Origin: a virus
Taxonomy: Duplodnaviria; Caudoviricetes
Reading direction: 5' to 3' (one strand)
IMG/VR virus record: IMGVR_UViG_3300009008_000039
Coordinates: 1 to 60,785 of that record
DNA length: 60,785 bases
The position numbers were made by a program, and so were the translations under genes. The notes under the pieces were generated by a model. That model made no database searches. It was not told where the DNA came from and worked only from the letters and a program-made list of their open reading frames with translations. This document shows, piece by piece, positions 1 through 60,785 of the stretch. How positions within the stretch are numbered: the stretch's first letter is position 1; the number at the start of each line of letters is the position of its first letter.

Positions 1-78
1 CTCGACCAGCAATGCCAGAGTGTTAGCTGGTACGCCGACCGAAGTTCTTGTAATTGTTACTAGGTTTCGTACTTGCAC
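1..78 (-). CDS. Partial (runs off window) small SH3-like family protein, paralogue of 2768..2953
   Basis: GTG start with GGAGG upstream; VQVRNLVTITRTSVGVPANTLALLVE aligns by eye with MQPGDLVMITRNSIGIPSGTLALITE. Confidence 0.6.
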   Translation of the reverse strand, partial: MQVRNLVTITRTSVGVPANTLALLVE

Positions 79-305
79 TGCGCCCTCCGCACCATTCCTA
101 GGTTCAACATGTTCACTTCTAGGGCTCCGTACTTTTCATTGTAATCTCGCGGGGTTGGACCGTTAAAGGCTATATGCCAACACCAACTAGGGTAGTGATT
201 GCTGCTGCCATCGGGTTTGGCATACATGTCAAAGCGGGTTAGCAGCACACCGGGGGTACCGTCTGGCCAGATGATCAGGTCACCTGGCTTCAGGTTGGCC
301 CTCAT
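60..305 (-). CDS. Small hypothetical protein, xGDLV (SH3-like) family
   Basis: LKPGDLIIW...GVLL...W pattern; overlaps neighbours. Confidence 0.65.
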   Translation of the reverse strand: MRANLKPGDLIIWPDGTPGVLLTRFDMYAKPDGSSNHYPSWCWHIAFNGPTPRDYNEKYGALEVNMLNLGMVRRAQCKYET

Positions 306-562
306 CGCGATATCTCCAAGAAGTCACCGTAGTGCGAGATATAACCATGCACGGGGTGGTGTAGGCTAAAAATTCCGCCCCACTGGTGTCCGTCCTCCCT
401 GCCCTCCGACAAGACCACCGCCGTTGTGCCATCTAGTCCATTTCCAGGGGATCTCCACGATTCTCCCTCATAGCGAGGGCGTGCGTAGACAAAACGCACC
501 AAGTCACCGACGTTGATGTCGTCGCGAATGTGGCTGAAAAATCTGTAATCATACTCATTCAT
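302..562 (-). CDS. Small hypothetical protein, xGDLV family (start revised to MNEYDY)
   Basis: INVGDLVRF motif; ATG lies 6 nt after a TATGTT -10 box. Confidence 0.65.
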   Translation of the reverse strand: MNEYDYRFFSHIRDDINVGDLVRFVYARPRYEGESWRSPGNGLDGTTAVVLSEGREDGHQWGGIFSLHHPVHGYISHYGDFLEISR

Positions 563-568
563 GGCAAC

Positions 569-597
569 AACATAGGCACGGCAACCTGCCAAGTAAA
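569..597 (-). promoter_or_regulatory. Sigma70-type promoter, probably leaderless transcript
   Basis: TTTACT-N17-TATGTT-N6-ATG. Confidence 0.6.
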
Positions 598-611
598 CGG
601 GCTGCGAGAGA

Positions 612-653
612 GAAAAGAAAAAATTTCCGCCGAATTCGGCGCTGCGCGCCGAG
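612..653 (-). terminator. GC-rich hairpin/palindrome followed by U-tract
   Basis: CGCCGAATTCGGCG palindrome (628-641), alternative TCGGCGC/GCGCCGA hairpin, then TTTTTTCTTTT on minus strand. Confidence 0.4.
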
Positions 654-664
654 TGGCGCGCGCG

Positions 665-1054
665 CTAATAGTGGATGCTCCGAGAAACTCCAATAGATTC
701 AAAGGCATAGCCTTTCTGTTCTATGTCGTCGTTGTCCTCGCCTAGACGCACAAAGCTAAATAGCTCCGAGTAGTCATCATGGTCATCGAGAGCACTAATG
801 CCAAACCCTGACAAGTCGTCGCACTCCATCGCCTCAATGAAGTTGGTGAGCATGGCAATCTCTGGATAACTTTCATACCACTTGATGCTATCCCAACGCA
901 TGAACCAGTTACCCTCTCCATCATAGTCGGTGTTAAGCTCATCGCACTCTTTCGTACAAAGCAGTTGCGTTGCTTCACATTGCGCGAACATGGCCATGAG
1001 GGCTGGTACGACTTTTGCATCAAGGGCCAATACTACTTCTGAACGATATCCCAT
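665..1054 (-). CDS. Hypothetical phage protein (MGYRS...IKWY...FVRLGE type)
   Basis: Compact acidic ORF in operon context; motif pattern recalled from other phage proteins. Confidence 0.65.
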   Translation of the reverse strand: MGYRSEVVLALDAKVVPALMAMFAQCEATQLLCTKECDELNTDYDGEGNWFMRWDSIKWYESYPEIAMLTNFIEAMECDDLSGFGISALDDHDDYSELFSFVRLGEDNDDIEQKGYAFESIGVSRSIHY

Positions 1055-1055
1055 T

Positions 1056-1361
1056 TTAATCCTCTTCCCAAGTCCCGTTGACTTCCCAACACCATTCTTC
1101 TAGGGTCTGGCACCACTCTCTATACGTGCCATCGGTCTCCCACGTGCAGCACTTACTTCCATCGTCGTAATAATCGCACCATGTTGGCGTAGGGACTGGG
1201 CCGGGTTGTTCTTCTCCACAATCTGAAAGGTAAATGTTGAGGTTTGATACGTCTCCGACCAATATCGCACCCGATGACTGCTCTGTCTCGGGGGGTTGGT
1301 CGAGGTCATCACCGCAACAAGTAAAAAATAGGCACGAAAGAACTAGAGTAAAGTATTTCAT
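1056..1361 (-). CDS. Putative Cys-rich lipoprotein (start MKYFTLV)
   Basis: Short hydrophobic N-terminus ending FFTC/CGDD; ATGA overlap with upstream ORF. Confidence 0.55.
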   Translation of the reverse strand: MKYFTLVLSCLFFTCCGDDLDQPPETEQSSGAILVGDVSNLNIYLSDCGEEQPGPVPTPTWCDYYDDGSKCCTWETDGTYREWCQTLEEWCWEVNGTWEED

Positions 1362-1627
1362 CGTCGTTCTTCCCACAAGCGCCAACCGCCCTTTGAAATG
1401 CACTCACCACTTTCATTGCGTTGCTTCTTGTGCGATGCAAAAATCTCGGTGCCATCAGGCATGCGGATAAGGTACTGCGACCCTCGGATGTGCTCAAGCA
1501 CCAAAGCGCCTGCGAGGTCTTCTTGAACAATAAGCGACCCCACCAACTCTTGGCGTTCACGGGCGAACTGTGCTCTGTCCTCGGCTGTCAATTGCCGCCT
1601 ATTCTGCCGTCTGTCTCTACGTCTCAT
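1358..1627 (-). CDS. Hypothetical protein, Arg-rich N-terminus
   Basis: ORF with 4-nt overlaps on both sides. Confidence 0.6.
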   Translation of the reverse strand: MRRRDRRQNRRQLTAEDRAQFARERQELVGSLIVQEDLAGALVLEHIRGSQYLIRMPDGTEIFASHKKQRNESGECISKGGWRLWEERR

Positions 1628-1896
1628 ATCTCTGCCTCCTCATAGCTTCGGCGCGGGTAGTATCGATAGACGATGCTCCAGAAGCGTCCTAGCTCCTGGT
1701 TCATCTCGTCGCAATAGGGATATTGAACGCCAGTCTCTCGTTCTTCGGTCTGCCAATCAACGTGAACATACTCAAACGCAAAGTCCTCATCACGTAGAAC
1801 AAACATTTGTTTAGCAATGGATTCATAGATAGGCTGGCCAGCGTCGAACTTATCGACTACTAGCGCACCATACTTGAGTTCACTCTTTTTCTTCAC
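1624..1896 (-). CDS. Hypothetical protein (divergent xGxLV family)
   Basis: LKYGALVV; operon overlap. Confidence 0.55.
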   Translation of the reverse strand: MKKKSELKYGALVVDKFDAGQPIYESIAKQMFVLRDEDFAFEYVHVDWQTEERETGVQYPYCDEMNQELGRFWSIVYRYYPRRSYEEAEI

Positions 1897-2062
1897 CGAA
1901 GTCGTCCTCTTCGTCGTTCATTAACACTGTAGGAACGACAGGAGGTATAGTAAAGGTATCACCATCAACATCAGAGCAAATCTCTCCAACATCTCGAATT
2001 GACTTAGTTTTTTCATCTTGCTCTCTCTTTTGGGATATGTAAAACCATTCACTGTCCGGCAT
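1880..2062 (-). CDS. Small acidic hypothetical protein
   Basis: Fills gap with overlaps at both ends. Confidence 0.5.
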   Translation of the reverse strand: MPDSEWFYISQKREQDEKTKSIRDVGEICSDVDGDTFTIPPVVPTVLMNDEEDDFGEEKE

Positions 2063-2348
2063 TGTTGGACACCAGCATCAACTCCCAGCACTGGAGCACT
2101 TCAGGGTTTGGGCTAGATCCTGCGCCTGTGCCATACTCCCACGTTCGTCGCGGGCCATCGAGCCAATGAACAATAATGTCATATCGCTCTTGTTTTCTGC
2201 CACCTAGGTTCTTTGCCTCATGCTCTTCTTTGACATGCTGTTTTCCAATCACAAGACCCAGCTTCGGTGTGCGACCGGGTGCGGCGGTGTCCCATGACTG
2301 CCTGACCATTGCTCCTGGCTGGAGTCGTTTGCTTACTTTCATGTTCAT
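2049..2348 (-). CDS. Small protein, xGDLV (SH3-like) family
   Basis: LQPGAMV...LGLVI...IVHW...ELMLVS. Confidence 0.65.
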   Translation of the reverse strand: MNMKVSKRLQPGAMVRQSWDTAAPGRTPKLGLVIGKQHVKEEHEAKNLGGRKQERYDIIVHWLDGPRRTWEYGTGAGSSPNPEVLQCWELMLVSNNAGQ

Positions 2349-2536
2349 GGTGCGATGAAACTCTCCTTCTCGGCTGAGAAGTCAGTATTCACATCCTCGA
2401 TGAACTTAACCTCTTTGCCTTCTGAAAGGATACGCGCGTCCATAAGAGCGCCGTCCACTCGGTCAAGGGTGTGTTGCAAGTCAATCTTGATGTGTTCAAG
2501 TTCCGCAACAATACTACTCAAGCTCAAATCTGCCAT
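2345..2536 (-). CDS. Hypothetical helical protein
   Basis: AAGGAG SD; promoter upstream. Confidence 0.65.
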   Translation of the reverse strand: MADLSLSSIVAELEHIKIDLQHTLDRVDGALMDARILSEGKEVKFIEDVNTDFSAEKESFIAP

Positions 2537-2554
2537 CTTTGATCTCCTTCAACC

Positions 2555-2582
2555 AATATAGGTACGTGTATACGCGAGTAAA
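2555..2582 (-). promoter_or_regulatory. Sigma70-type promoter
   Basis: TTTACT-N16-TATATT. Confidence 0.55.
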
Positions 2583-2585
2583 TAA

Positions 2586-2771
2586 TTACGCGCGTGACAC
2601 GACGAAAAAATTACGTGCTGGCTTCCACTCTTCGGGGTCGTCAGCAGTGACGATATAGGGGTTCTCCGGGCCTCCCAGGGCACGGTTTGAAACGCTCACC
2701 ACCAGCTTCGCTGGTACGATCTCTGCGTGGTTCTGGTGTGCTTTGCTCACCACCAAGTCTCCAATCTTCAT
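2586..2771 (-). CDS. Small protein, xGDLV family
   Basis: MKIGDLVV...VVSRA. Confidence 0.7.
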   Translation of the reverse strand: MKIGDLVVSKAHQNHAEIVPAKLVVSVSNRALGGPENPYIVTADDPEEWKPARNFFVVSRA

Positions 2772-2953
2772 TTGACTGTCTCCAAGTCTTCAGCGAGGTA
2801 CTTCCTCACTTTTCCGTTTGCCTTACCACCCACAATATAGACACGGTAGTAAGAAAATAAAGAGCCGATTAGCTTTTCTGTAATCAAGGCTAGCGTGCCT
2901 GATGGAATTCCGATGGAATTCCTTGTAATCATTACTAAATCGCCGGGCTGCAT
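2768..2953 (-). CDS. Small protein, xGDLV family
   Basis: MQPGDLVMI...DLETVK; GGAG SD. Confidence 0.7.
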   Translation of the reverse strand: MQPGDLVMITRNSIGIPSGTLALITEKLIGSLFSYYRVYIVGGKANGKVRKYLAEDLETVK

Positions 2954-2963
2954 CTCCGCTCCA

Positions 2964-3194
2964 TTAAAGATTTACGTATTTCAAGTCACGTCGGATGTGA
3001 TACGCATAGTCTTCAAAGTCAGTGCCGACCCATGAAACCATGATCGCAGTTGCCGGATGCAACATGCCCATTCTCTTGTCTTGTTCTGTGGAGTCCACCA
3101 TAACAATCAAGCCGACCAAGCCGACGAAGTTCTTGTTACACTTCAGCTTCCTGCCATACGAGGAAAGTTCAACCAGATCACCAACTTGCATCAC
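2964..3194 (-). CDS. Small protein, xGDLV family
   Basis: MQVGDLVEL...VGLIV...VSW...DLKYV. Confidence 0.7.
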   Translation of the reverse strand: MMQVGDLVELSSYGRKLKCNKNFVGLVGLIVMVDSTEQDKRMGMLHPATAIMVSWVGTDFEDYAYHIRRDLKYVNL

Positions 3195-3202
3195 AACACT
3201 AA

Positions 3203-3436
3203 CTAGGCTTTATCAGCGACTAGTACCCAATCTTCAGACGGACTCACACGTATGTCACCATTTATCATCTTCACCTTTAATGCTTCATTCGTTGAAAGCG
3301 GGTGATAGACTTCAAGTACTATACCCAATGTTTCTTTCGCGCGTTCTCCCTCATACATAAAGCGAGAATCATGAATCTCCAAAGGCATATATCTTACTAG
3401 GTCACCAATTTTTATTTCCTGTGGTGGCGCATGCAT
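3203..3436 (-). CDS. Small protein, xGDLV family (start revised to MHAPPQE)
   Basis: IKIGDLVRY...LGIVLEV; ATG 6 nt after TATGTT. Confidence 0.65.
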   Translation of the reverse strand: MHAPPQEIKIGDLVRYMPLEIHDSRFMYEGERAKETLGIVLEVYHPLSTNEALKVKMINGDIRVSPSEDWVLVADKA

Positions 3437-3442
3437 ACATAG

Positions 3443-3470
3443 AACATAGCAACGCAAGAACGGAAATAAA
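3443..3470 (-). promoter_or_regulatory. Sigma70-type promoter, probably leaderless
   Basis: TTTATT-N16-TATGTT-N6-ATG. Confidence 0.5.
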
Positions 3471-3471
3471 G

Positions 3472-3702
3472 TCAAATAACTACAATATACTTCTCGTCAA
3501 AATCTTCTTCAGTGTACCATATCCCACGGCAGCCAGGAATTTCCTCTGCATCTGCGTTCCACAGCACTCTGTAACTCCAACCGTGCATTCTATCATAATG
3601 TGTTTCTACAACTAGTCCCAACCCTGAATGGTGCCAGGTGCGCTGGGCTACCCACTGCACTAAATCTCCGCGCTGGGCTGAAGCTGGCTTTATTTCACTC
3701 AT
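3472..3702 (-). CDS. Small protein, xGDLV family
   Basis: QRGDLVQW...LGLVVE...YRVLW. Confidence 0.7.
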   Translation of the reverse strand: MSEIKPASAQRGDLVQWVAQRTWHHSGLGLVVETHYDRMHGWSYRVLWNADAEEIPGCRGIWYTEEDFDEKYIVVI

Positions 3703-4036
3703 CTTCCTGTATGTATTTCCAGTCTGGCCTGTTGTAGTATCTCCACTTAACTCTGCCGTCTAGGCACTTCACCCAGACAAACTCCGCTGACCACGTGCAT
3801 TCATCCGGGTCTGTCAAGAGGCATGGCATCTCTTCACAGTACGTGGTCGTTTCTGGCTGCTCAAGAACGTGAAAGCCGCCGCGTGGGGCGGCGATAAGTA
3901 TAAGACTAAGAAGACTGTCCTTGTCCATGCCTGTTAGCAAAGGATACATGTAACTGGGATAGCCATCGAAATGACAATAGGTGCCTATGTAACCATTCCG
4001 TTCTGTCTCCACATATATATTAGAGCGAGTGCCCAT
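3695..4036 (-). CDS. Hypothetical phage protein (MGTRS...YCHxDGYP type)
   Basis: Motif commonly seen in phage hypothetical proteins; GAAGG SD. Confidence 0.65.
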   Translation of the reverse strand: MGTRSNIYVETERNGYIGTYCHFDGYPSYMYPLLTGMDKDSLLSLILIAAPRGGFHVLEQPETTTYCEEMPCLLTDPDECTWSAEFVWVKCLDGRVKWRYYNRPDWKYIQEDE

Positions 4037-4057
4037 CTACCTTCTCTGCTGTCACCC

Positions 4058-4294
4058 TTACAACATAGACACATCTGCGCGGCTGACAAGTACGACATGA
4101 CCTGATTCGATGGCTGTGACATCTAGCTCGCATGGCTCGTCAATGGTTGACCACTGAACGTTGACAGTGTGTATGTTCCAAGCAGGCTTCGCCCAACCAG
4201 GACCGAGCACCAGACCCATATCGTTGCTACGAGTGCATCTTATCAAGTCACCGGGTTGAAGTTGACAGCTTTGCGCTTGTACTGAGGATGACAT
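4058..4294 (-). CDS. Small protein, xGDLV family
   Basis: LQPGDLI...MGLVL...VQW...LVSRA. Confidence 0.65.
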   Translation of the reverse strand: MSSSVQAQSCQLQPGDLIRCTRSNDMGLVLGPGWAKPAWNIHTVNVQWSTIDEPCELDVTAIESGHVVLVSRADVSML

Positions 4295-4400
4295 GGATTT
4301 CTCCCTTCTCGTCTACGACAACCAAGTCTCTCGTCTTCGGCTGGAACCTTATTAGTTTTCCTGTTATATTTCCAGCACTTACGATATCACCAATCTTCAT
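4248..4400 (-). CDS. 50-aa xGDIV family protein missed by ORF track
   Basis: MKIGDIVSAGNITGKLIRFQPKTRDLVVVDEKGEIHVILSTSAKLSTSTR; GAGGTG SD. Confidence 0.6.
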   Translation of the reverse strand: MKIGDIVSAGNITGKLIRFQPKTRDLVVVDEKGEIHVILSTSAKLSTSTR

Positions 4401-4593
4401 AGCTCACCTCATCAATGTTAATTTCGGGCAGCGGTGCCAGGAATTGTGCGTTATACGTACCTTGTGCGCCGGCTTCGTCGTCGAGCCACAGCACCTTGTA
4501 ACGATTATCCTCCAGAGAGCTAGTAACCACACCAAGTGTGGACTCCAGTGTCTCTCCGTCGATTTTCATGTGTACCAAATCACCAGTAATCAT
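4387..4593 (-). CDS. Small protein, xGDLV family
   Basis: MITGDLVH...LGVV...YKVLW. Confidence 0.7.
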   Translation of the reverse strand: MITGDLVHMKIDGETLESTLGVVTSSLEDNRYKVLWLDDEAGAQGTYNAQFLAPLPEINIDEVSYEDW

Positions 4594-4596
4594 TTG

Positions 4597-4872
4597 TTAT
4601 TCTTCCTCGTCCTCTTCAAGAGGGATTTCTTCGTGAATAATGCCTACTTGGTATCTTTCACCCAAGTCTTTCAATTTCTTTTCCAGGTTCTTCAACATGG
4701 AGAACTCCACAGGATGCAGACTCTGTTCTTTTTGAATAATGTAAACTGTCTGCACTTCTGGGCTGTAGTCATGGAATTCGAATTCGGCTCCGTCGAGGGC
4801 AGCAACCATCGCTGCCTCTTCTTCGACTATCTCCTCAAACTGTTTAATGAGTGCTTTCTTCTTCTTAGCCAT
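4597..4872 (-). CDS. Acidic hypothetical protein
   Basis: MAKKKK start 6 nt after -10 box, no SD. Confidence 0.65.
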   Translation of the reverse strand: MAKKKKALIKQFEEIVEEEAAMVAALDGAEFEFHDYSPEVQTVYIIQKEQSLHPVEFSMLKNLEKKLKDLGERYQVGIIHEEIPLEEDEEE

Positions 4873-4878
4873 GACACC

Positions 4879-4906
4879 AACATAGTTACGCTAAAGGCAA
4901 AGTCAA
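4879..4906 (-). promoter_or_regulatory. Sigma70-type promoter, probably leaderless
   Basis: TTGACT-N16-TATGTT-N6-ATG. Confidence 0.65.
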
Positions 4907-5413
4907 CTGCCTAGTTGATTTAACAGGCATGTCAGCGCTTAAAAGATGTTCAGCCATGTCAACGCGATGGTAGTGACCATTGCCACCTTGGCCGATATCA
5001 TGTACCCAAGCGCGCCTACCGGCCTCGAAGGCTACAACCCTTGAGTTTTCGACGCTTAGGGCTGATACGACTTCGGACAACTCGCGCTCATAGAAGGTAT
5101 ACAATTTGCCACCCTTGCAGTCGGATTCCCAAAAATCGTCATTGAGAAAAGCAAACAAGCCATCTGTGAGGTCTTGTGCGCTCAACGGCTCATCGTTGAA
5201 GCTAGTCTCGGTAAAGACATCCATGTTGCCATTCTCGGTTTCAATCCAAAACTCCACATACCCATCAGGCAGCTTGTCGTGAACAGCGTTATCTCGCCAA
5301 TGAACGTAGAAACCCTCGTCTCCATAATGGAGAAAGTCGCTGCAAAAACTGTCTATAATCTTTGCAGCGATATCGAGACTGCGGGGCTTAAAGATGTAAC
5401 TTGCCAATATCAT
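4886..5413 (-). CDS. Hypothetical protein
   Basis: 175-aa ORF, ATGA overlap, GAGGT SD. Confidence 0.65.
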   Translation of the reverse strand: MILASYIFKPRSLDIAAKIIDSFCSDFLHYGDEGFYVHWRDNAVHDKLPDGYVEFWIETENGNMDVFTETSFNDEPLSAQDLTDGLFAFLNDDFWESDCKGGKLYTFYERELSEVVSALSVENSRVVAFEAGRRAWVHDIGQGGNGHYHRVDMAEHLLSADMPVKSTRQLTLPLA

Positions 5414-5601
5414 TTTACTACCTCGAACTCCTCTTCAAGCAATATAAGTGTTCTATCTCCGCAAAGAATGCGCCATGTTTTACCATTGCTTGGTGCAAAA
5501 TATCTTGGGCTCTCCCATTGCTCAAGAAGAATGCCGTACGCGCAGTTACCTAGCACCATCGCGTCTGGCTCTAAAATCTTCACTAGGTCACCCACTTTCA
5601 T
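5410..5601 (-). CDS. Small protein, xGDLV family
   Basis: MKVGDLVKI...YGILLE...EFEVV. Confidence 0.7.
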   Translation of the reverse strand: MKVGDLVKILEPDAMVLGNCAYGILLEQWESPRYFAPSNGKTWRILCGDRTLILLEEEFEVVK

Positions 5602-5659
5602 GTCGTATTTAAGCCCACCCTATCCCGCCGCATGCACGGCACAACTCATTTACAGCTAC

Positions 5660-5688
5660 AACGTAGGGACGACAATCTACGCAGTAAA
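5660..5688 (-). promoter_or_regulatory. Sigma70-type promoter
   Basis: TTTACT-N17-TACGTT. Confidence 0.5.
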
Positions 5689-5862
5689 GCTGATACTTTG
5701 ATTTTCTAGCTGTGTCGTCACCGCATTAAGCATGGCGTGAACAACTTGCAGAGTTTCTACAATCTTTTCACGCTGCTCTGGCTTGTTGACGCAGACACAT
5801 CGCTTGTCAATCAAATCTTCTAGCACTTCTTCGTGCTCTTTAAGTTCTTGTAATGTATACAT
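5677..5862 (-). CDS. Small helical hypothetical protein
   Basis: AGGAG SD. Confidence 0.6.
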   Translation of the reverse strand: MYTLQELKEHEEVLEDLIDKRCVCVNKPEQREKIVETLQVVHAMLNAVTTQLENQSISFTA

Positions 5863-5871
5863 TTTCTTCTC

Positions 5872-6654
5872 CTACTTGGGGTCAACAATGTTGTCAATGA
5901 CCCACTTCGTGACAGCCTTGACACCAATCGTGTCCTCAGTCAGCAAACTATCCTCGCTAACAGAAACAGGTGAAATAAGCTCGCAACTGTCGTTGCTGGG
6001 GTTGCGATACCACTCATCCCGTGGAATATCATCGACGTTCAGAAAGTCCATCGGGAAGTAACATGCGCCTTTGGTAGAAGGCTGGCCCCCCCAACGGTCT
6101 TTCTTTGGCACAAGGTACTGAAACCTGATTCCGTGCGCTCCTTGGAAGTAGTCGTTCTTAGCGGGCACATGATACTTGCGGATATCGTCAAATCGTACTT
6201 CAGTAACGACAGCCATCACCGCATCTTGACCTTGCAGGTTGTGGTCAACACTGATGAGAGCACCCGGACCGAAGCCAGCGTCCATCATGCGCTGTGCAGT
6301 TCGCTTGCGAATGTCCAGCACTTCGGCTAGTCGTTCTTTGACCTGCCTCTTGCGCTCGGTACAAGTTCGACGGGTGTGTCCAGCCTCTCCACAGAAACCA
6401 CACTTGCGATTCTGTCCACGAGTCTCCATCTTGTGAAGCTGGTCCTTGGTGTGTCGAAGATAGCGTTCGGCGTTGGCTCTTTGATAGTCATGAGGAAACT
6501 CGTTCTCGGCTAGCTCTTTCGTATATCGCTTGACGCTCTCTTGAAGATCTGTCTTTCGCTTGGGGCAGGCGCTCTTGTTGTGGCCCTTCTCGTAGCAGTG
6601 GCCGCAGCGCACCGTGCGCTTGTAGTTTCCATTCTCGTCAGTCATGTATGCCAT
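5872..6654 (-). CDS. Protein with two CCHC zinc knuckles
   Basis: CGHCYEKGHNKSAC and CGFCGEAGHTRRTC fit CX2CX4HX4C; AGGAGG SD. Confidence 0.75.
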   Translation of the reverse strand: MAYMTDENGNYKRTVRCGHCYEKGHNKSACPKRKTDLQESVKRYTKELAENEFPHDYQRANAERYLRHTKDQLHKMETRGQNRKCGFCGEAGHTRRTCTERKRQVKERLAEVLDIRKRTAQRMMDAGFGPGALISVDHNLQGQDAVMAVVTEVRFDDIRKYHVPAKNDYFQGAHGIRFQYLVPKKDRWGGQPSTKGACYFPMDFLNVDDIPRDEWYRNPSNDSCELISPVSVSEDSLLTEDTIGVKAVTKWVIDNIVDPK

Positions 6655-6688
6655 TGGGTCGTCCTCCTGTGGCTTCCGTTATGCTAGT

Positions 6689-6717
6689 ACTATAAGAACC
6701 AGCTAGCCCTCTGTAAA
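6689..6717 (-). promoter_or_regulatory. Sigma70-type promoter
   Basis: TTTACA-N17-TATAGT. Confidence 0.6.
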
Positions 6718-7038
6718 GGGCGTGATGTGTTTTATGTGTGTACCGTGAATGTAGAAACACGAACCATCGGGTCTAGCAAAATTATGAACGTCCTGATAAA
6801 TGGTCTTTCTACCGTCCTGGCCATCGCGCATAGATCTGCGGCCTAGATACACCAATGGCTCTCTTCTCCACGAGCCAGTGGTCATCGCACCGACGGGCTG
6901 TTTCCTAGCATACCGACAAAGTATGTAAAGAGAGAGGCGAGATGCCTCTAGTTCTTTAGTGGCTCCTATCGCACCTCCGACGCGGCAATCATTGACAACC
7001 CGATAGAGTTGTCCTATTTTTAATTCGTTAACCTTCAC
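6703..7038 (-). CDS. Hypothetical protein (divergent xGxL family)
   Basis: LKIGQLY; operon overlap. Confidence 0.55.
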   Translation of the reverse strand: MKVNELKIGQLYRVVNDCRVGGAIGATKELEASRLSLYILCRYARKQPVGAMTTGSWRREPLVYLGRRSMRDGQDGRKTIYQDVHNFARPDGSCFYIHGTHIKHITPFTEG

Positions 7039-7246
7039 TTATAATCTGTAAATATATGTCATCACTGCACATGATGGTTCGCACGGATTCAATTGTGGTG
7101 CTAATTGTGGTGCTGCCGTCGTCAATCCAAGCCACGCGGACGGCATCGGACTTATATTCGTCAAAGTAGCCGATTTCCTCCACCACAATACCATAAAGGA
7201 CTGCTCCATCGAGGTCGATGTACTGAATTAGGCTTCCTATCTTCAT
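7028..7246 (-). CDS. Small protein, xGDLV family
   Basis: MKIGSLIQY...YGIVVE...VRVAW...QIIS. Confidence 0.65.
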   Translation of the reverse strand: MKIGSLIQYIDLDGAVLYGIVVEEIGYFDEYKSDAVRVAWIDDGSTTISTTIESVRTIMCSDDIYLQIISEG

Positions 7247-7257
7247 GTGTCATGCGG

Positions 7258-7302
7258 GCGCGTGCAAAAAACTATGTGTGCGCGCGAACAAAAAATTATG
7301 CG
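7258..7302. repeat. Imperfect 21-nt direct repeat x2, 24-nt period
   Basis: GCGCGTGCAAAAAACTATGTG / GCGCGAACAAAAAATTATGCG. Confidence 0.6.
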
Positions 7303-7700
7303 TCGTCCTTTCCTGTGATCTCGTCAATGGCTTCGAAGGTCTTGACCATCACACTCAAAGCCAAGTTGTCCTTGTTGGCCTTTTCGCTTATCTTCGCCAT
7401 TGTCTCTATCGCTTCGCCCATCTCCTCTACTTTTTCTTTCATGTTCTCAATGACCTCATCCAACACCTCTAGCGTCTTGTCGGCTGACGACGCCCTCAAG
7501 ATTATAAAGTCTTGCGTGCTCATCGATGAAGCAGCGCTGTAAAACTCTTCTTCACCTCTAGGTGAAATATTGTTATCTTCCTTGGGGCCGGTCTCTTCGA
7601 CAGCTTGAACATCTTGATTGTTGTCTGTCGGTTTCTCAGCCTTGTTGGCTGGCGTCACAGCTTGTGATGTCGGTGAAGCGCCTATGGAATTGATACTCAT
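7296..7700 (-). CDS. Hypothetical protein with C-terminal coiled coil (start probably MSINSIG)
   Basis: Disordered N-half, helical C-half; late-type motif upstream at 7754-7761. Confidence 0.6.
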   Translation of the reverse strand: MSINSIGASPTSQAVTPANKAEKPTDNNQDVQAVEETGPKEDNNISPRGEEEFYSAASSMSTQDFIILRASSADKTLEVLDEVIENMKEKVEEMGEAIETMAKISEKANKDNLALSVMVKTFEAIDEITGKDDA

Positions 7701-7777
7701 TTTTTGTTTAGTGGGCTTTTCTTCTTTATATCCCGTCAACGGTAGATACATAAATAACTAGCTCCAAACAAAAAAAA

Positions 7778-7867
7778 TCAAAAACATGCCTCGTAAGCGA
7801 CGACCACAACAAGCAACAGGATCACGTCTGCGACAAGAATATATAACGCTGGTTTGAAATCTTCCAC
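7778..7867 (-). CDS. Possible 29-aa single-TM peptide
   Basis: GTG-start VEDFKPALYILVADVILLLVVVVAYEACF. Confidence 0.35.
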   Translation of the reverse strand: MEDFKPALYILVADVILLLVVVVAYEACF

Positions 7868-7909
7868 GTATTAATTAGACTCTTCCTTTCTCGCAAGCAT
7901 GAAAATATT

Positions 7910-7987
7910 TGGTAGACCGACTGGGAGTCGAACCCAGAACCAAGGGTTTATGAGACCCCTACTCTAACCTGATTGAGCTATCGGTCC
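7910..7987 (-). tRNA. tRNA-Ile2 (anticodon CAU, lysidine substrate)
   Basis: Cloverleaf GGACCGA/UCGGUCU acceptor stem, GGGGU-CU CAU AA-ACCCU, UUCGA T-loop, ACCA end; C4-G69 and C5-G68 TilS determinants; abuts tilS. Confidence 0.85.
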
Positions 7988-8622
7988 ATAATTAATATAG
8001 GATCTTGCTGAGAGGAGTAAACACCATGGAGTTTCTTTTTCATGGTCTTCGCCAAACCAGGATTAACCACGAGGGCGCTCGGCATGATATCGTGCCTAAT
8101 AACATTTCTCATGTGCGCGCGGGAATCATTAGAAGGGTCGTGCAGATATGGCACGCCATGGCGGTCACACCAAGACACGAGAGAGGTTCGAGGAGAAGCT
8201 AAAAACGGCCTAATGATGTTGTATTCCTTATTTTGATAGGGCATCAGCTTTCCATCGCCTCTCAGGGAAGTAAAGATCCACCACTCAGCCACATCATCCA
8301 GGTGGTGTGCGGTAATAATAGGCGCACTAGAAGAATACTGCTTGAAAAAAGAATACCTCTCATTGCGCCAATATTCCTCCCACGACTCTCCATCGTTCTT
8401 AGTTCTCGTCAGCGCGCCAACGTGAACAGGGATATCGCGGTCAGTACAAAAGTCTTGCACAAACTCGCGTGCATCTTTCGCGTGCTCTGAGCCGTGATCA
8501 AAGTGCAATACTCGCACATTCCGTCTTCCGGTGTCAACAAAACTTAGAGCAGCCATGGAGTCTGCACCACCAGAAACTGCCACGAAAATATTATTAGGAA
8601 TCTTTCCTAGAAGTTTAATCAT
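7978..8622 (-). CDS. tilS: tRNA(Ile)-lysidine synthetase, short form
   Basis: AVSGGADS PP-loop, HFDHG, RNERY, TAHHLDD, IIRP, DPSN, RNVIRH motifs. Confidence 0.9.
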   Translation of the reverse strand: MIKLLGKIPNNIFVAVSGGADSMAALSFVDTGRRNVRVLHFDHGSEHAKDAREFVQDFCTDRDIPVHVGALTRTKNDGESWEEYWRNERYSFFKQYSSSAPIITAHHLDDVAEWWIFTSLRGDGKLMPYQNKEYNIIRPFLASPRTSLVSWCDRHGVPYLHDPSNDSRAHMRNVIRHDIMPSALVVNPGLAKTMKKKLHGVYSSQQDPILIMDR

Positions 8623-9089
8623 TTTGAATGTTTATCTGCAACGCTCATAGCTGCGAAAGCCTCTGGTTTGATCTTGTAGTCAAAGCCAGCGCCCTTAGCG
8701 TAGCCAGTTAGCATGTCTGTGAACTTGCTCGTTGCTTTACCTTTGTCAGAATCTGACACATCAAGATGTATTTCAATGTTTAATGTAGGAACAAATTCCA
8801 ACAAACGCATACCCAATTCAACAGATTCTTGAACTTCTGCCAGAATACGAGTCAACAAAGCAGGAAATTTCGTACGTGGGGTTGTTGTTCTCTTGATGAA
8901 ATACCTTCCACCAGTTTGACCGATTGCTCCATGGAGGCAGATGGCCGCTGAAAACGTGCAAATTTCTTTTTTGATGTGACTATCAACGCCAATAGAAACA
9001 CAGCCATTTACCTTTTCGTGCTCTACAATGATATCAACTATCTCATCAAATGAAATCTCTTTGCCAGTGCCTGTTTTCCATTTTTTCAT
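8619..9089 (-). CDS. RNase H-like YkuK/DUF458 family protein
   Basis: IGVDSH, GGRYF, RILAEV, IEIHLDV, KIKPEAFAA..VAD motifs. Confidence 0.75.
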   Translation of the reverse strand: MKKWKTGTGKEISFDEIVDIIVEHEKVNGCVSIGVDSHIKKEICTFSAAICLHGAIGQTGGRYFIKRTTTPRTKFPALLTRILAEVQESVELGMRLLEFVPTLNIEIHLDVSDSDKGKATSKFTDMLTGYAKGAGFDYKIKPEAFAAMSVADKHSK

Positions 9090-9313
9090 CGCTTCTCGTA
9101 ATACCTTTTGTCAAAGACTGCGTATGATGCTTTCATGTAGGCGATAACCTCGTTGACATCCACCTCATACCCTTGAGCCTGCATGGCCTCGACGATATTA
9201 CTGGCCACATCTTTAGGAGGGGAGTAATCACCACCCCTATTCTTGAAGAGCTTTTTATAGCCCTTTATTCTTTCGTCCTTGTTGTCTGAAAATATCTGCT
9301 TGTTCCCTTTCAT
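9086..9313 (-). CDS. Hypothetical protein
   Basis: AAGGA SD, overlap. Confidence 0.6.
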   Translation of the reverse strand: MKGNKQIFSDNKDERIKGYKKLFKNRGGDYSPPKDVASNIVEAMQAQGYEVDVNEVIAYMKASYAVFDKRYYEKR

Positions 9314-9325
9314 GTTCCTTTCTCT

Positions 9326-9541
9326 TTATAGTTCGCTTACTATCTCCAGTGCAGTCTCCGGCTCATATGTTGTAGCGCCGTCGTACCAGAGCACCTTAAA
9401 TCTTGCGAAGTGAAGAATTACGTCTCTCGTTCTTTTCGTGAAAATATTTGGCTCTTTGTGTAATATTATTCCGAGGCCATCAAATGGATATGTTTTTAAT
9501 TGTTGGTGGTCTTTTATTTTTACTATGTCACCAACCTTCAC
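9326..9541 (-). CDS. Small protein, xGDIV family
   Basis: MKVGDIVKI...LGIIL...KVLW...LEIVS. Confidence 0.7.
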   Translation of the reverse strand: MKVGDIVKIKDHQQLKTYPFDGLGIILHKEPNIFTKRTRDVILHFARFKVLWYDGATTYEPETALEIVSEL

Positions 9542-9608
9542 ATGCGATCCCTCTTATTGTGGCTTCATGTATAAATATATGATCAAAAACGCTACAGGAA
9601 AGACTTTT

Positions 9609-10049
9609 TTAAGTAACCCGCAATATTTCCCACTGGCCGGAGCTATTCGTATACCGAACTTTCTTGATGCCGGCAAACTTCATGTGCTCCATGCACAAGT
9701 TACAAGGTCGAGCCATCGCCCAGGTACCACATTTCTTGAAGCGTATAACTTCAATGATGTCCCCAGGCTTCGCGAAGCGAACAACACTCATCTCAGCATG
9801 CATACAGGAACCTTCGGTGCCATCAGAGTACACCCTCTTGAATCGAGGGTGGGTCTTGCATGTGTTTGAGCCAATCTTGACAACACTCTTGCCTCTGCGT
9901 AGAATCGCTGCAAGGTGATAATTTTGGCCGTTATTTAGTGCTTTTTCTTGAGCTTTATAGTACACCGGCCATGGGGCCACCTCCTGGTCTCTTAAGAATA
10001 TAAGCACACCATTGGCATCGTCAAGGTTTGTTCTTCTTCCACTCTTCAA
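9609..10049 (-). CDS. Zinc-dependent cytidine/dCMP deaminase-superfamily protein
   Basis: HAE...ARPCNLC...GIKKVRYT. Confidence 0.8.
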   Translation of the reverse strand: MKSGRRTNLDDANGVLIFLRDQEVAPWPVYYKAQEKALNNGQNYHLAAILRRGKSVVKIGSNTCKTHPRFKRVYSDGTEGSCMHAEMSVVRFAKPGDIIEVIRFKKCGTWAMARPCNLCMEHMKFAGIKKVRYTNSSGQWEILRVT

Positions 10050-10599
10050 AGGCTTGCGGATTCACGTTCATAACTTGCCAGATTTGTTCTCTAAGGCTCT
10101 GATTCTTATCTGAACTTCCCCAGACCCAGCGAACCATATCCTTCATGGCTGTTTCGATCTCATGCCTTCTTGAACTTATTTGATTCTCAATCTTCTCCAG
10201 ACTCTCGTCATCTAGCTCAACTTCCACGCCATTCTCTGAGGCGTATCTTATTAAAGTTGCAACGTCACCATTCTCATATGCCTCTTGCATCCTCTTAAAG
10301 TCTTCGTCACCTAAGTCAGGATTCAAGTCTGGGTGGAGGGCTACGGCCAACTCCTTATGCAATGGCTTTAGGTGTTCCCTGTCTACTTGTGGTGAACTTT
10401 CGTCCTCGCATGTCTCCGCTGGTGGGGACGGTGGGGGGCTATCCGGGCCAGCTAGCCGGCTCAAGAAAGCTATCTCGTCTTTAAAATCCTCATTAAACTG
10501 CTTGAGATGTTCAAGATCTACCTCGTTGAACTCTTCTTCTTCGATGGACAACACCTCAGACTTCAAAACAATCTTACGAAATTTTCTGGTTTTAGACAT
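10021..10599 (-). CDS. Protein with J-domain-like HPD segment
   Basis: LHKELAVALHPDLNP...FKRMQEAYE. Confidence 0.6.
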   Translation of the reverse strand: MSKTRKFRKIVLKSEVLSIEEEEFNEVDLEHLKQFNEDFKDEIAFLSRLAGPDSPPPSPPAETCEDESSPQVDREHLKPLHKELAVALHPDLNPDLGDEDFKRMQEAYENGDVATLIRYASENGVEVELDDESLEKIENQISSRRHEIETAMKDMVRWVWGSSDKNQSLREQIWQVMNVNPQAFEEWKKNKP

Positions 10600-10609
10600 C
10601 GCCTTATAA

Positions 10610-10870
10610 TTAGGCGCGGGATTCGATTACGAGCTTCTCTTTCTGCTTTCGCGTAAGCCGTTTAAAGCTATGCTCTCTTTTAAGAGCCGAAGAGCGATTT
10701 TCGTGGTATTCCCAAAAAACTATCTCAACAGGGCGGCGGGTCCTTGTATACTTCGCACCCCTAGAAGACGTGTTGTGTTCTTTTAATCTGCGATCCAGAC
10801 TTGTTGTGATGCCGGCATAAAATGTACCATCAGCACATTGCAAAACATAAAAATACCAACTCTTAGCCAC
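10610..10870 (-). CDS. GIY-YIG endonuclease (YhbQ/UPF0213-like), GTG start
   Basis: YFYVLQC-DGTFYAGITT-L-RRLKEHN-GAKYTR-RRP...ALKRE. Confidence 0.85.
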   Translation of the reverse strand: MAKSWYFYVLQCADGTFYAGITTSLDRRLKEHNTSSRGAKYTRTRRPVEIVFWEYHENRSSALKREHSFKRLTRKQKEKLVIESRA

Positions 10871-11069
10871 AAAACACCAGAAAATATGCGTATAACATCG
10901 TCCACATCGGGAAACCCAAAGCAAGAACTACTGACAGTGGTGTTGGCTCTTGTTCTCCGAACCAATAGCCGTGCTGACCCCAGTCCGAACTCGTGATTAA
11001 ATTATCTAAAATTTGCCACAAACTTAGGACAATTAAAACTACAAGTATCGCTATTTTCATCAAGGACAT
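10863..11069 (-). CDS. Small two-TM membrane protein
   Basis: Two hydrophobic stretches. Confidence 0.5.
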   Translation of the reverse strand: MSLMKIAILVVLIVLSLWQILDNLITSSDWGQHGYWFGEQEPTPLSVVLALGFPMWTMLYAYFLVFCG

Positions 11070-11092
11070 CCGTTGGTTTAATCTTGTGTAAG

Positions 11093-11249
<157 letters not shown>

Positions 11250-11260
11250 TTATGCAGTAA

Positions 11261-11365
11261 TTAGAAGTGAATTGCAACTAATGCCGCCACCACAATAATC
11301 GTGACTACGGACAAAGACACTTTCAAAACGTTATCACCATTAAAATCTTTCTCAAAATCATTCAT
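11261..11365 (-). CDS. 34-aa single-TM peptide inside tRNA cluster
   Basis: AGGAG SD; MNDFEKDFNGDNVLKVSLSVVTIIVVAALVAIHF. Confidence 0.55.
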   Translation of the reverse strand: MNDFEKDFNGDNVLKVSLSVVTIIVVAALVAIHF

Positions 11366-11393
11366 TGTTTTCTCCTGAAGTTGTAATAGAATG

Positions 11394-11467
11394 CTGCGCA
11401 GACAGGGCTCGAACCTGTGACATTCTGATTAACAGTCAGACGCTACTACCAACTGAGCTACTGCGCA
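11394..11467 (-). tRNA. tRNA-Asn(GUU), CCA not encoded
   Basis: UGCGCAG/CUGCGCA acceptor, UCUGA-CU GUU AA-UCAGA, G73. Confidence 0.92.
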
Positions 11468-11476
11468 TTAATTGTG

Positions 11477-11563
11477 TGGTAGCCGAGGCGGGACTCGAAC
11501 CCGCAAGCCCAATTGGGCGACAGATTTTAAGTCTGTTGTGTATGCCAATTCCACCACTCGGCC
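11477..11563 (-). tRNA. tRNA-Leu(UAA)
   Basis: Long variable arm GCCCAAUUGGGC, ACAGA-CU UAA AA-UCUGU, ACCA end. Confidence 0.95.
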
Positions 11564-11607
11564 ATATAAAGAACATAGGGACGCTTTTGTAAAAAGAAAA
11601 CTAAATG

Positions 11608-11680
11608 TGGAGCTGGACGGGATCGAACCGACGACATCTGCCTTGCAAAGGCAGTGCTCTACCAACTGAGCTACAGCCCC
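11608..11680 (-). tRNA. tRNA-Ala(UGC), CCA not encoded
   Basis: GGGGCUG/CAGCUCC with G3-U70, CUGCC-UU UGC AA-GGCAG. Confidence 0.95.
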
Positions 11681-11697
11681 ATTAGTTCCTCTTTATA

Positions 11698-11868
11698 CTA
11701 AGTATCTAGGTCTTGCAATTCTTGGAGCTTATTTCTTATCGTATCGATCATTCGAATCTTAGAATCAACTGTTCCAGAACCGTAATCGAGTTCTTTTTTT
11801 AGTAGATAAAGATCCTTCAGCACCTCATTGATTACTGAATGGTTCTTGTCTGGAGTATACACTCTCAT
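11698..11868 (-). CDS. 56-aa hypothetical protein missed by ORF track
   Basis: AAGGA upstream; MRVYTPDKNHSVINEVLKDLYLLKKELD... Confidence 0.5.
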   Translation of the reverse strand: MRVYTPDKNHSVINEVLKDLYLLKKELDYGSGTVDSKIRMIDTIRNKLQELQDLDT

Positions 11869-11901
11869 TCTGTGAGTTCCTTTGTTAATATCATTTGATG
11901 A

Positions 11902-12036
11902 TTAAACATCTATTATTATGACTCTTTCTTCTTTGTCTTCGTCTTTTTCTTTCTGTTTCGCTTCTTCGTACTGATCTTCGTCTTCGCGTCGGGGAGATGG
12001 AAGCGGAATCTGCAAATAAGGACGATCTTCGGGCAT
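11902..12036 (-). CDS. 44-aa acidic peptide missed by ORF track
   Basis: MPEDRPYLQIPLPSPRREDEDQYEEAKQKEKDEDKEERVIIIDV; TAATG coupling. Confidence 0.55.
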   Translation of the reverse strand: MPEDRPYLQIPLPSPRREDEDQYEEAKQKEKDEDKEERVIIIDV

Positions 12037-12215
12037 TATCCCTGGCCTCGACTAGGCTTGCGTCTGCGATGGCGCTTGCTCGGAGGTGACCCAGCGCGAC
12101 GATTATCAAAGAATGTCTCGCCTCCCGATTTGGTCTTTTTTGTGAACCTGCCTCCACCTTGGGTTGTCTTCTTCTTGGAAGTGGCCAAGGCCTTCTTGTT
12201 TTTAATCTTTGCCAT
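12036..12215 (-). CDS. 59-aa highly basic protein missed by ORF track
   Basis: MAKIKNKK...KKTTQGGG...RRRKPSRGQG; GGAG SD. Confidence 0.65.
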   Translation of the reverse strand: MAKIKNKKALATSKKKTTQGGGRFTKKTKSGGETFFDNRRAGSPPSKRHRRRKPSRGQG

Positions 12216-12657
12216 TTTTTATCAACTCCATGTCAATGGTTCTATCGTGCATCGTAATGCCGTCTAAGTGATCAATTTCATGCTGGACACAGACACACTC
12301 CAGAGCATCCTTGTCAAAGGAAAACACCAAATCTTCTTTATGATTTGATGCGCGCACCACGATGTCTGTCCAACGCTCTGTCATAACATAGTCACCGGGA
12401 AACGACAGACAAGATTCTTGAAAGAAACTCCTGCCGCTTTTTTGTATTATTTCTGGATTGATTAATATCACCGGGCGACCGACCGCGATGACACACACAC
12501 GAGCATCGACGCCCACTTGATTAGCCGCCAAGCCAACGGCATTAGGCTCTTCTTTTAATATTTCCAAGAGCCGATTGGCCAAAACAAGACCAGCTTGATG
12601 CCGGTCAACAGGACGACAGCTTTTTCTTAAAGCCTCTTCGTCCTCAACGTATCTCAT
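12202..12657 (-). CDS. def: Peptide deformylase
   Basis: AVGLAANQVG, ESCLS, QHEIDHLDG motifs. Confidence 0.93.
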   Translation of the reverse strand: MRYVEDEEALRKSCRPVDRHQAGLVLANRLLEILKEEPNAVGLAANQVGVDARVCVIAVGRPVILINPEIIQKSGRSFFQESCLSFPGDYVMTERWTDIVVRASNHKEDLVFSFDKDALECVCVQHEIDHLDGITMHDRTIDMELIKNGKD

Positions 12658-12689
12658 TTAGCATCGTCCCCATAAAATAAATAGATGCT

Positions 12690-12727
12690 AAAAAGGCAAA
12701 GAGAAGCCATTGCGACCTCTCTTTGCC
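12690..12727 (-). terminator. Intrinsic terminator after hsp20
   Basis: GGCAAAGAGA/TCTCTTTGCC stem then T-tract. Confidence 0.7.
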
Positions 12728-12734
12728 AGATTTA

Positions 12735-13169
12735 TTATTTAATTTCTACAGAAAGTGGCCTGGCTTCTTCCATATGCGGAATTACCAAACGTAGAAGGCC
12801 ATTTTCATATTCAGCAGTCGTTGCACTCAAGTCAAGATTGTTGTCATAATTGACGTACGTCTTGTGAAAAGCTCGACGAGCAATCCTTCGCGAATTGAAA
12901 TCAACACTGTCCTCATCGCCATGAGAATCAGCGCTCACATGGATTGACCTTTTATCTGGATAGATCTCAACATGGAGATTCTCTTTCCTGAAGCCTGCGA
13001 GGGCGAACTCCACTACAGTCTCTCCACCTTCTCCTTGGTAGATATCTGCAACGGGGTACCCTTGGGTTGTGCGATTCGTCAAACTTGGAAAATCCAGCAT
13101 TGAATCGAAAATATCGTTGAAAACACTGCCGCCCAATAAACTAGGTCGGTAAGTAGCTAACGTTGTCAT
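12735..13169 (-). CDS. Small heat-shock protein (Hsp20/IbpA family)
   Basis: YPVADIY, EFALAGF, RRIARRAF, AEYENGLLRL. Confidence 0.9.
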   Translation of the reverse strand: MTTLATYRPSLLGGSVFNDIFDSMLDFPSLTNRTTQGYPVADIYQGEGGETVVEFALAGFRKENLHVEIYPDKRSIHVSADSHGDEDSVDFNSRRIARRAFHKTYVNYDNNLDLSATTAEYENGLLRLVIPHMEEARPLSVEIK

Positions 13170-13178
13170 AGTAATTTA

Positions 13179-13195
13179 CTCCTTTTATAAGCAAG
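13179..13195 (-). promoter_or_regulatory. ROSE-like RNA thermometer hairpin over the hsp20 SD
   Basis: CUUGCU-UAUAAA-AGGAG with bulged G opposite SD. Confidence 0.6.
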
Positions 13196-13232
13196 TTTTA
13201 GTTAATAGTAGCCATGAAGCGCTACTATATAA

Positions 13233-13260
13233 ACAATAGTCACCGGTACCGACAAGTCAA
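13233..13260 (-). promoter_or_regulatory. Sigma70-type promoter for hsp20
   Basis: TTGACT-N16-TATTGT. Confidence 0.55.
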
Positions 13261-13265
13261 GAGTA

Positions 13266-13610
13266 TTATTTTCTATTATAATCATCTTCTAGGCGCACAA
13301 CATCATCGATCTCTGGTGTAGAGACTTCTATGAGTCTGCACCCCGAAGATGGAGCACAGAATCTATGCACGGTGCCGGGAGTTATCCTCCATGAAGAGCC
13401 CTCTTGTAAAATAAACTTTTCAATCGAATGACTGTCGCCTATCTCTAAAACCAGAGTCCCTTGCAAAACATAAATGCTCTCATCTTTTTCTTCGTGGTAC
13501 TGTCGCGAAAGCTTTTGACCTGGGTTTATTTGTAATATTTTACCAAGGTACTTTTCTGTTATAGCCCAACGAATTTCATACCCCCAGGGCTTTTCTACTA
13601 GTGATTCCAT
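13266..13610 (-). CDS. Cupin (mannose-6-phosphate isomerase type II-like)
   Basis: VEKPWG, LSRQYHEEKDE, PGTVHRF, EVSTPEIDDVVRLEDDY. Confidence 0.85.
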   Translation of the reverse strand: MESLVEKPWGYEIRWAITEKYLGKILQINPGQKLSRQYHEEKDESIYVLQGTLVLEIGDSHSIEKFILQEGSSWRITPGTVHRFCAPSSGCRLIEVSTPEIDDVVRLEDDYNRK

Positions 13611-13617
13611 AAAATCT

Positions 13618-13953
13618 TTACTTCCAATAAATTTGTATAAATATTATCATCACAGCCAACAGCAAACAAGATGCTGTCTTTGGTGTGAAAACACTTTCGT
13701 TTAATATCCAATAAGTCATAATACCAAAAACAACGTTAGAAACGCCAAAACCAACCAGTTTTGACGCCCATAATTCGCCAGTCGCGTCGACAATGTGTTT
13801 AATAGCATACCAAAAGCACAATCCCATGGGGAACGCAAAGACTACGTTTGAAAATATCGGACGTCCTTGCCACCACTCCCATGCGAACTGCGAATTATAT
13901 TGGAACCACGCAAGTATGTTGCCAATAATAAATAATACTATACCAGTGAACAT
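13618..13953 (-). CDS. Small 4-TM membrane protein (DMT/SMR-like)
   Basis: Four hydrophobic segments, ILNES motif before last helix. Confidence 0.6.
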   Translation of the reverse strand: MFTGIVLFIIGNILAWFQYNSQFAWEWWQGRPIFSNVVFAFPMGLCFWYAIKHIVDATGELWASKLVGFGVSNVVFGIMTYWILNESVFTPKTASCLLLAVMIIFIQIYWK

Positions 13954-13956
13954 TTT

Positions 13957-14331
13957 TCAGTGTGTTGCCAGGGTCATAGAAAAGCGCTGCAATTCGCGCA
14001 ATACTGAGGCCTGGGATGTCAACAGGGCCTTCAGAGCATTAAGCGTGTCAGTCAGAACAATAACCTCGTTTTGAGTCTCGTCCTTAAAGATTGGCTCACC
14101 TAGATTTTTTCGCATAAGCAACAATACAGCATTACACACCCAAGCCAACTCACACAACAAACTAGTAACATGAGAGTTCTTATATCTCGTCTCCTCCAGG
14201 CCGACTTCGCAAAACTCGTATTCCAGCATGGAGACTGCTTTTTCAAAAAGTTCACGAGTATGGGAAGTGATCTTTATTATCTCTTCCGTCGGTATTGTAA
14301 GAACTTTCTTTTGTTTTTTATCGTTGCTCAA
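13957..14331 (-). CDS. Hypothetical protein
   Basis: Operon position. Confidence 0.6.
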   Translation of the reverse strand: MSNDKKQKKVLTIPTEEIIKITSHTRELFEKAVSMLEYEFCEVGLEETRYKNSHVTSLLCELAWVCNAVLLLMRKNLGEPIFKDETQNEVIVLTDTLNALKALLTSQASVLRELQRFSMTLATH

Positions 14332-14560
14332 AATAAGAAACCAAGTCTGAGTATCCGCCTATAAGTTTTATATCCGCCCCTTTGAGTTCAAACACCATGG
14401 GCACGGTTGGCCAATTGTAAGCATCCTTCATCTCCTGCAACAACCCCTGCTGTGACTCTTTAAAGTCTACAATTTTATAATCTTTGTTGCTATTTTCTAG
14501 TAATTCTTGCGCTTTCAAGCAGAAAGGGCAGGTTGCCTTGGAGAATACAAGATACTTCAT
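14318..14560 (-). CDS. Glutaredoxin
   Basis: CPFC active site, TVPMVF, IGGYSDL. Confidence 0.92.
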   Translation of the reverse strand: MKYLVFSKATCPFCLKAQELLENSNKDYKIVDFKESQQGLLQEMKDAYNWPTVPMVFELKGADIKLIGGYSDLVSYFEQR

Positions 14561-14862
14561 TTTGTTGCGCCAGATGTCAATTTTTTGTTAACAGTGTCCG
14601 GACTGCCAACGACACTAAATTGCGTCACAGTAGAAGATGCACCGCCGGAAGAGATCATCAGCTTGCTAAATCTCGTAGCTGGATCTAGGCCGTCGATGAG
14701 TGGGTTCCTCTTGTGTCTAGCGGAGACGCCTTCATCGTCACGAATCGAGACCACAAAAGCTGGGTTTACATAAAACTCTCTCAACTTGTATGTCGACTCA
14801 ACTTCGCGAACTTGTGGGTTATAGTTCCTTGGTGTCGACACTATTTCAACTAATTTAATCAT
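14557..14862 (-). CDS. Hypothetical protein
   Basis: 4-nt overlaps both sides. Confidence 0.65.
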   Translation of the reverse strand: MIKLVEIVSTPRNYNPQVREVESTYKLREFYVNPAFVVSIRDDEGVSARHKRNPLIDGLDPATRFSKLMISSGGASSTVTQFSVVGSPDTVNKKLTSGATK

Positions 14863-15071
14863 GTTTTTGCTCCATATGTTTTATTTTGTTCAATTAGCCA
14901 AAGTTCACGATCGCACATAACTTCGTATGTGTTGTCGTGGACTTCAGTCACCAATAAGTGTAAAGGTTTTTCGATATTCTTGTAGTTGGACACTGCGCCC
15001 CCTGTGGATACTTTGAACAAGCGGACACCAGAAGGTACATATACCAAGTCCCCCTTATTCGCTTTGTTCAT
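14859..15071 (-). CDS. Small protein, xGDLV family
   Basis: NKGDLVYV. Confidence 0.6.
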   Translation of the reverse strand: MNKANKGDLVYVPSGVRLFKVSTGGAVSNYKNIEKPLHLLVTEVHDNTYEVMCDRELWLIEQNKTYGAKT

Positions 15072-15354
15072 TTTCTTCTCCGGTGGGAGCGGGGGCGGCC
15101 GCTTGTTGACTCTCCGGCTTCGACATGAGCGTCAAATAACCACGAGAAAGACTAATACAATCTTCCAGCTTGTCTGATACGGTGGCTAACTTCTCTTGAA
15201 GGTCCTTTACCGCAGCAACAGACTCTTCATACTGCACTATTTCGAATGAAAAAGTGGATGCGTCTCTTAGGGTTCTCTGGCAGTCGTTTATCAAGTCTCG
15301 AACAAGGCCTGGGACTTCTTCATAGTCTACTGTATAAGATACTTTTACTTTCAT
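15055..15354 (-). CDS. Hypothetical coiled-coil protein
   Basis: GAGG SD, directly after groEL. Confidence 0.65.
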   Translation of the reverse strand: MKVKVSYTVDYEEVPGLVRDLINDCQRTLRDASTFSFEIVQYEESVAAVKDLQEKLATVSDKLEDCISLSRGYLTLMSKPESQQAAAPAPTGEENEQSE

Positions 15355-15357
15355 TTT

Positions 15358-16920
15358 TTATTCCTCTATGATGGCGTTGCTTGTTGTGATGAGCATCGAT
15401 GCAGCAGATACGGCGTTTTGCAAGGCAACTCTGGTCACCTTCGCTGGATCTACAACACCCTCATCGCTCAGGTTTGCTAGTTGAGATCTCTTAAAATCCC
15501 AACCCATAACACCACTATTTGTAACTATATCAACAACTAAGTCTGGGCTGTCGCCAGAGTTAGATGCCATCTGACGGATGGGTGCCTGGAGTGACTTTCT
15601 TAGAATCTCTGCTCCAAAATGCTGGTCTTCGTTATCAGTCTCCACCTCAAAGTCTGCGCACCTCAGCAAAGTGGTGCCTCCGCCAGGAACGATGCCTTCC
15701 TGCTGGGCTGCGTTAACAGCTTCCAGGGCGTCTTCGATGCGGTGTTTGAGTTCTATCATCTCTACTTCAGTCGCGCCGCCAACCTTTATAACCGCAACAC
15801 CTGATTGCAGTCTCGTTATACGTCTTTGCAGGTTCCTGCATTCGTCCATGTCTTCAGTCTGCTTAATCTCGCTCTTCAGGGACTCAATCTTCTTCTCAAC
15901 CTCTTCGTAGTTCGCGGCTCCACCCATGAAAGTGGTGTGATTCTTTAAGACCTCTACCTTCTTACAGACTCCAAAGTCAGACATCTTTATCTCTGCTATG
16001 TTCTTACCAGAGGCCCTATTGAAGAATGCTGCGCCAGTTGCAAGGCACAAGTCTTTCATGATTTCCGCGCGCGCATGGCCGTATTCCGGAGCCTTGACGG
16101 CTGCCACCTTCATACTCCCGCGCACTGCATTCATTATAAGGGCGGCGAGGGCCTGACCTTCAACCTGCTCTGCTACAATTATCAATGGACGTGACTCGCG
16201 TGCAGCTAGCTCAAGTGCTGGGAGGACCTTCTGTACGGTGTCTATCTTGTGATCCGTGACCAGAATCAACGCATCTTCATGCTCTACTGCGTTCTTGCGT
16301 TCATTTGTCACAAACGCCTGGGCGAAGTATCCGGCGCTGAATCTGAATCCTTCGACGAGATCTAAGCTGGTTTCAAAAGACTTGGCTTCTTCGATCAAGA
16401 TGGAACCTTCGTGGCCGGCCTTATCGACAGCGTTAGCTATCAACTTACCAACCGTGGGGTCGTTGTTTGCAGAGATAGAAGCGATGTTCTCAATATCTTG
16501 TAGTGACTCAACCGGGGTCGATACATCTTGTATCTTCTCCACCACTACGGCAAGGGCTTTGTCCATCCCTCGCTTAAGCTCCACAGGAGAGCTACCAGCA
16601 ATCAAATACTTTTGGCTGTTCCTAAGAAGATCGCGGGCTAACACCGTTGATGTAGTTGTTCCGTCTCCGGCGTGAGTGTTTGTTTCTGAGGCGACTTGCT
16701 TAAGAATCTGTGCTCCAGCATTCTCTATCGGACACTGAAGATCGACAAACTTAGCAACTGTGACCCCATCTTTAGTAATGATGGGTCGGCCTTCCTTTTT
16801 GCCTAAAATGACATTTCGCCCTTTTGGGCCAAGCGTGGCTGCCACGTTATCTGCTAACTTCTCGACACCACTAAGTATTTTTTGCTGTAAGTCTAGATCG
16901 TTGGAATAGACTTTGGACAT
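15358..16920 (-). CDS. groEL: Chaperonin GroEL
   Basis: TLGPKGRNV, TKDGVTVA, AGDGTTT, IKVGGATEVE, GIVPGGG, DPAKVTR; no GGM tail. Confidence 0.97.
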   Translation of the reverse strand: MSKVYSNDLDLQQKILSGVEKLADNVAATLGPKGRNVILGKKEGRPIITKDGVTVAKFVDLQCPIENAGAQILKQVASETNTHAGDGTTTSTVLARDLLRNSQKYLIAGSSPVELKRGMDKALAVVVEKIQDVSTPVESLQDIENIASISANNDPTVGKLIANAVDKAGHEGSILIEEAKSFETSLDLVEGFRFSAGYFAQAFVTNERKNAVEHEDALILVTDHKIDTVQKVLPALELAARESRPLIIVAEQVEGQALAALIMNAVRGSMKVAAVKAPEYGHARAEIMKDLCLATGAAFFNRASGKNIAEIKMSDFGVCKKVEVLKNHTTFMGGAANYEEVEKKIESLKSEIKQTEDMDECRNLQRRITRLQSGVAVIKVGGATEVEMIELKHRIEDALEAVNAAQQEGIVPGGGTTLLRCADFEVETDNEDQHFGAEILRKSLQAPIRQMASNSGDSPDLVVDIVTNSGVMGWDFKRSQLANLSDEGVVDPAKVTRVALQNAVSAASMLITTSNAIIEE

Positions 16921-16990
16921 ACACACCTCTCTTGTTATAAAGTAAGAACAGTATAAAACAAATCAACAATAATATTAAATTAATTTAAAT

Positions 16991-18157
16991 TTATGTTAGA
17001 TCACCAAGTAAACTTTCAACTAATTTCACGTACCCATCCACATTTTGTGGGTTCTCAGGAGAGTATCTCCATAGGTATTCCTCTGTTTTGTCTCCGTTCA
17101 CCATGGTCGTTCTTTCATCTTCCAAGGCCAATTTAAGTTGGCGCGCGCCTTCTTCAACATCGAACTCGTCATAATAATACCCCACCTCTTTAAAAAACGG
17201 CGAATTGTGTACCATGGGGATATCCAAATAAAGAGCCTCCAAGTAAACATAATTCAGAGCACAACAATGCTGGTGTGATAAAAGCAAGCCAGCATATTTA
17301 GAAAATGTGTCAACTAAGCTGTATCTCTTCTCGAAGGACAATTTTCTCTCCCTCACAACAGCGGTCGGAACAAACAAACTCTTTGCGACAGGATTCTCCT
17401 TCAAGTGTATACCGTTAAACACGGACGCATATTCAAATATCGCCGGGTCTTGGCCGTGCAAGTTCTCAACAATCGCAACGGGTATAGTACATGTCTTCAC
17501 TGTGCCAAGATTTGGTTCTACTATTGCAATTTTTCTTTTGTCGCCTTTTGGAAAACTCTCTCTGGTGTATTGCTTTTCGTCGAGAAGCTCTTGGAAGTAT
17601 TCCGACGACCACACGTAAGGAGCAATATCGGCAGATGGTGCAGCTAGCATCGTCTTAAACCAACCCAACCATGGCTTGAAATGTGGAGAGACCCAAACAG
17701 CATCGCGTCCAGGCGCCAATTCCGGTGGCAGGCTGGGACTGTTATTCACAAGCCTCTCTACATAATCAATGTATAGGTTCCCATAAAACAAAGAAGCTAT
17801 CTTTATTTTTGGATTGGCGCTCCTGATTTTCTTCAATCGTGGTGTGTCGTACATAAATCCAGCTTCGATAAGTACATCTAACTCTTTCAACAAATCGTAG
17901 TATTCATCAGCCTTTCTGTGATATGCTTTCACACCTGGAAAAGACTTTGCCAGGTATTTCTTTTCTTCATGAAATTGTGCCATATCCTCTTCGTCGGTTT
18001 TAGCCGATGGGTTGACATCAAATATCAAACACACATCAAATTTTCCAGCCTTATGGAGCAATTTTTGCAAAGTAAAGATGTTCTGGTGGATCCCGTTGGT
18101 AAATAACTTCTTGTTATTTGAACCGTTTCGGTTGATTGTGATGGCCAGCTTCTTCAA
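16991..18157 (-). CDS. DUF2827-like putative glycosyltransferase
   Basis: NGIHQN, EPNL..VKT..IP, NYVYLEALY...PMVHNS...GYYY..FD..EGA. Confidence 0.6.
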   Translation of the reverse strand: MKKLAITINRNGSNNKKLFTNGIHQNIFTLQKLLHKAGKFDVCLIFDVNPSAKTDEEDMAQFHEEKKYLAKSFPGVKAYHRKADEYYDLLKELDVLIEAGFMYDTPRLKKIRSANPKIKIASLFYGNLYIDYVERLVNNSPSLPPELAPGRDAVWVSPHFKPWLGWFKTMLAAPSADIAPYVWSSEYFQELLDEKQYTRESFPKGDKRKIAIVEPNLGTVKTCTIPVAIVENLHGQDPAIFEYASVFNGIHLKENPVAKSLFVPTAVVRERKLSFEKRYSLVDTFSKYAGLLLSHQHCCALNYVYLEALYLDIPMVHNSPFFKEVGYYYDEFDVEEGARQLKLALEDERTTMVNGDKTEEYLWRYSPENPQNVDGYVKLVESLLGDLT

Positions 18158-18172
18158 CTTTTATATTTCCAA

Positions 18173-19873
18173 TCAAAGTTCAGTTGGAGTTGCGTTCTGC
18201 GGTCTTAATTCTTGCGTCTTAGCTTCGACATCGCGAGATGCATTGATCGCCTTCTCAGCTTGCTTATCATCCTGCAGGCCTCCGGCCATGAATGCATAGG
18301 TGCCTTCTTGAATCATTTTGACGCTCTCAAAAATAGTGAAAATACTTTGATTTAGTTCTTCGGTCATTTTGTTGAGCACCTCCTGCACATAAGATGCGCC
18401 TATCATAATTGTGCCAATATCAACCGAGCTTTGGCCCACTGGAAGCGTTGTGAATTCACCGGCTAGGTTTTCGATATTCAGCACTTGGCCTCTATTTAAG
18501 TCAAACTGCAGTGTCTGCAAGTAGCCTCGGGAGTTTATTAGCGCTTTCTTTTTCATCTCGGGGTTTGTTAGAGAATTATAAAACTCCATCGATGTCTCTG
18601 CGTCAGCGAACACACCCTGGGTTGACAATATTTTGTTTCTCTCGTCGGCCATCCTCTTTGCTGAAAAGCTCTGTCTGACATCGTTGTTGGCATGCGATAT
18701 TGCGCTTCTTACGCCTTGCAGTTGAACGCCGGCATACCCCTGCCCTCCCAGAGCATTGACCACGGCAGCTTTTACAGCAGCGTTGTTCGCACCAATCTTG
18801 CTCACACCCCTCACGACCATAAGGCGTTCTCCGCGTGGCTCAGGAGTAAAAATTTCTTCGTTGTTCGCCCAGTCAATGTGATCTGCTATGGCATCGATCT
18901 CTTCTGTTGTGAAACCCTTTTCCTGCATTCTTTCGCTCAAGAACTGGTAGAACTGCGATTCTAGCTCCTCAACAGATGGCAAGTTTTCTTGGCTCGGAAG
19001 TGTTGAATTAAAGTCGAAATCAACGTTTCCGGCACTAAACTCTTCAATCATTTGTTGTGGCATCTCGATGCACCTAATTGACTTGCCCATAGAATTTAAA
19101 ACTATGTTCGCTACATTGTCTATCGTGAAATTAAATCGATAGAACTTCAATTGACCCTTAACATCAAGTCCCTGAGATTCTCCTTCAAAAGACTTAAGTA
19201 CAACAACGTATTGCATGTAATCATGTGGACTAAACTGTGGGTTAACTAAGTCGCCGACCAAATCAGTAAAACTTCCTCCAACTACAAGGCTTTTTTCACT
19301 ATAAAGCTTCAAGCTGATAGGTGTGTTGTCTCCGGCTGTGAAGTCCGCAATTGTGCCAGTATTGGCTTTAATTTGCGCACCCTCAAGCAACACAGCAAGA
19401 AACGCTTCGAAGTTAAATCCTGCTGAAGCGGCATTAAAGTTGGAAATAACCTTCGTCAGTGTTTTATAAAATACAAGATAAGATAAAGCATTAGATATCC
19501 GCTGGCCAGGCGTGCCGCCCTCAAGGTTAATTGAGTCCGGATTGTTGTAGAAGCTAGCTAACGAATTGATCTTCTCTTGCAGATCAGTGCCGCTAATGTT
19601 CTTTGTGAACTGCAGTAACTGATTTCTTGCGGGTCCGGAGATCTCTTGATCTCCAATCGTTCGCACGTCAGTCCAACCAAGCTCCGTGACGGCAATCTCT
19701 GGGATTGACTGCAGTGTTAGTTGCGCACCCTCCACTTGCTCTCTCAGGGTGCGGCGCTTCTTCACCTTGCTCTCTGCTTCAAGCACCTCCCCGACCATCT
19801 CTAAAAGAAAGTTTAAGTCTAATTCTTTTTCAAAATAGTTTTCTTTAATGTATTTCAGTTCATTTTTATTCAT
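18173..19873 (-). CDS. Large acidic hypothetical protein, probably virion-internal
   Basis: N-terminal I/L-x-E motifs; late-type motif upstream; AGFNFE...AD...ISLK could be a PD-(D/E)xK-like core. Confidence 0.6.
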   Translation of the reverse strand: MNKNELKYIKENYFEKELDLNFLLEMVGEVLEAESKVKKRRTLREQVEGAQLTLQSIPEIAVTELGWTDVRTIGDQEISGPARNQLLQFTKNISGTDLQEKINSLASFYNNPDSINLEGGTPGQRISNALSYLVFYKTLTKVISNFNAASAGFNFEAFLAVLLEGAQIKANTGTIADFTAGDNTPISLKLYSEKSLVVGGSFTDLVGDLVNPQFSPHDYMQYVVVLKSFEGESQGLDVKGQLKFYRFNFTIDNVANIVLNSMGKSIRCIEMPQQMIEEFSAGNVDFDFNSTLPSQENLPSVEELESQFYQFLSERMQEKGFTTEEIDAIADHIDWANNEEIFTPEPRGERLMVVRGVSKIGANNAAVKAAVVNALGGQGYAGVQLQGVRSAISHANNDVRQSFSAKRMADERNKILSTQGVFADAETSMEFYNSLTNPEMKKKALINSRGYLQTLQFDLNRGQVLNIENLAGEFTTLPVGQSSVDIGTIMIGASYVQEVLNKMTEELNQSIFTIFESVKMIQEGTYAFMAGGLQDDKQAEKAINASRDVEAKTQELRPQNATPTEL

Positions 19874-19891
19874 AAAAACACCTCTATATAA

Positions 19892-20566
19892 TTAGAAAAT
19901 TATATCCGCAATTCCCAATTTTACTGCCTCTTCCGCATCTAAATAGACATTTGTCTTTCTGCCCATGAGGCGCTTTATGTAATTTGGGGTCATGTTTGTC
20001 TCTTCAGCTAGTGCCTTTATGTACATCTTTTGTATGTACTTCGTCTCCTTGAACTCGTGCTCCATGTCGCCAATGTAGCCCGACTGGCCGGCGATGACAC
20101 CATGAATCATAACGCGGCAATATTTTCCAATTCGCCTCTGACCTTTGGTACCTGAAGCCAAGAGGAGGACGCCGGCGGACATCACCTTCCCCACACCCTT
20201 GGTGTGCACGGGCGCGCGTTGTTTTATGTCTCTAATAATGTCATATACTGAGAACATCTCTGCTGCGTGGCCGCCGTGTGTCGAGATGACAAAGTCAATA
20301 GGCTCCGGTTCAAATCCTTCGGTAGCCAATTGCGCCGGAGTAGGGGATAGAGCTATTAAGCCAAATATAGCCTCGGAACACCTGGTCTCTGTGACATCCC
20401 CGTAGATACCTGTCAGCCTTAGCTCTGGTTGACCTGGTGGGGGCCCTAAAAGATTAAGCAACTCCATCTTCTCTTGTTCATTCAGTGTATCTGTGTTGGC
20501 ACCTTCTTGATCTTCAGAAGTTGTATTTTCATCAGTAGATTTCTCATTGTCTTCGAATTTTTTCAT
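19892..20566 (-). CDS. clpP: ClpP-family protease
   Basis: ISTHGG, GKVMSAG (Ser), MIHG (His), YLDAEEAVKLGIADII. Confidence 0.88.
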   Translation of the reverse strand: MKKFEDNEKSTDENTTSEDQEGANTDTLNEQEKMELLNLLGPPPGQPELRLTGIYGDVTETRCSEAIFGLIALSPTPAQLATEGFEPEPIDFVISTHGGHAAEMFSVYDIIRDIKQRAPVHTKGVGKVMSAGVLLLASGTKGQRRIGKYCRVMIHGVIAGQSGYIGDMEHEFKETKYIQKMYIKALAEETNMTPNYIKRLMGRKTNVYLDAEEAVKLGIADIIF

Positions 20567-20915
20567 CTATCTCTCCTTGTTGTTCAACCAAGTGAAGGAT
20601 TCTCATCGCCTTGTCCCAATCCTCGACCGCGATGGTGCTCCAAATGTGATTTGGTATTGTGTTTCTCAAGCCCAAGAGCGCTATTCTCTGCCAGTGATAA
20701 AAAACGGCCTCAACGTTGCTCTTTTGGTCTGGGTCTGCAAGAATTAATACATCTTGCGCCATGTCGTTTGCTAGTTTAAGAGCGGAAAGGCAATTAATAA
20801 AAGTAGCATGATACATTCTTTGTTTATCCATCGCATTAAATATACGAACCGCTATTATGTGAGAAAGCGCCCCAGCGAAGAACATAAAGAAAGCGCCGGC
20901 TATGTCTAACTCCAT
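20544..20915 (-). CDS. Hypothetical protein with N-terminal TM (start MELDIAG)
   Basis: AAGGAG SD 6 nt upstream. Confidence 0.6.
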   Translation of the reverse strand: MELDIAGAFFMFFAGALSHIIAVRIFNAMDKQRMYHATFINCLSALKLANDMAQDVLILADPDQKSNVEAVFYHWQRIALLGLRNTIPNHIWSTIAVEDWDKAMRILHLVEQQGEIDEKIRRQ

Positions 20916-20931
20916 TTTCATCTCCTTTTGC

Positions 20932-20962
20932 AAAAAAAAAGGCAGACCCCGTGGTCTGCCTT
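20932..20962 (-). terminator. Intrinsic terminator
   Basis: AAGGCAGAC/GTCTGCCTT stem then T9. Confidence 0.85.
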
Positions 20963-20987
20963 GAATCAACAACACACTTTTTACTTC

Positions 20988-21563
20988 TTACATTGATGAT
21001 AGTCGGCGGGCGACGGCTCGGTAGACCTCGCTAACAAGTTCTTCGTCCATCTGCTCATCGAGTTCTTCTGCTAATTCCAGATCTTCGGGAAGCATCTCGC
21101 CTTCTTCCTCCGCGCCGAGATCGGCTGCGGCGTCGACGGGCTCTTCCATAGGCGCCTCAGCGTCTAGATCGGCTTCTAAGTCTGCACCTGCATCGAGGTC
21201 GAGATCGGCGTCGGCACCCTCAGAATCAACCACTTCTAGGGCGTCTGCGAGATCATCTCTGCCTACGGCGCGGAATGTGTCCTGGAGCCCCTGCACTACG
21301 GTTTTAACACCTTCGAGGGCTTGGGCATCGGCGTCTTCAGCGGGGGCGTCCTCTGGGGCCATTTCCATCTCTGGGGCCGTCTCTGCTTCTTCTTCTCCGG
21401 CCATCAGGCCTGGATCGGAGCCATCGAGCCCAGGGGCCTCTTCGTCCGGAAGCATCTCTGCTTGCTCGTCGATCCGGTCAACAAAATCATCTGTAAGACT
21501 GCCAATATTAGCAAATTTCATGAACTTGCGGACTTCGGCTTCGTTTAAAAGTTGTTTCTTCAT
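20988..21563 (-). CDS. Very acidic protein, probably prohead-core/internal type
   Basis: MKKQLLNEAEVRKFMKFANI; E/D/A/P-rich; late-type motif upstream. Confidence 0.65.
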   Translation of the reverse strand: MKKQLLNEAEVRKFMKFANIGSLTDDFVDRIDEQAEMLPDEEAPGLDGSDPGLMAGEEEAETAPEMEMAPEDAPAEDADAQALEGVKTVVQGLQDTFRAVGRDDLADALEVVDSEGADADLDLDAGADLEADLDAEAPMEEPVDAAADLGAEEEGEMLPEDLELAEELDEQMDEELVSEVYRAVARRLSSM

Positions 21564-21601
21564 CTATATATCTCCTCGAAGATGCACATTTGGCGTACAC
21601 A

Positions 21602-21841
21602 TTAAATAGCTTCTTTCTCGAAGAAATGACCAATTTTTTTCACTGCAACGTCTTGAATTTGTTTTATTCTGACATAACTGACTCCTAACCTTTCGGATAT
21701 TTCCCGCAGAGTCATTGCGCCATTCTTTTCTACCGTCTCGAATGTACAATTATATTCACCTTCATAATCTATCCAAAAACGACAATCTTTTATAGGACAT
21801 GCGACCGAAAGTTTCTTGCATGTCATCAAACACTTTCTCAT
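21602..21841 (-). CDS. Stand-alone sigma70 region-4 HTH protein with Cys-rich N-terminus
   Basis: MTLREISERLGVSYVRIKQIQDVAVKKI resembles TLEEVG..F.VTRERIRQIE.KAL.KL. Confidence 0.75.
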   Translation of the reverse strand: MRKCLMTCKKLSVACPIKDCRFWIDYEGEYNCTFETVEKNGAMTLREISERLGVSYVRIKQIQDVAVKKIGHFFEKEAI

Positions 21842-22185
21842 AATTCTACCTCTCTTTCTATCATATCAAATATGCTTTCTTTCTCTTCTTCATTTAGTGC
21901 AAATTTTTCGATATTTTTATTTGTGTTCTTTCTCAAGTTTGATAACTTGGCTCTCTTCGTGGCGCCTTGCATATTGTGCTTTTCCTTTTGTTTCTCCAGA
22001 AATTCTACAATGGCTGAATCTCCCTCTATGTATCCTGTCAACATCATGCGAAAGAATTGGGATTGCGTTATCCCATCATGCTGGCATCTTATTCTAAGCC
22101 TAGTTTGTCTATCAGCAGTATCGTAAAACATTACTTTTTTTCGTTCCGAGGGGTCTGGCGTAAGATAACTCACTTGTTCCTCCAT
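21838..22185 (-). CDS. Putative ribbon-helix-helix-like DNA-binding protein
   Basis: KKVMFY...RLRIRCQHDGITQSQFFRMMLTGYI. Confidence 0.45.
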   Translation of the reverse strand: MEEQVSYLTPDPSERKKVMFYDTADRQTRLRIRCQHDGITQSQFFRMMLTGYIEGDSAIVEFLEKQKEKHNMQGATKRAKLSNLRKNTNKNIEKFALNEEEKESIFDMIEREVEL

Positions 22186-23186
22186 AGAATGTGTGTGTTA
22201 CTCTCGCTCTGGCCGGCCGGGGTTTGAATGATAAACTCACACTTGGCTCTAAGTTCTGTTAGGTTCTTAGCGCCAGAATAGGAAAGGCCACTCTTTATTC
22301 CCCCTTCTATATCAGCCAAAATGTCTGCCACTCTGCCCTTATATGGCACTGTGGTCGACACGCCCTCTGGGGTAGATGACTTGCCCCGCCATTTGTTCTG
22401 GGCTTCTGAGGATGCCATGCCACGATAAACCTTGTATCTCTTTCCGTCTGCGCTCTTGAATGTTTGGCCGGGGGTCTCTGCTGTCCCTGCTAGTACGGAG
22501 CCGACCATAACAAAGTCTGCTCCAGCGGCCAGGGCCTTTACCATGTCGCCGGCAGTCTTGATACCACCGTCTGCGATTATCTTTACATCGTGCTCCGTCC
22601 TGGCGCAGTCAAGAATACTTTGGAAGGTTGGAACGCCGTGACCGCTAACCAATCTTGTTGAGCAAATGCTTCCGCCGCCGATGCCAACTCGCACAGAGTC
22701 TGCGCCCCACCTTGCGAGCGCATCAAAGGCATCCAGGGTCGCAACGTTACCGGCCATGACATGGACAGTATCTCCGAAATCATCCTTCAGGCTCTTCAAA
22801 CACCTTTCCATCATAGTGTGATGTCCGTGGGCAACGTCAACACAGACGATCCTTACTCCACTGCGGTCGACCAAGTTTCTAGCCCTTTCGACATAATCTC
22901 CAGTCATTCCAATTGCGGCGGCCTTGATTTCAGTTTCTGCCTTATATATAGCGTCACACTGTTGATCTATCGTGTTGTATCTGTGGAGAATCCCAACGCC
23001 TCCTGCGCGGGCCATGCAGGTCGCCATCTTGTGTCCCGTGACGGTATCCATAGGACTAGAGATAACTGGGAGCTTGAAGGATATTCCCTCCCCCAGTTCG
23101 CTTGAAGTGTCCACCTGTGTTCTGCTTTCTATGTTGCTATGTTTAGGCACCAGCAACACGTCATCAAACGATAATGCATTTTTCAT
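22170..23186 (-). CDS. guaB: IMP dehydrogenase/GMP reductase (no CBS domains)
   Basis: SFDDVLLVP, SSPMDTVT, DVAHGH, GIGGGSICSTR, IADGG, YRGMAS, PEGV. Confidence 0.88.
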   Translation of the reverse strand: MKNALSFDDVLLVPKHSNIESRTQVDTSSELGEGISFKLPVISSPMDTVTGHKMATCMARAGGVGILHRYNTIDQQCDAIYKAETEIKAAAIGMTGDYVERARNLVDRSGVRIVCVDVAHGHHTMMERCLKSLKDDFGDTVHVMAGNVATLDAFDALARWGADSVRVGIGGGSICSTRLVSGHGVPTFQSILDCARTEHDVKIIADGGIKTAGDMVKALAAGADFVMVGSVLAGTAETPGQTFKSADGKRYKVYRGMASSEAQNKWRGKSSTPEGVSTTVPYKGRVADILADIEGGIKSGLSYSGAKNLTELRAKCEFIIQTPAGQSESNTHILWRNK

Positions 23187-23413
23187 TTCTCTTCCTCTTC
23201 TATATTTGCTATCATTCTCTCGACATACCACTTGGCTTTCTTGAGGTCTGCCAAGGGGTTTTCCTTATACTTGTGTCTGGAAATGTATTTAATTGCGTTT
23301 CCAGTATTGAAGTCCATGTCCCAAGATTCTATAAACTCTATCACCTCGATACCCTTGTTGTAGTGCTCGGGGTGGTTCACTAATTCTTTCTTTGGGCGAA
23401 GATCAGAATCCAT
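23183..23413 (-). CDS. DUF3310 family protein (T7 gp1.7-like)
   Basis: VNHPEHY, GNAIKY..R..K, DLKKAKWY. Confidence 0.85.
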   Translation of the reverse strand: MDSDLRPKKELVNHPEHYNKGIEVIEFIESWDMDFNTGNAIKYISRHKYKENPLADLKKAKWYVERMIANIEEEEK

Positions 23414-23954
23414 TTGGCGTCCAACCTTCACCCACAAGGCGACCAATATTACGATCTCGCATCTGTAAATTAGCCAGACTAGTCTTGTTTTCAGTCTGCG
23501 GGCTGTCTGTGCTACCTAGATTGCCTTCTTCTCTGTTCGATATACAAATACCCTCATTATCGTACAAATTTTCATCATCGCGATGGCGTAGCCTCATTGG
23601 CACAACAGGCACCAAGACCAACTGCGCAATCTTATCACCGAACAGGACCTTCTGCTGTGAGAGGCCGATGTTGTGCAAGTCAATGAAGACCTCGCCACTG
23701 TAGCCGCTATCAATGATGTGTGCTCCGACCACCAAGCTCCTCTTTGCGCCCATTGATGAGCGATTGCAGACCTGCAACATATATCCGTGCGGAATGCCAA
23801 ATTTTAAACCAGTTGGGATAAGCTTGTTTTCTCCGGCGCGCAAAGTAATACTCTCGTCTGAGAGGTGAGCGTACACATCCAAGCCGGCATCAGATGGGTT
23901 AGACCTCGTTGGGGTCTGCACTGTGTCCGCTATCTTGTGATATTCCAATATCAT
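23403..23954 (-). CDS. dut: dUTPase (trimeric)
   Basis: DAGLD, IPTGL, RSS, IDSGYSGE, GDKIAQL, R-EG-LGST. Confidence 0.93.
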   Translation of the reverse strand: MILEYHKIADTVQTPTRSNPSDAGLDVYAHLSDESITLRAGENKLIPTGLKFGIPHGYMLQVCNRSSMGAKRSLVVGAHIIDSGYSGEVFIDLHNIGLSQQKVLFGDKIAQLVLVPVVPMRLRHRDDENLYDNEGICISNREEGNLGSTDSPQTENKTSLANLQMRDRNIGRLVGEGWTPNGF

Positions 23955-24210
23955 CTTGAATCTCCTTAATTAAATTGTGTGCTTTCTGCCAACACTCTGG
24001 GCAGTAAAGTCTAACTACTTGTTCTTGCTCTCTGACAACAACGTTCCAGGTTGTTGCGTGTTCCTTGGATTTTTTATCAAATGGTTCTTGACACGCGGCG
24101 CATTCGTCGTCCAGCATATCAAACATCATCAGCTTTTTGGCCATTTGCTTTTCAGCTTTTTTATATTTCTTTTCCTGGTTTCTGGCCATCTTTCTTTTTA
24201 AACTTCCCAT
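23899..24210 (-). CDS. Hypothetical Zn-ribbon protein
   Basis: CAAC...YCPEC. Confidence 0.65.
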   Translation of the reverse strand: MGSLKRKMARNQEKKYKKAEKQMAKKLMMFDMLDDECAACQEPFDKKSKEHATTWNVVVREQEQVVRLYCPECWQKAHNLIKEIQDDIGISQDSGHSADPNEV

Positions 24211-24213
24211 TAT

Positions 24214-27200
24214 TTATCCTAATAATTTAAATGTGTGTCTAATGGATCTAGTACTAAATCCCCAATCTTCGCTATAATCTAGCTTAGCCGCGTATGGCCT
24301 GTTGAGGTGGATGCTGTCTCCGTCTCGTACTCCCCAACACTTAATAGCCGCCTGGGCGCTACCATCGTCGATTACCTTGACAATCCAATAAGGTTTGCCA
24401 TTTTTTGTTATCTTGGGAATTATTTCCCTGGGGATGAACCATGCTACGCCTAGATCGTTGTCCCACGAACCAATTGCTGGAACTGCGTATTTCTCAATCG
24501 ATTCCCTGATCGCCTTTGTCATAACGAGATCGAATGGGAAAATACCAGTCAATGTCGAAACATGCTCAATCTTGTCCTCGATAGTGAAATCATGCTCGTC
24601 GCAATATGTTTTAATGTTCTCTAGTAATTTCTTTTTATTCTTTGGCCTATCCTGGATGCAGGTCATCCAAAAGTGTTTGCAGCCATTAAAACGTTCGTCG
24701 ATCAGTGTATCCAAAGCGCCGGATCGGCAGAGGACGTCAAGAGACTTCTTGTTGAGTTTTGAATAAACAATTTCCTCGCTAAACAACATCTCTTCGACAG
24801 TGTTAAATGGCCTGTTGGCGGTGATCTGTTCAATAGCCTTGTCACCTAAGCCCTTGATGGAGTTGAGCGGCTGAATCAGCGTCTTACCATCGGATGCAAT
24901 CTCCCACTGGGTTGTCGACGTGTTGATGTTGATATTCTCGATGTTAAAGCCATGCTTTTGAGCCAGGCTTATTGCTGCCTCTTTGCGCGCCTCGGGCTCC
25001 TTATCAAGGAACGCTGCCATCCAACACTCAGGATAGTAGTTTAGTAGCCAGGCGCACTGATAAGAGAGTATGCTATAAGAAACAGCGTGAGACTTATTAA
25101 AGCCATAGCCAGAGAAATACTCGAACGTCTGCCAGATTGTTCCTGCCGCAACCTCCTCAACACCCTTCTCCTTGCAGCCCTCGATAAACTTCTTTCTAAT
25201 TTTGTTCTTCTGGTTTTCAACTTCACCGGTACCCTTTTTAGTAAGTAGTTTCCTGAGCTTATTACCTTCTTCTAGAGTGATGTCTTTTCCGAGCCGGTGG
25301 GCAAGGAGGGCGATCTGCTCCTGAAAGATCAAGAACCCAGCAGTCTCCTTTGTGATCTCTTCTATCGTATCATTCAGATACTGAATATTCTTGGAATCAT
25401 TCTTAGCTTTGATGTACGACTTATCAACTCCGGCACTCAAAGGGCCTGGGCGATAAATACTGGTGATAGCAGAAATGTCAATGATATCACGAGGTTTTGC
25501 GCGCATAGCTAGTTTTTGAGCACCTGCGTTTGTAAACTGGAATATTCCAGCAAACTTGCCACGATGAAAGATATTTCTATAAACTTTCTGATCGTGGAGG
25601 TCTAGCGCCTCGGGATGCAAAGTTGAATCGTAATATTCTTTAATCTCTTCAAACGTCGGGTTTTCAATACCGTGGTGGCGCTTCAAAATATGCCCCACAG
25701 CAGATTGAATCATCTCCAGAGTCGAAAGTCCAAGAATATCAAACTTAATAAACCCAAGTGGCTCAAGATGTCGGACGTGCATGCCTTCAGACCAGGGGGT
25801 CTGTACAACACCACCGGAGCTAATCAACGGCATGTGCTTGTCCAAATTGTCGCCAATAACAACTCCGCCGGCGTGTCTAGATGTGCTTCTCACTTGTCCA
25901 ACAAGAGCTTCAACGTGAGTCTTGATGTGCGGATATTTTCGAAGGAATTTATTGAGTGACTCTGAATATTCCATCACCTCTTCGAAGGTAGGAGCATATA
26001 CGCCGGCCTTGATTCCGTGCTTCATCTTGGCTTTGGGCGTCGCCTCTTTAACCATGCGACTAGTCACAGGATTGACTTCCGTAAACGGCACCCCATAGAA
26101 CTTACTAATGTCTTTAATCAGCGATCGCAACTGTAGGGTGTTGTAATTAGAGATTGGTACAACTGTTGTCTCTCCCCATTCTTTTGCCAGGATCTCCTTT
26201 AGGCCGAAAGCGTCAGAAACATCATAATCAATATCTGGGTAATCTGTTGCATCCGAACGAAGGAAGCGACTAAATAGCAAACCATACTTAATTGGGTCAA
26301 CCTGGGTGATGCCAAGAACATAAGACACCAGAGAGCCGGCAGCACTTCCGCGTCCGGGGCCGGCCAACATGTGTTCATTGGCCTTGTCGGAGACAGCCTT
26401 CATAGTGAGGAAATACTTACTGAATCCTCGATTGTTGATGACTTGAAGTTCGTGCTTCAGGCGCTCGACATACTCGTCGTCTTCATGCAGGTTCATTTTT
26501 CTTAACGCTGCAATGCTTTCTTTCACGAGTGTCTGTTCGGCGGTGTGTCCGTCTGGTACAACAAAATCGGGCAAGCGAACCGTATCATCGGGCATAAAGT
26601 CCTCTACTAGTTCATACGCGATCTCGTGGGTCTTTACAATTGTATCGTGAATCATATCGTCATCGTATTCAATTCCGCATTCGGCGGAATACTTTTTGTA
26701 CGACTCCCACATTTGATCACCGTTTTTAGGATACAGTTCATATCCAATCTCTTCTACTCCATCAGGAAGCTCAGATGTCAGCCACTCTGGCTGATTCGAT
26801 TTGCCAAGCCAGCCAAGACGCTTGTAAAGCTCGCGGTCATTCCAAGCTTCAGGAGTTGGATAGTGGCTATCAGCCGTCGAAATCATCTCAATTCCGAACT
26901 CTTCGTGCATCTGAATTACGTATTTGTTAAGCGCGTGTTGTTCTGGAACATTATTCCATTGCAGCTCTCCGTACCATCGATCGCCTATCGCATCGCGCAT
27001 TCTGCGCGTAGTGGTGCGCATCGCATCCAATATCGCCTCTTCGCCTGCTTCTCGGTTGTCCCAAAAGTCACCAGCGTACACACCACCAAGACATGCAGAC
27101 GAAGCTATTACACCTTCGCCATACTTCTTGAGCATTTCGTAATCCAGTCGTGGATAGCGATAGAAGTTGTCTCCCTGGTGGGAGTCAGAAACAATCTTAT

Positions 27201-27645
27201 AAATGTTGTTTAGTCCAGTTTGGTTAAGGGCAACCAATACGATGTGACGTCTGGCGGCGATCTTATTCTTAGATGCGCGCTTCGATGCGTCTTCATCTTC
27301 AGTGGACACCTTATCTGTGTCAGCAATAACCTTCTTGGCGTTCTTTTTGTCTTCTTTAACTCTTTCGTATTCCTCTTTCCATTCTTTAACAGACGGTACA
27401 AAATAGGCCTCGACGCCAAAAATAGGCTTAAATTCTTTGCCTTCTTTTTGCATCTTCCTTGCGTGGAGGATCTGATAAGAAGCGCCATTCATGTTTCCGT
27501 GGTCAGTCAACGCCAGCGCGTTCATGCCATTTTGATAGGCGAAGTCCATGTGGTCTTGTGGGTACCCAAAGCCGTCAAACACCGAGCCGGCTACGCTATG
27601 AGCGTGGAGGCCCACAAACGGTATACTAGATTCTGATCGTTCCAT
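24214..27645 (-). CDS. dnaE: DNA polymerase III alpha subunit (family C)
   Basis: PHP LHAHS/LTDHG/GVEAY, GRGSAAGSL, PDIDYD, HAGGVV, KFDILGL, YGFNKSHA. Confidence 0.97.
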   Translation of the reverse strand: MERSESSIPFVGLHAHSVAGSVFDGFGYPQDHMDFAYQNGMNALALTDHGNMNGASYQILHARKMQKEGKEFKPIFGVEAYFVPSVKEWKEEYERVKEDKKNAKKVIADTDKVSTEDEDASKRASKNKIAARRHIVLVALNQTGLNNIYKIVSDSHQGDNFYRYPRLDYEMLKKYGEGVIASSACLGGVYAGDFWDNREAGEEAILDAMRTTTRRMRDAIGDRWYGELQWNNVPEQHALNKYVIQMHEEFGIEMISTADSHYPTPEAWNDRELYKRLGWLGKSNQPEWLTSELPDGVEEIGYELYPKNGDQMWESYKKYSAECGIEYDDDMIHDTIVKTHEIAYELVEDFMPDDTVRLPDFVVPDGHTAEQTLVKESIAALRKMNLHEDDEYVERLKHELQVINNRGFSKYFLTMKAVSDKANEHMLAGPGRGSAAGSLVSYVLGITQVDPIKYGLLFSRFLRSDATDYPDIDYDVSDAFGLKEILAKEWGETTVVPISNYNTLQLRSLIKDISKFYGVPFTEVNPVTSRMVKEATPKAKMKHGIKAGVYAPTFEEVMEYSESLNKFLRKYPHIKTHVEALVGQVRSTSRHAGGVVIGDNLDKHMPLISSGGVVQTPWSEGMHVRHLEPLGFIKFDILGLSTLEMIQSAVGHILKRHHGIENPTFEEIKEYYDSTLHPEALDLHDQKVYRNIFHRGKFAGIFQFTNAGAQKLAMRAKPRDIIDISAITSIYRPGPLSAGVDKSYIKAKNDSKNIQYLNDTIEEITKETAGFLIFQEQIALLAHRLGKDITLEEGNKLRKLLTKKGTGEVENQKNKIRKKFIEGCKEKGVEEVAAGTIWQTFEYFSGYGFNKSHAVSYSILSYQCAWLLNYYPECWMAAFLDKEPEARKEAAISLAQKHGFNIENININTSTTQWEIASDGKTLIQPLNSIKGLGDKAIEQITANRPFNTVEEMLFSEEIVYSKLNKKSLDVLCRSGALDTLIDERFNGCKHFWMTCIQDRPKNKKKLLENIKTYCDEHDFTIEDKIEHVSTLTGIFPFDLVMTKAIRESIEKYAVPAIGSWDNDLGVAWFIPREIIPKITKNGKPYWIVKVIDDGSAQAAIKCWGVRDGDSIHLNRPYAAKLDYSEDWGFSTRSIRHTFKLLG

Positions 27646-27667
27646 TATTTCTCCTTATGTATAATAC

Positions 27668-27695
27668 AATTTAGGAACAAATGAACGATAATCAA
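27668..27695 (-). promoter_or_regulatory. Sigma70-type promoter for dnaE
   Basis: TTGATT-N16-TAAATT. Confidence 0.45.
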
Positions 27696-28582
27696 TAGAT
27701 AGTCATGTATCTTTCGCCTCGGTCAGGCAAAATAGTCAAAATAGGGTACTCTGGATCGTTGGCGTCGATCCATCTCTCACTAGCTAATATGTTTGCTCCA
27801 GCAGAAATACCAACTAATAGTCCAGACTCTGAGGCTAGCCTTCTAGATCGCTCTACGGCTTCGCACGTCTGTATTTCTATTACTTCATCGACCTTAGACA
27901 TGTCACACAAAAAGTCTTCGCCATCATTTATGCCCTGAATGCCATGACTCTTTGCGTCTTCGGCCGGTCGCACTAGGATCGTCTTGCATGTCGGCCACTG
28001 TTCTTTAAAGTACCTACTGCAGCCCATTATAGTGCCTCCAGTCCCGGCGCCAGAAACAAAAGCGGACAACTTGTACTTAATCCCGCGCGCGCGGGCATGC
28101 TCAGAGCACAGCAGCCATTGAGCGAACTCGCGCGCAGTTGTCATGTAGTGGCATTCAATGTTGTCTTTGTTTGCAAATTGTCTAGGAGTCCAATAAGTTT
28201 TATTTTTTGAAACCATCTCATCTCGAAGTGTAATAGCGCCGCGGAAGTCACTGTCATTAACTTCAATAATCTCGGCGCCGTAAAGTTTGATCATTTGTTT
28301 TCTTTCTTCACTCATGTTTCTGGGCATTATTATCTTTACTTTATATCCTTTTGCTGCGCCCAACATTGAAAATGCAATGCCGGTGTTGCCGCTAGTAGCT
28401 TCGACGATCGTGGCGCCGGGCTTGATTTCACCTCTCTTCTCAGCCTCTGTAAGCAAAAACAGCGCCAACCGATCTTTGATGCTGCCAGAGGGGTTGTATG
28501 TTTCAACTTTTGCGTATAATCGCTCATTAATTTGAACTACTGGCGTATCGCCAACCAACTCATCTATCGCATTCCTCATCAT
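27692..28582 (-). CDS. PLP-dependent cysteine synthase (CysK/CysM family)
   Basis: VGDTP, NPSGSIKDR, EATSGNTGIA, GAGTGGT, PDRGERY. Confidence 0.92.
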   Translation of the reverse strand: MMRNAIDELVGDTPVVQINERLYAKVETYNPSGSIKDRLALFLLTEAEKRGEIKPGATIVEATSGNTGIAFSMLGAAKGYKVKIIMPRNMSEERKQMIKLYGAEIIEVNDSDFRGAITLRDEMVSKNKTYWTPRQFANKDNIECHYMTTAREFAQWLLCSEHARARGIKYKLSAFVSGAGTGGTIMGCSRYFKEQWPTCKTILVRPAEDAKSHGIQGINDGEDFLCDMSKVDEVIEIQTCEAVERSRRLASESGLLVGISAGANILASERWIDANDPEYPILTILPDRGERYMTIY

Positions 28583-29426
28583 CTACTCCAATTTGGTTCC
28601 ATTCTGAATATTTCAGAAGCTTCGGCTTTCTTATTTCTCTGTGGGAAGACAGGAAATCACAATAGTCTGCCCAATTATCGATACAAGCATAGTCTTCAAT
28701 TTCCACTCTTTCATAATTAGAAAAGTCTAAACTAGAAAACACTTGTTTTAAATCATATTCTTTATACGAATATCGCTCCTCCACCGGGAGCCTGGTTCTA
28801 GCACCAGTGTCGTCCACCTGATACAAACCAGAAGACGTTGTTATCGATTCCTCCAAGAGATCTTCAATCTGAGAGGGATCTATCGTGAACGATAGGTATT
28901 TGTTGTCTTTTATGGTCTCCCCATTGTGGCTAAGCAAGAGTGGTTTTTGTGCGGCAACTTTCCTGTGTTCCCTTAAAAAGAATGGTGCATAATATGCATA
29001 TGGCCAAGATATATAAAAAGAATCTGGTTTAACATGCTTACTTAGAGCGCCTAAAATCTTGTTTGCTGTTTTTGCACCAAAGATAGCGGACCATGCAAGG
29101 TTATCTCTCTTGTTGATGTCCTTGATCGACAGAGGGACATAATATACGCGTATTGGTTTCTTGACGTCGTTCTTGTACAATTCGAAATGGCGGTAGTTGT
29201 AAACCGGATCTTGAATCTTTTCTCCCACTTGATGTCTTATAAGGGGCGTGACGTCATCGGCGCACACAATCCATATTGTATCGCATCCGATGTATGCGCA
29301 TTCAGCGACGGCGCGTTCGACTGCAAGATAATTTGGCCCAATAGGCATGAGACTTTCATGCCACGGCATATTAAAATCAGTCCTCAGGCCTGAGACTGGG
29401 ACTATTCCTGCGAGGTGTTTTTTCAA
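28560..29426 (-). CDS. Divergent sugar-phosphate nucleotidyltransferase-fold protein
   Basis: AGIVPVSG...LMPIG...AVAECAYIGCDTIWIV resembles the RmlA/GalU N-terminus; GxGTR/PK motif degraded. Confidence 0.5.
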   Translation of the reverse strand: MKKHLAGIVPVSGLRTDFNMPWHESLMPIGPNYLAVERAVAECAYIGCDTIWIVCADDVTPLIRHQVGEKIQDPVYNYRHFELYKNDVKKPIRVYYVPLSIKDINKRDNLAWSAIFGAKTANKILGALSKHVKPDSFYISWPYAYYAPFFLREHRKVAAQKPLLLSHNGETIKDNKYLSFTIDPSQIEDLLEESITTSSGLYQVDDTGARTRLPVEERYSYKEYDLKQVFSSLDFSNYERVEIEDYACIDNWADYCDFLSSHREIRKPKLLKYSEWNQIGVDDEECDR

Positions 29427-30100
29427 CTATCTTCAACTTTATATGTTGGGTACACATCTCTTTTCCAGAATGTCATTTTAACGTTCTCTAAACCACGTGC
29501 TTTAAGTAAATCAGTAGTTTTGAACCTAACCATCGTATCACCACATTCAAAGCTTTTTAACTGCTTATCGGTTAGGCGGGATTCACAAAGTAAATCCATG
29601 AACTTTTGATCGCCGTCCACTCTGCGCGTGGGGAAGAACTTGATCTTATGTACAAGGTCATCATCGGTAACTATTTCGTCAACATCTAAGCCAGTAAGGC
29701 CGCGACAATCAAACCAATCAATGACTCGGTAATAGGCCAGCTTTCTATTGATTTCTACACCTTCGACGTTTTTTGTATCAAACACGTGGACATTCTGATA
29801 TCTGACGGTGTACATTGACCGAGTTGTGTATACTTTTACTATCTTCTCTTCGTCATCTATACGAATGTTTGTCGACGCGTCTGTAAACGGCACCAAGCCG
29901 TTGTTGTATAGGTCATATATCTTCTCTGCCCAGACACCCTCTACACCTTCGTAAGAGTGATGATGGGGTTCTCTGTTTTTGATTAAAACAAAGCCGTTCT
30001 CATGGGCGAATTCAACAGCATTAAGATCTGCACCTATTACGACATTTTCACATTCGTAATCAACAGCCGCATCCGATGCGGACATCACAAGAGCTTTCAA
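29423..30100 (-). CDS. Hypothetical protein with Rossmann-like N-terminus
   Basis: NVVIGADLNAVEFA resembles a degenerate GxGxxG; start uncertain. Confidence 0.45.
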   Translation of the reverse strand: MKALVMSASDAAVDYECENVVIGADLNAVEFAHENGFVLIKNREPHHHSYEGVEGVWAEKIYDLYNNGLVPFTDASTNIRIDDEEKIVKVYTTRSMYTVRYQNVHVFDTKNVEGVEINRKLAYYRVIDWFDCRGLTGLDVDEIVTDDDLVHKIKFFPTRRVDGDQKFMDLLCESRLTDKQLKSFECGDTMVRFKTTDLLKARGLENVKMTFWKRDVYPTYKVEDS

Positions 30101-30785
30101 GCGACCTCTCTCTCTTTATGTTTCTTTGCCATTGTCGCAAAAGTTTAAAGTGTTTAGGGCGCTCATTGCAACGGCCGGCCTTCTTCTTGTATCTTATGCC
30201 AGTTACCCATGCGGCGAGCCAGACGCGATCGTCTGTCCTGTACTTACACTGCTTTTTAACGCTCGGAATGCGACTAACTATGTGCTGCATCCACGCGTCA
30301 GCAGCAGCTTCAGGGTCTGTTCTCTTGAGACCGGGGAACTTCTTTTCATAAAATGACCACATCTGCAAAATACCGATAGCGCGTGGAGTTCTCTTGTCTT
30401 TGCTGAATTTTCTGTCACCCTTGGCATTGGGATTGAAACCGGACTCCATGCACGCTGCAGCGAGGAGCATGCCTCTCACGCTCGCAGGGGGGTCAAACTT
30501 CCTCTCAATAGATATGAGAGCGTCGATCAATTCAGGGTCTGGGTTTTTATTGTACTTGCAGTTGTTCAGAGCTTGGAACCTCATGTCCTCATAAGAAGAC
30601 TCTTTTTCGCTCAACGGAATGAACGGTTCCTTGTCTTTAGTCAGACAGACGTTTATAGGCTTCTTGAATGCTACGGCTGTGTCTTGTTTTGCGCCAAGGT
30701 TGATTGGTTTTATATATCTAGCGCCATCTGGTTGGACCATCGGGATGGACATTACAAGAGCCATTAGGGTGATTATTTTGTACAT
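30060..30785 (-). CDS. Exported lytic transglycosylase (SLT)-like protein
   Basis: Signal peptide; AAACMESGFNPNA, AIGILQM motifs. Confidence 0.7.
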   Translation of the reverse strand: MYKIITLMALVMSIPMVQPDGARYIKPINLGAKQDTAVAFKKPINVCLTKDKEPFIPLSEKESSYEDMRFQALNNCKYNKNPDPELIDALISIERKFDPPASVRGMLLAAACMESGFNPNAKGDRKFSKDKRTPRAIGILQMWSFYEKKFPGLKRTDPEAAADAWMQHIVSRIPSVKKQCKYRTDDRVWLAAWVTGIRYKKKAGRCNERPKHFKLLRQWQRNIKRERSLESSCDVRIGCGC

Positions 30786-30817
30786 AATATATTAATTCCT
30801 TTTTTATGTCACCCTAA

Positions 30818-31090
30818 TTAGTCCTCCACAATTGCTATGACATGGTTTTCTAAAACCACATGTTTTTTTTCTCCAAAAACATTTATTTCCTGTATCATAT
30901 GTGTTGGAACTACCAGTTTTTGTCCATACACCTCAACTCCAAAATCATCTGGCGCGCGGACCAAGCTGACCAGTGAGTACTCAGACTCTTCGGTCCTAAA
31001 ATCATCAGGCACCAATACACCCGATTCTTTCTTTTGTTCTGCTATTGGTTCCACTACCAGATGCCGATTTAAAGGTAACAATTTCATCAT
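30818..31090 (-). CDS. groES: Co-chaperonin GroES-like
   Basis: LLPLNRHLVVEP, ESGVLVP mobile loop, VIAIVE. Confidence 0.75.
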   Translation of the reverse strand: MMKLLPLNRHLVVEPIAEQKKESGVLVPDDFRTEESEYSLVSLVRAPDDFGVEVYGQKLVVPTHMIQEINVFGEKKHVVLENHVIAIVED

Positions 31091-31335
31091 GAACCTGTGA
31101 TGTTCTTAGTCAGTTTCTCAAAATACTCTGTAAATTGATCAATATTGTCTCCCTTCTGGAGCATACGGTAGGCGCGGACGGCTTGTCGCATGTCATCCTT
31201 AGTGAGCCATCCATTTTGTGCGTAGCTCTTGCGAACGTCACGCTTATGCTCCTTGTAGGGCTCCATCTCATCTTCGATCGCCTTGAACGCCTTGATGAAT
31301 TCAACCACATACTCTTCTTTCGTTAGATCACTCAT
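31087..31335 (-). CDS. dsDNA-binding protein, T4 DsbA/GapR-like
   Basis: Helical EF..AIEDE...KE...DV...AVRAYRM pattern; AAGGAG SD. Confidence 0.5.
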   Translation of the reverse strand: MSDLTKEEYVVEFIKAFKAIEDEMEPYKEHKRDVRKSYAQNGWLTKDDMRQAVRAYRMLQKGDNIDQFTEYFEKLTKNITGS

Positions 31336-31364
31336 CTTATTCTCCTTTGTAGTGATACAAATAT

Positions 31365-31392
31365 ACTATAATAACGGCACACGAGAAATCAA
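31365..31392 (-). promoter_or_regulatory. Sigma70-type promoter
   Basis: TTGATT-N16-TATAGT. Confidence 0.55.
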
Positions 31393-33255
31393 CTAGAAAG
31401 TTGTGATGGTACAACTACCACCAGAACAAGCTAGCTCGCTCGTCAGACTAGTCTCGTCTTCTGTTTCTATAACTTTACTCAAGTCGACCTCCTGTAGCGT
31501 TTCCATAAGCACTTGGTACTTCTCCGGTGAGCAATCTTCGAATGGTGCTTGAACATATGTACCACCATCAGCAGGCAAAACACTGAGCCCGTTGTAACAG
31601 GCCCTATTTTCCCACATCCAGTCACCAACATCGTTCCATTCGCTTTCACCAATGGAGATTGTTGCAGAGACATTGTGTGTGTTCTGGCCAGTGGAGTGAC
31701 CTGGCTTAACCCAATGCTCTGTAACACTTTGCACCCTGCGAAGCAATTGCAGCGCGCTTTCGTCTCTCGTTATTGCACCTTCTGGTGCTTCTTGCGGTAC
31801 ACTGATAATTGCCGTATCATGAGGTCTGAAGTATTCATCTTCCACCAATTCCGGATGATTGATGTACAAATATGTATATATTGATTCATTCTTGCCAACG
31901 CGCATGCGCCTAATGTAGTAATCATTATGCCATGCATGAATGCCAGATGATGTCCCCAAGGTCAAGGACGTAGTTCCAGCCGGCTTAACGCATGTAGTTC
32001 TTGCGGCCGGCTTGATCCCAATTGTTTCTGCGGTTCTTCTGTTCTCGTCCTTGACAGCGTTAGCTGCAGCAGCCATGTCCAGGTTCATCACTCTTCCAGA
32101 CGCAATTCCTGTCATACTTACTCCGATTAAGGCATCCTTTTCGCAAGTTCGGCGCCAAACATCCCTAAGATAGTGAAAATCAGTATACGAAGCCTGTAGA
32201 GTGCCGATAAAGGCCGCTGTTCGGCATCGATCTTCGTACTCTTCTTGGGTCTCCACGTCTGAAACGTTCACCTCGGATAAGTTACACATTTGATAGGGTC
32301 GCAGTGCGATCTCGCAGCAAGGATTAGTGCCCCAGTCTTTGTCGTTCGAAAAATAAAATCCAGGCTCACCCGCGCCACTCATGCGTACGCGATCCCATAG
32401 TTGCATAAAGTATTCCTTTGTTATTCTATGGCGAAGAAGTACTACTGAATTATTGGCTCGTCCTCGCTGGGGATTGGCTTCCCACCAGTTTCCAGTCTTT
32501 GCGGCCAGCATCTCTTCGTCATCTGCAGAGAACAACGATATAAGAGCAGCGCGACGAATGCCCCCGGCAAGAACAGCATCAGCAATATAACAAACAATGT
32601 CATGTACTTCGATAGGTTCAAGACGGTCACCGTCCCCCTTCTCTTCTAAGAGACCTTGAATCTTAAGAAGGCATTCCTTCAACGGCTGAGGGCCGGGAGC
32701 TTTGCCTCCACTAGTAAGTAGTAGGCTTCCCTTGGGACGGATGTCAGAAAAATCAAATTTTAACTTTGACCCACCTTTAAAATAGGAGCGCATTAAGGCC
32801 TTTACCGAATCTGCCCACCCTTCTATCGAGTCGCCCACAAGAAAACGCCTAGTTCTCTTGGCATTTGGGCGGCGTATGGAAGGCAACTTCTCTATGTGGT
32901 GTCTCTGTACAGAAAATCCGACACCAGTCCCTCCAAGTAGGAGAAACATGCACTCACTGAAAGCAGCAGGATGATCAATAGGTAGAAAGGCACAATTATA
33001 TATCCTGTTAGGTGCCACCTCAATCGGCTTACCACCGAATTGCATGGATCGCATTGACGGTAAGATCTTTTTTTCATAAACATACTCATAAGCTCCTTCG
33101 ATCTCCTCCCGGAGATTTGGAAATTTCTTGATATGCATCTTTTTATTCCGGGTAACTAGCTCTTCCCATGTTTCACGTCTCTCTTTTTTTTGTATGTACC
33201 TCGCATACTTCATGTGAACAGTGATATCAGATAAAATTTTATTTGGTAAGAGCAT
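31393..33255 (-). CDS. nrdJ: Class II (B12-dependent) ribonucleotide reductase
   Basis: KYAR..RETW, YNCAF, GGIRRAALI, TNPCCEI, VKPAGT, C-terminal CSGGSC. Confidence 0.9.
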   Translation of the reverse strand: MLLPNKILSDITVHMKYARYIQKKERRETWEELVTRNKKMHIKKFPNLREEIEGAYEYVYEKKILPSMRSMQFGGKPIEVAPNRIYNCAFLPIDHPAAFSECMFLLLGGTGVGFSVQRHHIEKLPSIRRPNAKRTRRFLVGDSIEGWADSVKALMRSYFKGGSKLKFDFSDIRPKGSLLLTSGGKAPGPQPLKECLLKIQGLLEEKGDGDRLEPIEVHDIVCYIADAVLAGGIRRAALISLFSADDEEMLAAKTGNWWEANPQRGRANNSVVLLRHRITKEYFMQLWDRVRMSGAGEPGFYFSNDKDWGTNPCCEIALRPYQMCNLSEVNVSDVETQEEYEDRCRTAAFIGTLQASYTDFHYLRDVWRRTCEKDALIGVSMTGIASGRVMNLDMAAAANAVKDENRRTAETIGIKPAARTTCVKPAGTTSLTLGTSSGIHAWHNDYYIRRMRVGKNESIYTYLYINHPELVEDEYFRPHDTAIISVPQEAPEGAITRDESALQLLRRVQSVTEHWVKPGHSTGQNTHNVSATISIGESEWNDVGDWMWENRACYNGLSVLPADGGTYVQAPFEDCSPEKYQVLMETLQEVDLSKVIETEDETSLTSELACSGGSCTITTF

Positions 33256-34630
33256 TGTCTATTTCCTTATTGTTTCCTTGTTGTCTGTGAAGTTTATACT
33301 TTTGTCTTAGCGCAGCGTTAAGATCGCCGGGTGACATACTACTAGATGTCAATGTCGGTTCTACCGGTTCGGCGAGAACCTTAAGTTGCACTGTGCTGGT
33401 GTCCATGAACATGGGGAACACCAGACCATCGGGTCCATTTCTATTTTTTGCGATAAACAGCCTGGCTGTATTTGCATTCTTGTCTTTGATTGTTCGCGAT
33501 ATGGAACAAATAAAATCGGCGACAAAGCACTTGTTAAACGCTTCGGAGATTGATTCCATTGTGACGACTTCTGCATTAAGGCCTGTCCTGTTAGTTTGTG
33601 AAGCGGTCCACAAGGGGCATTTATATTCTTGCGCGATCGCTCTCAAGTCTTCATAAATAGAACCAAGTTCATCTCTTTTTTCCCTAAAATTTTTCGTTGG
33701 GCGTAACAGATCAGCGTAATCCACTATAATCATGTCGATTTTAGCGTTTTTCTTTTTTAATCTTTCTAGATGCGCACGAATAGTGTTTGTTGAAGCAGTC
33801 TTTGTTGGGTACTCCTTGATAGTCAAGCTTCCATCGATATCACTAATATTCTCCAGCACTTCATCTTTTCTTGCGAAAAGGGAAGATAGGGGTACTGAAC
33901 TGAGGCAGCTATCATATCTCTGTCCTGTGATGGCTTCTGAAAGCTCTAGCGTATAATGAATCACGTTCTTACCTGCCGCTGCAGCTTGGCTACCTAAGTG
34001 TGCCAGGGCCATGGACTTACCTGCACCAGTCGGCGCTATTACAACACCCAACTCCCCTGTGCCTAGGCCCTTCTTCATTATGCTGTCTACTTTTGGCCAG
34101 CCAGTTGTGACCGGATTTCTAGTCTTTATTTCATATCTAAGTTCGAAATCTTTTAAGAAATCGTGTCCAAAATCGTTATCAGTACCCAGATTGAGCGCGA
34201 CATCGATAACCTGCCTAACTTCATCGTATGAAGAATTTTGTATCAGGTCCACGGAAGTCATCAGTGCCTCTTTTAGCTTCTGCTTTTTGCAGAAATCTAA
34301 GGAAGTCTCTTTAATGTATTTCTCGTCTGTGATGCCGTCGATGCTAATACGTGCAAAGAAGTCTCGCACTTGTTTTTGCACAGCATCGCTATGATTTTCC
34401 AACTCCGTACGTAAAACAGTGGCAAGTATCTTGTCTGTCGGGTGTACACCATATTTTGCACGATATTCAAATAATTTTGATACAAAGACTCGCAGATACT
34501 TCAACTCAAAAAAGCTTGTGTCAACAACTTCCTCGATCTGGTCGGCGAATGGGCGATCTTCCATTATTAGCTGTGCTAATGATTCCTGGAATTGCTTGCC
34601 ATATTTTGAAAAACTGGTATTTTTGTCCAT
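33239..34630 (-). CDS. Replicative DNA helicase (DnaB/T4 gp41-like)
   Basis: APTGAGKS Walker A, YTLELSE, IVDYADLL, WTASQ, AKNRNG. Confidence 0.93.
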   Translation of the reverse strand: MDKNTSFSKYGKQFQESLAQLIMEDRPFADQIEEVVDTSFFELKYLRVFVSKLFEYRAKYGVHPTDKILATVLRTELENHSDAVQKQVRDFFARISIDGITDEKYIKETSLDFCKKQKLKEALMTSVDLIQNSSYDEVRQVIDVALNLGTDNDFGHDFLKDFELRYEIKTRNPVTTGWPKVDSIMKKGLGTGELGVVIAPTGAGKSMALAHLGSQAAAAGKNVIHYTLELSEAITGQRYDSCLSSVPLSSLFARKDEVLENISDIDGSLTIKEYPTKTASTNTIRAHLERLKKKNAKIDMIIVDYADLLRPTKNFREKRDELGSIYEDLRAIAQEYKCPLWTASQTNRTGLNAEVVTMESISEAFNKCFVADFICSISRTIKDKNANTARLFIAKNRNGPDGLVFPMFMDTSTVQLKVLAEPVEPTLTSSSMSPGDLNAALRQKYKLHRQQGNNKEIDNALTK

Positions 34631-34653
34631 TTTTATATCCTAGTTCTTTATTA

Positions 34654-34681
34654 AATTTAGAAATATTCTAGGCGTTGTCTA
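34654..34681 (-). promoter_or_regulatory. Sigma70-type promoter for helicase
   Basis: TAGACA-N16-TAAATT. Confidence 0.45.
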
Positions 34682-35642
34682 GTGCAATCTTATTGAAATG
34701 CTGAAAGAGGTCAATAAAGTTGATCTCGCCAAAACCATCTTGCATCATCATCTTAATCAACCCTGTTTTGTTGAATGACTGATCCGGGTCTTCGAGCGTC
34801 TCATTAATCAAGAATTTTGCATCAATTGTTAACATTGGTGCATAAAGCTGCATCATCTTATAATTGTTGCGAAGGTCAGCTTCATGGTCAAGTACACTCT
34901 GGAATGCCTTTATCTTGGTTTCTTGTATCATACCCCTGCAGTGAATCTTGACATCACCAAATGTAGCCTGTGTATCTTCCTTGAGAAAAGGAAAACGCTT
35001 TGAGACAGTCTTGAGACCCATGCCGGGGATCCCCTCAATGTTGTCCGACTTATCGCCTGCCATGGCGCGCGCAATCGCAAAGTTATTCGGGTGAATGTTG
35101 AATTTTTCTATTATATTGTTTTTATTTAAGATTTCTTTTTGTATTGGCCTGTACAAGATAGTTTTGTCGTCCAATAGCTGAAAGAAGTCTTTGTCGCTTG
35201 AAAGAATTATCTTTTGGTAGTCTTCTAGTTTTTTGTGCTTGGTGACATAAGCGATAATGTCATCGGCCTCGGTGGCATCAAACATAAATTGCACCACTGG
35301 TATTTGATTGTAGTAATCAACCAAGCGGGATTGCTGCCAGATCTTATTATCCATCTCTTGCTCTTCGGATAATGTTCGTACGGCGCGATTTAGGCGAATA
35401 GGCTTTCGCCCTGCCTTGTAGTCTTTTTTAAGGGCCTTTCTCTTCTGTGAACCTCCGGGCCCATCCCAGCATATGACAATCATGTCTGGTTTCGTCTCTC
35501 TAACCACTTTCTGCAAACTTTGTATACAACCGCGCAATCCCCCGATGGGCATACCATCAGTTGACAAGCTCGGGTTAACAATGTAGTTGCGAAAAAAGAG
35601 GTTAAGTTGGTCAACGACCAACACTCTCTTATCAGAACTCAA
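34668..35642 (-). CDS. 5'-3' exonuclease / flap endonuclease (T4 RNase H, Pol I N-domain type)
   Basis: VVD..NLFFR, WDG, YKAGR, EADDII, SSDKDF.QL, GDKSDNI.GIPG.G.KT. Confidence 0.93.
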   Translation of the reverse strand: MSSDKRVLVVDQLNLFFRNYIVNPSLSTDGMPIGGLRGCIQSLQKVVRETKPDMIVICWDGPGGSQKRKALKKDYKAGRKPIRLNRAVRTLSEEQEMDNKIWQQSRLVDYYNQIPVVQFMFDATEADDIIAYVTKHKKLEDYQKIILSSDKDFFQLLDDKTILYRPIQKEILNKNNIIEKFNIHPNNFAIARAMAGDKSDNIEGIPGMGLKTVSKRFPFLKEDTQATFGDVKIHCRGMIQETKIKAFQSVLDHEADLRNNYKMMQLYAPMLTIDAKFLINETLEDPDQSFNKTGLIKMMMQDGFGEINFIDLFQHFNKIALDNA

Positions 35643-35656
35643 TTTTTACCTCGCTA

Positions 35657-35992
35657 TTATTTGTTATAAATACGACTTACAACCTTACTAGCGCGATGGG
35701 GAATAAAAGAGTGCACTCCATCAATTTTTCTAGCTTCAATTGCCATCCTATTTAGCTGTTTTTCTAAAGTCGGCTCCATTTGGAAAAACTTAACCCTTAG
35801 TTGGGTCTTCTCCGTTGTCTCCGACACTGGCTGTGCTGGACCGATGACTGTGATGACTGTAATGCCACAAACACCTCTCAGGTTGTCTGTAACAATTGTC
35901 AATTTTTTGTCTCTGGATGACCGCATGACAACATCTGCTTCATATAGCGTGTCTTTAAAATATTCTCTGATCAAATCTTTGATGAGTTTCAT
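35657..35992 (-). CDS. Hypothetical protein, probably late/virion-internal
   Basis: MKLIKDLIRE N-terminus; CTATTTAT motif upstream. Confidence 0.65.
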   Translation of the reverse strand: MKLIKDLIREYFKDTLYEADVVMRSSRDKKLTIVTDNLRGVCGITVITVIGPAQPVSETTEKTQLRVKFFQMEPTLEKQLNRMAIEARKIDGVHSFIPHRASKVVSRIYNK

Positions 35993-36044
35993 TCTTATTC
36001 CTCCGCTATATAAATAGTTTTGTAGTTAAGTCATCACTTACTAT

Positions 36045-37172
36045 TCACTCAATATCGTAATAATCTTCAGCTTTTCCTTGTTTTTTCTCAAAACGCAAAA
36101 TAAGCTCTTCGTCCATTATCTGTAGCACTCTATTGCGGAAGTTCTCATTTTGCAAACGTTCTTTCCATTTAGTTGCTTGAAACTTCTCTGTAGTGCCGTC
36201 TTCATGTGTTAGCTCATACCAAGCACCAGATTGAGACACTGATTCTGACATCTTAATTGCCTCGAACCAACTCTCCTCGTCTTGGATTGTCACATCTCCA
36301 CCCCACAAGATCTTAAATGTACATTGGCGTCCTTGCGTGCCAAACCTACTCTTCTTAAGGGTAACTTTCACCTCAGATCCGATGCGGAAGCCATTGTCAT
36401 CTACAACAAATGATGCCTTAGATTTTCTTGATGTAAGCCACATTCTTAACGAATACGTGTATGGCAGCGATTTTCCGCCAGGTGTAAAATAGGGCGTTGT
36501 CATCGCTTCCGCGACGTTGTTAGTGATGTTAGTTTTTAGTTGGTTCAACACCAACAAGGTAGATTGTGTGTTCGCAATGGGCTGTGTCAATTTTTGCACA
36601 CCCTTTGACAAAATTCTAGGCTTCACGGCCATTGAGGACTGTGGGTTGAAATCTCCTGCAATATCAGTCTCGCAAGGCGTTTGAGCAACTGAATCCCAAA
36701 TAAACAACATAGAATTCGTATTTGTGCCCAGCATCTCTTCTATCGTTTCAAGCACAGTCTCGACACTGTGCGCCTGCATGTACATAAACCAGCCATGGCC
36801 ACTTGGAGGGTCATCTCCCAAACAGCAACCAACACCCTCCAAGAAGCTGCTATCAATGGCTGATTCTGCATCAAAATATACGACGTCGATTCCCATCTTC
36901 TGGGCGTTGGCTGCGATCTGTGCGGCCATGTATGATTTGCCGGTACTCTCAAGGCCAGCTAATTCCACTACCTTCCCTACCGGGACACCGCCTCGTTTGC
37001 CTTTACAGATGATGTTATCCAGCCATCTTGAGCCAGTCGGGATCCAACGACGCACATCAGTCGGATTATCCTCAGAAAGAGAAAAAGCCATCTCTGTTCC
37101 TGCTTTCTTGTTAATCAGGTCCCTCATCTCCTTGAGATTGAGTCTTCCTAGCTTTTTCGCTTTCTTCGCCAT
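36045..37172 (-). CDS. recA: RecA/UvsX recombinase
   Basis: IPTGS, GLESTGKS, DAESAID, IWDSVA, LNQLK, TPGG. Confidence 0.93.
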   Translation of the reverse strand: MAKKAKKLGRLNLKEMRDLINKKAGTEMAFSLSEDNPTDVRRWIPTGSRWLDNIICKGKRGGVPVGKVVELAGLESTGKSYMAAQIAANAQKMGIDVVYFDAESAIDSSFLEGVGCCLGDDPPSGHGWFMYMQAHSVETVLETIEEMLGTNTNSMLFIWDSVAQTPCETDIAGDFNPQSSMAVKPRILSKGVQKLTQPIANTQSTLLVLNQLKTNITNNVAEAMTTPYFTPGGKSLPYTYSLRMWLTSRKSKASFVVDDNGFRIGSEVKVTLKKSRFGTQGRQCTFKILWGGDVTIQDEESWFEAIKMSESVSQSGAWYELTHEDGTTEKFQATKWKERLQNENFRNRVLQIMDEELILRFEKKQGKAEDYYDIE

Positions 37173-37197
37173 AATAATTCCTCGTATGTATGTTAAT

Positions 37198-37230
37198 GAG
37201 GCACCTGTAATCCCGTGCCTCCCTGCGGAT
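37198..37230 (-). ncRNA. Structured intergenic RNA motif, copy A
   Basis: AU-CCGCAGG-GAGGCAC-GGGAUUACAG-GUGCCUC; second copy at 37731-37762 with covarying stem. Confidence 0.6.
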
Positions 37231-37237
37231 GGGAGAC

Positions 37238-37696
37238 TTACTCCACTGTTACTGTGCCGATGTCAGTCTCTACAGTAACATTCCATCCATAGAATATACC
37301 AGAACACGCAGACAGTATATCGCCAACAGTTGTTGGTACATTTGCTTCCAATGTCAAATAGCCGCGCTTGTAATCATACATCTCTGTGTGGTGCTCAATA
37401 AACTCCATGTCATAGAAGTTTTCTGTCAAGACATCAGCGACAAATGTATCAAATCCTGAGTAATCTCTCGGGTACTCCTCCAGATAGTCGCTCTCACGCA
37501 ACTCATCAATTACCTCGTTTTTAAACGTAGGGTCAGTCACCAGTGTTGCAACATGCTCTGCTATGCCTGTCTCTTGTAGGGCCATATCCACATAATCATC
37601 GTGTACATGTACAACGTCAGTGCCAGATGAGTGCTTCAAAACAACCTGCGTATCGGCAGGCAAATTCATTTTTCGCAATTTATCTTCAAATGTCAT
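37238..37696 (-). CDS. Acidic hypothetical protein flanked by the twin RNA motifs
   Basis: 152-aa ORF, AAGGGA SD. Confidence 0.7.
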   Translation of the reverse strand: MTFEDKLRKMNLPADTQVVLKHSSGTDVVHVHDDYVDMALQETGIAEHVATLVTDPTFKNEVIDELRESDYLEEYPRDYSGFDTFVADVLTENFYDMEFIEHHTEMYDYKRGYLTLEANVPTTVGDILSACSGIFYGWNVTVETDIGTVTVE

Positions 37697-37730
37697 TTTT
37701 TTCCCTTTAAAGTTGTATTGAAGTAAAAAT

Positions 37731-37762
37731 AAGGCCCCTGTGCCCCGGGCCTTCCTGCGGGA
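37731..37762 (-). ncRNA. Structured intergenic RNA motif, copy B
   Basis: UC-CCGCAGG-AAGGCCC-GGGGCACAG-GGGCCUU-AUUUUU. Confidence 0.6.
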
Positions 37763-37766
37763 TCAA

Positions 37767-38516
37767 CTAAGAGGCTAGAAGCTCCTCGAAAGCACGATCA
37801 ACGGAATTAGTGGGGGACTCCGCGTTGTACTTTGTTGACTCAGACGAAACGTCCTCTGCATCGTCTTCCCCCAGTAGGAACTCATCAAGCATGGCTTGAA
37901 TCTCCTCCGGAGTCTTACGTGCAGATTCAAAAACCTCAGAAAAGTCTGGAATAGCTTCCAGAAGATCTGCGGTCTCCATTTCACCCGCAGCCGGCGAGGG
38001 CTTACGTCGGGGCGTAATGGTGGTTTGAGGGAACTGCGCCCCGACAGGCTTGCCATAGTTGATGACTAGATCCGTACCTTCGTTGACATCAGTGATATCT
38101 CCGTACTCAGGATTGAGAACTAGGTTCAAGAGGTCCTTATAGGCCATCTTGCCGTAGCCCCAAAGACGCACACCCTTGTCCTCCTCGCCCCTAACAATAA
38201 CAGGGGAGAAGAAGCGCTGGCGCGCGCTAAGGTTCTTGGCCATCTTAACACTCTCCTCGCTCCGCTCATTGTAGAGCTGGCGAATGAAGTCGTTAAGAGG
38301 ATCCTCCTCGCCGAAGTTCTTCTTCGGGCTAAGGAACCCAGGATTCTTTCCTAGGTTATAGTGGAACCAGTACTCCTTAAACGGGTCACCGTCTGATGTC
38401 GGAAGGAGACGAATTGTGGTTTCTCCGTCTTCCGGTCGCCAAAAGATGCTCGGACCGTTTCCACGATTTTCTAGAGCATCGCGTTTTGCTTTCATTTTTT
38501 CTAAATCAATTCCCAT
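37767..38516 (-). CDS. Single-stranded DNA-binding protein (T4 gp32-like)
   Basis: FWRP..G...IRLLP, WFHY, V..W.YGK, YGDITD..EG.D, acidic tail ending AFEELLAS. Confidence 0.8.
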   Translation of the reverse strand: MGIDLEKMKAKRDALENRGNGPSIFWRPEDGETTIRLLPTSDGDPFKEYWFHYNLGKNPGFLSPKKNFGEEDPLNDFIRQLYNERSEESVKMAKNLSARQRFFSPVIVRGEEDKGVRLWGYGKMAYKDLLNLVLNPEYGDITDVNEGTDLVINYGKPVGAQFPQTTITPRRKPSPAAGEMETADLLEAIPDFSEVFESARKTPEEIQAMLDEFLLGEDDAEDVSSESTKYNAESPTNSVDRAFEELLAS

Positions 38517-38533
38517 AACTTTTTCTCCTTGTG

Positions 38534-38570
38534 CATTAAGCTATAGTACGGTCAGCTAATGTTCCGACCG
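38534..38570 (-). promoter_or_regulatory. H-type pseudoknot in ssb leader (gene-32-like translational operator candidate)
   Basis: S1 CGGUCGG/CUGACCG, S2 CAUUAG/UUAAUG, ending 3 nt before AAGGAG. Confidence 0.6.
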
Positions 38571-38579
38571 CCTAAGAAT

Positions 38580-38607
38580 AAGATAACAACATTTTTCTAA
38601 AAGTTAA
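38580..38607 (-). promoter_or_regulatory. Sigma70-type promoter for ssb operon
   Basis: TTAACT-N16-TATCTT. Confidence 0.45.
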
Positions 38608-39437
38608 ATCTTTTCTTCCTGTACAAAAGAAGCATAGTGTATTGTGTACGCATAATCTTGTTCATAAGATGTTGAATATATAGCGAAACACGTGCTACAC
38701 TCCTCTGTTGATCTTTCTTTAAGATAGGATCTTATTTCTGTGAGTAAACTCTTTTTTTCATTTAATGTATTTTCTGATATTCCGAAAAAATATTTTTTTA
38801 AGCGCGGAAAGCGTAAATCGTAAAATGGCTTCTCATCAAGATTCTCAACGGCTACGACACCGAGTGTGCAGATCCTACTTGTTGTGCCAGGTGACGAAAG
38901 CGTACTCAACAAAGGCTCTGTGTTGTTGAAGATATTAATCATGTGATGTGTGCTGGCTATGACGTTGTTTATTTCGTCCCAATAAGACGCTATAGATATG
39001 TCGCCCACGACACCCTCAATGAGTGCGTTGTCTACTATGATCATATTGGCTAACTTACCAGATCTTGCATACTGTTGCAATACGCCGAATACTATCTTCT
39101 CTTGCATCACCACTTCTTTAGGGGACGTCGACAAATCTGGCTTTATATACATCACTGTCATCTCGCGAGTCTTTAACTGCTCTAACAGGCGCAAAATAAT
39201 CCCTGAAATCTTACTTGCTCCGGAGAGGATCAACGTCGTGTGTTCCTTATTTATCAACCTAGTGTTTATCTTCTTATAGTTTGCCTCATACTCCTCGTGG
39301 CTGGATTGTGGCTCAACCTTGAAGAGCTTTCTATAATTGTTGTCGTCTGTGTCGACAGAAAATACCTTATATTGGGGCATTTTTTCGAACTTGGCCGCCA
39401 CGGCGCATCCTGCTTGCCCTACACCGATTATATTCAT
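38604..39437 (-). CDS. Degenerate tubulin/FtsZ-superfamily protein
   Basis: IIGVGQAGCAVA (T1), SVDTD (T2), IIVDN; GGGTG signature replaced by SGASKISG. Confidence 0.65.
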   Translation of the reverse strand: MNIIGVGQAGCAVAAKFEKMPQYKVFSVDTDDNNYRKLFKVEPQSSHEEYEANYKKINTRLINKEHTTLILSGASKISGIILRLLEQLKTREMTVMYIKPDLSTSPKEVVMQEKIVFGVLQQYARSGKLANMIIVDNALIEGVVGDISIASYWDEINNVIASTHHMINIFNNTEPLLSTLSSPGTTSRICTLGVVAVENLDEKPFYDLRFPRLKKYFFGISENTLNEKKSLLTEIRSYLKERSTEECSTCFAIYSTSYEQDYAYTIHYASFVQEEKI

Positions 39438-40609
39438 TTTATCTTTCTCATGTTGCCAAAATCTTTGCCCATGCTAAGATTCGTTCTTAATTGACCAAAC
39501 CTAGTATCAGCGAATTCACTGATCAGGTGGCGTAACGTGTCCTTATCCTCGTGTGACATATCAACAACAACGCTATCATGGATGCAAAAACTGATATATG
39601 ACCTCTTCCCAGCCAATATTTTATCAAGTTTCATCGCCGCTGTTAACAGCATATCGCTCGAAGTGCTCTGTACCAGATAGTTGACAGCCTTGTCTTTATC
39701 AACAGGAATCGTTCGACCATACGGGGTCGTAACATGATTGCCGTCATAAAAGCGCTCATAAAGTTCATCGCGGTTTAGGTGTTTATTTAGCTTCTTATTC
39801 TTTGCATTGGGGTTGTAGAGCCATGAAAACACCTTCTTTTTTGTTTTTTCTCGATCAAGCTTGCCGTCAAATATGTTTTCATTGATCCAAACATGAAAAT
39901 CTTCTTTCGGCTGTTCTTGGCCTAAGAGACCCATAAGAACTCTCAATTCTGCAGAGTTAAAGTCCAGCTCAACAAAAAGATCGTTTTGCGGCTTTATTAT
40001 ACTTCGCAAGTCCTTACTTAGAGTGAGTATTGGAAAGCTACTTTTGTCAGTTGTAAGCCGACCTGTCACTGTCTTCCATGGATTATAGATAACATGGCGT
40101 TTTGTGACATCCACCTTGTTAAGGCCCACTTTCGTTTCGTCGCTCGTGGAATCAATCGCGGATATATCTATATTAACGGGTTTTGTTTCTATTTTCTTAA
40201 GAAAAAACACCAATTCTCTCAAAAAATCATAATTTTCGGGTCTTTTGTGGTTTTCGAAGACTGATTTTGTTATCTCGGTCTTAACCTCACAAAAGTCCAA
40301 TAAAAACTTCTCCGGGACGAGATCATAAAAACACACCTCGTCCAGATTAATTCTTGCATTGCGGAATGTACGTAAGAAAGTCTTTGCTCTCTTTTCAACA
40401 TGCTTTAGTCTATTCTGGTACTCTTCAGGACACGCGTCGGAAAGAGTCTTCCCTTGACACCAAATTTGGGCATATTCGACGTCCTTGTCTTCAAGATGCA
40501 TAGCCGGGGCCCATGTGTGAGTGCACAAATCATTGTGAGCGTCAATTAGCTCTCCGTTACAATATATTTTATAGCACTCCCTCTTGTTGTCCAACGACTG
40601 AAATATCAA
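39434..40609 (-). CDS. Compact family-A DNA polymerase-like protein
   Basis: TVTGRL, LDFNSAELRVL (motif A), R.KTK...F..LY (motif B), NYLVQSTSSD, IHDS (motif C). Confidence 0.85.
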   Translation of the reverse strand: MIFQSLDNKRECYKIYCNGELIDAHNDLCTHTWAPAMHLEDKDVEYAQIWCQGKTLSDACPEEYQNRLKHVEKRAKTFLRTFRNARINLDEVCFYDLVPEKFLLDFCEVKTEITKSVFENHKRPENYDFLRELVFFLKKIETKPVNIDISAIDSTSDETKVGLNKVDVTKRHVIYNPWKTVTGRLTTDKSSFPILTLSKDLRSIIKPQNDLFVELDFNSAELRVLMGLLGQEQPKEDFHVWINENIFDGKLDREKTKKKVFSWLYNPNAKNKKLNKHLNRDELYERFYDGNHVTTPYGRTIPVDKDKAVNYLVQSTSSDMLLTAAMKLDKILAGKRSYISFCIHDSVVVDMSHEDKDTLRHLISEFADTRFGQLRTNLSMGKDFGNMRKIK

Positions 40610-40616
40610 ATTTTCC

Positions 40617-41939
40617 TCATTTTATATTTTTTGTTGATGTAAGGGGGTAATCAACATTCAAGGGATTAATCGCGTTCTCTAAGCTGCGAGGCGCCCTTTT
40701 TTGATACTCTGCATCAGAGATACCATGCCAATAGTCACCTTTGTTAACAAAAGTAGTAACGGGAAGCCCTCTTGTCAACTCATTGACTCGTTTTATTCCA
40801 GCACTAAGGCTGAATATTCGCGACAGCCGTATAGTCTCCGTTGCGATTGCGGTGAAGTCATGTGGTGTGGTTTTTTGGCCGGTCTCTGCCAACCTCATTT
40901 TCAAGAGAACCTTAAGCCAATACTCGTTCTCCTCCGCAGTGTCTTGTATCGCAGGAGTTGGCTCTCGGTCTCTACGTATGCTCTTTACGCGCAGATCATA
41001 AGAATCTTGGTTTTCTGTGCACTTTATATAAGTTGGCGTCTCGTATGTACTAAACTGTAGATAGAATTGCTCGTAGAAAGAATATAGTTTATTTCTTACA
41101 TTAATGAGATCGTCTAGATATGATTTACGATAATATGTTTTAAACAAATTATCATAATTAACTGCAAAGTTGTCCATGTATTTTTGGGCGCCTGTGAGGG
41201 AGCCACTACCCCTCTTGTCCTCTAGGCCGGAGGCTACATTGTAGACTATGCGCCAGGGGGCGTTTTTATCAACCATAAAGCCGAACTTCTTGACTTCATT
41301 AACAAAAAACGTAAAATTGACGTCGTTTACGTATTTGAGGATATTAACATTATTCTCCACACCATGATTTTCTGGTGCGATCTCAAGCATCAAACCCGAT
41401 ATAAAAGGGGAGCAGTGATTTGATAAAATATATCCAGTCCGTGTAAAGGGAAAATATTTGGCTGTCCTCAAGAAGAAACGCAGGAACTCTTTTGTAAAGT
41501 CTTTAAAGTTCTTAATTCTTGAAGACCGGTGATCAATAGACAAATAAGAGTCAACAAAGGTGGTATATAACTTGTTTAGATAGTGGTTATAGCTGAATTC
41601 TAAGTCGCCAGTCGTCCAGGATTTCGCCACTCTAAGTTTTGATGGATAAGCCGATTCTCTGGAGATATAGCCCTTCTCTGCTGCTGATTTAATATTCCTC
41701 TGCAAGTCAGAAAAGGCCGAAGCGACAAAGTCAACAGCTAGCTGGTGGGCGCCCGTCAGAGAATCAACTTGGTCCAAATTGCTCTCATCCAAATAGATCG
41801 CATCGCCCTGCTTGTCTATTCTTCCGTATAAGAGATGTTTTTTTTCTAAGTCAAAAGTCTTAACTCCCGGAAATTGTGGATAAAAATCACTTAAGTTCTT
41901 CTTAGAGTTAAATATTGTTTCAACTACGTTCTGAGCCAC
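40617..41939 (-). CDS. Hypothetical protein, end of baseplate cluster
   Basis: 440-aa ORF tightly coupled to baseplate genes. Confidence 0.6.
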   Translation of the reverse strand: MAQNVVETIFNSKKNLSDFYPQFPGVKTFDLEKKHLLYGRIDKQGDAIYLDESNLDQVDSLTGAHQLAVDFVASAFSDLQRNIKSAAEKGYISRESAYPSKLRVAKSWTTGDLEFSYNHYLNKLYTTFVDSYLSIDHRSSRIKNFKDFTKEFLRFFLRTAKYFPFTRTGYILSNHCSPFISGLMLEIAPENHGVENNVNILKYVNDVNFTFFVNEVKKFGFMVDKNAPWRIVYNVASGLEDKRGSGSLTGAQKYMDNFAVNYDNLFKTYYRKSYLDDLINVRNKLYSFYEQFYLQFSTYETPTYIKCTENQDSYDLRVKSIRRDREPTPAIQDTAEENEYWLKVLLKMRLAETGQKTTPHDFTAIATETIRLSRIFSLSAGIKRVNELTRGLPVTTFVNKGDYWHGISDAEYQKRAPRSLENAINPLNVDYPLTSTKNIK

Positions 41940-41941
41940 CC

Positions 41942-44788
41942 TTATCTCCTCCCCTGGGAAGTCTGAGTTCCATCTATTATAGTTTCATAATTATCTTGTG
42001 TAATCTTAGTAGTAACTTTACCAATCAAGTGATATCCGCCCAAATTCATCTTATATGCCAAAGAAGCTGCGTCCTCTACAGAGCCTAGACCTGCGAGGCT
42101 TGGATTCACATAGTAAAACATACCTGGTGTAAACAATGATGTACCAATAAGTGTTAAATCAGTGTCATAAGGAAACTTAAGCTGTTCAAGAGAATCCACC
42201 CCCTGCTCTTCCGCTTGTTTAGACCTCAACTCTGCCAACATTGGCACTGGGACTCTACTGAATTTCATGTTCTTCAAAAGACCCATGTCCGACCCTATGT
42301 TGAAGTGATATATGCCGTCTTTTACGTCTTCGGCAGGATCTCCCCTTCTCTCAATAATATTCTTGTGGGTTGTAACATAGATTAAGAGATAGTCATATGA
42401 TGTCTTTATCAAGGTTTCAGATGCCGCAACGGAGTCCTTCACAAATGAGAAGTAATCTTCCTTAAATTCGGCACTGTCGATATTAATTACTTGTTGCTGT
42501 GGTAACGCTTCTTTGAATGTACCAATAGACGCACCACAAGACTTCCTTTCAATGCCGCCAGTGGTGGCAGTTTTGCCCGGAAGAGTCAAGGAGACCATGC
42601 TAGATCTAGTTTTTGGTGGTCTAAAAGTACGTGGCATTCCCGCACCCAAAGCAGGCATAACCAAATTGTTTATTAATGCAGTTATGAAAGATCCAAGCGG
42701 CATCTGCGGTCGAGTGCGCCGAACCACTTTCTTCAAGAACCAAGATCTAAACAAATTGAACGATATGGGGAATTGTGCCAAGTTCACAACTTTTGTATCT
42801 CCATTGTTGTCTATATATTCTAATGGACCTAGCAATACTCTTGCATTTTTGAGGGGGTAGTTGGTTGAGCCGTTTTGCTCATCTTTAGGAAAGTACGTGT
42901 TCTCCGGAAAAACCGAAAATCCTCTATTTTCTATATTTGGGTCAGATGTCAAATCTAGTTTTCCCAAGCCTGCGTTTTTACACGCCAATTCAACAATATC
43001 GCCAAGATATACAAAGTAAAATTTATAATTTTCCCCAGAAAAATCCTGAATTGATGCTTTTCGTGCTGGATCGTCTTTAGAACTTGTTGTTTTGTCTTTT
43101 GACGCAGATTCACCATCAATTGACGTTGCAATTTCGCTAGCAACTTTACTTTTAATGTCTGGATCTAGCGGCTCGACATTGTGACAGCGACCAATTCGTA
43201 CTCCTGGGTCGCCGACCGGCATCGCTGTTGTTTTCGAGGTATCGTGATCTTCCGCACTAATAGTTCTCTCATCAGCCTCTGTGATACCGGGTCCGGGTTT
43301 GTCGACAACCACGCCCATTGCACCTTGGACGTCTTTCTGTCCTGCTGCAAGGCAGAACAATCGAGTGCCAGGAGAATCAGGTTCATTATTGCCATCAATA
43401 AGCTGGTCTACGAAAGTCTTATATACGTCCTTTTTAAAGAGTCCAACTTTCTGCTTTATAACTGCATGGAGTTTGTCATTATTTTCCCCCTCTTTAAAAA
43501 AACTGAAAGTCGTTGTCCCATCGCCTTTAATTTTTAAGGCGTCGCTTCCGGCGTCCATAAGGCCAGTTGATGGATCTATCTTGCCGTTAAGTTGAAATGC
43601 CTCTTTGGCCATGGCGCCGAAAAAAGCATCTGTGGTCACCAAGGATCTTAAATTCTTACGCGCTTCACATTTTTCGTCCTTACAAGAAGTGGCGCGGAGG
43701 CCTCGGTGGATTGACCTTAGTTTTGTTTGCAGGCTGAAAACATTAGATATGTTGTGATCGGCGTTTACTTTTCTGGATATATCAACGGCGCCGTCTTTCG
43801 AAAGTCTAAATGTGTTTTGGAAAATATTAACCTGGTTTGTGCCTATCGTTGTCTCTATTCGGCCGCGATAGCTGGCAACTAGCTCAACCTGTCCGTCGTC
43901 AGCAATATTGAGATCGTAATTGTACAAAGACAACGACAAGACAGTATTTAATTTTTCGATATTTGCTATAGCATTTATATCACGTTCAGTGAGGTTTAGC
44001 CCACGAAGTTGGTCCTTTGACGGCGCTGTGTAACCAAGAAGTACTTTTATTTCATAGTGCTTTGGATTATACATGTCTGTTTCGCGATCAATTCGGGCGG
44101 GAGACCACATAAATAAGTCAACATATCTTAACCCGCCTTTTTCTGGTGCGGGTTCGCCCGGGGGCTGGGCCTGTAGGTCTTTTAGGCTCTTAAAAGTCAA
44201 TACAAGTTTACAGTCGATATTGTTTTCTACAACACCGTGTCGCTCACCATCTTGTTGTACAGTGAAGCTTTTGAGACCGACGTTGCGCCAATGAGGGCGA
44301 GTCGACTCATATGACAAGTAGTCCTGCACAGACGCAGCAGTTTCTTTACCAAAATTATCCGAAAATTTAAATTCTCTATAACATGGCTGTGGTAGGCTCA
44401 CGACTTTTCCTTGATCCACTGTGCTGTCCTCTGCTTCAACAAATTCTTCATAATTCACCTTGTAGATGCGAATTTTTGGACGCATCAAAGAAAGTGTCGA
44501 AGTCTTAATTCTGTAAAAAACATCTAAGTTGTCAATCCCTCTGAGCTTATTGACAATCTGGGCCCCGTCGCCGTTAATTTGGCGAAAAGTACGATAATTA
44601 AATAAATCGCGATTTGATAAAAAGTAATTTCCAATTTTATCTAGATTCTGGTTTAGAATATATTGCTCAAAATTAGATATTTCTATATTATCATTGGTGG
44701 CTTTTTTCTTTTTTCTAACATCTGCCTCTGCTTCTGAGGATTTTTTAACTTCCTCTTCGCCACTTGCAGACTTGACATCTTTAGCCAT
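41942..44788 (-). CDS. Putative baseplate hub protein
   Basis: Position after LysM gene; C-terminal LIGTSLFTPG.F..V...LGGYHLI..V...I typical of hub beta-barrel. Confidence 0.6.
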   Translation of the reverse strand: MAKDVKSASGEEEVKKSSEAEADVRKKKKATNDNIEISNFEQYILNQNLDKIGNYFLSNRDLFNYRTFRQINGDGAQIVNKLRGIDNLDVFYRIKTSTLSLMRPKIRIYKVNYEEFVEAEDSTVDQGKVVSLPQPCYREFKFSDNFGKETAASVQDYLSYESTRPHWRNVGLKSFTVQQDGERHGVVENNIDCKLVLTFKSLKDLQAQPPGEPAPEKGGLRYVDLFMWSPARIDRETDMYNPKHYEIKVLLGYTAPSKDQLRGLNLTERDINAIANIEKLNTVLSLSLYNYDLNIADDGQVELVASYRGRIETTIGTNQVNIFQNTFRLSKDGAVDISRKVNADHNISNVFSLQTKLRSIHRGLRATSCKDEKCEARKNLRSLVTTDAFFGAMAKEAFQLNGKIDPSTGLMDAGSDALKIKGDGTTTFSFFKEGENNDKLHAVIKQKVGLFKKDVYKTFVDQLIDGNNEPDSPGTRLFCLAAGQKDVQGAMGVVVDKPGPGITEADERTISAEDHDTSKTTAMPVGDPGVRIGRCHNVEPLDPDIKSKVASEIATSIDGESASKDKTTSSKDDPARKASIQDFSGENYKFYFVYLGDIVELACKNAGLGKLDLTSDPNIENRGFSVFPENTYFPKDEQNGSTNYPLKNARVLLGPLEYIDNNGDTKVVNLAQFPISFNLFRSWFLKKVVRRTRPQMPLGSFITALINNLVMPALGAGMPRTFRPPKTRSSMVSLTLPGKTATTGGIERKSCGASIGTFKEALPQQQVINIDSAEFKEDYFSFVKDSVAASETLIKTSYDYLLIYVTTHKNIIERRGDPAEDVKDGIYHFNIGSDMGLLKNMKFSRVPVPMLAELRSKQAEEQGVDSLEQLKFPYDTDLTLIGTSLFTPGMFYYVNPSLAGLGSVEDAASLAYKMNLGGYHLIGKVTTKITQDNYETIIDGTQTSQGRR

Positions 44789-44789
44789 T

Positions 44790-45125
44790 TTAATATCCTA
44801 TATAAAACAATACGGTTTCCAGAGGTACTGGAACGTATATAACATCGCCCAAACTCACGTGCATTTCAGTTGGCTTCTGGTTATACAGAGCAATAACCCA
44901 CCATAATGTAGGGTCATCATAGTATTCGGCAGCTAGTTTGAAGTATCGGTCGCCAGTGCTCCATATGTGGTTGATGGTATTAAACTTAGCAACGTCAGCC
45001 GAGGTTGGGTGACGAAAAGTTGGAGTACCGTACTGTTTGATCTGTTCCATTCCACGAGTCTTTTTTAAATATCGGCGATAAGCCTCGTCAATATTAACAA
45101 AAATATCTTGATTTTTATATCTCAT
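44790..45125 (-). CDS. LysM-domain baseplate protein (gp53/tail X-like)
   Basis: GDRYFKLAAEYYDDPTLWWVIALYN...GDVIYVP. Confidence 0.8.
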   Translation of the reverse strand: MRYKNQDIFVNIDEAYRRYLKKTRGMEQIKQYGTPTFRHPTSADVAKFNTINHIWSTGDRYFKLAAEYYDDPTLWWVIALYNQKPTEMHVSLGDVIYVPVPLETVLFYIGY

Positions 45126-45127
45126 TT

Positions 45128-46060
45128 TTACTGCTCCTCAACTCCGGGCGTGGTGCTTGTGTCACCGAGTACCTGCTCGGCGGTCTTCTCGGCTTCGCGG
45201 TCGGCCGGATTTCCAGGAGTTGGAACAGGAGAAGAGGATGCTTGCGCATCATCAAATACTGCGTTGCCGGCCGATGGGGTATCTGTAACATCTCTGACCA
45301 TTCCAAAATCATACGGGAACCGAGGGCCGGTTGTGCCGCCTCTCCAGTTGCCAGTGTCGTAATCCCACCCTAGTGCATGATCGTGAACAACGTCCAAACT
45401 GAAGCTTATCTTCATAAGCTTTGGAATTAATAGTTTTTTGCCCTCATTGATGCTATTTTCGAAGCCTGCCTCCTTCAACAGCTTACCATCTAAGTTGGCT
45501 GACGCAGAGCTCATATTTTCTGGCTTTACACCAATAAATCCGTTCTTACTATCCGGAGTAACAGATACGCTCTTTATTACACCAAGAAGGCCTTGGCCAT
45601 CGTTTGTTGAAGAACAGATTAGGTTTGCGAAACGAACACGAAAGAGTGGCGACGCTGCAATTGAAGTAGTTGTTTGAGTGTCCTTATAGGTCGGATATAG
45701 GGCGCCAAGAAACCAACTTAAATTGTTCAAAGCATCCAGGCCGACTGTTACAGAGGAGGAGGGTATAGAAAAAGCAACCCTAATTGATCTCTTGTTGGAT
45801 TTCCACATATAATACGGGTCTGGGCGTCCAAATGGTTGTTGTGCAGAAAAATCTGCATTAAAAGTATCTGAAATGGTATCCAAATATGCAAGAAATTGTA
45901 TTACTGGTGGGTTTTTAATGTGAACCGGGATGATCTCCAGTATTGTACCGGCTTCAGCTGCAGAAGAATTATTAAAATCGTTTTTCTTGAATTTAACGTT
46001 TCGAAGCTTATCTTTGTCACCTGAATATGCGGCTATTTCTGTTTGGAAAAATTTTGGCAT
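45128..46060 (-). CDS. Putative tail tube initiator/baseplate protein
   Basis: FGRPDP...RSI...F; between tape measure and LysM genes. Confidence 0.6.
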   Translation of the reverse strand: MPKFFQTEIAAYSGDKDKLRNVKFKKNDFNNSSAAEAGTILEIIPVHIKNPPVIQFLAYLDTISDTFNADFSAQQPFGRPDPYYMWKSNKRSIRVAFSIPSSSVTVGLDALNNLSWFLGALYPTYKDTQTTTSIAASPLFRVRFANLICSSTNDGQGLLGVIKSVSVTPDSKNGFIGVKPENMSSASANLDGKLLKEAGFENSINEGKKLLIPKLMKISFSLDVVHDHALGWDYDTGNWRGGTTGPRFPYDFGMVRDVTDTPSAGNAVFDDAQASSSPVPTPGNPADREAEKTAEQVLGDTSTTPGVEEQ

Positions 46061-46074
46061 TACTTTTTATATCC

Positions 46075-48111
46075 TTAAACTGGTTCAATCTGGTTAAATG
46101 TTCTTTTGAAATGGTCAAGGACACCCTTGACGGAGGCCTCGCCGACCTTTTCGCTATCAAGGAGAAGGGGGACGTTTATTTCAATTGGCACGGTCGGGGT
46201 ACCTTCGCCGACTGGCTCTGCGGCGACGCGTTGGAGTTGTTCGAGTTGTTTAATTATCGCATCCGACTCAGAAACTCCGTCTTCGCCCGGAGGGGGCGCC
46301 GTTCTGGTGGCTGCATCAATTACCTTAGCAGTTCCTAAAACCCCACCTGCTGCAAGCGCAGGGGATCCCATAGCTACCAGACCTGCGGAGATTGGGGCCA
46401 TGGCCGCCTTCGCGCCAGTTAGCACTTCGGATGCAACCTTGAGTTGGCTAACAAAACCGATTGCGGCGGCCTCTGAGTTTTTTGTCTCTTGAAGAACCCC
46501 CTTGAAACCCTGCATCAGTGCGTCAGTCGCTGTTGTTGCTCCAGTGCGGGTTCTTTGCAAGAACTTGTCGAAACCTCCACCTAAACTAGACAGATTCTTC
46601 TGCATTAATTCTGCATTTGTCATTGTTTCTTCAATTTTCTTTTTTAGTTCTTCTTGTGTCATGACGGAAGTGTCAAGAGCCTCTGCTCCTGCCTCGGCTT
46701 CCTCTTTATTCATAACAAGTTTTGAAAAGTCTTCAACGTTCATACCAGCAGCAGTTGCGATAACCTGCTTCATGCGACGATCAGCAGATTCAAAGTCAAC
46801 GCCGGCGGCATGAACAGCCTCTTGAATCATAGCGAACTTATCGGCAGGATCAGCATGCACAAGATCTGTCACTGACAACACGGTACTGCCCAGAACTGCG
46901 TTTAATTGCTGCGCGGCGCCGGCGGCGCCCTTAAATGTATCAAGTTTTTCTGCATAACCAGACAATTTACCCATTTCTATGCCTGTCGCTTGTGACTGCG
47001 CTTGTAGTTCTGCGAACACTTCCACCGTTCGATCACCGAACTGCACAAGCTGCGGGCCTATATCCTGAAAGTTGGTGAAAACTTGACCTACGGACAGGCC
47101 GAGGGAGTCTGCCACTTGTGTTATGGACTTCAGAGAGTTTGTTGCTTCTTTTGGCGTTAATTTCATCGCCTTTGTGAACATATTTAGGGCTTTTCCAGAT
47201 GTAGCTAGCGGTACATTCAGCTTTTTAAGGCCGGCCATTAAGTTCCCAGTGAAAACGGCCGCCTCTTTGTTATTTTCAATAAACTCTGGTCGGAAAAGAG
47301 CAACACTTTTTACTAACTCTCCAAGTGCCCCGCCAACATCGTCCGCTGTTAAGCCAATATTTGCTAATGGCTTTGCTTCTTCGGAGAGGCCTCTAAACAG
47401 CTTGCCAGTGCGCTCCGCTTCTAAAGGGTCCAACATAAACACAAAAGAATCGCGCACTTTTTCTGCGTTGACACCGGTGGTCTTTATGACATTTCGAAAT
47501 GAGGTGTCAAGCTCGCCTGGTATTGCAGCGGCCTTTTGTTTAAGTGCATCGATCCCAGTGATGAGGCCAGGGAAGAGGCTGGCCATGGCTAGAGTACCGG
47601 CGTCATCAAAAATTCCGCCAATCATACTGCCTAAGCCTTCCAGGGATCCACCAATGGCCTTGGGAATCATGTTACCAAGATCACCCCACGTCTCCAATTG
47701 TTGTTCTTGCCAGCCAGCGGACATCTTCCTCAAATCAGCCTCTGCGGAGGAGGCCTGTGACTTGAAGTTATCTTTTGCAAGGGCGGCCAACTTCTCAGTA
47801 TCCTCAATAGCTGTCAAAGTCGCCGAACGATGCTCTTTGGCAAATTTAGCAACTTCTTCTCGAAGTTTTATAGACTGCTTCAACGCCTTGGCTTTTTCGC
47901 TATTTTGGTCCTTAAGAGTTGCAAGTTCAGCTTTTTCTTGCGCAATTAGCTTTTCTTTCGCCTCAGCGACTTGCAAAGCATTTTCAAGTATCGCACGAGA
48001 GTTGATAAGCCTTCTTTCTTGTACCTCAGAGAGCGCCTCTTCGGCTGCAGCCGTCTCTTGGACTATTTGAAGATGTTTTTCTAGTTCTTCTGGGGTTAGC
48101 TTATCAGCCAT
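46075..48111 (-). CDS. Tape measure protein (start MADKLT)
   Basis: Ala-rich helical 678 aa; follows tail chaperone genes. Confidence 0.75.
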   Translation of the reverse strand: MADKLTPEELEKHLQIVQETAAAEEALSEVQERRLINSRAILENALQVAEAKEKLIAQEKAELATLKDQNSEKAKALKQSIKLREEVAKFAKEHRSATLTAIEDTEKLAALAKDNFKSQASSAEADLRKMSAGWQEQQLETWGDLGNMIPKAIGGSLEGLGSMIGGIFDDAGTLAMASLFPGLITGIDALKQKAAAIPGELDTSFRNVIKTTGVNAEKVRDSFVFMLDPLEAERTGKLFRGLSEEAKPLANIGLTADDVGGALGELVKSVALFRPEFIENNKEAAVFTGNLMAGLKKLNVPLATSGKALNMFTKAMKLTPKEATNSLKSITQVADSLGLSVGQVFTNFQDIGPQLVQFGDRTVEVFAELQAQSQATGIEMGKLSGYAEKLDTFKGAAGAAQQLNAVLGSTVLSVTDLVHADPADKFAMIQEAVHAAGVDFESADRRMKQVIATAAGMNVEDFSKLVMNKEEAEAGAEALDTSVMTQEELKKKIEETMTNAELMQKNLSSLGGGFDKFLQRTRTGATTATDALMQGFKGVLQETKNSEAAAIGFVSQLKVASEVLTGAKAAMAPISAGLVAMGSPALAAGGVLGTAKVIDAATRTAPPPGEDGVSESDAIIKQLEQLQRVAAEPVGEGTPTVPIEINVPLLLDSEKVGEASVKGVLDHFKRTFNQIEPV

Positions 48112-48153
48112 TTGTGGCACCTCGTCAATTATAAATAGTTAGCAGTGAAAAAT

Positions 48154-48177
48154 AAAAAACCCTGCAGATGCAGGGTT
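48154..48177 (-). terminator. Intrinsic terminator
   Basis: AACCCTGC/GCAGGGTT stem then T-tract. Confidence 0.75.
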
Positions 48178-48180
48178 AAA

Positions 48181-48342
48181 TTAGCCAACTTTTCCTTCTA
48201 TTGCTTGCTTTTCCAATTCGAACTGTCGTGTGAGTTTTCTCAAAAACCACCTACGCAATCCAATTGGTAAATTATACGCCTCCTGAAAGCTCCATCCGCC
48301 ATGATATTTCAAGAAGAAGAACTGATCATACACGTTCTCCAT
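48181..48342 (-). CDS. Tail/baseplate assembly chaperone C-part (gp51-like), missed by ORF track
   Basis: MENVYDQFFFLKYHGGWSFQEAYNLPIGLRRWFL...; frame open back to the T7 run at 48361-48367. Confidence 0.75.
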   Translation of the reverse strand: MENVYDQFFFLKYHGGWSFQEAYNLPIGLRRWFLRKLTRQFELEKQAIEGKVG

Positions 48343-48349
48343 ATATTCT

Positions 48350-49177
48350 TCATTCAGGCCAAAAAAACTCCGCAGTCAGCGGTACCTCCATGTCCTCCTC
48401 GTGGAGGCAGTACGAGCATAGCATATTGTTTACTAGTCGTACACTAGGAACGAGTTTGGGATATAAACTCCTGAGATGTCGAGAATCCTTTGCCGGCATG
48501 GCGTTGATGAATTCTGCAACGTACTCTTCGTCCATGTTTTCATTTACTTTCGTCACAAACACTGAAAGTATACTTGTTATTGGAGCTTCGGTGTCCTCTT
48601 TTCTAGTAGAAACAAACTCCTTTTCTTCCTCTCCGGTGATTAGAGACAGGCCCACGACAACACCTGATTGTGGCAAAGTCGTATCAAGGGTCATTGTTCT
48701 CTCATTAAAGACGACCTTCTCTTTTTTGAGGAGCTTCTTGTCAAAGCACCCTTCTGCGGCCTGTGCGTCGTGAAGGTCATATACAATTTCATTTTCTTTA
48801 CCACAAGCGCGGCATGGAGCGCTAACATTGTACTCATTGCCATAGCCAGATATACGCGCTGCAATAAGTATAGCATTGCGATCGCCCACAAGAAGGGTTT
48901 GTGGATCTATATCTTCAACCAAAATGCCTTGCAAAAAGCGATCGATGGCTAGACCCTTTTTAATAAGGGCCCTGGAAGATAAGACATCCTCATCTTTGGC
49001 TGTCATAAACTTTATCTCAACCGTTTCCTGGTTACAAAGAGGGTGCTCTTCTGGATAGAACTGGCCCCTGGAAGGAAGCTCCACGAACTCGGTAGGAACT
49101 GCGAATGCAAGAACCGGTTGCAGTGGACCGGGAGAAGGAGGCGCTGCTTTTCCTAAGCGCCTTTGATTGTTTCTCAT
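48350..49177 (-). CDS. Baseplate hub/tail assembly chaperone (T4 gp26-like)
   Basis: VELPSRG.FY, MTAKDEDVL, GDRNAIL..AR..GYG, two CxxC, ends AEFFWPE. Confidence 0.8.
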   Translation of the reverse strand: MRNNQRRLGKAAPPSPGPLQPVLAFAVPTEFVELPSRGQFYPEEHPLCNQETVEIKFMTAKDEDVLSSRALIKKGLAIDRFLQGILVEDIDPQTLLVGDRNAILIAARISGYGNEYNVSAPCRACGKENEIVYDLHDAQAAEGCFDKKLLKKEKVVFNERTMTLDTTLPQSGVVVGLSLITGEEEKEFVSTRKEDTEAPITSILSVFVTKVNENMDEEYVAEFINAMPAKDSRHLRSLYPKLVPSVRLVNNMLCSYCLHEEDMEVPLTAEFFWPE

Positions 49178-49202
49178 TTAAACCTCGTCAAATATTTTAA
49201 TT

Positions 49203-49802
49203 TTAGGTAGCTAATGCGAGACCGCCGGGTACGGATTGATATGTAGCGTAATCGTAAACAATGTCAACGCTAATGTCAACAAGGTCTTCCGAAGCGTAAT
49301 CCATTCCATCTCCGAACTTAACTCCCTTAATGAAAGCGTTCTTGAGTGTCCACTCTTCTATAATTCTTGTCGAATCAACAGCGCCGATGACCTCACCGGG
49401 ATCAGCACCTGCAGGAAGAATAACTCCGCCGCCGTCAAGCTGCTTAATACGCACTTCACCGATTGCACTAGTTGTGCTTACCTTCGTAACACCTGTTACC
49501 AGCGCAGCCTCTGATGTTGGCTGTACGTAACCGGCATTCAAGAGAGAAGCGTAGAACTTGGATCCCACATTTGGGTCGACTGCATCAATGAATGTGCATG
49601 CCACAGGGCCCCATGTTACAACGCCAGGAAAGTTAAATACGTGATTTAGGATATTGTGCTTTTTCTCGGCCATGGAATACGAAGGCTTGCTGACTGTCTT
49701 CACCATGAATGATAAATTTGAAAGTTCGGAAAATGTTACCAAAAATCTAAACTTTCTTTTTGGTTGGAAGCCTCCGGGACCTGTGTCTGAAAAAAACGGC
49801 AT
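49203..49802 (-). CDS. Tail tube protein (gp19-like)
   Basis: PKRKFRF, V.KP, W.L.NAFIK.V.FG..DY.S..L..I..YDYA; follows sheath. Confidence 0.85.
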   Translation of the reverse strand: MPFFSDTGPGGFQPKRKFRFLVTFSELSNLSFMVKTVSKPSYSMAEKKHNILNHVFNFPGVVTWGPVACTFIDAVDPNVGSKFYASLLNAGYVQPTSEAALVTGVTKVSTTSAIGEVRIKQLDGGGVILPAGADPGEVIGAVDSTRIIEEWTLKNAFIKGVKFGDGMDYASEDLVDISVDIVYDYATYQSVPGGLALAT

Positions 49803-49846
49803 GTATTTAGTCTCCTATGCGTACGTATAACTAGTGTTAAATTATT

Positions 49847-52800
49847 TTAATCTTCGAAAGATGCTCCACTTCTTGTAATAATAAAGTCAAGTGCGATGAA
49901 TTCAATAGCGCGGGCTGGCTTCAAGAAGATCTTTGCATAAAGAATGTTCCTGTCAACCAGATCAGGCGTAGTGGTTGTATCATCAAGCACCACCTTGAAG
50001 TCAGAGAGGCCTAGGCCAGCTTGCACGCCCTCAAGGAAGGGTACTACTTGGCCTGTGAAGCGATCCCAAGTAGCTTGGACATTTTGGTCGAAGAGTACTC
50101 TAGAGGCAATTCTAGAGATCTCCTTCTTGACGAAAATCATCAGCCTTCTTACGTTAATCCTATCCAATGCGGAAGGTGTAACCTGGAGTGTCTTCTGACC
50201 GAAGATAACCAGACCTTCTGCGGGGAAGCTAGCAATCGGGTTGATGTTAGCATCATATAGCTTATCTCTCTCTGTGGATGTAAGGCGTTGTCTCACACCC
50301 AGCACGGGCAGTCCAGCAGACCCCTCACTTAAGCCGCCGCGAGTAAATCCGGCAGGGGCGAACCACACTGCGGACTTGCGCTGGGAGCTTGAGAATGTTC
50401 CAAGGGCAACAACAGATGGCGGCACGTAAAGCAGCGAATCGGATGCTGCATCACGAATCTTAACCCAGGGGTAGAAAGCGCAGCCGTAACTTGAATTGAT
50501 GTTCATGTCCTTCAAGTTGTTAACTGTTGTTGTCACAGAGCCCAAGACAGATGAGTCTGTTTCGGACTCGGATCTCTCGTGCGGCGGCAAGTAGCCACCT
50601 TCAAGGTCGATCACAGCTAGAGCGTCCGCGCGATCTTCGCAAGTGTTTATTAACTGTGTGTTCAGTGTATCACTTGTAATACCAGGTACAGTTAATACAT
50701 CATACTCTAGGTAATCTGCATCTGCGCATACGTCAATCGCCTTCTTTAAGCTGTAGTATGCACTATTGTTAATCTCTGTTGGCGTGCTGCCCATCTTCGA
50801 GTTGCGGAAGTTGTCCTGTTCTGTGACATCGTATCCGTCAGCACCACCGAACATCGGAGATGTAAACTGGTCGAAGCCCTTTGTCAGAACATACGGCTCG
50901 CTGGCGCTAGCGCTTACGGCGGTGAAGGAATCACCACTGGCGCGGGATCCAGAAACCCAAACAGCATGGTTCGTATCAGAGGAGTTCTCCTGGACGTCAT
51001 CCAGCGTGAACACCCAAGAATACTGACGTAGTGTGTCGCCAGCAGAAACAGTAGACTGATCGAAAGCCTGTGGCGTAACTCGATGCAGGTCCAAGTTGGC
51101 CTTGTTGAATCTTCTTGAGCCAGCAATATTCGACTGGTATCCAAAGTAGGCCTGGGAGGCCTGCACGAGGGAACCCTCGGAAGAAGAAACTCTTAGACGG
51201 GATGTGGGCCACTCAACTGAAGCTGTCATGGCGTAAGATGTGTAAAGCAGCTCATCGGCCGCGTGGCCATCAATCATCGTTTGCGCCGGCAGCGCATTGG
51301 TGGAACCTGAGCCGACAGAAATAATTGTGCCAGTTGACGCGTCAGTAATCTCGTGCGTCTTAACAACTGCAGGTCCGAAAACGCCAAATGGATTTTTTCC
51401 ATTTGCGTCGCCGGCTGCTACCAAATCACTGACTTCTACGCGGATGTAAGAAGAGCGATTATCGTTTTCACCGTGTTCGATGATACGCTTGTTTTCCTCA
51501 TCATACGTGTAGTTTCTGTCGCCAATGACGCGGCCGATGTAGTTAGAGGACTTAGGATCCAAGTTCATTCCTGAGAATCTCTCCAGGACGGCTGGCTTGT
51601 TGTCAATATCGGTCGCGCTTCGAACTTCTAGGGAGAAAGTACCAAACTTATTAAAGTTATCAGTTGGCACCTTGATGTCTGTAATAGAGACTTTGTAGTC
51701 TCTATTTGCTTGAGCGCCAGAATCAAGGGCGTGAATTCTAAATAGACTGTCTGTGTGAGCAGTTGGATCGAACGAGGCCGTGGTTTCGCCGCGGTTATCC
51801 TGTGAGAAGAACCAGCCAGTTTTAGCTGCAGTAGCTTGCTGCTGGTGGTCTGCCCACTCCACGTTTGAACTGCCCTGAGTACCATCGAGGGCCAAAATAA
51901 CACCAAGATGATCGCCAGTCTCAGTCACACTAGAACCAGTTACAGCCATTTTGCTGTTTTCAGTGCTGATGAGGTTTGACTCAAATGTTTCGCCAAGCCA
52001 GTAATTATCAGTTGACGAGTTAATCTGACTGTTGGTTCTAGTCGGGTTTGTATTAAATACCTTTCTAATGAAAAGGTCGGAATTTCTATCAAAATTAAAT
52101 GTTGCCGTCTTTGTTACGTCTGACTCGGCTACATTACCTTGTACAAGCTTGGCAGTGAACTTAAGGCCACCATCACTTTTGATGAGGGCGCCTGCTGCTT
52201 GACGGTTTGTTCCATCGCGAGAAGAGCCGGTTAACACTACGGCGCCGTCCTCGACATACCAAACAGCAGCCAAGGTACCAGTAACTATATTGCTTACTCC
52301 ACCGCCGAAGCCGCCGTCTGCAGCTGCAGCATTGGCTTCATCCTCGGTGATGTCTCTGTTGCCAAGGGCGCCGCCGGCAGATTGTGTTAAGTGGACAACC
52401 GCGCCATCTGTATTTCCTGTTATTCTTCCCGCGTGGCCACTAGAGTGTGTTATGACAGAAAGCAGCTGTGTTGCTGCATCACTTGCGTCTGAACCAGTAT
52501 TCCACAGGTTTGAAGAAGCGTCAGTGGCGGCGGCTTGAGAAGTAAAGTTAATAGATGTCCCATCGGCTGAAATGATTGTCACTATCGAGCCGGCGGTACC
52601 TACGTCCGAGAATGTAATAGAAGCAGTCGCATTGGAGCTTGGATAAGAATCCGGATTTGGCATGATAAACAAGCCATAGGCGCCGCCGGCGCTGCTTGAG
52701 ATGTCTGCGTTTGCGAAAGTTCCCGATGTGCGCCAGCCGGCTCTCGCGGACTGTCCCGTCTCTGCGTTGCCAGCTTCTTCACCTAAAACGCGATATACGG

Positions 52801-53092
52801 TACAAGGAGAGTTGTTCTTCAGCCAAGCCTTTACGGCGTACGCGGCGTATGTAGGGGCTGTCAGTTCTCCGGAGCGCCAGATATCCCCTGATGCATTTCC
52901 TGCTGCGGGCTCACCAAAAAGTTGTGCAAATTCCTTGTAGGATTCCACCTTTACGGGCCTATTTCCCGGGCCCTTCTTAAAACGTCCAATGACCATCGGG
53001 CCCATGCGCTCGGGCAGGGCTGGTATTCCGGACTCGTCTATCTCAGCGAGTTGAACTCCGGGAGAAACAAACTTAAACTTATCAACTGACAT
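49847..53092 (-). CDS. Contractile tail sheath protein (gp18-like)
   Basis: FVSPGV, YPWVKI, WFAPAGF.RG, INPI, GQKTLQ..SALDRINVRRL, P.RAIEFI. Confidence 0.95.
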   Translation of the reverse strand: MSVDKFKFVSPGVQLAEIDESGIPALPERMGPMVIGRFKKGPGNRPVKVESYKEFAQLFGEPAAGNASGDIWRSGELTAPTYAAYAVKAWLKNNSPCTVYRVLGEEAGNAETGQSARAGWRTSGTFANADISSSAGGAYGLFIMPNPDSYPSSNATASITFSDVGTAGSIVTIISADGTSINFTSQAAATDASSNLWNTGSDASDAATQLLSVITHSSGHAGRITGNTDGAVVHLTQSAGGALGNRDITEDEANAAAADGGFGGGVSNIVTGTLAAVWYVEDGAVVLTGSSRDGTNRQAAGALIKSDGGLKFTAKLVQGNVAESDVTKTATFNFDRNSDLFIRKVFNTNPTRTNSQINSSTDNYWLGETFESNLISTENSKMAVTGSSVTETGDHLGVILALDGTQGSSNVEWADHQQQATAAKTGWFFSQDNRGETTASFDPTAHTDSLFRIHALDSGAQANRDYKVSITDIKVPTDNFNKFGTFSLEVRSATDIDNKPAVLERFSGMNLDPKSSNYIGRVIGDRNYTYDEENKRIIEHGENDNRSSYIRVEVSDLVAAGDANGKNPFGVFGPAVVKTHEITDASTGTIISVGSGSTNALPAQTMIDGHAADELLYTSYAMTASVEWPTSRLRVSSSEGSLVQASQAYFGYQSNIAGSRRFNKANLDLHRVTPQAFDQSTVSAGDTLRQYSWVFTLDDVQENSSDTNHAVWVSGSRASGDSFTAVSASASEPYVLTKGFDQFTSPMFGGADGYDVTEQDNFRNSKMGSTPTEINNSAYYSLKKAIDVCADADYLEYDVLTVPGITSDTLNTQLINTCEDRADALAVIDLEGGYLPPHERSESETDSSVLGSVTTTVNNLKDMNINSSYGCAFYPWVKIRDAASDSLLYVPPSVVALGTFSSSQRKSAVWFAPAGFTRGGLSEGSAGLPVLGVRQRLTSTERDKLYDANINPIASFPAEGLVIFGQKTLQVTPSALDRINVRRLMIFVKKEISRIASRVLFDQNVQATWDRFTGQVVPFLEGVQAGLGLSDFKVVLDDTTTTPDLVDRNILYAKIFLKPARAIEFIALDFIITRSGASFED

Positions 53093-53178
53093 ATCACAAC
53101 GCTCCTTAGATGCAAGTTCTACTAAAAAAAATATGAACTTTTTCTTTAATAAATAGTGTCAGTAAAAGACAAACTCCT

Positions 53179-54036
53179 TTAAATTCTAAATTCGCCGTCT
53201 TCGTCCTGAACAACTATTCTTTCGCGGGCAAATCTAATTTCAACAGCGTTCTCTCTTCGGCTCACGCGGGGCTGTTTTTCGTTCTTACCGTCATTTATTA
53301 GGTACCCAAAAACATCAAGCGCAATAGTCGTCTCATACTTCCTTTCATTTGTCTGATAATTGGAGATATTATTTTCCATAGTGTAGTCCTCGCCAATCCA
53401 CGCTTCGTACTGATTTGAATTGTTTTCAAGTATGACGCGACGGTGGCCATTTGTAACACGTATAAAGGGAGTTAATAGATCGTTCATTTGTTCTTGGTAC
53501 TCAGTCCTCAAGACAATCTTATAACCTACAGTGACATAAATTGGTATTGGAATCGTCAAAGTCTCATAAACTATTTTTCCATTTTTATCTTTCTTGTATA
53601 GTGGGAAGTTTTGTTGCCCTCGCCGGCGAAAAGCATCTGCATTGGCAAAATTTCTTGTTTTGTCTTGCTTGATGACTTTGTTGACTGTCAAGAAACCGCC
53701 CTTTAGGTCGCCCTGGGGGTCTATTTTAGAAAACGGTATTACACGACTTTTCTCATCTTTTTTCACCACAGTCCTTTCTATAGAAATAACCGGCAAAATA
53801 ACCATTCCGCTCTTATCACGCTTTATATCATCATTTTTTATATTCTGGGCGCGTTCTGAGCCTGACCAGATGACTGGGACTTTCTTGAATCCCTTATTCG
53901 TTGTAGTTTGAACGTCCATCGTCTCGTTTACAAAGTCATATACAGCAAAATCTATGTTTTCAAGGCTAGATTCAAATCGAGGCACATCGCGAGATGTGTG
54001 TTCTTCACTAATTGTATCTTTTTTATCATGTGCCAT
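53179..54036 (-). CDS. Tail terminator / sheath stabiliser-like protein
   Basis: VPVI...ER, LPVISI.R, P.P..V...Y; position between neck and sheath. Confidence 0.6.
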   Translation of the reverse strand: MAHDKKDTISEEHTSRDVPRFESSLENIDFAVYDFVNETMDVQTTTNKGFKKVPVIWSGSERAQNIKNDDIKRDKSGMVILPVISIERTVVKKDEKSRVIPFSKIDPQGDLKGGFLTVNKVIKQDKTRNFANADAFRRRGQQNFPLYKKDKNGKIVYETLTIPIPIYVTVGYKIVLRTEYQEQMNDLLTPFIRVTNGHRRVILENNSNQYEAWIGEDYTMENNISNYQTNERKYETTIALDVFGYLINDGKNEKQPRVSRRENAVEIRFARERIVVQDEDGEFRI

Positions 54037-54520
54037 CGAACATACCCTCTCTTGTTCTTATACATTCTGCTGAAATCTCCATCTTTTTATCAACTTGACC
54101 AAAAAGCTCTTTAGGCTCTTTCAAGCTGACTATCTCGTAGTAAGCATCTCCATAGCAAATGAAATCCCCTTCGCGGACAAAGAGGTCTTGGTCGTCAGTT
54201 AGGCGACGGTGGTGAAAATGTACCGTAATTTTAGTCATTTTGTCAATTCCATACTTTTCTGTTGTCGTCTCTTGACCTTGGTAGTCTATGAGTGCATATA
54301 CGCGAACTGGGGGCAAAAAAGTCTTAACAATCGCCTCGTTATAAAGTGGATGAAAATTTGTATGCTCTAGATCGACTGGATAATAAGCTATTACTTGGCC
54401 AATAACGCGTTCGATCAACTCGTCATTAACTTGTTTGACCAGATCGCGCTCTTTCTCTCCCAGAAACAAGGGAGGGGGCGGATTTGATGGCTGCGACCAC
54501 TTGTTCTTCTCTTTAGGCAT
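54026..54520 (-). CDS. Neck/head-completion protein (gp14-like)
   Basis: E.I...G..I.YY, LY.E, EGDF...YYEI. Confidence 0.65.
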   Translation of the reverse strand: MPKEKNKWSQPSNPPPPLFLGEKERDLVKQVNDELIERVIGQVIAYYPVDLEHTNFHPLYNEAIVKTFLPPVRVYALIDYQGQETTTEKYGIDKMTKITVHFHHRRLTDDQDLFVREGDFICYGDAYYEIVSLKEPKELFGQVDKKMEISAECIRTREGMFDGT

Positions 54521-54526
54521 CGATTA

Positions 54527-55822
54527 TCATCCCTGATAAATAAAATACGGGTAAGATTGCACTGTTTCTTGTGTGTTTTTAACCATATTCTTTTGAATTT
54601 CTGTAATCTTCTCGTAAGTCAACTCATCAAGAACTTTCTGCAATTCTTCTCTCAGGGCTTTCTGCTCATCTCTGGCCTCAGATATTAATTTATCTCCGTT
54701 TAGCGTAACATTGTTGCCAGGAATTGGTATTTGGCCAAATTTTGATCTTACTTGGCCGAGCGTCTCTTTAACCAAAGAAAGTGCGAATCTACGAATCCAT
54801 TGTTTGCCAATAGAGTTTATGTTTGCATAAGGGATGTTCGCCATGGGGAGGGTGTTCATGTTGTTTACGCCACCTACACCATTTTTTCTATCAGACTGCT
54901 CGTCAAATGGGTCCTCATCGACAGTGAACTCAAACCACATCTTACTGGGTGATGTTGTCGTTGGCCTTGGGAATATTCTTAAAACATTATTCTTTATTTC
55001 GTAAGAATAGTGCGAATTTCTAGTATAAATTGCGTCTTCATATGACATCGCCTGGAGCTTGTTTTGCCATGGCGGTATAACCTCAAATGATGAGTCATCG
55101 GCATACATACCGTATGTTGACATGTTGCCAACAGTGTTCATGCCGCCATAATAGCCGTAGAAACGCCACATAGAGTGTGGCGTCTTAAAATACACTCTTC
55201 GAATGGCGATTCTCTTATTATTAACAGAATTATAAAAATCAGAACTTGCAGTTAACGACAGGTCTTGTACGATTTCTTGCAAATCATAATCTTGCTTGTC
55301 CTGGTCTGTGTCAAAAGATGCCGAATATACCGGAACATCGCCGCCAATTCCAACTTGCTTGCTGGCATGGTCCATAACGCGCTTACTATAGCCAAATTGA
55401 AATTTTGGAAATTTTAATTCAATGTTACTTCCACTCAGAGCGTCTGTCCTCTGGCCGTCGGAATCAAACGTCCCAGTTGCGGCGCCGAGTGAGCTGTGTA
55501 GAATGTTCTTTGATTGATGAATATTGACAATATACGAATATTCTAATACCGCCTCTTCATAAGCGGTGTATACATTTTCCTCAACAAGTTCAATATCAAG
55601 AACATCGCCGCCTAATTTGCGATATGTAAAAGAAACTTGCTCAAGGGCGCCGGTGACAAAACTTGCATCATATAAGTCATTAGTTGTGCCATCGTTTTTT
55701 AACGAAGATACATATACTCCATATGGATAGCTAGATGTAGATGCAGCAGTAGCAAGCGTACCTGTTACTGGCAGCACCACTGTAGAAGTGTTTGAACTTG
55801 GTGTTAGAGTCGGCTGGGCCAT
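54527..55822 (-). CDS. Neck protein (gp13-like)
   Basis: KLG..V.DIEL, WIRRFAL...KE.LG.VRSKF..IP.P...VTLNG. Confidence 0.8.
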   Translation of the reverse strand: MAQPTLTPSSNTSTVVLPVTGTLATAASTSSYPYGVYVSSLKNDGTTNDLYDASFVTGALEQVSFTYRKLGGDVLDIELVEENVYTAYEEAVLEYSYIVNIHQSKNILHSSLGAATGTFDSDGQRTDALSGSNIELKFPKFQFGYSKRVMDHASKQVGIGGDVPVYSASFDTDQDKQDYDLQEIVQDLSLTASSDFYNSVNNKRIAIRRVYFKTPHSMWRFYGYYGGMNTVGNMSTYGMYADDSSFEVIPPWQNKLQAMSYEDAIYTRNSHYSYEIKNNVLRIFPRPTTTSPSKMWFEFTVDEDPFDEQSDRKNGVGGVNNMNTLPMANIPYANINSIGKQWIRRFALSLVKETLGQVRSKFGQIPIPGNNVTLNGDKLISEARDEQKALREELQKVLDELTYEKITEIQKNMVKNTQETVQSYPYFIYQG

Positions 55823-55865
55823 GCATAGTCTCTCCTATCAGTATAACTAGTTAGGAGAGTCCGTT

Positions 55866-56351
55866 TTATCCACGGGCAGAGGTACTCTTAGAGCTTGTTT
55901 TCTTAGCTGTGGCCTTTTGAGCCTTTCTAGTCGGCTTTTTGCTTGTTGTTTTTTTGGAGGTCGACTTGTTGGACCTGACTTGCGCTTGGCTAGTCGTACT
56001 CTTAGCACTTTTGGTTGTTTTTGTCGTTTCCTCTTTGGGGTTTGTGTCGACAAGCGTTGTAGGTGTCACAGTGGCCACTAATTTAGCCTCTGTGGAAACT
56101 GTTTCTATCTGTTCAACCTCTGGTGCTGCTGCTTCGGTCTCTATTACCTCGATCTTCTCTGCTGCCACATTCTTCAAAGTCACTTCCTCTGTAGGTGTGG
56201 CCAGAATGGGTTGTGCTGTCGTAGTTGTAGTGGTGGTTGTCGTAGCCACAACATCTGCTTCTTCCCCTCGGCGCCTTGCTATGGCCTGTCGAACAGAAGC
56301 ATACTTTCTAGCATACTTTGGCATTGTTAATCTTTTGCGTCGTTTACCCAT
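55866..56351 (-). CDS. Low-complexity Lys/Thr-rich late protein
   Basis: AGGAGG SD; basic termini, Thr9 run. Confidence 0.65.
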   Translation of the reverse strand: MGKRRKRLTMPKYARKYASVRQAIARRRGEEADVVATTTTTTTTTAQPILATPTEEVTLKNVAAEKIEVIETEAAAPEVEQIETVSTEAKLVATVTPTTLVDTNPKEETTKTTKSAKSTTSQAQVRSNKSTSKKTTSKKPTRKAQKATAKKTSSKSTSARG

Positions 56352-56392
56352 GGTGGGCCTCCTGTGTTATAGTAATAATTAGTATAAAAGAC

Positions 56393-56425
56393 AAAAAACC
56401 CCGTATTAACGCTAATACGGGGTTT
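56393..56425 (-). terminator. Intrinsic terminator
   Basis: AAACCCCGTATTA/TAATACGGGGTTT stem then T-tract. Confidence 0.85.
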
Positions 56426-56452
56426 AAGTGCTGATAAGGCTTTATAATAAAA

Positions 56453-56860
56453 TTAGCTTACTGTGATCACAGAGCCAGAAGCGTGAGCTAATACATGCCA
56501 ATTGCTTCCGTCACAAACAAGCTCAACTTGCGAGCCCGAATTGGCGGCATCTGCGATCGCCAGGTCAGATCCTGCGAGTGAAACAGCTAAATTGTCTCCG
56601 ACGTGGATACCCATCATGGAGGTGGCACTGTCTGCGCTCGCGGTGACGTTCACAGCCCCGCCTCCAGATGCGGCGCCGGTTTTTAAAACCTTGCACCACC
56701 ATCCGTTGCCTGCATCGGTGATGGCGGGCAAAGTAAGGGTTATTGCAGCATCACCAACAACTGTGAAAAGCGTTCCACAATCGCCGACGGCAACTGTCTT
56801 GGTTGCAGTTACATTCTCAACTTTTTTTCTATCTGCGCTATATCTTCCTAGCTTACTCAT
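56453..56860 (-). CDS. Putative capsid decoration/small virion protein (start MSKLGR)
   Basis: AAGGAG SD; beta-rich TLP...G...ELVCDG.NW pattern; follows MCP. Confidence 0.65.
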   Translation of the reverse strand: MSKLGRYSADRKKVENVTATKTVAVGDCGTLFTVVGDAAITLTLPAITDAGNGWWCKVLKTGAASGGGAVNVTASADSATSMMGIHVGDNLAVSLAGSDLAIADAANSGSQVELVCDGSNWHVLAHASGSVITVS

Positions 56861-56940
56861 GTTTGGTATCTCCTTATATAAAAGGCATTGCGCCTTATCA
56901 ATCATAATAAATAGTAAAGTCTTGTTTGAAATTCCAAAAT

Positions 56941-56974
56941 AAAAACCCCGCCAAGAGAAAACTCAAGGCGGGGC
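56941..56974 (-). terminator. Intrinsic terminator after major capsid gene
   Basis: GCCCCGCC/GGCGGGGT stem then T-tract. Confidence 0.75.
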
Positions 56975-57000
56975 TCTTAATTGGCTACTTATTGGTTAGC

Positions 57001-58719
57001 TTAGCTTGCGCCAGACTCTCCGAGCAGACCGCGTACGACAACTAGACCGTACATGTCAGGACGGACCATCTTCTTAGCGTAACGGGTCATAACGCCCTTA
57101 CGCGGCACGAAGTCTTCCGTACCAAAGATGGTGGGAGTGACCTGTAGCGGCACATAAGGTGCGTATACATAACCACTCTCAAGGAATCCGCTGCCCTTGC
57201 GGCCAACTAGTACCACGTTTCGTGGGAAGTAGGGGTCGACATGGACGTCCCACTTCTTAGAAATCGAGCCTACGTTGACAGCACCGACAGAACCCTTGTC
57301 TGCGTCAGCAGTGACACTGGCACGGAAACCAGAAGTGAACTCAAGGATGTTAGCAACCTCTGGAGATGTAACCAGGAAGTTAGCTCCACCGCGGAGTGTC
57401 TTTCTGTGGATCTGAGCCGACACGTCATTGATTGTCTCAATGAGTGTCTCATACCACTCGCTAACAGTACCGGTGAAGTCAGGAGCTGCTGTTGTTGCAC
57501 CAAGCTCTGCTCCAGTAGTACGATCAACGAAGAGGCCGGGGGAGCGGGACCAGTAGTAAGTACCGGCTGTTGCACCCTGGACGAGATCGTTAAGAATCTC
57601 ACGATCGATTTCAAGGGCGATCTGCTCAGAAAGAAGCTGAGTTAGCTCGACCTCTGCATCGAGGTTGTGATATGCATTGAGATCCTGACCAAGCTCGGGG
57701 GACCACTTGGCCTTGAGCTTCTTGGTCATCGCGGTAACAGCAATGCTGTCCACCTTGATGTCGATCTCGGCAATCTCGTTCTTGCCAGTTCCGTCACCTT
57801 CGTTACCGGTGCCGGGGTCAGGCTCTTCAAGAGGCCAGTTAGCTCCACCTGCGACCGAGCCGAGGGCTCCGCCGTTGTCGAAGTTGTCGACATAGGGGAA
57901 AGAGCATGTAACGGCCTGTGCCGCGGCGGTGGACTCACCGCTGGACGCTCCGTCAGTAATTGTGAAAACCAAGTTTCCATCCGAATCCAGTTTGGTGAGA
58001 CGACGAAGAATCTCGTCATCGTCTTGAAGGCCGTTGTCAATTGTGATTGCACCAAGCATATCAGTGTTAAGCTGGGCAGGGACATCGGCTGCATTCACCT
58101 GGAGCTGGATAACACCCTTCGCCGATGCAGCGGCGAGGAGGTCGGGATCCCAACGAACTTCAGTCTTCTGAGTTTCGGTGAGTGCACCAACGGTGGTCGT
58201 TGTTAAGCCGCTCACTGCAGCTAGCGCGGCGTTGAACGTGCCAGTTGCATGCGAGTAGGCGTTTGCGAGGTTGTAGAAGCCACCGCCGTCTTCAGTGATG
58301 TCAGAAACACCACCGGTTAACTGCGATGCGACCACTCCACCACCGTAGATCGACCCATCTGCAACACCACCCATTCCAGCACGCTCATACGTGAAGTCCA
58401 GGAAGAAGATGAGACCCGAGGGGAGGCTCATAGGCTGAACGGATACAAGATCGTTAGCCAGCAGACCGCCGAATACACGACGGACGATTGGGAATGCTAC
58501 CGAAGCGAAACCTTCGACGTCACCAGCAGCCATGGAGGAAGCCTCCTTTAGAAGCTGTGAAGCTTGGTTCTCCAGTAGGCGGGCCATGCCCGACTTTTCT
58601 TGGTCATTGTTGAGTCCCTCAAGAAGGCCAGTTGCTTCCCACTTTTCAAGTAGGGCAACACCTTCTCTGTTCAGGGAACGCTCAACGATGCCTTCAGTTA
58701 ATTTTTGTAAAACAGACAT
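57001..58719 (-). CDS. Major capsid protein (T4 gp23 family), start MSVLQKL
   Basis: LLENQ, VSVQPM..PSGLIF, KLKAKWS.EL.QDL.AYH..DAE.EL, YAPYVPL, P.KG.MTRY. Confidence 0.95.
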   Translation of the reverse strand: MSVLQKLTEGIVERSLNREGVALLEKWEATGLLEGLNNDQEKSGMARLLENQASQLLKEASSMAAGDVEGFASVAFPIVRRVFGGLLANDLVSVQPMSLPSGLIFFLDFTYERAGMGGVADGSIYGGGVVASQLTGGVSDITEDGGGFYNLANAYSHATGTFNAALAAVSGLTTTTVGALTETQKTEVRWDPDLLAAASAKGVIQLQVNAADVPAQLNTDMLGAITIDNGLQDDDEILRRLTKLDSDGNLVFTITDGASSGESTAAAQAVTCSFPYVDNFDNGGALGSVAGGANWPLEEPDPGTGNEGDGTGKNEIAEIDIKVDSIAVTAMTKKLKAKWSPELGQDLNAYHNLDAEVELTQLLSEQIALEIDREILNDLVQGATAGTYYWSRSPGLFVDRTTGAELGATTAAPDFTGTVSEWYETLIETINDVSAQIHRKTLRGGANFLVTSPEVANILEFTSGFRASVTADADKGSVGAVNVGSISKKWDVHVDPYFPRNVVLVGRKGSGFLESGYVYAPYVPLQVTPTIFGTEDFVPRKGVMTRYAKKMVRPDMYGLVVVRGLLGESGAS

Positions 58720-58742
58720 TTTAAAGTTCTCCTTATAGTTAG

Positions 58743-59843
58743 TTATTTGTCTATTCCCGCAAGGAATTTCCAACGGTTTAATGTTGGATTTGCATTTTGC
58801 TCTCTAGAATTCTCTCTTCGAGAAGACAAAATTACTGAAGAAGTCTTTTGTACTGCCTCACTCAGCGAATTTGGCGCCGCATTGCGAGAAGTGCCGCCCA
58901 CTGTGTTTTGAAGTGTCTCAAAAATTACTTTCGCTTCTTCTATCGTTGTGGCGCTAGCGACCGCTTCGGCAAGCTTCTGCTTTTGCCGCTCATTCAGGGA
59001 GTCGTCGACTAGTGCCATATTTTGATAAAGCATCTTAGCATTTTCTACATTAGCCTTATCAAGTTTCTCTTCTAAGATTGTTACTGCATCTTTTAACTTT
59101 GTTATATACTCGGTTGTGTTATCAAGTGCCTCAACAAGCTTGTTGTTCTGTGTTGTAACTGTTTCGTTTGTTGCGGTAAGTTCGCTAACAGCCTTTCTGA
59201 GAGCTGCCCTTTCTTCATGGACCTCCGCATCCTGCTCCATAGCGAGCAACTCTTCCTCTGCTAGTTCTATAACACCCTGCGAGGGCTCAAGCCAGCCGCC
59301 TTTCTTGGGCTGTATGTCAACAGAAACAGCTTCTTCTAATGATTCTTCTTCGGAGAGGTCCAACTCTACAAGGTCTATCTCCTCATAGAGGTCCTCGTCC
59401 TCTTCTACTCCGGAATGGCCCGGGCAAGCCTCTTCTAGGTCTGTGAGTTCTTCGGCAAGAGAAGGATCCATCACTTCATCGCCGCCCTGGAAACTCATCG
59501 TTTCAGTCATGTTTGTTATTTCTTCTAAAAGCTTGTCTAATGGTATCTCTATCTGCCCATCATCTTCAGCAGTGACTGAGAGGGGGATGTGCTCCATTAC
59601 TGAGGACTCTACTGGAGCGGCGCCTGGAGCGGTTGGATCTTCTGCTGGAGCATCACCTGCTATAGCTGCTTCTAATTCTCCTCCGAGATCGCCCAGTGCT
59701 GGTTCTTCTTGTTCTAAAAGGGAATCAACAGCATTTCTTATCTGATCGGAGTATTTTTCTAAAATTAAAGTTTCAGCATTTTTTGCTGCTGCTTCTTTTA
59801 ATGCCTCAGCATCTATAATTGCTTGTTCTAGCATGTCAGACAT
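58743..59843 (-). CDS. Prohead scaffolding protein (gp22-like)
   Basis: Acidic coiled coil upstream of MCP; ends RWKFLAGI. Confidence 0.8.
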   Translation of the reverse strand: MSDMLEQAIIDAEALKEAAAKNAETLILEKYSDQIRNAVDSLLEQEEPALGDLGGELEAAIAGDAPAEDPTAPGAAPVESSVMEHIPLSVTAEDDGQIEIPLDKLLEEITNMTETMSFQGGDEVMDPSLAEELTDLEEACPGHSGVEEDEDLYEEIDLVELDLSEEESLEEAVSVDIQPKKGGWLEPSQGVIELAEEELLAMEQDAEVHEERAALRKAVSELTATNETVTTQNNKLVEALDNTTEYITKLKDAVTILEEKLDKANVENAKMLYQNMALVDDSLNERQKQKLAEAVASATTIEEAKVIFETLQNTVGGTSRNAAPNSLSEAVQKTSSVILSSRRENSREQNANPTLNRWKFLAGIDK

Positions 59844-59880
59844 TTACACACTCCTATGATGATGAAAGTAATTCGTCAAA

Positions 59881-59888
59881 ATAAATAG
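59881..59888 (-). promoter_or_regulatory. Late-promoter-like motif CTATTTAT (representative copy)
   Basis: CTA(T/A/G)TTAT also at 56907, 56375, 55843, 53149, 49827, 48131, 36010, 19888, 12677, 10606, 7754. Confidence 0.65.
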
Positions 59889-59956
59889 TACATGTATTTC
59901 GTAAATGACTGTTTTTTAACACATATTCTCGCGCGCGTGTGTGTATACTTGTATAT

Positions 59957-59997
59957 AAAGCAAAGCCCCGCTCAAACACGATGGCTGAGCGGGGCTT
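59957..59997 (-). terminator. Intrinsic terminator after fibre gene
   Basis: AAGCCCCGCTCA/TGAGCGGGGCTT stem then TGCTTT. Confidence 0.7.
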
Positions 59998-60039
59998 GTC
60001 CGACTAATCGAAATTAACCGAAGTCGTAACCGAAGTTAC

Positions 60040-60785
60040 TTATTTTTTTAATGCAGCCTTGAGATCATCGATCTGAATCTGCTGAGCCTTGACAGCCTCA
60101 ACGAGAACAGAAGTCAAACGACCGTAATCGATACCAGCAGCGTTTCCATTTGCATGGAATCCGCAAACCTCTGGTGCGATCTCTGCCATCTCTTCAGCGA
60201 TGAAACCAATGTCATGACGACCTGTGGCCTTCATGTCGTAAGTAACACCTTGCATCTTCTTCACCATACCAAGCGCACCATGGAGTGGTTGGATGTTCTC
60301 CTTGAGCTTACGCTCTGAGACTGAGGTGAAGAGGTTTGCTGTAGCGTCGCCGGTGATGACGAGGTCAGCATTCATGTTGACGTTATCCACGAAGGTCTGG
60401 ACACCGGAGAAATTGTTCCCACCGGCAAGGTTGGCCTTCAAGGCGTCAGCAGCAACGCGTGCGGCAGCTTCAGCAGCAATAGCAGCATCAGCGTCAGACT
60501 CGTTCTGGTCAACGTCAGCTTGCAGTGCAGTGATTGCAGCAGCGCGTGCAACTTCCTCAGCAGCAAGACGTGTTGTCAGAGAAGCCTCAGCAGCATCGCT
60601 GTCAGACTCATTCTGGTCAACGTCAGCTTGCAGAGCAGTGATTGCAGCAGCGCGTGCACTCTCTTCAGCACCAAGACGTGTTGTCAGAGAAGTATCAGCA
60701 GCAGCACGTGCAACGCCTTCAGCGGCGATTGCAGCATCAGCGTCAGACTCATTCTGGTCAACGTCAGCTTGCAGAGCAGTGATTG
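60040..60785 (-). CDS. Fibre protein C-terminus (partial): coiled-coil repeats + peptidase S74 intramolecular chaperone domain
   Basis: Frame open to window edge; SERKLKENI, GFIAEEM, IDYGRL..VLVEAVK. Confidence 0.85.
   Translation of the reverse strand, partial: ITALQADVDQNESDADAAIAAEGVARAAADTSLTTRLGAEESARAAAITALQADVDQNESDSDAAEASLTTRLAAEEVARAAAITALQADVDQNESDADAAIAAEAAARVAADALKANLAGGNNFSGVQTFVDNVNMNADLVITGDATANLFTSVSERKLKENIQPLHGALGMVKKMQGVTYDMKATGRHDIGFIAEEMAEIAPEVCGFHANGNAAGIDYGRLTSVLVEAVKAQQIQIDDLKAALKK
60480..60785 (-). repeat. Coding tandem repeats (AITALQADVDQNESD...) in fibre
   Basis: Core ttctggtcaacgtcagcttgcag at 60503, 60611, 60752 (periods 108 and 141 nt). Confidence 0.9.

Follow-up and report, generated by a model that had tools for sequence, protein, structure and literature searches.

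Comparative sequence evidence strongly supports a structured RNA, without an Rfam entry, that is tied to the boundary between the single-stranded DNA-binding protein (SSB) and recombinase genes in a broad range of uncultured marine myoviruses. The gp32 proteins of these viruses are 40-82% identical to that of the virus analyzed here. The 60.8-kb stretch of viral DNA under study (hereafter the window) carries two copies, both on the minus (gene) strand (Table 1), which confirms the twin motif noticed in an earlier reading made without database searches (the sequence-only reading). The family consensus is NCC-GCAGG-(7-bp helix)-G-GGN-(U)UACAG-(helix'), a ∼32-nt H-type pseudoknot, followed by an A plus a U-rich, G-poor tail.

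Table 1. The two pseudoknot copies of the window and the genes around them
Feature	Position	Strand	Remarks
gp32-type SSB gene, 249 aa	37767..38516	-	PF08804 E 4.9e-13; phrog_1192 E 5.7e-26
gp32 stop codon TAG	37769-37767	-	then 5-nt spacer to copy A
Pseudoknot copy A	37731..37761	-	covariance-model match 46.6 bits
Copy A helix 1	C37761-G37743, C37760-G37744, C37759-G37745	-	5' CCC 37761-37759 with GGG 37745-37743
Copy A loop 1 GCAGG	37758-37754	-	
Copy A helix 2	37753-37747 with 37737-37731	-	AAGGCCC with GGGCCUU
Copy A junction G	37746	-	
Copy A loop 3 CACAG	37742-37738	-	
Copy A tail AUUUUUACUU	37721..37730	-	A then U run
ORF152, 152 aa	37238..37696	-	resident of gp32-uvsX interval, conserved among relatives
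ORF152 stop codon TAA	37240-37238	-	then 8-nt spacer to copy B
Pseudoknot copy B	37198..37229	-	covariance-model match 60.0 bits
Copy B helix 1	U37229-A37211, C37228-G37212, C37227-G37213	-	5' UCC 37229-37227 with GGA 37213-37211
Copy B loop 1 GCAGG	37226-37222	-	
Copy B helix 2	37221-37215 with 37204-37198	-	GAGGCAC with GUGCCUC
Copy B junction G	37214	-	
Copy B loop 3 UUACAG	37210-37205	-	
RecA/UvsX-type recombinase gene, 375 aa	36045..37172	-	PF00154 E 1.3e-29; phrog_97 UvsX-like E 8.4e-51

The pseudoknot and its covariation

The pattern GCAGG-N7-GGG-N1-6-ACAG occurs twice in the window, where 0.02 occurrences are expected, and none of 100 shuffles contained two or more; CCGCAGG alone is not significant there (3 matches versus 4.6 expected). 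When the covariance model of the relatives is run over the whole window with filters off, only these two copies are found, and the next best match scores 7.7 bits. They differ from one another at three stem positions, one helix-1 pair and loop 3, and the spacers of 6 and 9 nt first reported for them hold when measured from the stop codon to CCGCAGG. RNAfold recovers helix 2 of copy A in the centroid structure and that of copy B in both the MFE and centroid structures. From helix 2 to the next start codon there are 34 nt in copy A (ORF152) and 25 nt in copy B (uvsX). The leader of the window's gp32 gene contains a different hairpin, not the pseudoknot.

Among IMG/VR relatives the covariance model identifies 229 further copies, which with the window's two make 231 copies with 105 distinct cores, and the relatives bear out the covarying stem and conserved loops proposed from the two window copies. 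Both helices stay paired through compensatory changes among the distinct cores: pairing cells amount to 98.9-99.2% on two alignments, the covariation scores are 0.436 and 0.358 versus 0.201 and 0.166 after shuffling (reached by 0 of 500 shuffles), and pairing collapses when the helix partners are slid out of register. Helix 2 is GC-rich and 7 bp long with an invariant GGC/GCC core formed by its three central pairs, and double changes are seen at four of its seven pairs. Helix 1 comprises three base pairs plus a likely purine-purine pair; its variable pair samples all four Watson-Crick types (AU 47, CG 34, GC 8, UG 5, GU 2, UA 2 and non-pairs 7 in the 105 cores), and in one divergent copy an otherwise invariant C-G pair has become G-C by a compensated change. 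This helix-1 covariation supports the pseudoknot, with 5' NCC paired to the loop GGN, that the sequence-only reading had drawn. Positions 21 and 33 co-vary as well (GG in 83, AA in 13 and AG in 6 of the 105 cores), a pattern suggestive of a tertiary contact.

The hairpin loop is 9-10 nt long (up to about 40 nt in copies with an inserted hairpin) and is base-paired to the 5' flank; its G, GG and CAG are near-invariant. The loops and helix 1 are kept where gp32 is only 40-82% identical to that of the window, while helix 2 varies freely, and a stem of at least six of seven pairs is present in 132 of 133 pattern matches in viral contigs versus 3 of 120 chance matches in bacterial genomes. One helix-2 pair is G-U in 33 of the 105 cores, which the opposite strand would read as a C-A mismatch, and all 225 orientable copies lie on the gene strand; this strand-specific G-U and the single orientation indicate that the element acts as RNA on the sense strand.

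Position between gp32 and uvsX

At 121 non-redundant loci all 177 copies lie inside the gp32-to-uvsX interval, with none in 704 kb of flanking DNA, and 78 of these loci have a copy directly after gp32. The element starts 5-11 nt past a stop codon in 153 of 191 distinct copies (mode 7), a spacing that is kept even when the next gene is distant or a tRNA gene. Spacing to the start codon downstream is less strict: most values fall at 10-42 nt but they reach about 197 nt, and certain copies precede a tRNA gene or lack any start codon for about 150-200 nt. Downstream genes fall into 39 clusters, with uvsX next in only 38 of 185 cases. Neighboring genes encode SSB, UvsX, the ORF152 family, FKBP, Hc1-like proteins and small membrane proteins or lipoproteins; in a scan of nine representative proteins the membrane proteins gave no match to a transporter family.

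The interval is hypervariable, with zero to three copies, a length of 52-2806 bp and dozens of gene families, and as many as three copies may stand in series before uvsX. Five relatives of 113-186 kb have one to three strong copies each (10 in total). Copies can be identical within one genome (L027), and the 32-nt core is the sole shared stretch in many otherwise unrelated contigs; in four DNA contig sets, metagenome contigs of other phages align over exactly 37197-37229/30 and then diverge. None of the sequencing runs that contain the sequence is an RNA run. In the subclade L054-L082 a small ORF without the motif follows gp32. The motif is missing from 5 of the 121 loci. Between their gp32 and uvsX genes, four of these have a GC-rich hairpin with a U run immediately behind it, and the fifth (L052) has one with AA standing before its U run. 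One motif copy, of 55.1 bits, comes from a contig (L240) that was binned with a Halobacteriovorax MAG; the gp32-like gene of that MAG is on another stretch, which lacks the motif.

In the tail, which begins right after helix 2, 75% of copies have A at +1; U makes up 55-78% at positions +3 to +7, and G no more than 3% at +2 to +8. At least four of its first eight nucleotides are U in 131 of 183 copies, and fewer are U in the other 52.

ORF152, which separates the two window copies, has no Pfam or PHROG match; its AlphaFold model has a pLDDT of 90, and a fold search gave no clear PDB match (Foldseek best E 0.18, VIA best Z 4.5). A peptide-word search returned no relatives, but this blank reflects a limit of sensitivity, since tblastn on the fetched loci found homologs at 40 of 159 loci (29-53% identity). 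Of these 40 loci, all 38 that also contain gp32 and uvsX have the homolog inside the interval, and a motif copy lies upstream of it in 26 of 40 cases and downstream in 6 of 40. The suggestion that the motif was a recombination handle that brought in ORF152 is not borne out, as the gene is a resident of the interval and usually has the motif upstream only. Alignments to the four DNA contig sets (contigs of other phages) contained no same-strain deletion of ORF152.

Relation to known RNAs and phages

A search of the whole window with Rfam 15 (4227 models, riboswitches included) at the gathering threshold returned only six tRNAs, and at E ≤ 10 the sole match in 37100-37850 was a chance match to mir-132 (37247-37280, E 3.8) outside the motif. 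The motif thus matches no Rfam model at that cutoff, in agreement with the sequence-only reading, which could not assign it to a known family. The 2.6-kb region had no blastn match in cultured phages, and a 42-nt motif query found only chance matches of 17-22 nt (E = 8). By gp32 the closest cultured phages are Flavobacterium phage immuto (37% identity) and Microcystis phage Mel-JY01 (32%); both have the same synteny, with gp32-recombinase gaps of 2 and 8 nt, and the covariance model gave nothing convincing on them (best 15.5 bits, antisense). Full-text literature searches found no description of the element. PMC10690425 reports 10,006 candidates for structured RNAs drawn from IMG/VR, of which 12 lie upstream of GP32, and states that no Rfam model exists for the T4-type gene 32 pseudoknot; the post-gp32 pseudoknot may be among its candidates.

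The gene 32 operator of T4, T2 and RB69, with the T4 features described in PMC3014915, resembles the element in being an H-type pseudoknot on a gp32-type SSB mRNA and perhaps also in having a 3' unstructured A/U-rich stretch that leads to a ribosome-binding site. That operator lies 5' of gene 32, in the leader about 67 nt upstream of the start (PMC3014915), whereas the marine-phage element lies 5-11 nt past the stop codon and also follows other genes. Unlike the T4 operator, the element is multi-copy, and where a start codon is near its A/U-rich, G-poor tail (mostly 10-42 nt on) it is that of the next gene. Its helix and loop lengths probably differ from those of the T2 NMR structure.

Guanidine-III (ykkC-III) RNAs are small H-type pseudoknots of the same general topology, whose first loop is rich in purines and whose third loop contains A, and they occur in the 5' leaders of guanidine-related transporter or carboxylase genes; copies of the present element instead follow stop codons, at the 3' ends of genes. 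The resemblance to guanidine-III pointed out in the sequence-only reading is loose, and membership is not supported: there is no covariance-model match at E ≤ 10, and the neighboring genes are unrelated to guanidine handling. With intrinsic terminators and intercistronic stabilizing hairpins the element shares a GC-rich hairpin, a U-rich if imperfect tail and a location at gene ends on the sense strand, and in five relatives intrinsic terminators are interchangeable with it at the same locus. However, where a terminator loop is short and freely varying, the element's 9-10-nt loop is strictly conserved and paired to the 5' flank, its GCAGG linker is conserved, an A at +1 precedes the U run, and it is limited to one genomic interval rather than spread genome-wide. 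Small conserved pseudoknotted folds are also known in the xrRNAs of eukaryotic viruses, which block the 5'-to-3' exonuclease Xrn1.

Possible functions

From the fold, strand, position and tail described above we tentatively infer, with less than even confidence, a cis-acting gene-end RNA, that is, a leaky terminator and/or 3'-end shield through which the SSB message would outlast those of downstream genes. This preference is based on the stop-anchored position, the U-rich tail and the canonical terminators that replace the motif in relatives. The same three features temper the original statement that the element is not a plain terminator; its anatomy agrees with that statement, but they point to a role at gene ends. 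The GC-rich helix and U-rich tail would make up a leaky intrinsic terminator, and after the transcript has ended, or has been cleaved, within that tail, the fold might also hold back 3'-to-5' exonucleases. A hairpin loop of 9-10 nt, large by itself, would be kept in a compact, triplex-like conformation by helix 1 and the conserved loops. Judging from ribosome geometry, the fold would start about as close behind the stop codon as it can without having to be unwound by a terminating ribosome, and so short a distance would leave little naked RNA between ribosome and structure. The upstream (most often SSB) message would then accumulate above those of the accessory and recombinase genes, which would be read by run-through. 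As a precedent, the T4 gene 32 mRNA is described in PMC3014915 as the most stable T4 message and as having a conserved RNase E site by its stop codon, for which shielding by ribosomes is proposed. Several findings weigh against a gene-end role: the loops are conserved much more strictly than any known requirement of terminators or exonuclease blocks, the U tract has flaws (an A takes +1, and 52 of 183 tails have under four U in their first eight nucleotides), the up to three serial copies before uvsX mean that each can be only a weak terminator, the element is absent after other presumably highly expressed genes in the window and the five relatives, and the L054-L082 subclade lacks it at the small ORF after gp32.

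It is possible, with lower probability, that the pseudoknot acts as a sensor rather than marking a gene end passively: a trans factor, either SSB or a small ligand, would read the invariant loops. SSB in that role would report the amount of free single-stranded DNA, helix 1 would be masked by the ribosome that terminates 5-11 nt upstream of the fold, and SSB translation and availability would be coupled to run-through, decay or translation of the downstream recombination module. Rather doubtful is a translational operator that senses gp32, at which free SSB would nucleate on the pseudoknot and spread 3' along the A/U-rich tail and across the next gene's ribosome-binding site, so that accessory genes and the recombinase would be translated only when single-stranded DNA titrates SSB; this would be T4 gene 32 logic shifted to the gene's 3' side. 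The exclusive association with gp32 (every copy at the 121 loci in the gp32-uvsX interval, most loci with one directly after gp32) and the strictly conserved loops, which suit protein recognition, are consistent with such an operator, and the succession of pseudoknot, G-poor A/U-rich stretch, Shine-Dalgarno sequence and start codon (10-42 nt on) resembles the layout given for the T4 operator in PMC3014915. It is at odds with the tight spacing to the upstream stop rather than the downstream start, with the diversity of downstream genes and the small share in which uvsX comes next, with copies that precede a tRNA gene or have no start codon nearby, and with the different hairpin in gp32's own leader. 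A riboswitch-like ligand sensor, a small H-type aptamer gating run-through or decay between the SSB and recombination genes, is unlikely. Guanidine-III, preQ1 and SAM-II riboswitches represent this class of fold, and the compactness of the element, its invariant single-stranded nucleotides and central helix-2 pairs, the co-varying positions 21 and 33 and the inclusion of the would-be terminator helix in the pseudoknot would all fit it, but no Rfam riboswitch model matches at E ≤ 10, the flanking genes have no common metabolic theme, and the element keeps its spacing to the upstream gene's end, not to the start of a regulated gene. Nor is a mutually exclusive alternative helix clearly supported: a C-rich spacer that could form one, or act as a triplex third strand with the helix-2 purine run, gives a weak own-partner signal (3.02 versus 2.93 permuted, with 6 of 300 permutations at or above it; 2.78 versus 2.69 in a second comparison).

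The GC-rich 7-bp hairpin with its U-rich tail, and the canonical terminators at the same place in five relatives (L052 with AA before the U run), would also fit an ordinary intrinsic terminator whose loops and flank are conserved through recent descent or copying and whose pseudoknot has no role. This is improbable, since the loops and helix 1 persist across the gp32 divergence given above while helix 2 changes, helix 1 covaries even at an otherwise invariant pair, the loops are atypically long, and chance matches in bacterial genomes seldom have the stem. Recombination or cassette-boundary repeats acting as DNA to shuffle accessory genes between gp32 and uvsX would suit the hypervariable interval, the identical copies within a genome and the unrelated contigs that have only the 32-nt core in common. 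Such a role is nevertheless very unlikely: the strand-specific G-U and one-strand orientation point to RNA, the window copies differ, ORF152 homologs mostly have a copy on one side only, and shuffling may be a by-product of repeats and not their function. Recoding, in which the pseudoknot would stimulate read-through or frameshifting to give C-terminally extended proteins, is most improbable of all and was rejected. The element is like recoding pseudoknots in being H-type, and its 5-11-nt distance from the decoding site equals that of known recoding stimulators, but just 2 of 175 copies have an in-frame slippery heptamer close to the stop, all three phases are equally used (67/62/57), stop codons are mixed (TAA 104, TAG 58, TGA 24), the median extension is 19-21 codons in every frame with none conserved, and the helix that faces the ribosome, helix 1, is only 3 bp.

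Textbooks present phage SSB (gp32) as the protein that regulates its own mRNA by way of an RNA pseudoknot, and to our knowledge nothing comparable has been characterized outside the T-even phages. If the element is a gene-end device, phages would be building pseudoknotted, sequence-specific terminators or stabilizers anchored to stop codons. As a sensor, it would link gene expression in a new way to the status of replication and recombination, mirror the T4 gene 32 operator on the 3' side of the gene and found a new class of RNA switches tied to stop codons. Its defined 32-nt fold is a compact, portable RNA part that is directly testable.

Two pseudoknot copies in the gp32-uvsX region

The 60,785 bases of this IMG/VR virus record (about 33% complete by CheckV) belong to an uncultured myovirus. 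Tail sheath, tube, baseplate and major head genes are present, as are genes for GroEL, ribonucleotide reductase, a DnaB-type helicase, a 5'-3' exonuclease, DNA polymerases and six tRNAs, and 76 of the 87 predicted ORFs lie on the minus strand. The gaps that separate the gp32-type SSB gene, ORF152 and the uvsX recombinase gene both show, on the mRNA strand, the order stop codon, 5 or 8 nt spacer, NCC, GCAGG (loop 1), 7-nt arm, G, GGN, (U)UACAG or CACAG (loop 3), complementary arm, and A plus a U-rich tail. The arms of helix 2 are AAGGCCC/GGGCCUU in one copy and GAGGCAC/GUGCCUC in the other, with full pairing in each, and the variable pair of helix 1 (first base of NCC with the third of GGN) is C-G in copy A and U-A in copy B. 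A composite pattern occurs twice in the window versus 0.02 times expected, and a covariance-model scan of the 60.8 kb finds these two copies only, the next match reaching 7.7 bits. The sequence-only reading had described two intergenic copies with a shared layout and differing yet fully paired arms, and on these counts it was correct.

Across four metagenome contig sets (marine, estuary and sediment) the summed depth rises from below 10 to 47-479 exactly across copy B (37197-37230). Many of the contigs match just its 32-33 bases and diverge on either side, so the core is common to many different phages within one sample.

Elsewhere in this region, the SSB leader (38517-38603, minus strand) contains another hairpin, CGGUC...GACCG, with an A/U-rich stretch and the SD sequence after it; this hairpin is possibly an operator or terminator in its own right. 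The adjoining 277-aa ORF has a glycine-rich N-terminal stretch (IGVGQAG), which we take to be reminiscent of tubulin/FtsZ-type GTPases. Further on, a 391-aa ORF matches family A DNA polymerase in its C-terminal part only and is preceded by a 440-aa ORF without family; the pair may be a split DNA polymerase.

Coordinates of the genes, cultured relatives and motif variants discussed
Feature	Location	Strand	Remarks
gp32-type SSB	37767-38516	-	first of three consecutive minus-strand genes at the motif site
ORF152 (152 aa, no family)	37238-37696	-	middle gene of the three
RecA/UvsX recombinase	36045-37172	-	third gene of the three
277-aa ORF	38604-39437	-	immediately upstream of the SSB gene; no Pfam or PHROG match
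391-aa and 440-aa ORFs	39434-40609 and 40617-41939	-	candidate split polymerase
1143-aa DNA polymerase	24214-27645	-	separate; phrog_405, E 2.9e-225
Nearest cultured relatives found	vB_FspM_immuto MW353176.1 1-5612 (L325); Mel-JY01 PP395634.1 51308-57045 (L326)
Long-loop-3 copies	L138:2290-2374, L116:7502-7586, L104:4411-4494, L135:1739-1822, L102:1571-1654, G003:C1:152023-152114		L, fetched relative loci; G003, longer relative record
ACAGG sub-type (examples)	L096:2213-2274 and 2492-2553, L117:2236-2297, L115:1969-2030, L132:250-311
C-rich spacer	window 37230-37237; relatives, columns 10-17 of alignment A1

Covariation across relatives

An SSB-protein search of IMG/VR gave 195 stretches with a relative, and the best 80 loci (65-82% identity) were kept. 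Searched with a loose regular expression, these best 80 of 195 yielded 100 copies, every one on the SSB strand; together with the window's two they represent 83 distinct sequences. In the first motif alignment, A1, 99.2% of cells pair and the covariation score is 0.436, versus 0.201 +/- 0.011 in shuffles (0 of 500 as high), and pairing drops to 23-56% when the partners are slid; since the search pattern fixed CAGG, both loop ends and a stem of at least 6/7 pairs, the invariance of those columns is partly by construction. A second set came from scanning IMG/VR with a pattern constrained only at the conserved single-stranded bases and in the GGC core, which gave at least 133 matches in at least 119 new loci. 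Among the 133 listed, pairing at the stem positions left free is 7/7 in 127, 6/7 in five and 3/7 in one, the free helix 1 pair is a standard pair in 125, and a gp32 or UvsX relative is encoded in the same locus for 127. Run as a control on bacterial and archaeal genomes, that pattern gave at least 120 matches, only three of the 120 listed reaching 6/7, and one of these three (L240) looks like a true phage copy.

The third set used a covariance model restricted to the hairpin (R1), with 111 matches in 79 pattern-fetched loci and 118 in the best 80 SSB-fetched loci; the window's two bring the total to 231 copies, which represent 105 distinct cores. In 98 cores helix 2 is paired 7/7, in six 6/7 and in one 5/7; four of its pairs alternate between two Watson-Crick types, and the central G-C, G-C/U and C-G pairs stay constant. 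The variable helix 1 pair is AU in 47 cores, CG in 34, GC in eight, UG in five, GU in two, UA in two and a non-pair in seven, and in a divergent copy that lies elsewhere in a complete 181-kb relative the otherwise invariant helix 1 C-G is G-C (GGC with GCU). The H-type pseudoknot, proposed from the two window copies, is thus well supported by pairing and by covariation of both helices in relatives, including two less biased sets, and uncultured marine phages carry the family widely. Positions 21 (first base of GCAGG) and 33 (the junction G) also co-vary (GG 83, AA 13, AG 6, other 3), which suggests a purine-purine contact that would lengthen helix 1.

Some copies have a 25-30 nt insertion in loop 3, several times a small hairpin, and end the loop in UAAUAG; they keep helix 1, loop 1 and helix 2. 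In the five L loci with this long form it lies directly 3' of gp32, and a canonical copy precedes uvsX. Another sub-type replaces GCAGG by ACAGG and the junction G by A, has a loop 3 of 7 nt (UUAUCAG), and co-occurs with the canonical type in the same genomes. About half of copies have a C-rich spacer (CCCCC, CCUCC or CCCUC) between stop codon and helix 1, whose complementarity to the helix 2 purine run shows only marginal partner specificity. L240, a contig in a MAG labelled Halobacteriovorax, has a full copy at 7904-7963 on the minus strand (55.1 bits), followed by an ORF resembling one that phages have between gp32 and uvsX; the bacterial bin probably contains a phage contig here.

Genomic placement and comparison with known elements

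All 225 R1 matches that can be oriented by gp32 or uvsX lie on the gene strand (another four come from loci that lack both genes). G-U pairs are frequent, one helix 2 pair being G-U in 33 of 105 cores, and at these positions the opposite strand would have C-A mismatches; to judge from these sequence features, the element acts as RNA on the sense strand. In 121 non-redundant loci with both genes, half of them fetched through the motif itself and with flanks of only a few kb, all 177 copies fall in the gp32-to-uvsX intervals (93.6 kb in sum) and none in the remaining 704 kb. At least one copy is present in 116 of the 121 (one in 65, two in 41, three in ten), directly after gp32 in 78 and directly before uvsX in 34. 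Strong copies (38 bits or more) number 1-3 in each of five 113-186-kb relatives and ten in total. Two of the ten are not in the interval: one follows an AAA-ATPase-like gene, and the other follows a nucleotidyltransferase-like gene and immediately precedes a tRNA.

For 153 of the 191 distinct copies, helix 1 starts 5-11 nt past a stop codon (mode 7); spacing to the following start codon varies more, mostly 10-42 nt with a maximum of about 197 nt. Upstream neighbours form 37 clusters (gp32 in 79 of 188) and downstream neighbours 39 (uvsX in 38 of 185, the ORF152 family in 24, a small membrane protein in 20), and an FKBP-type isomerase, Hc1 histone-like proteins and lipoproteins are also found. 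In the tail, the base right after helix 2 is A in 75%, U stands at 55-78% from +3 to +7, and G is almost absent. Four of the five motif-less loci have a GC-rich hairpin with an immediate U run at the same gp32-uvsX spot; in the fifth, L052, AA separates the hairpin from its U run.

The suggestion that the motif was a recombination handle that brought in ORF152 is not supported. ORF152 homologues, about 152-172 aa long, occur in 40 of 159 loci searched (e.g., L013:3764-4219, L031:3805-4260 and L008:3828-4301), lie inside the gp32-uvsX interval in 38 of 38 loci holding both flanking genes, and usually have a motif copy on the upstream side only (26 of 40 upstream versus six of 40 downstream); the gene is not a one-off import. 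Nine positions are invariant in a 20-sequence alignment, and the AlphaFold model is confident (pLDDT 90, pTM 0.81). Pfam and PHROG gave no match, and no PDB structure clearly shares the fold (best Foldseek E 0.18, best VIA Z 4.5). Where it lies among these genes makes ORF152 a candidate recombination accessory protein.

The family is absent from Rfam: neither gathering thresholds on the window nor E<=10 on the region gave a motif match, in agreement with the sequence-only reading's failure to assign a known family. By model the element is not a guanidine-III riboswitch, whose topology that reading found loosely similar, since there is no match at E<=10, and the gene context is unfitting. A recoding signal is rejected as well, given an in-frame slippery heptamer in 2 of 175 copies, equal use of the three phases (67/62/57), mixed stop codons and short extensions in all frames. 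A full-text literature search returned no passage describing the element. It may stand unnamed among the 10,006 structured RNAs predicted from IMG/VR, 12 of them upstream of GP32, in PMC10690425, which also states that the T4 gene 32 pseudoknot has no Rfam model. Flavobacterium phage immuto and Microcystis phage Mel-JY01 have the same gene order with neither gap nor motif (2 and 8 nt, respectively, between SSB and RecA); their module runs SSB, RecA, 5'-3' exonuclease, DnaB helicase.

A putative role at gene ends

The element is anchored to the upstream stop codon, has a GC-rich helix with a U-rich tail, and gives way to canonical terminators in motif-less loci; together these features point, tentatively, to a gene-end function as the most likely one, in which the element would be a leaky terminator and/or a 3'-end shield. 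It is put at somewhat below an even chance because conservation of the loops exceeds what is known to be needed for such a role, the U tract is imperfect, up to three copies stand in series, and the phage lacks the element after other abundant genes. Two rivals are serious: an operator that senses SSB is unlikely though well worth weighing, and a sensor of some ligand is considerably less probable again.

If the gene-end function is correct, helix 2 and the tail would end or protect the RNA, and helix 1 and the loops would hold the large loop in a compact fold. By standard H-type geometry loop 1 would occupy the deep groove of helix 2, a helix with three invariant central pairs, and loop 3 would run along helix 1. 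About 5 nt is the spacing a terminating ribosome needs to leave downstream structure folded, and at the 5-nt minimum the knot would be folded beside such a ribosome; this spacing would leave little unprotected RNA between the two. According to PMC3014915, the message of T4 gene 32 surpasses every other T4 message in stability, and beside its stop codon lies a conserved RNase E site that ribosomes may shield; the proposed arrangement of ribosome and knot would echo this. Because the gaps are too short for promoters, the downstream genes must rely on run-through, and the outcome would be SSB message in excess over the message of the downstream genes.
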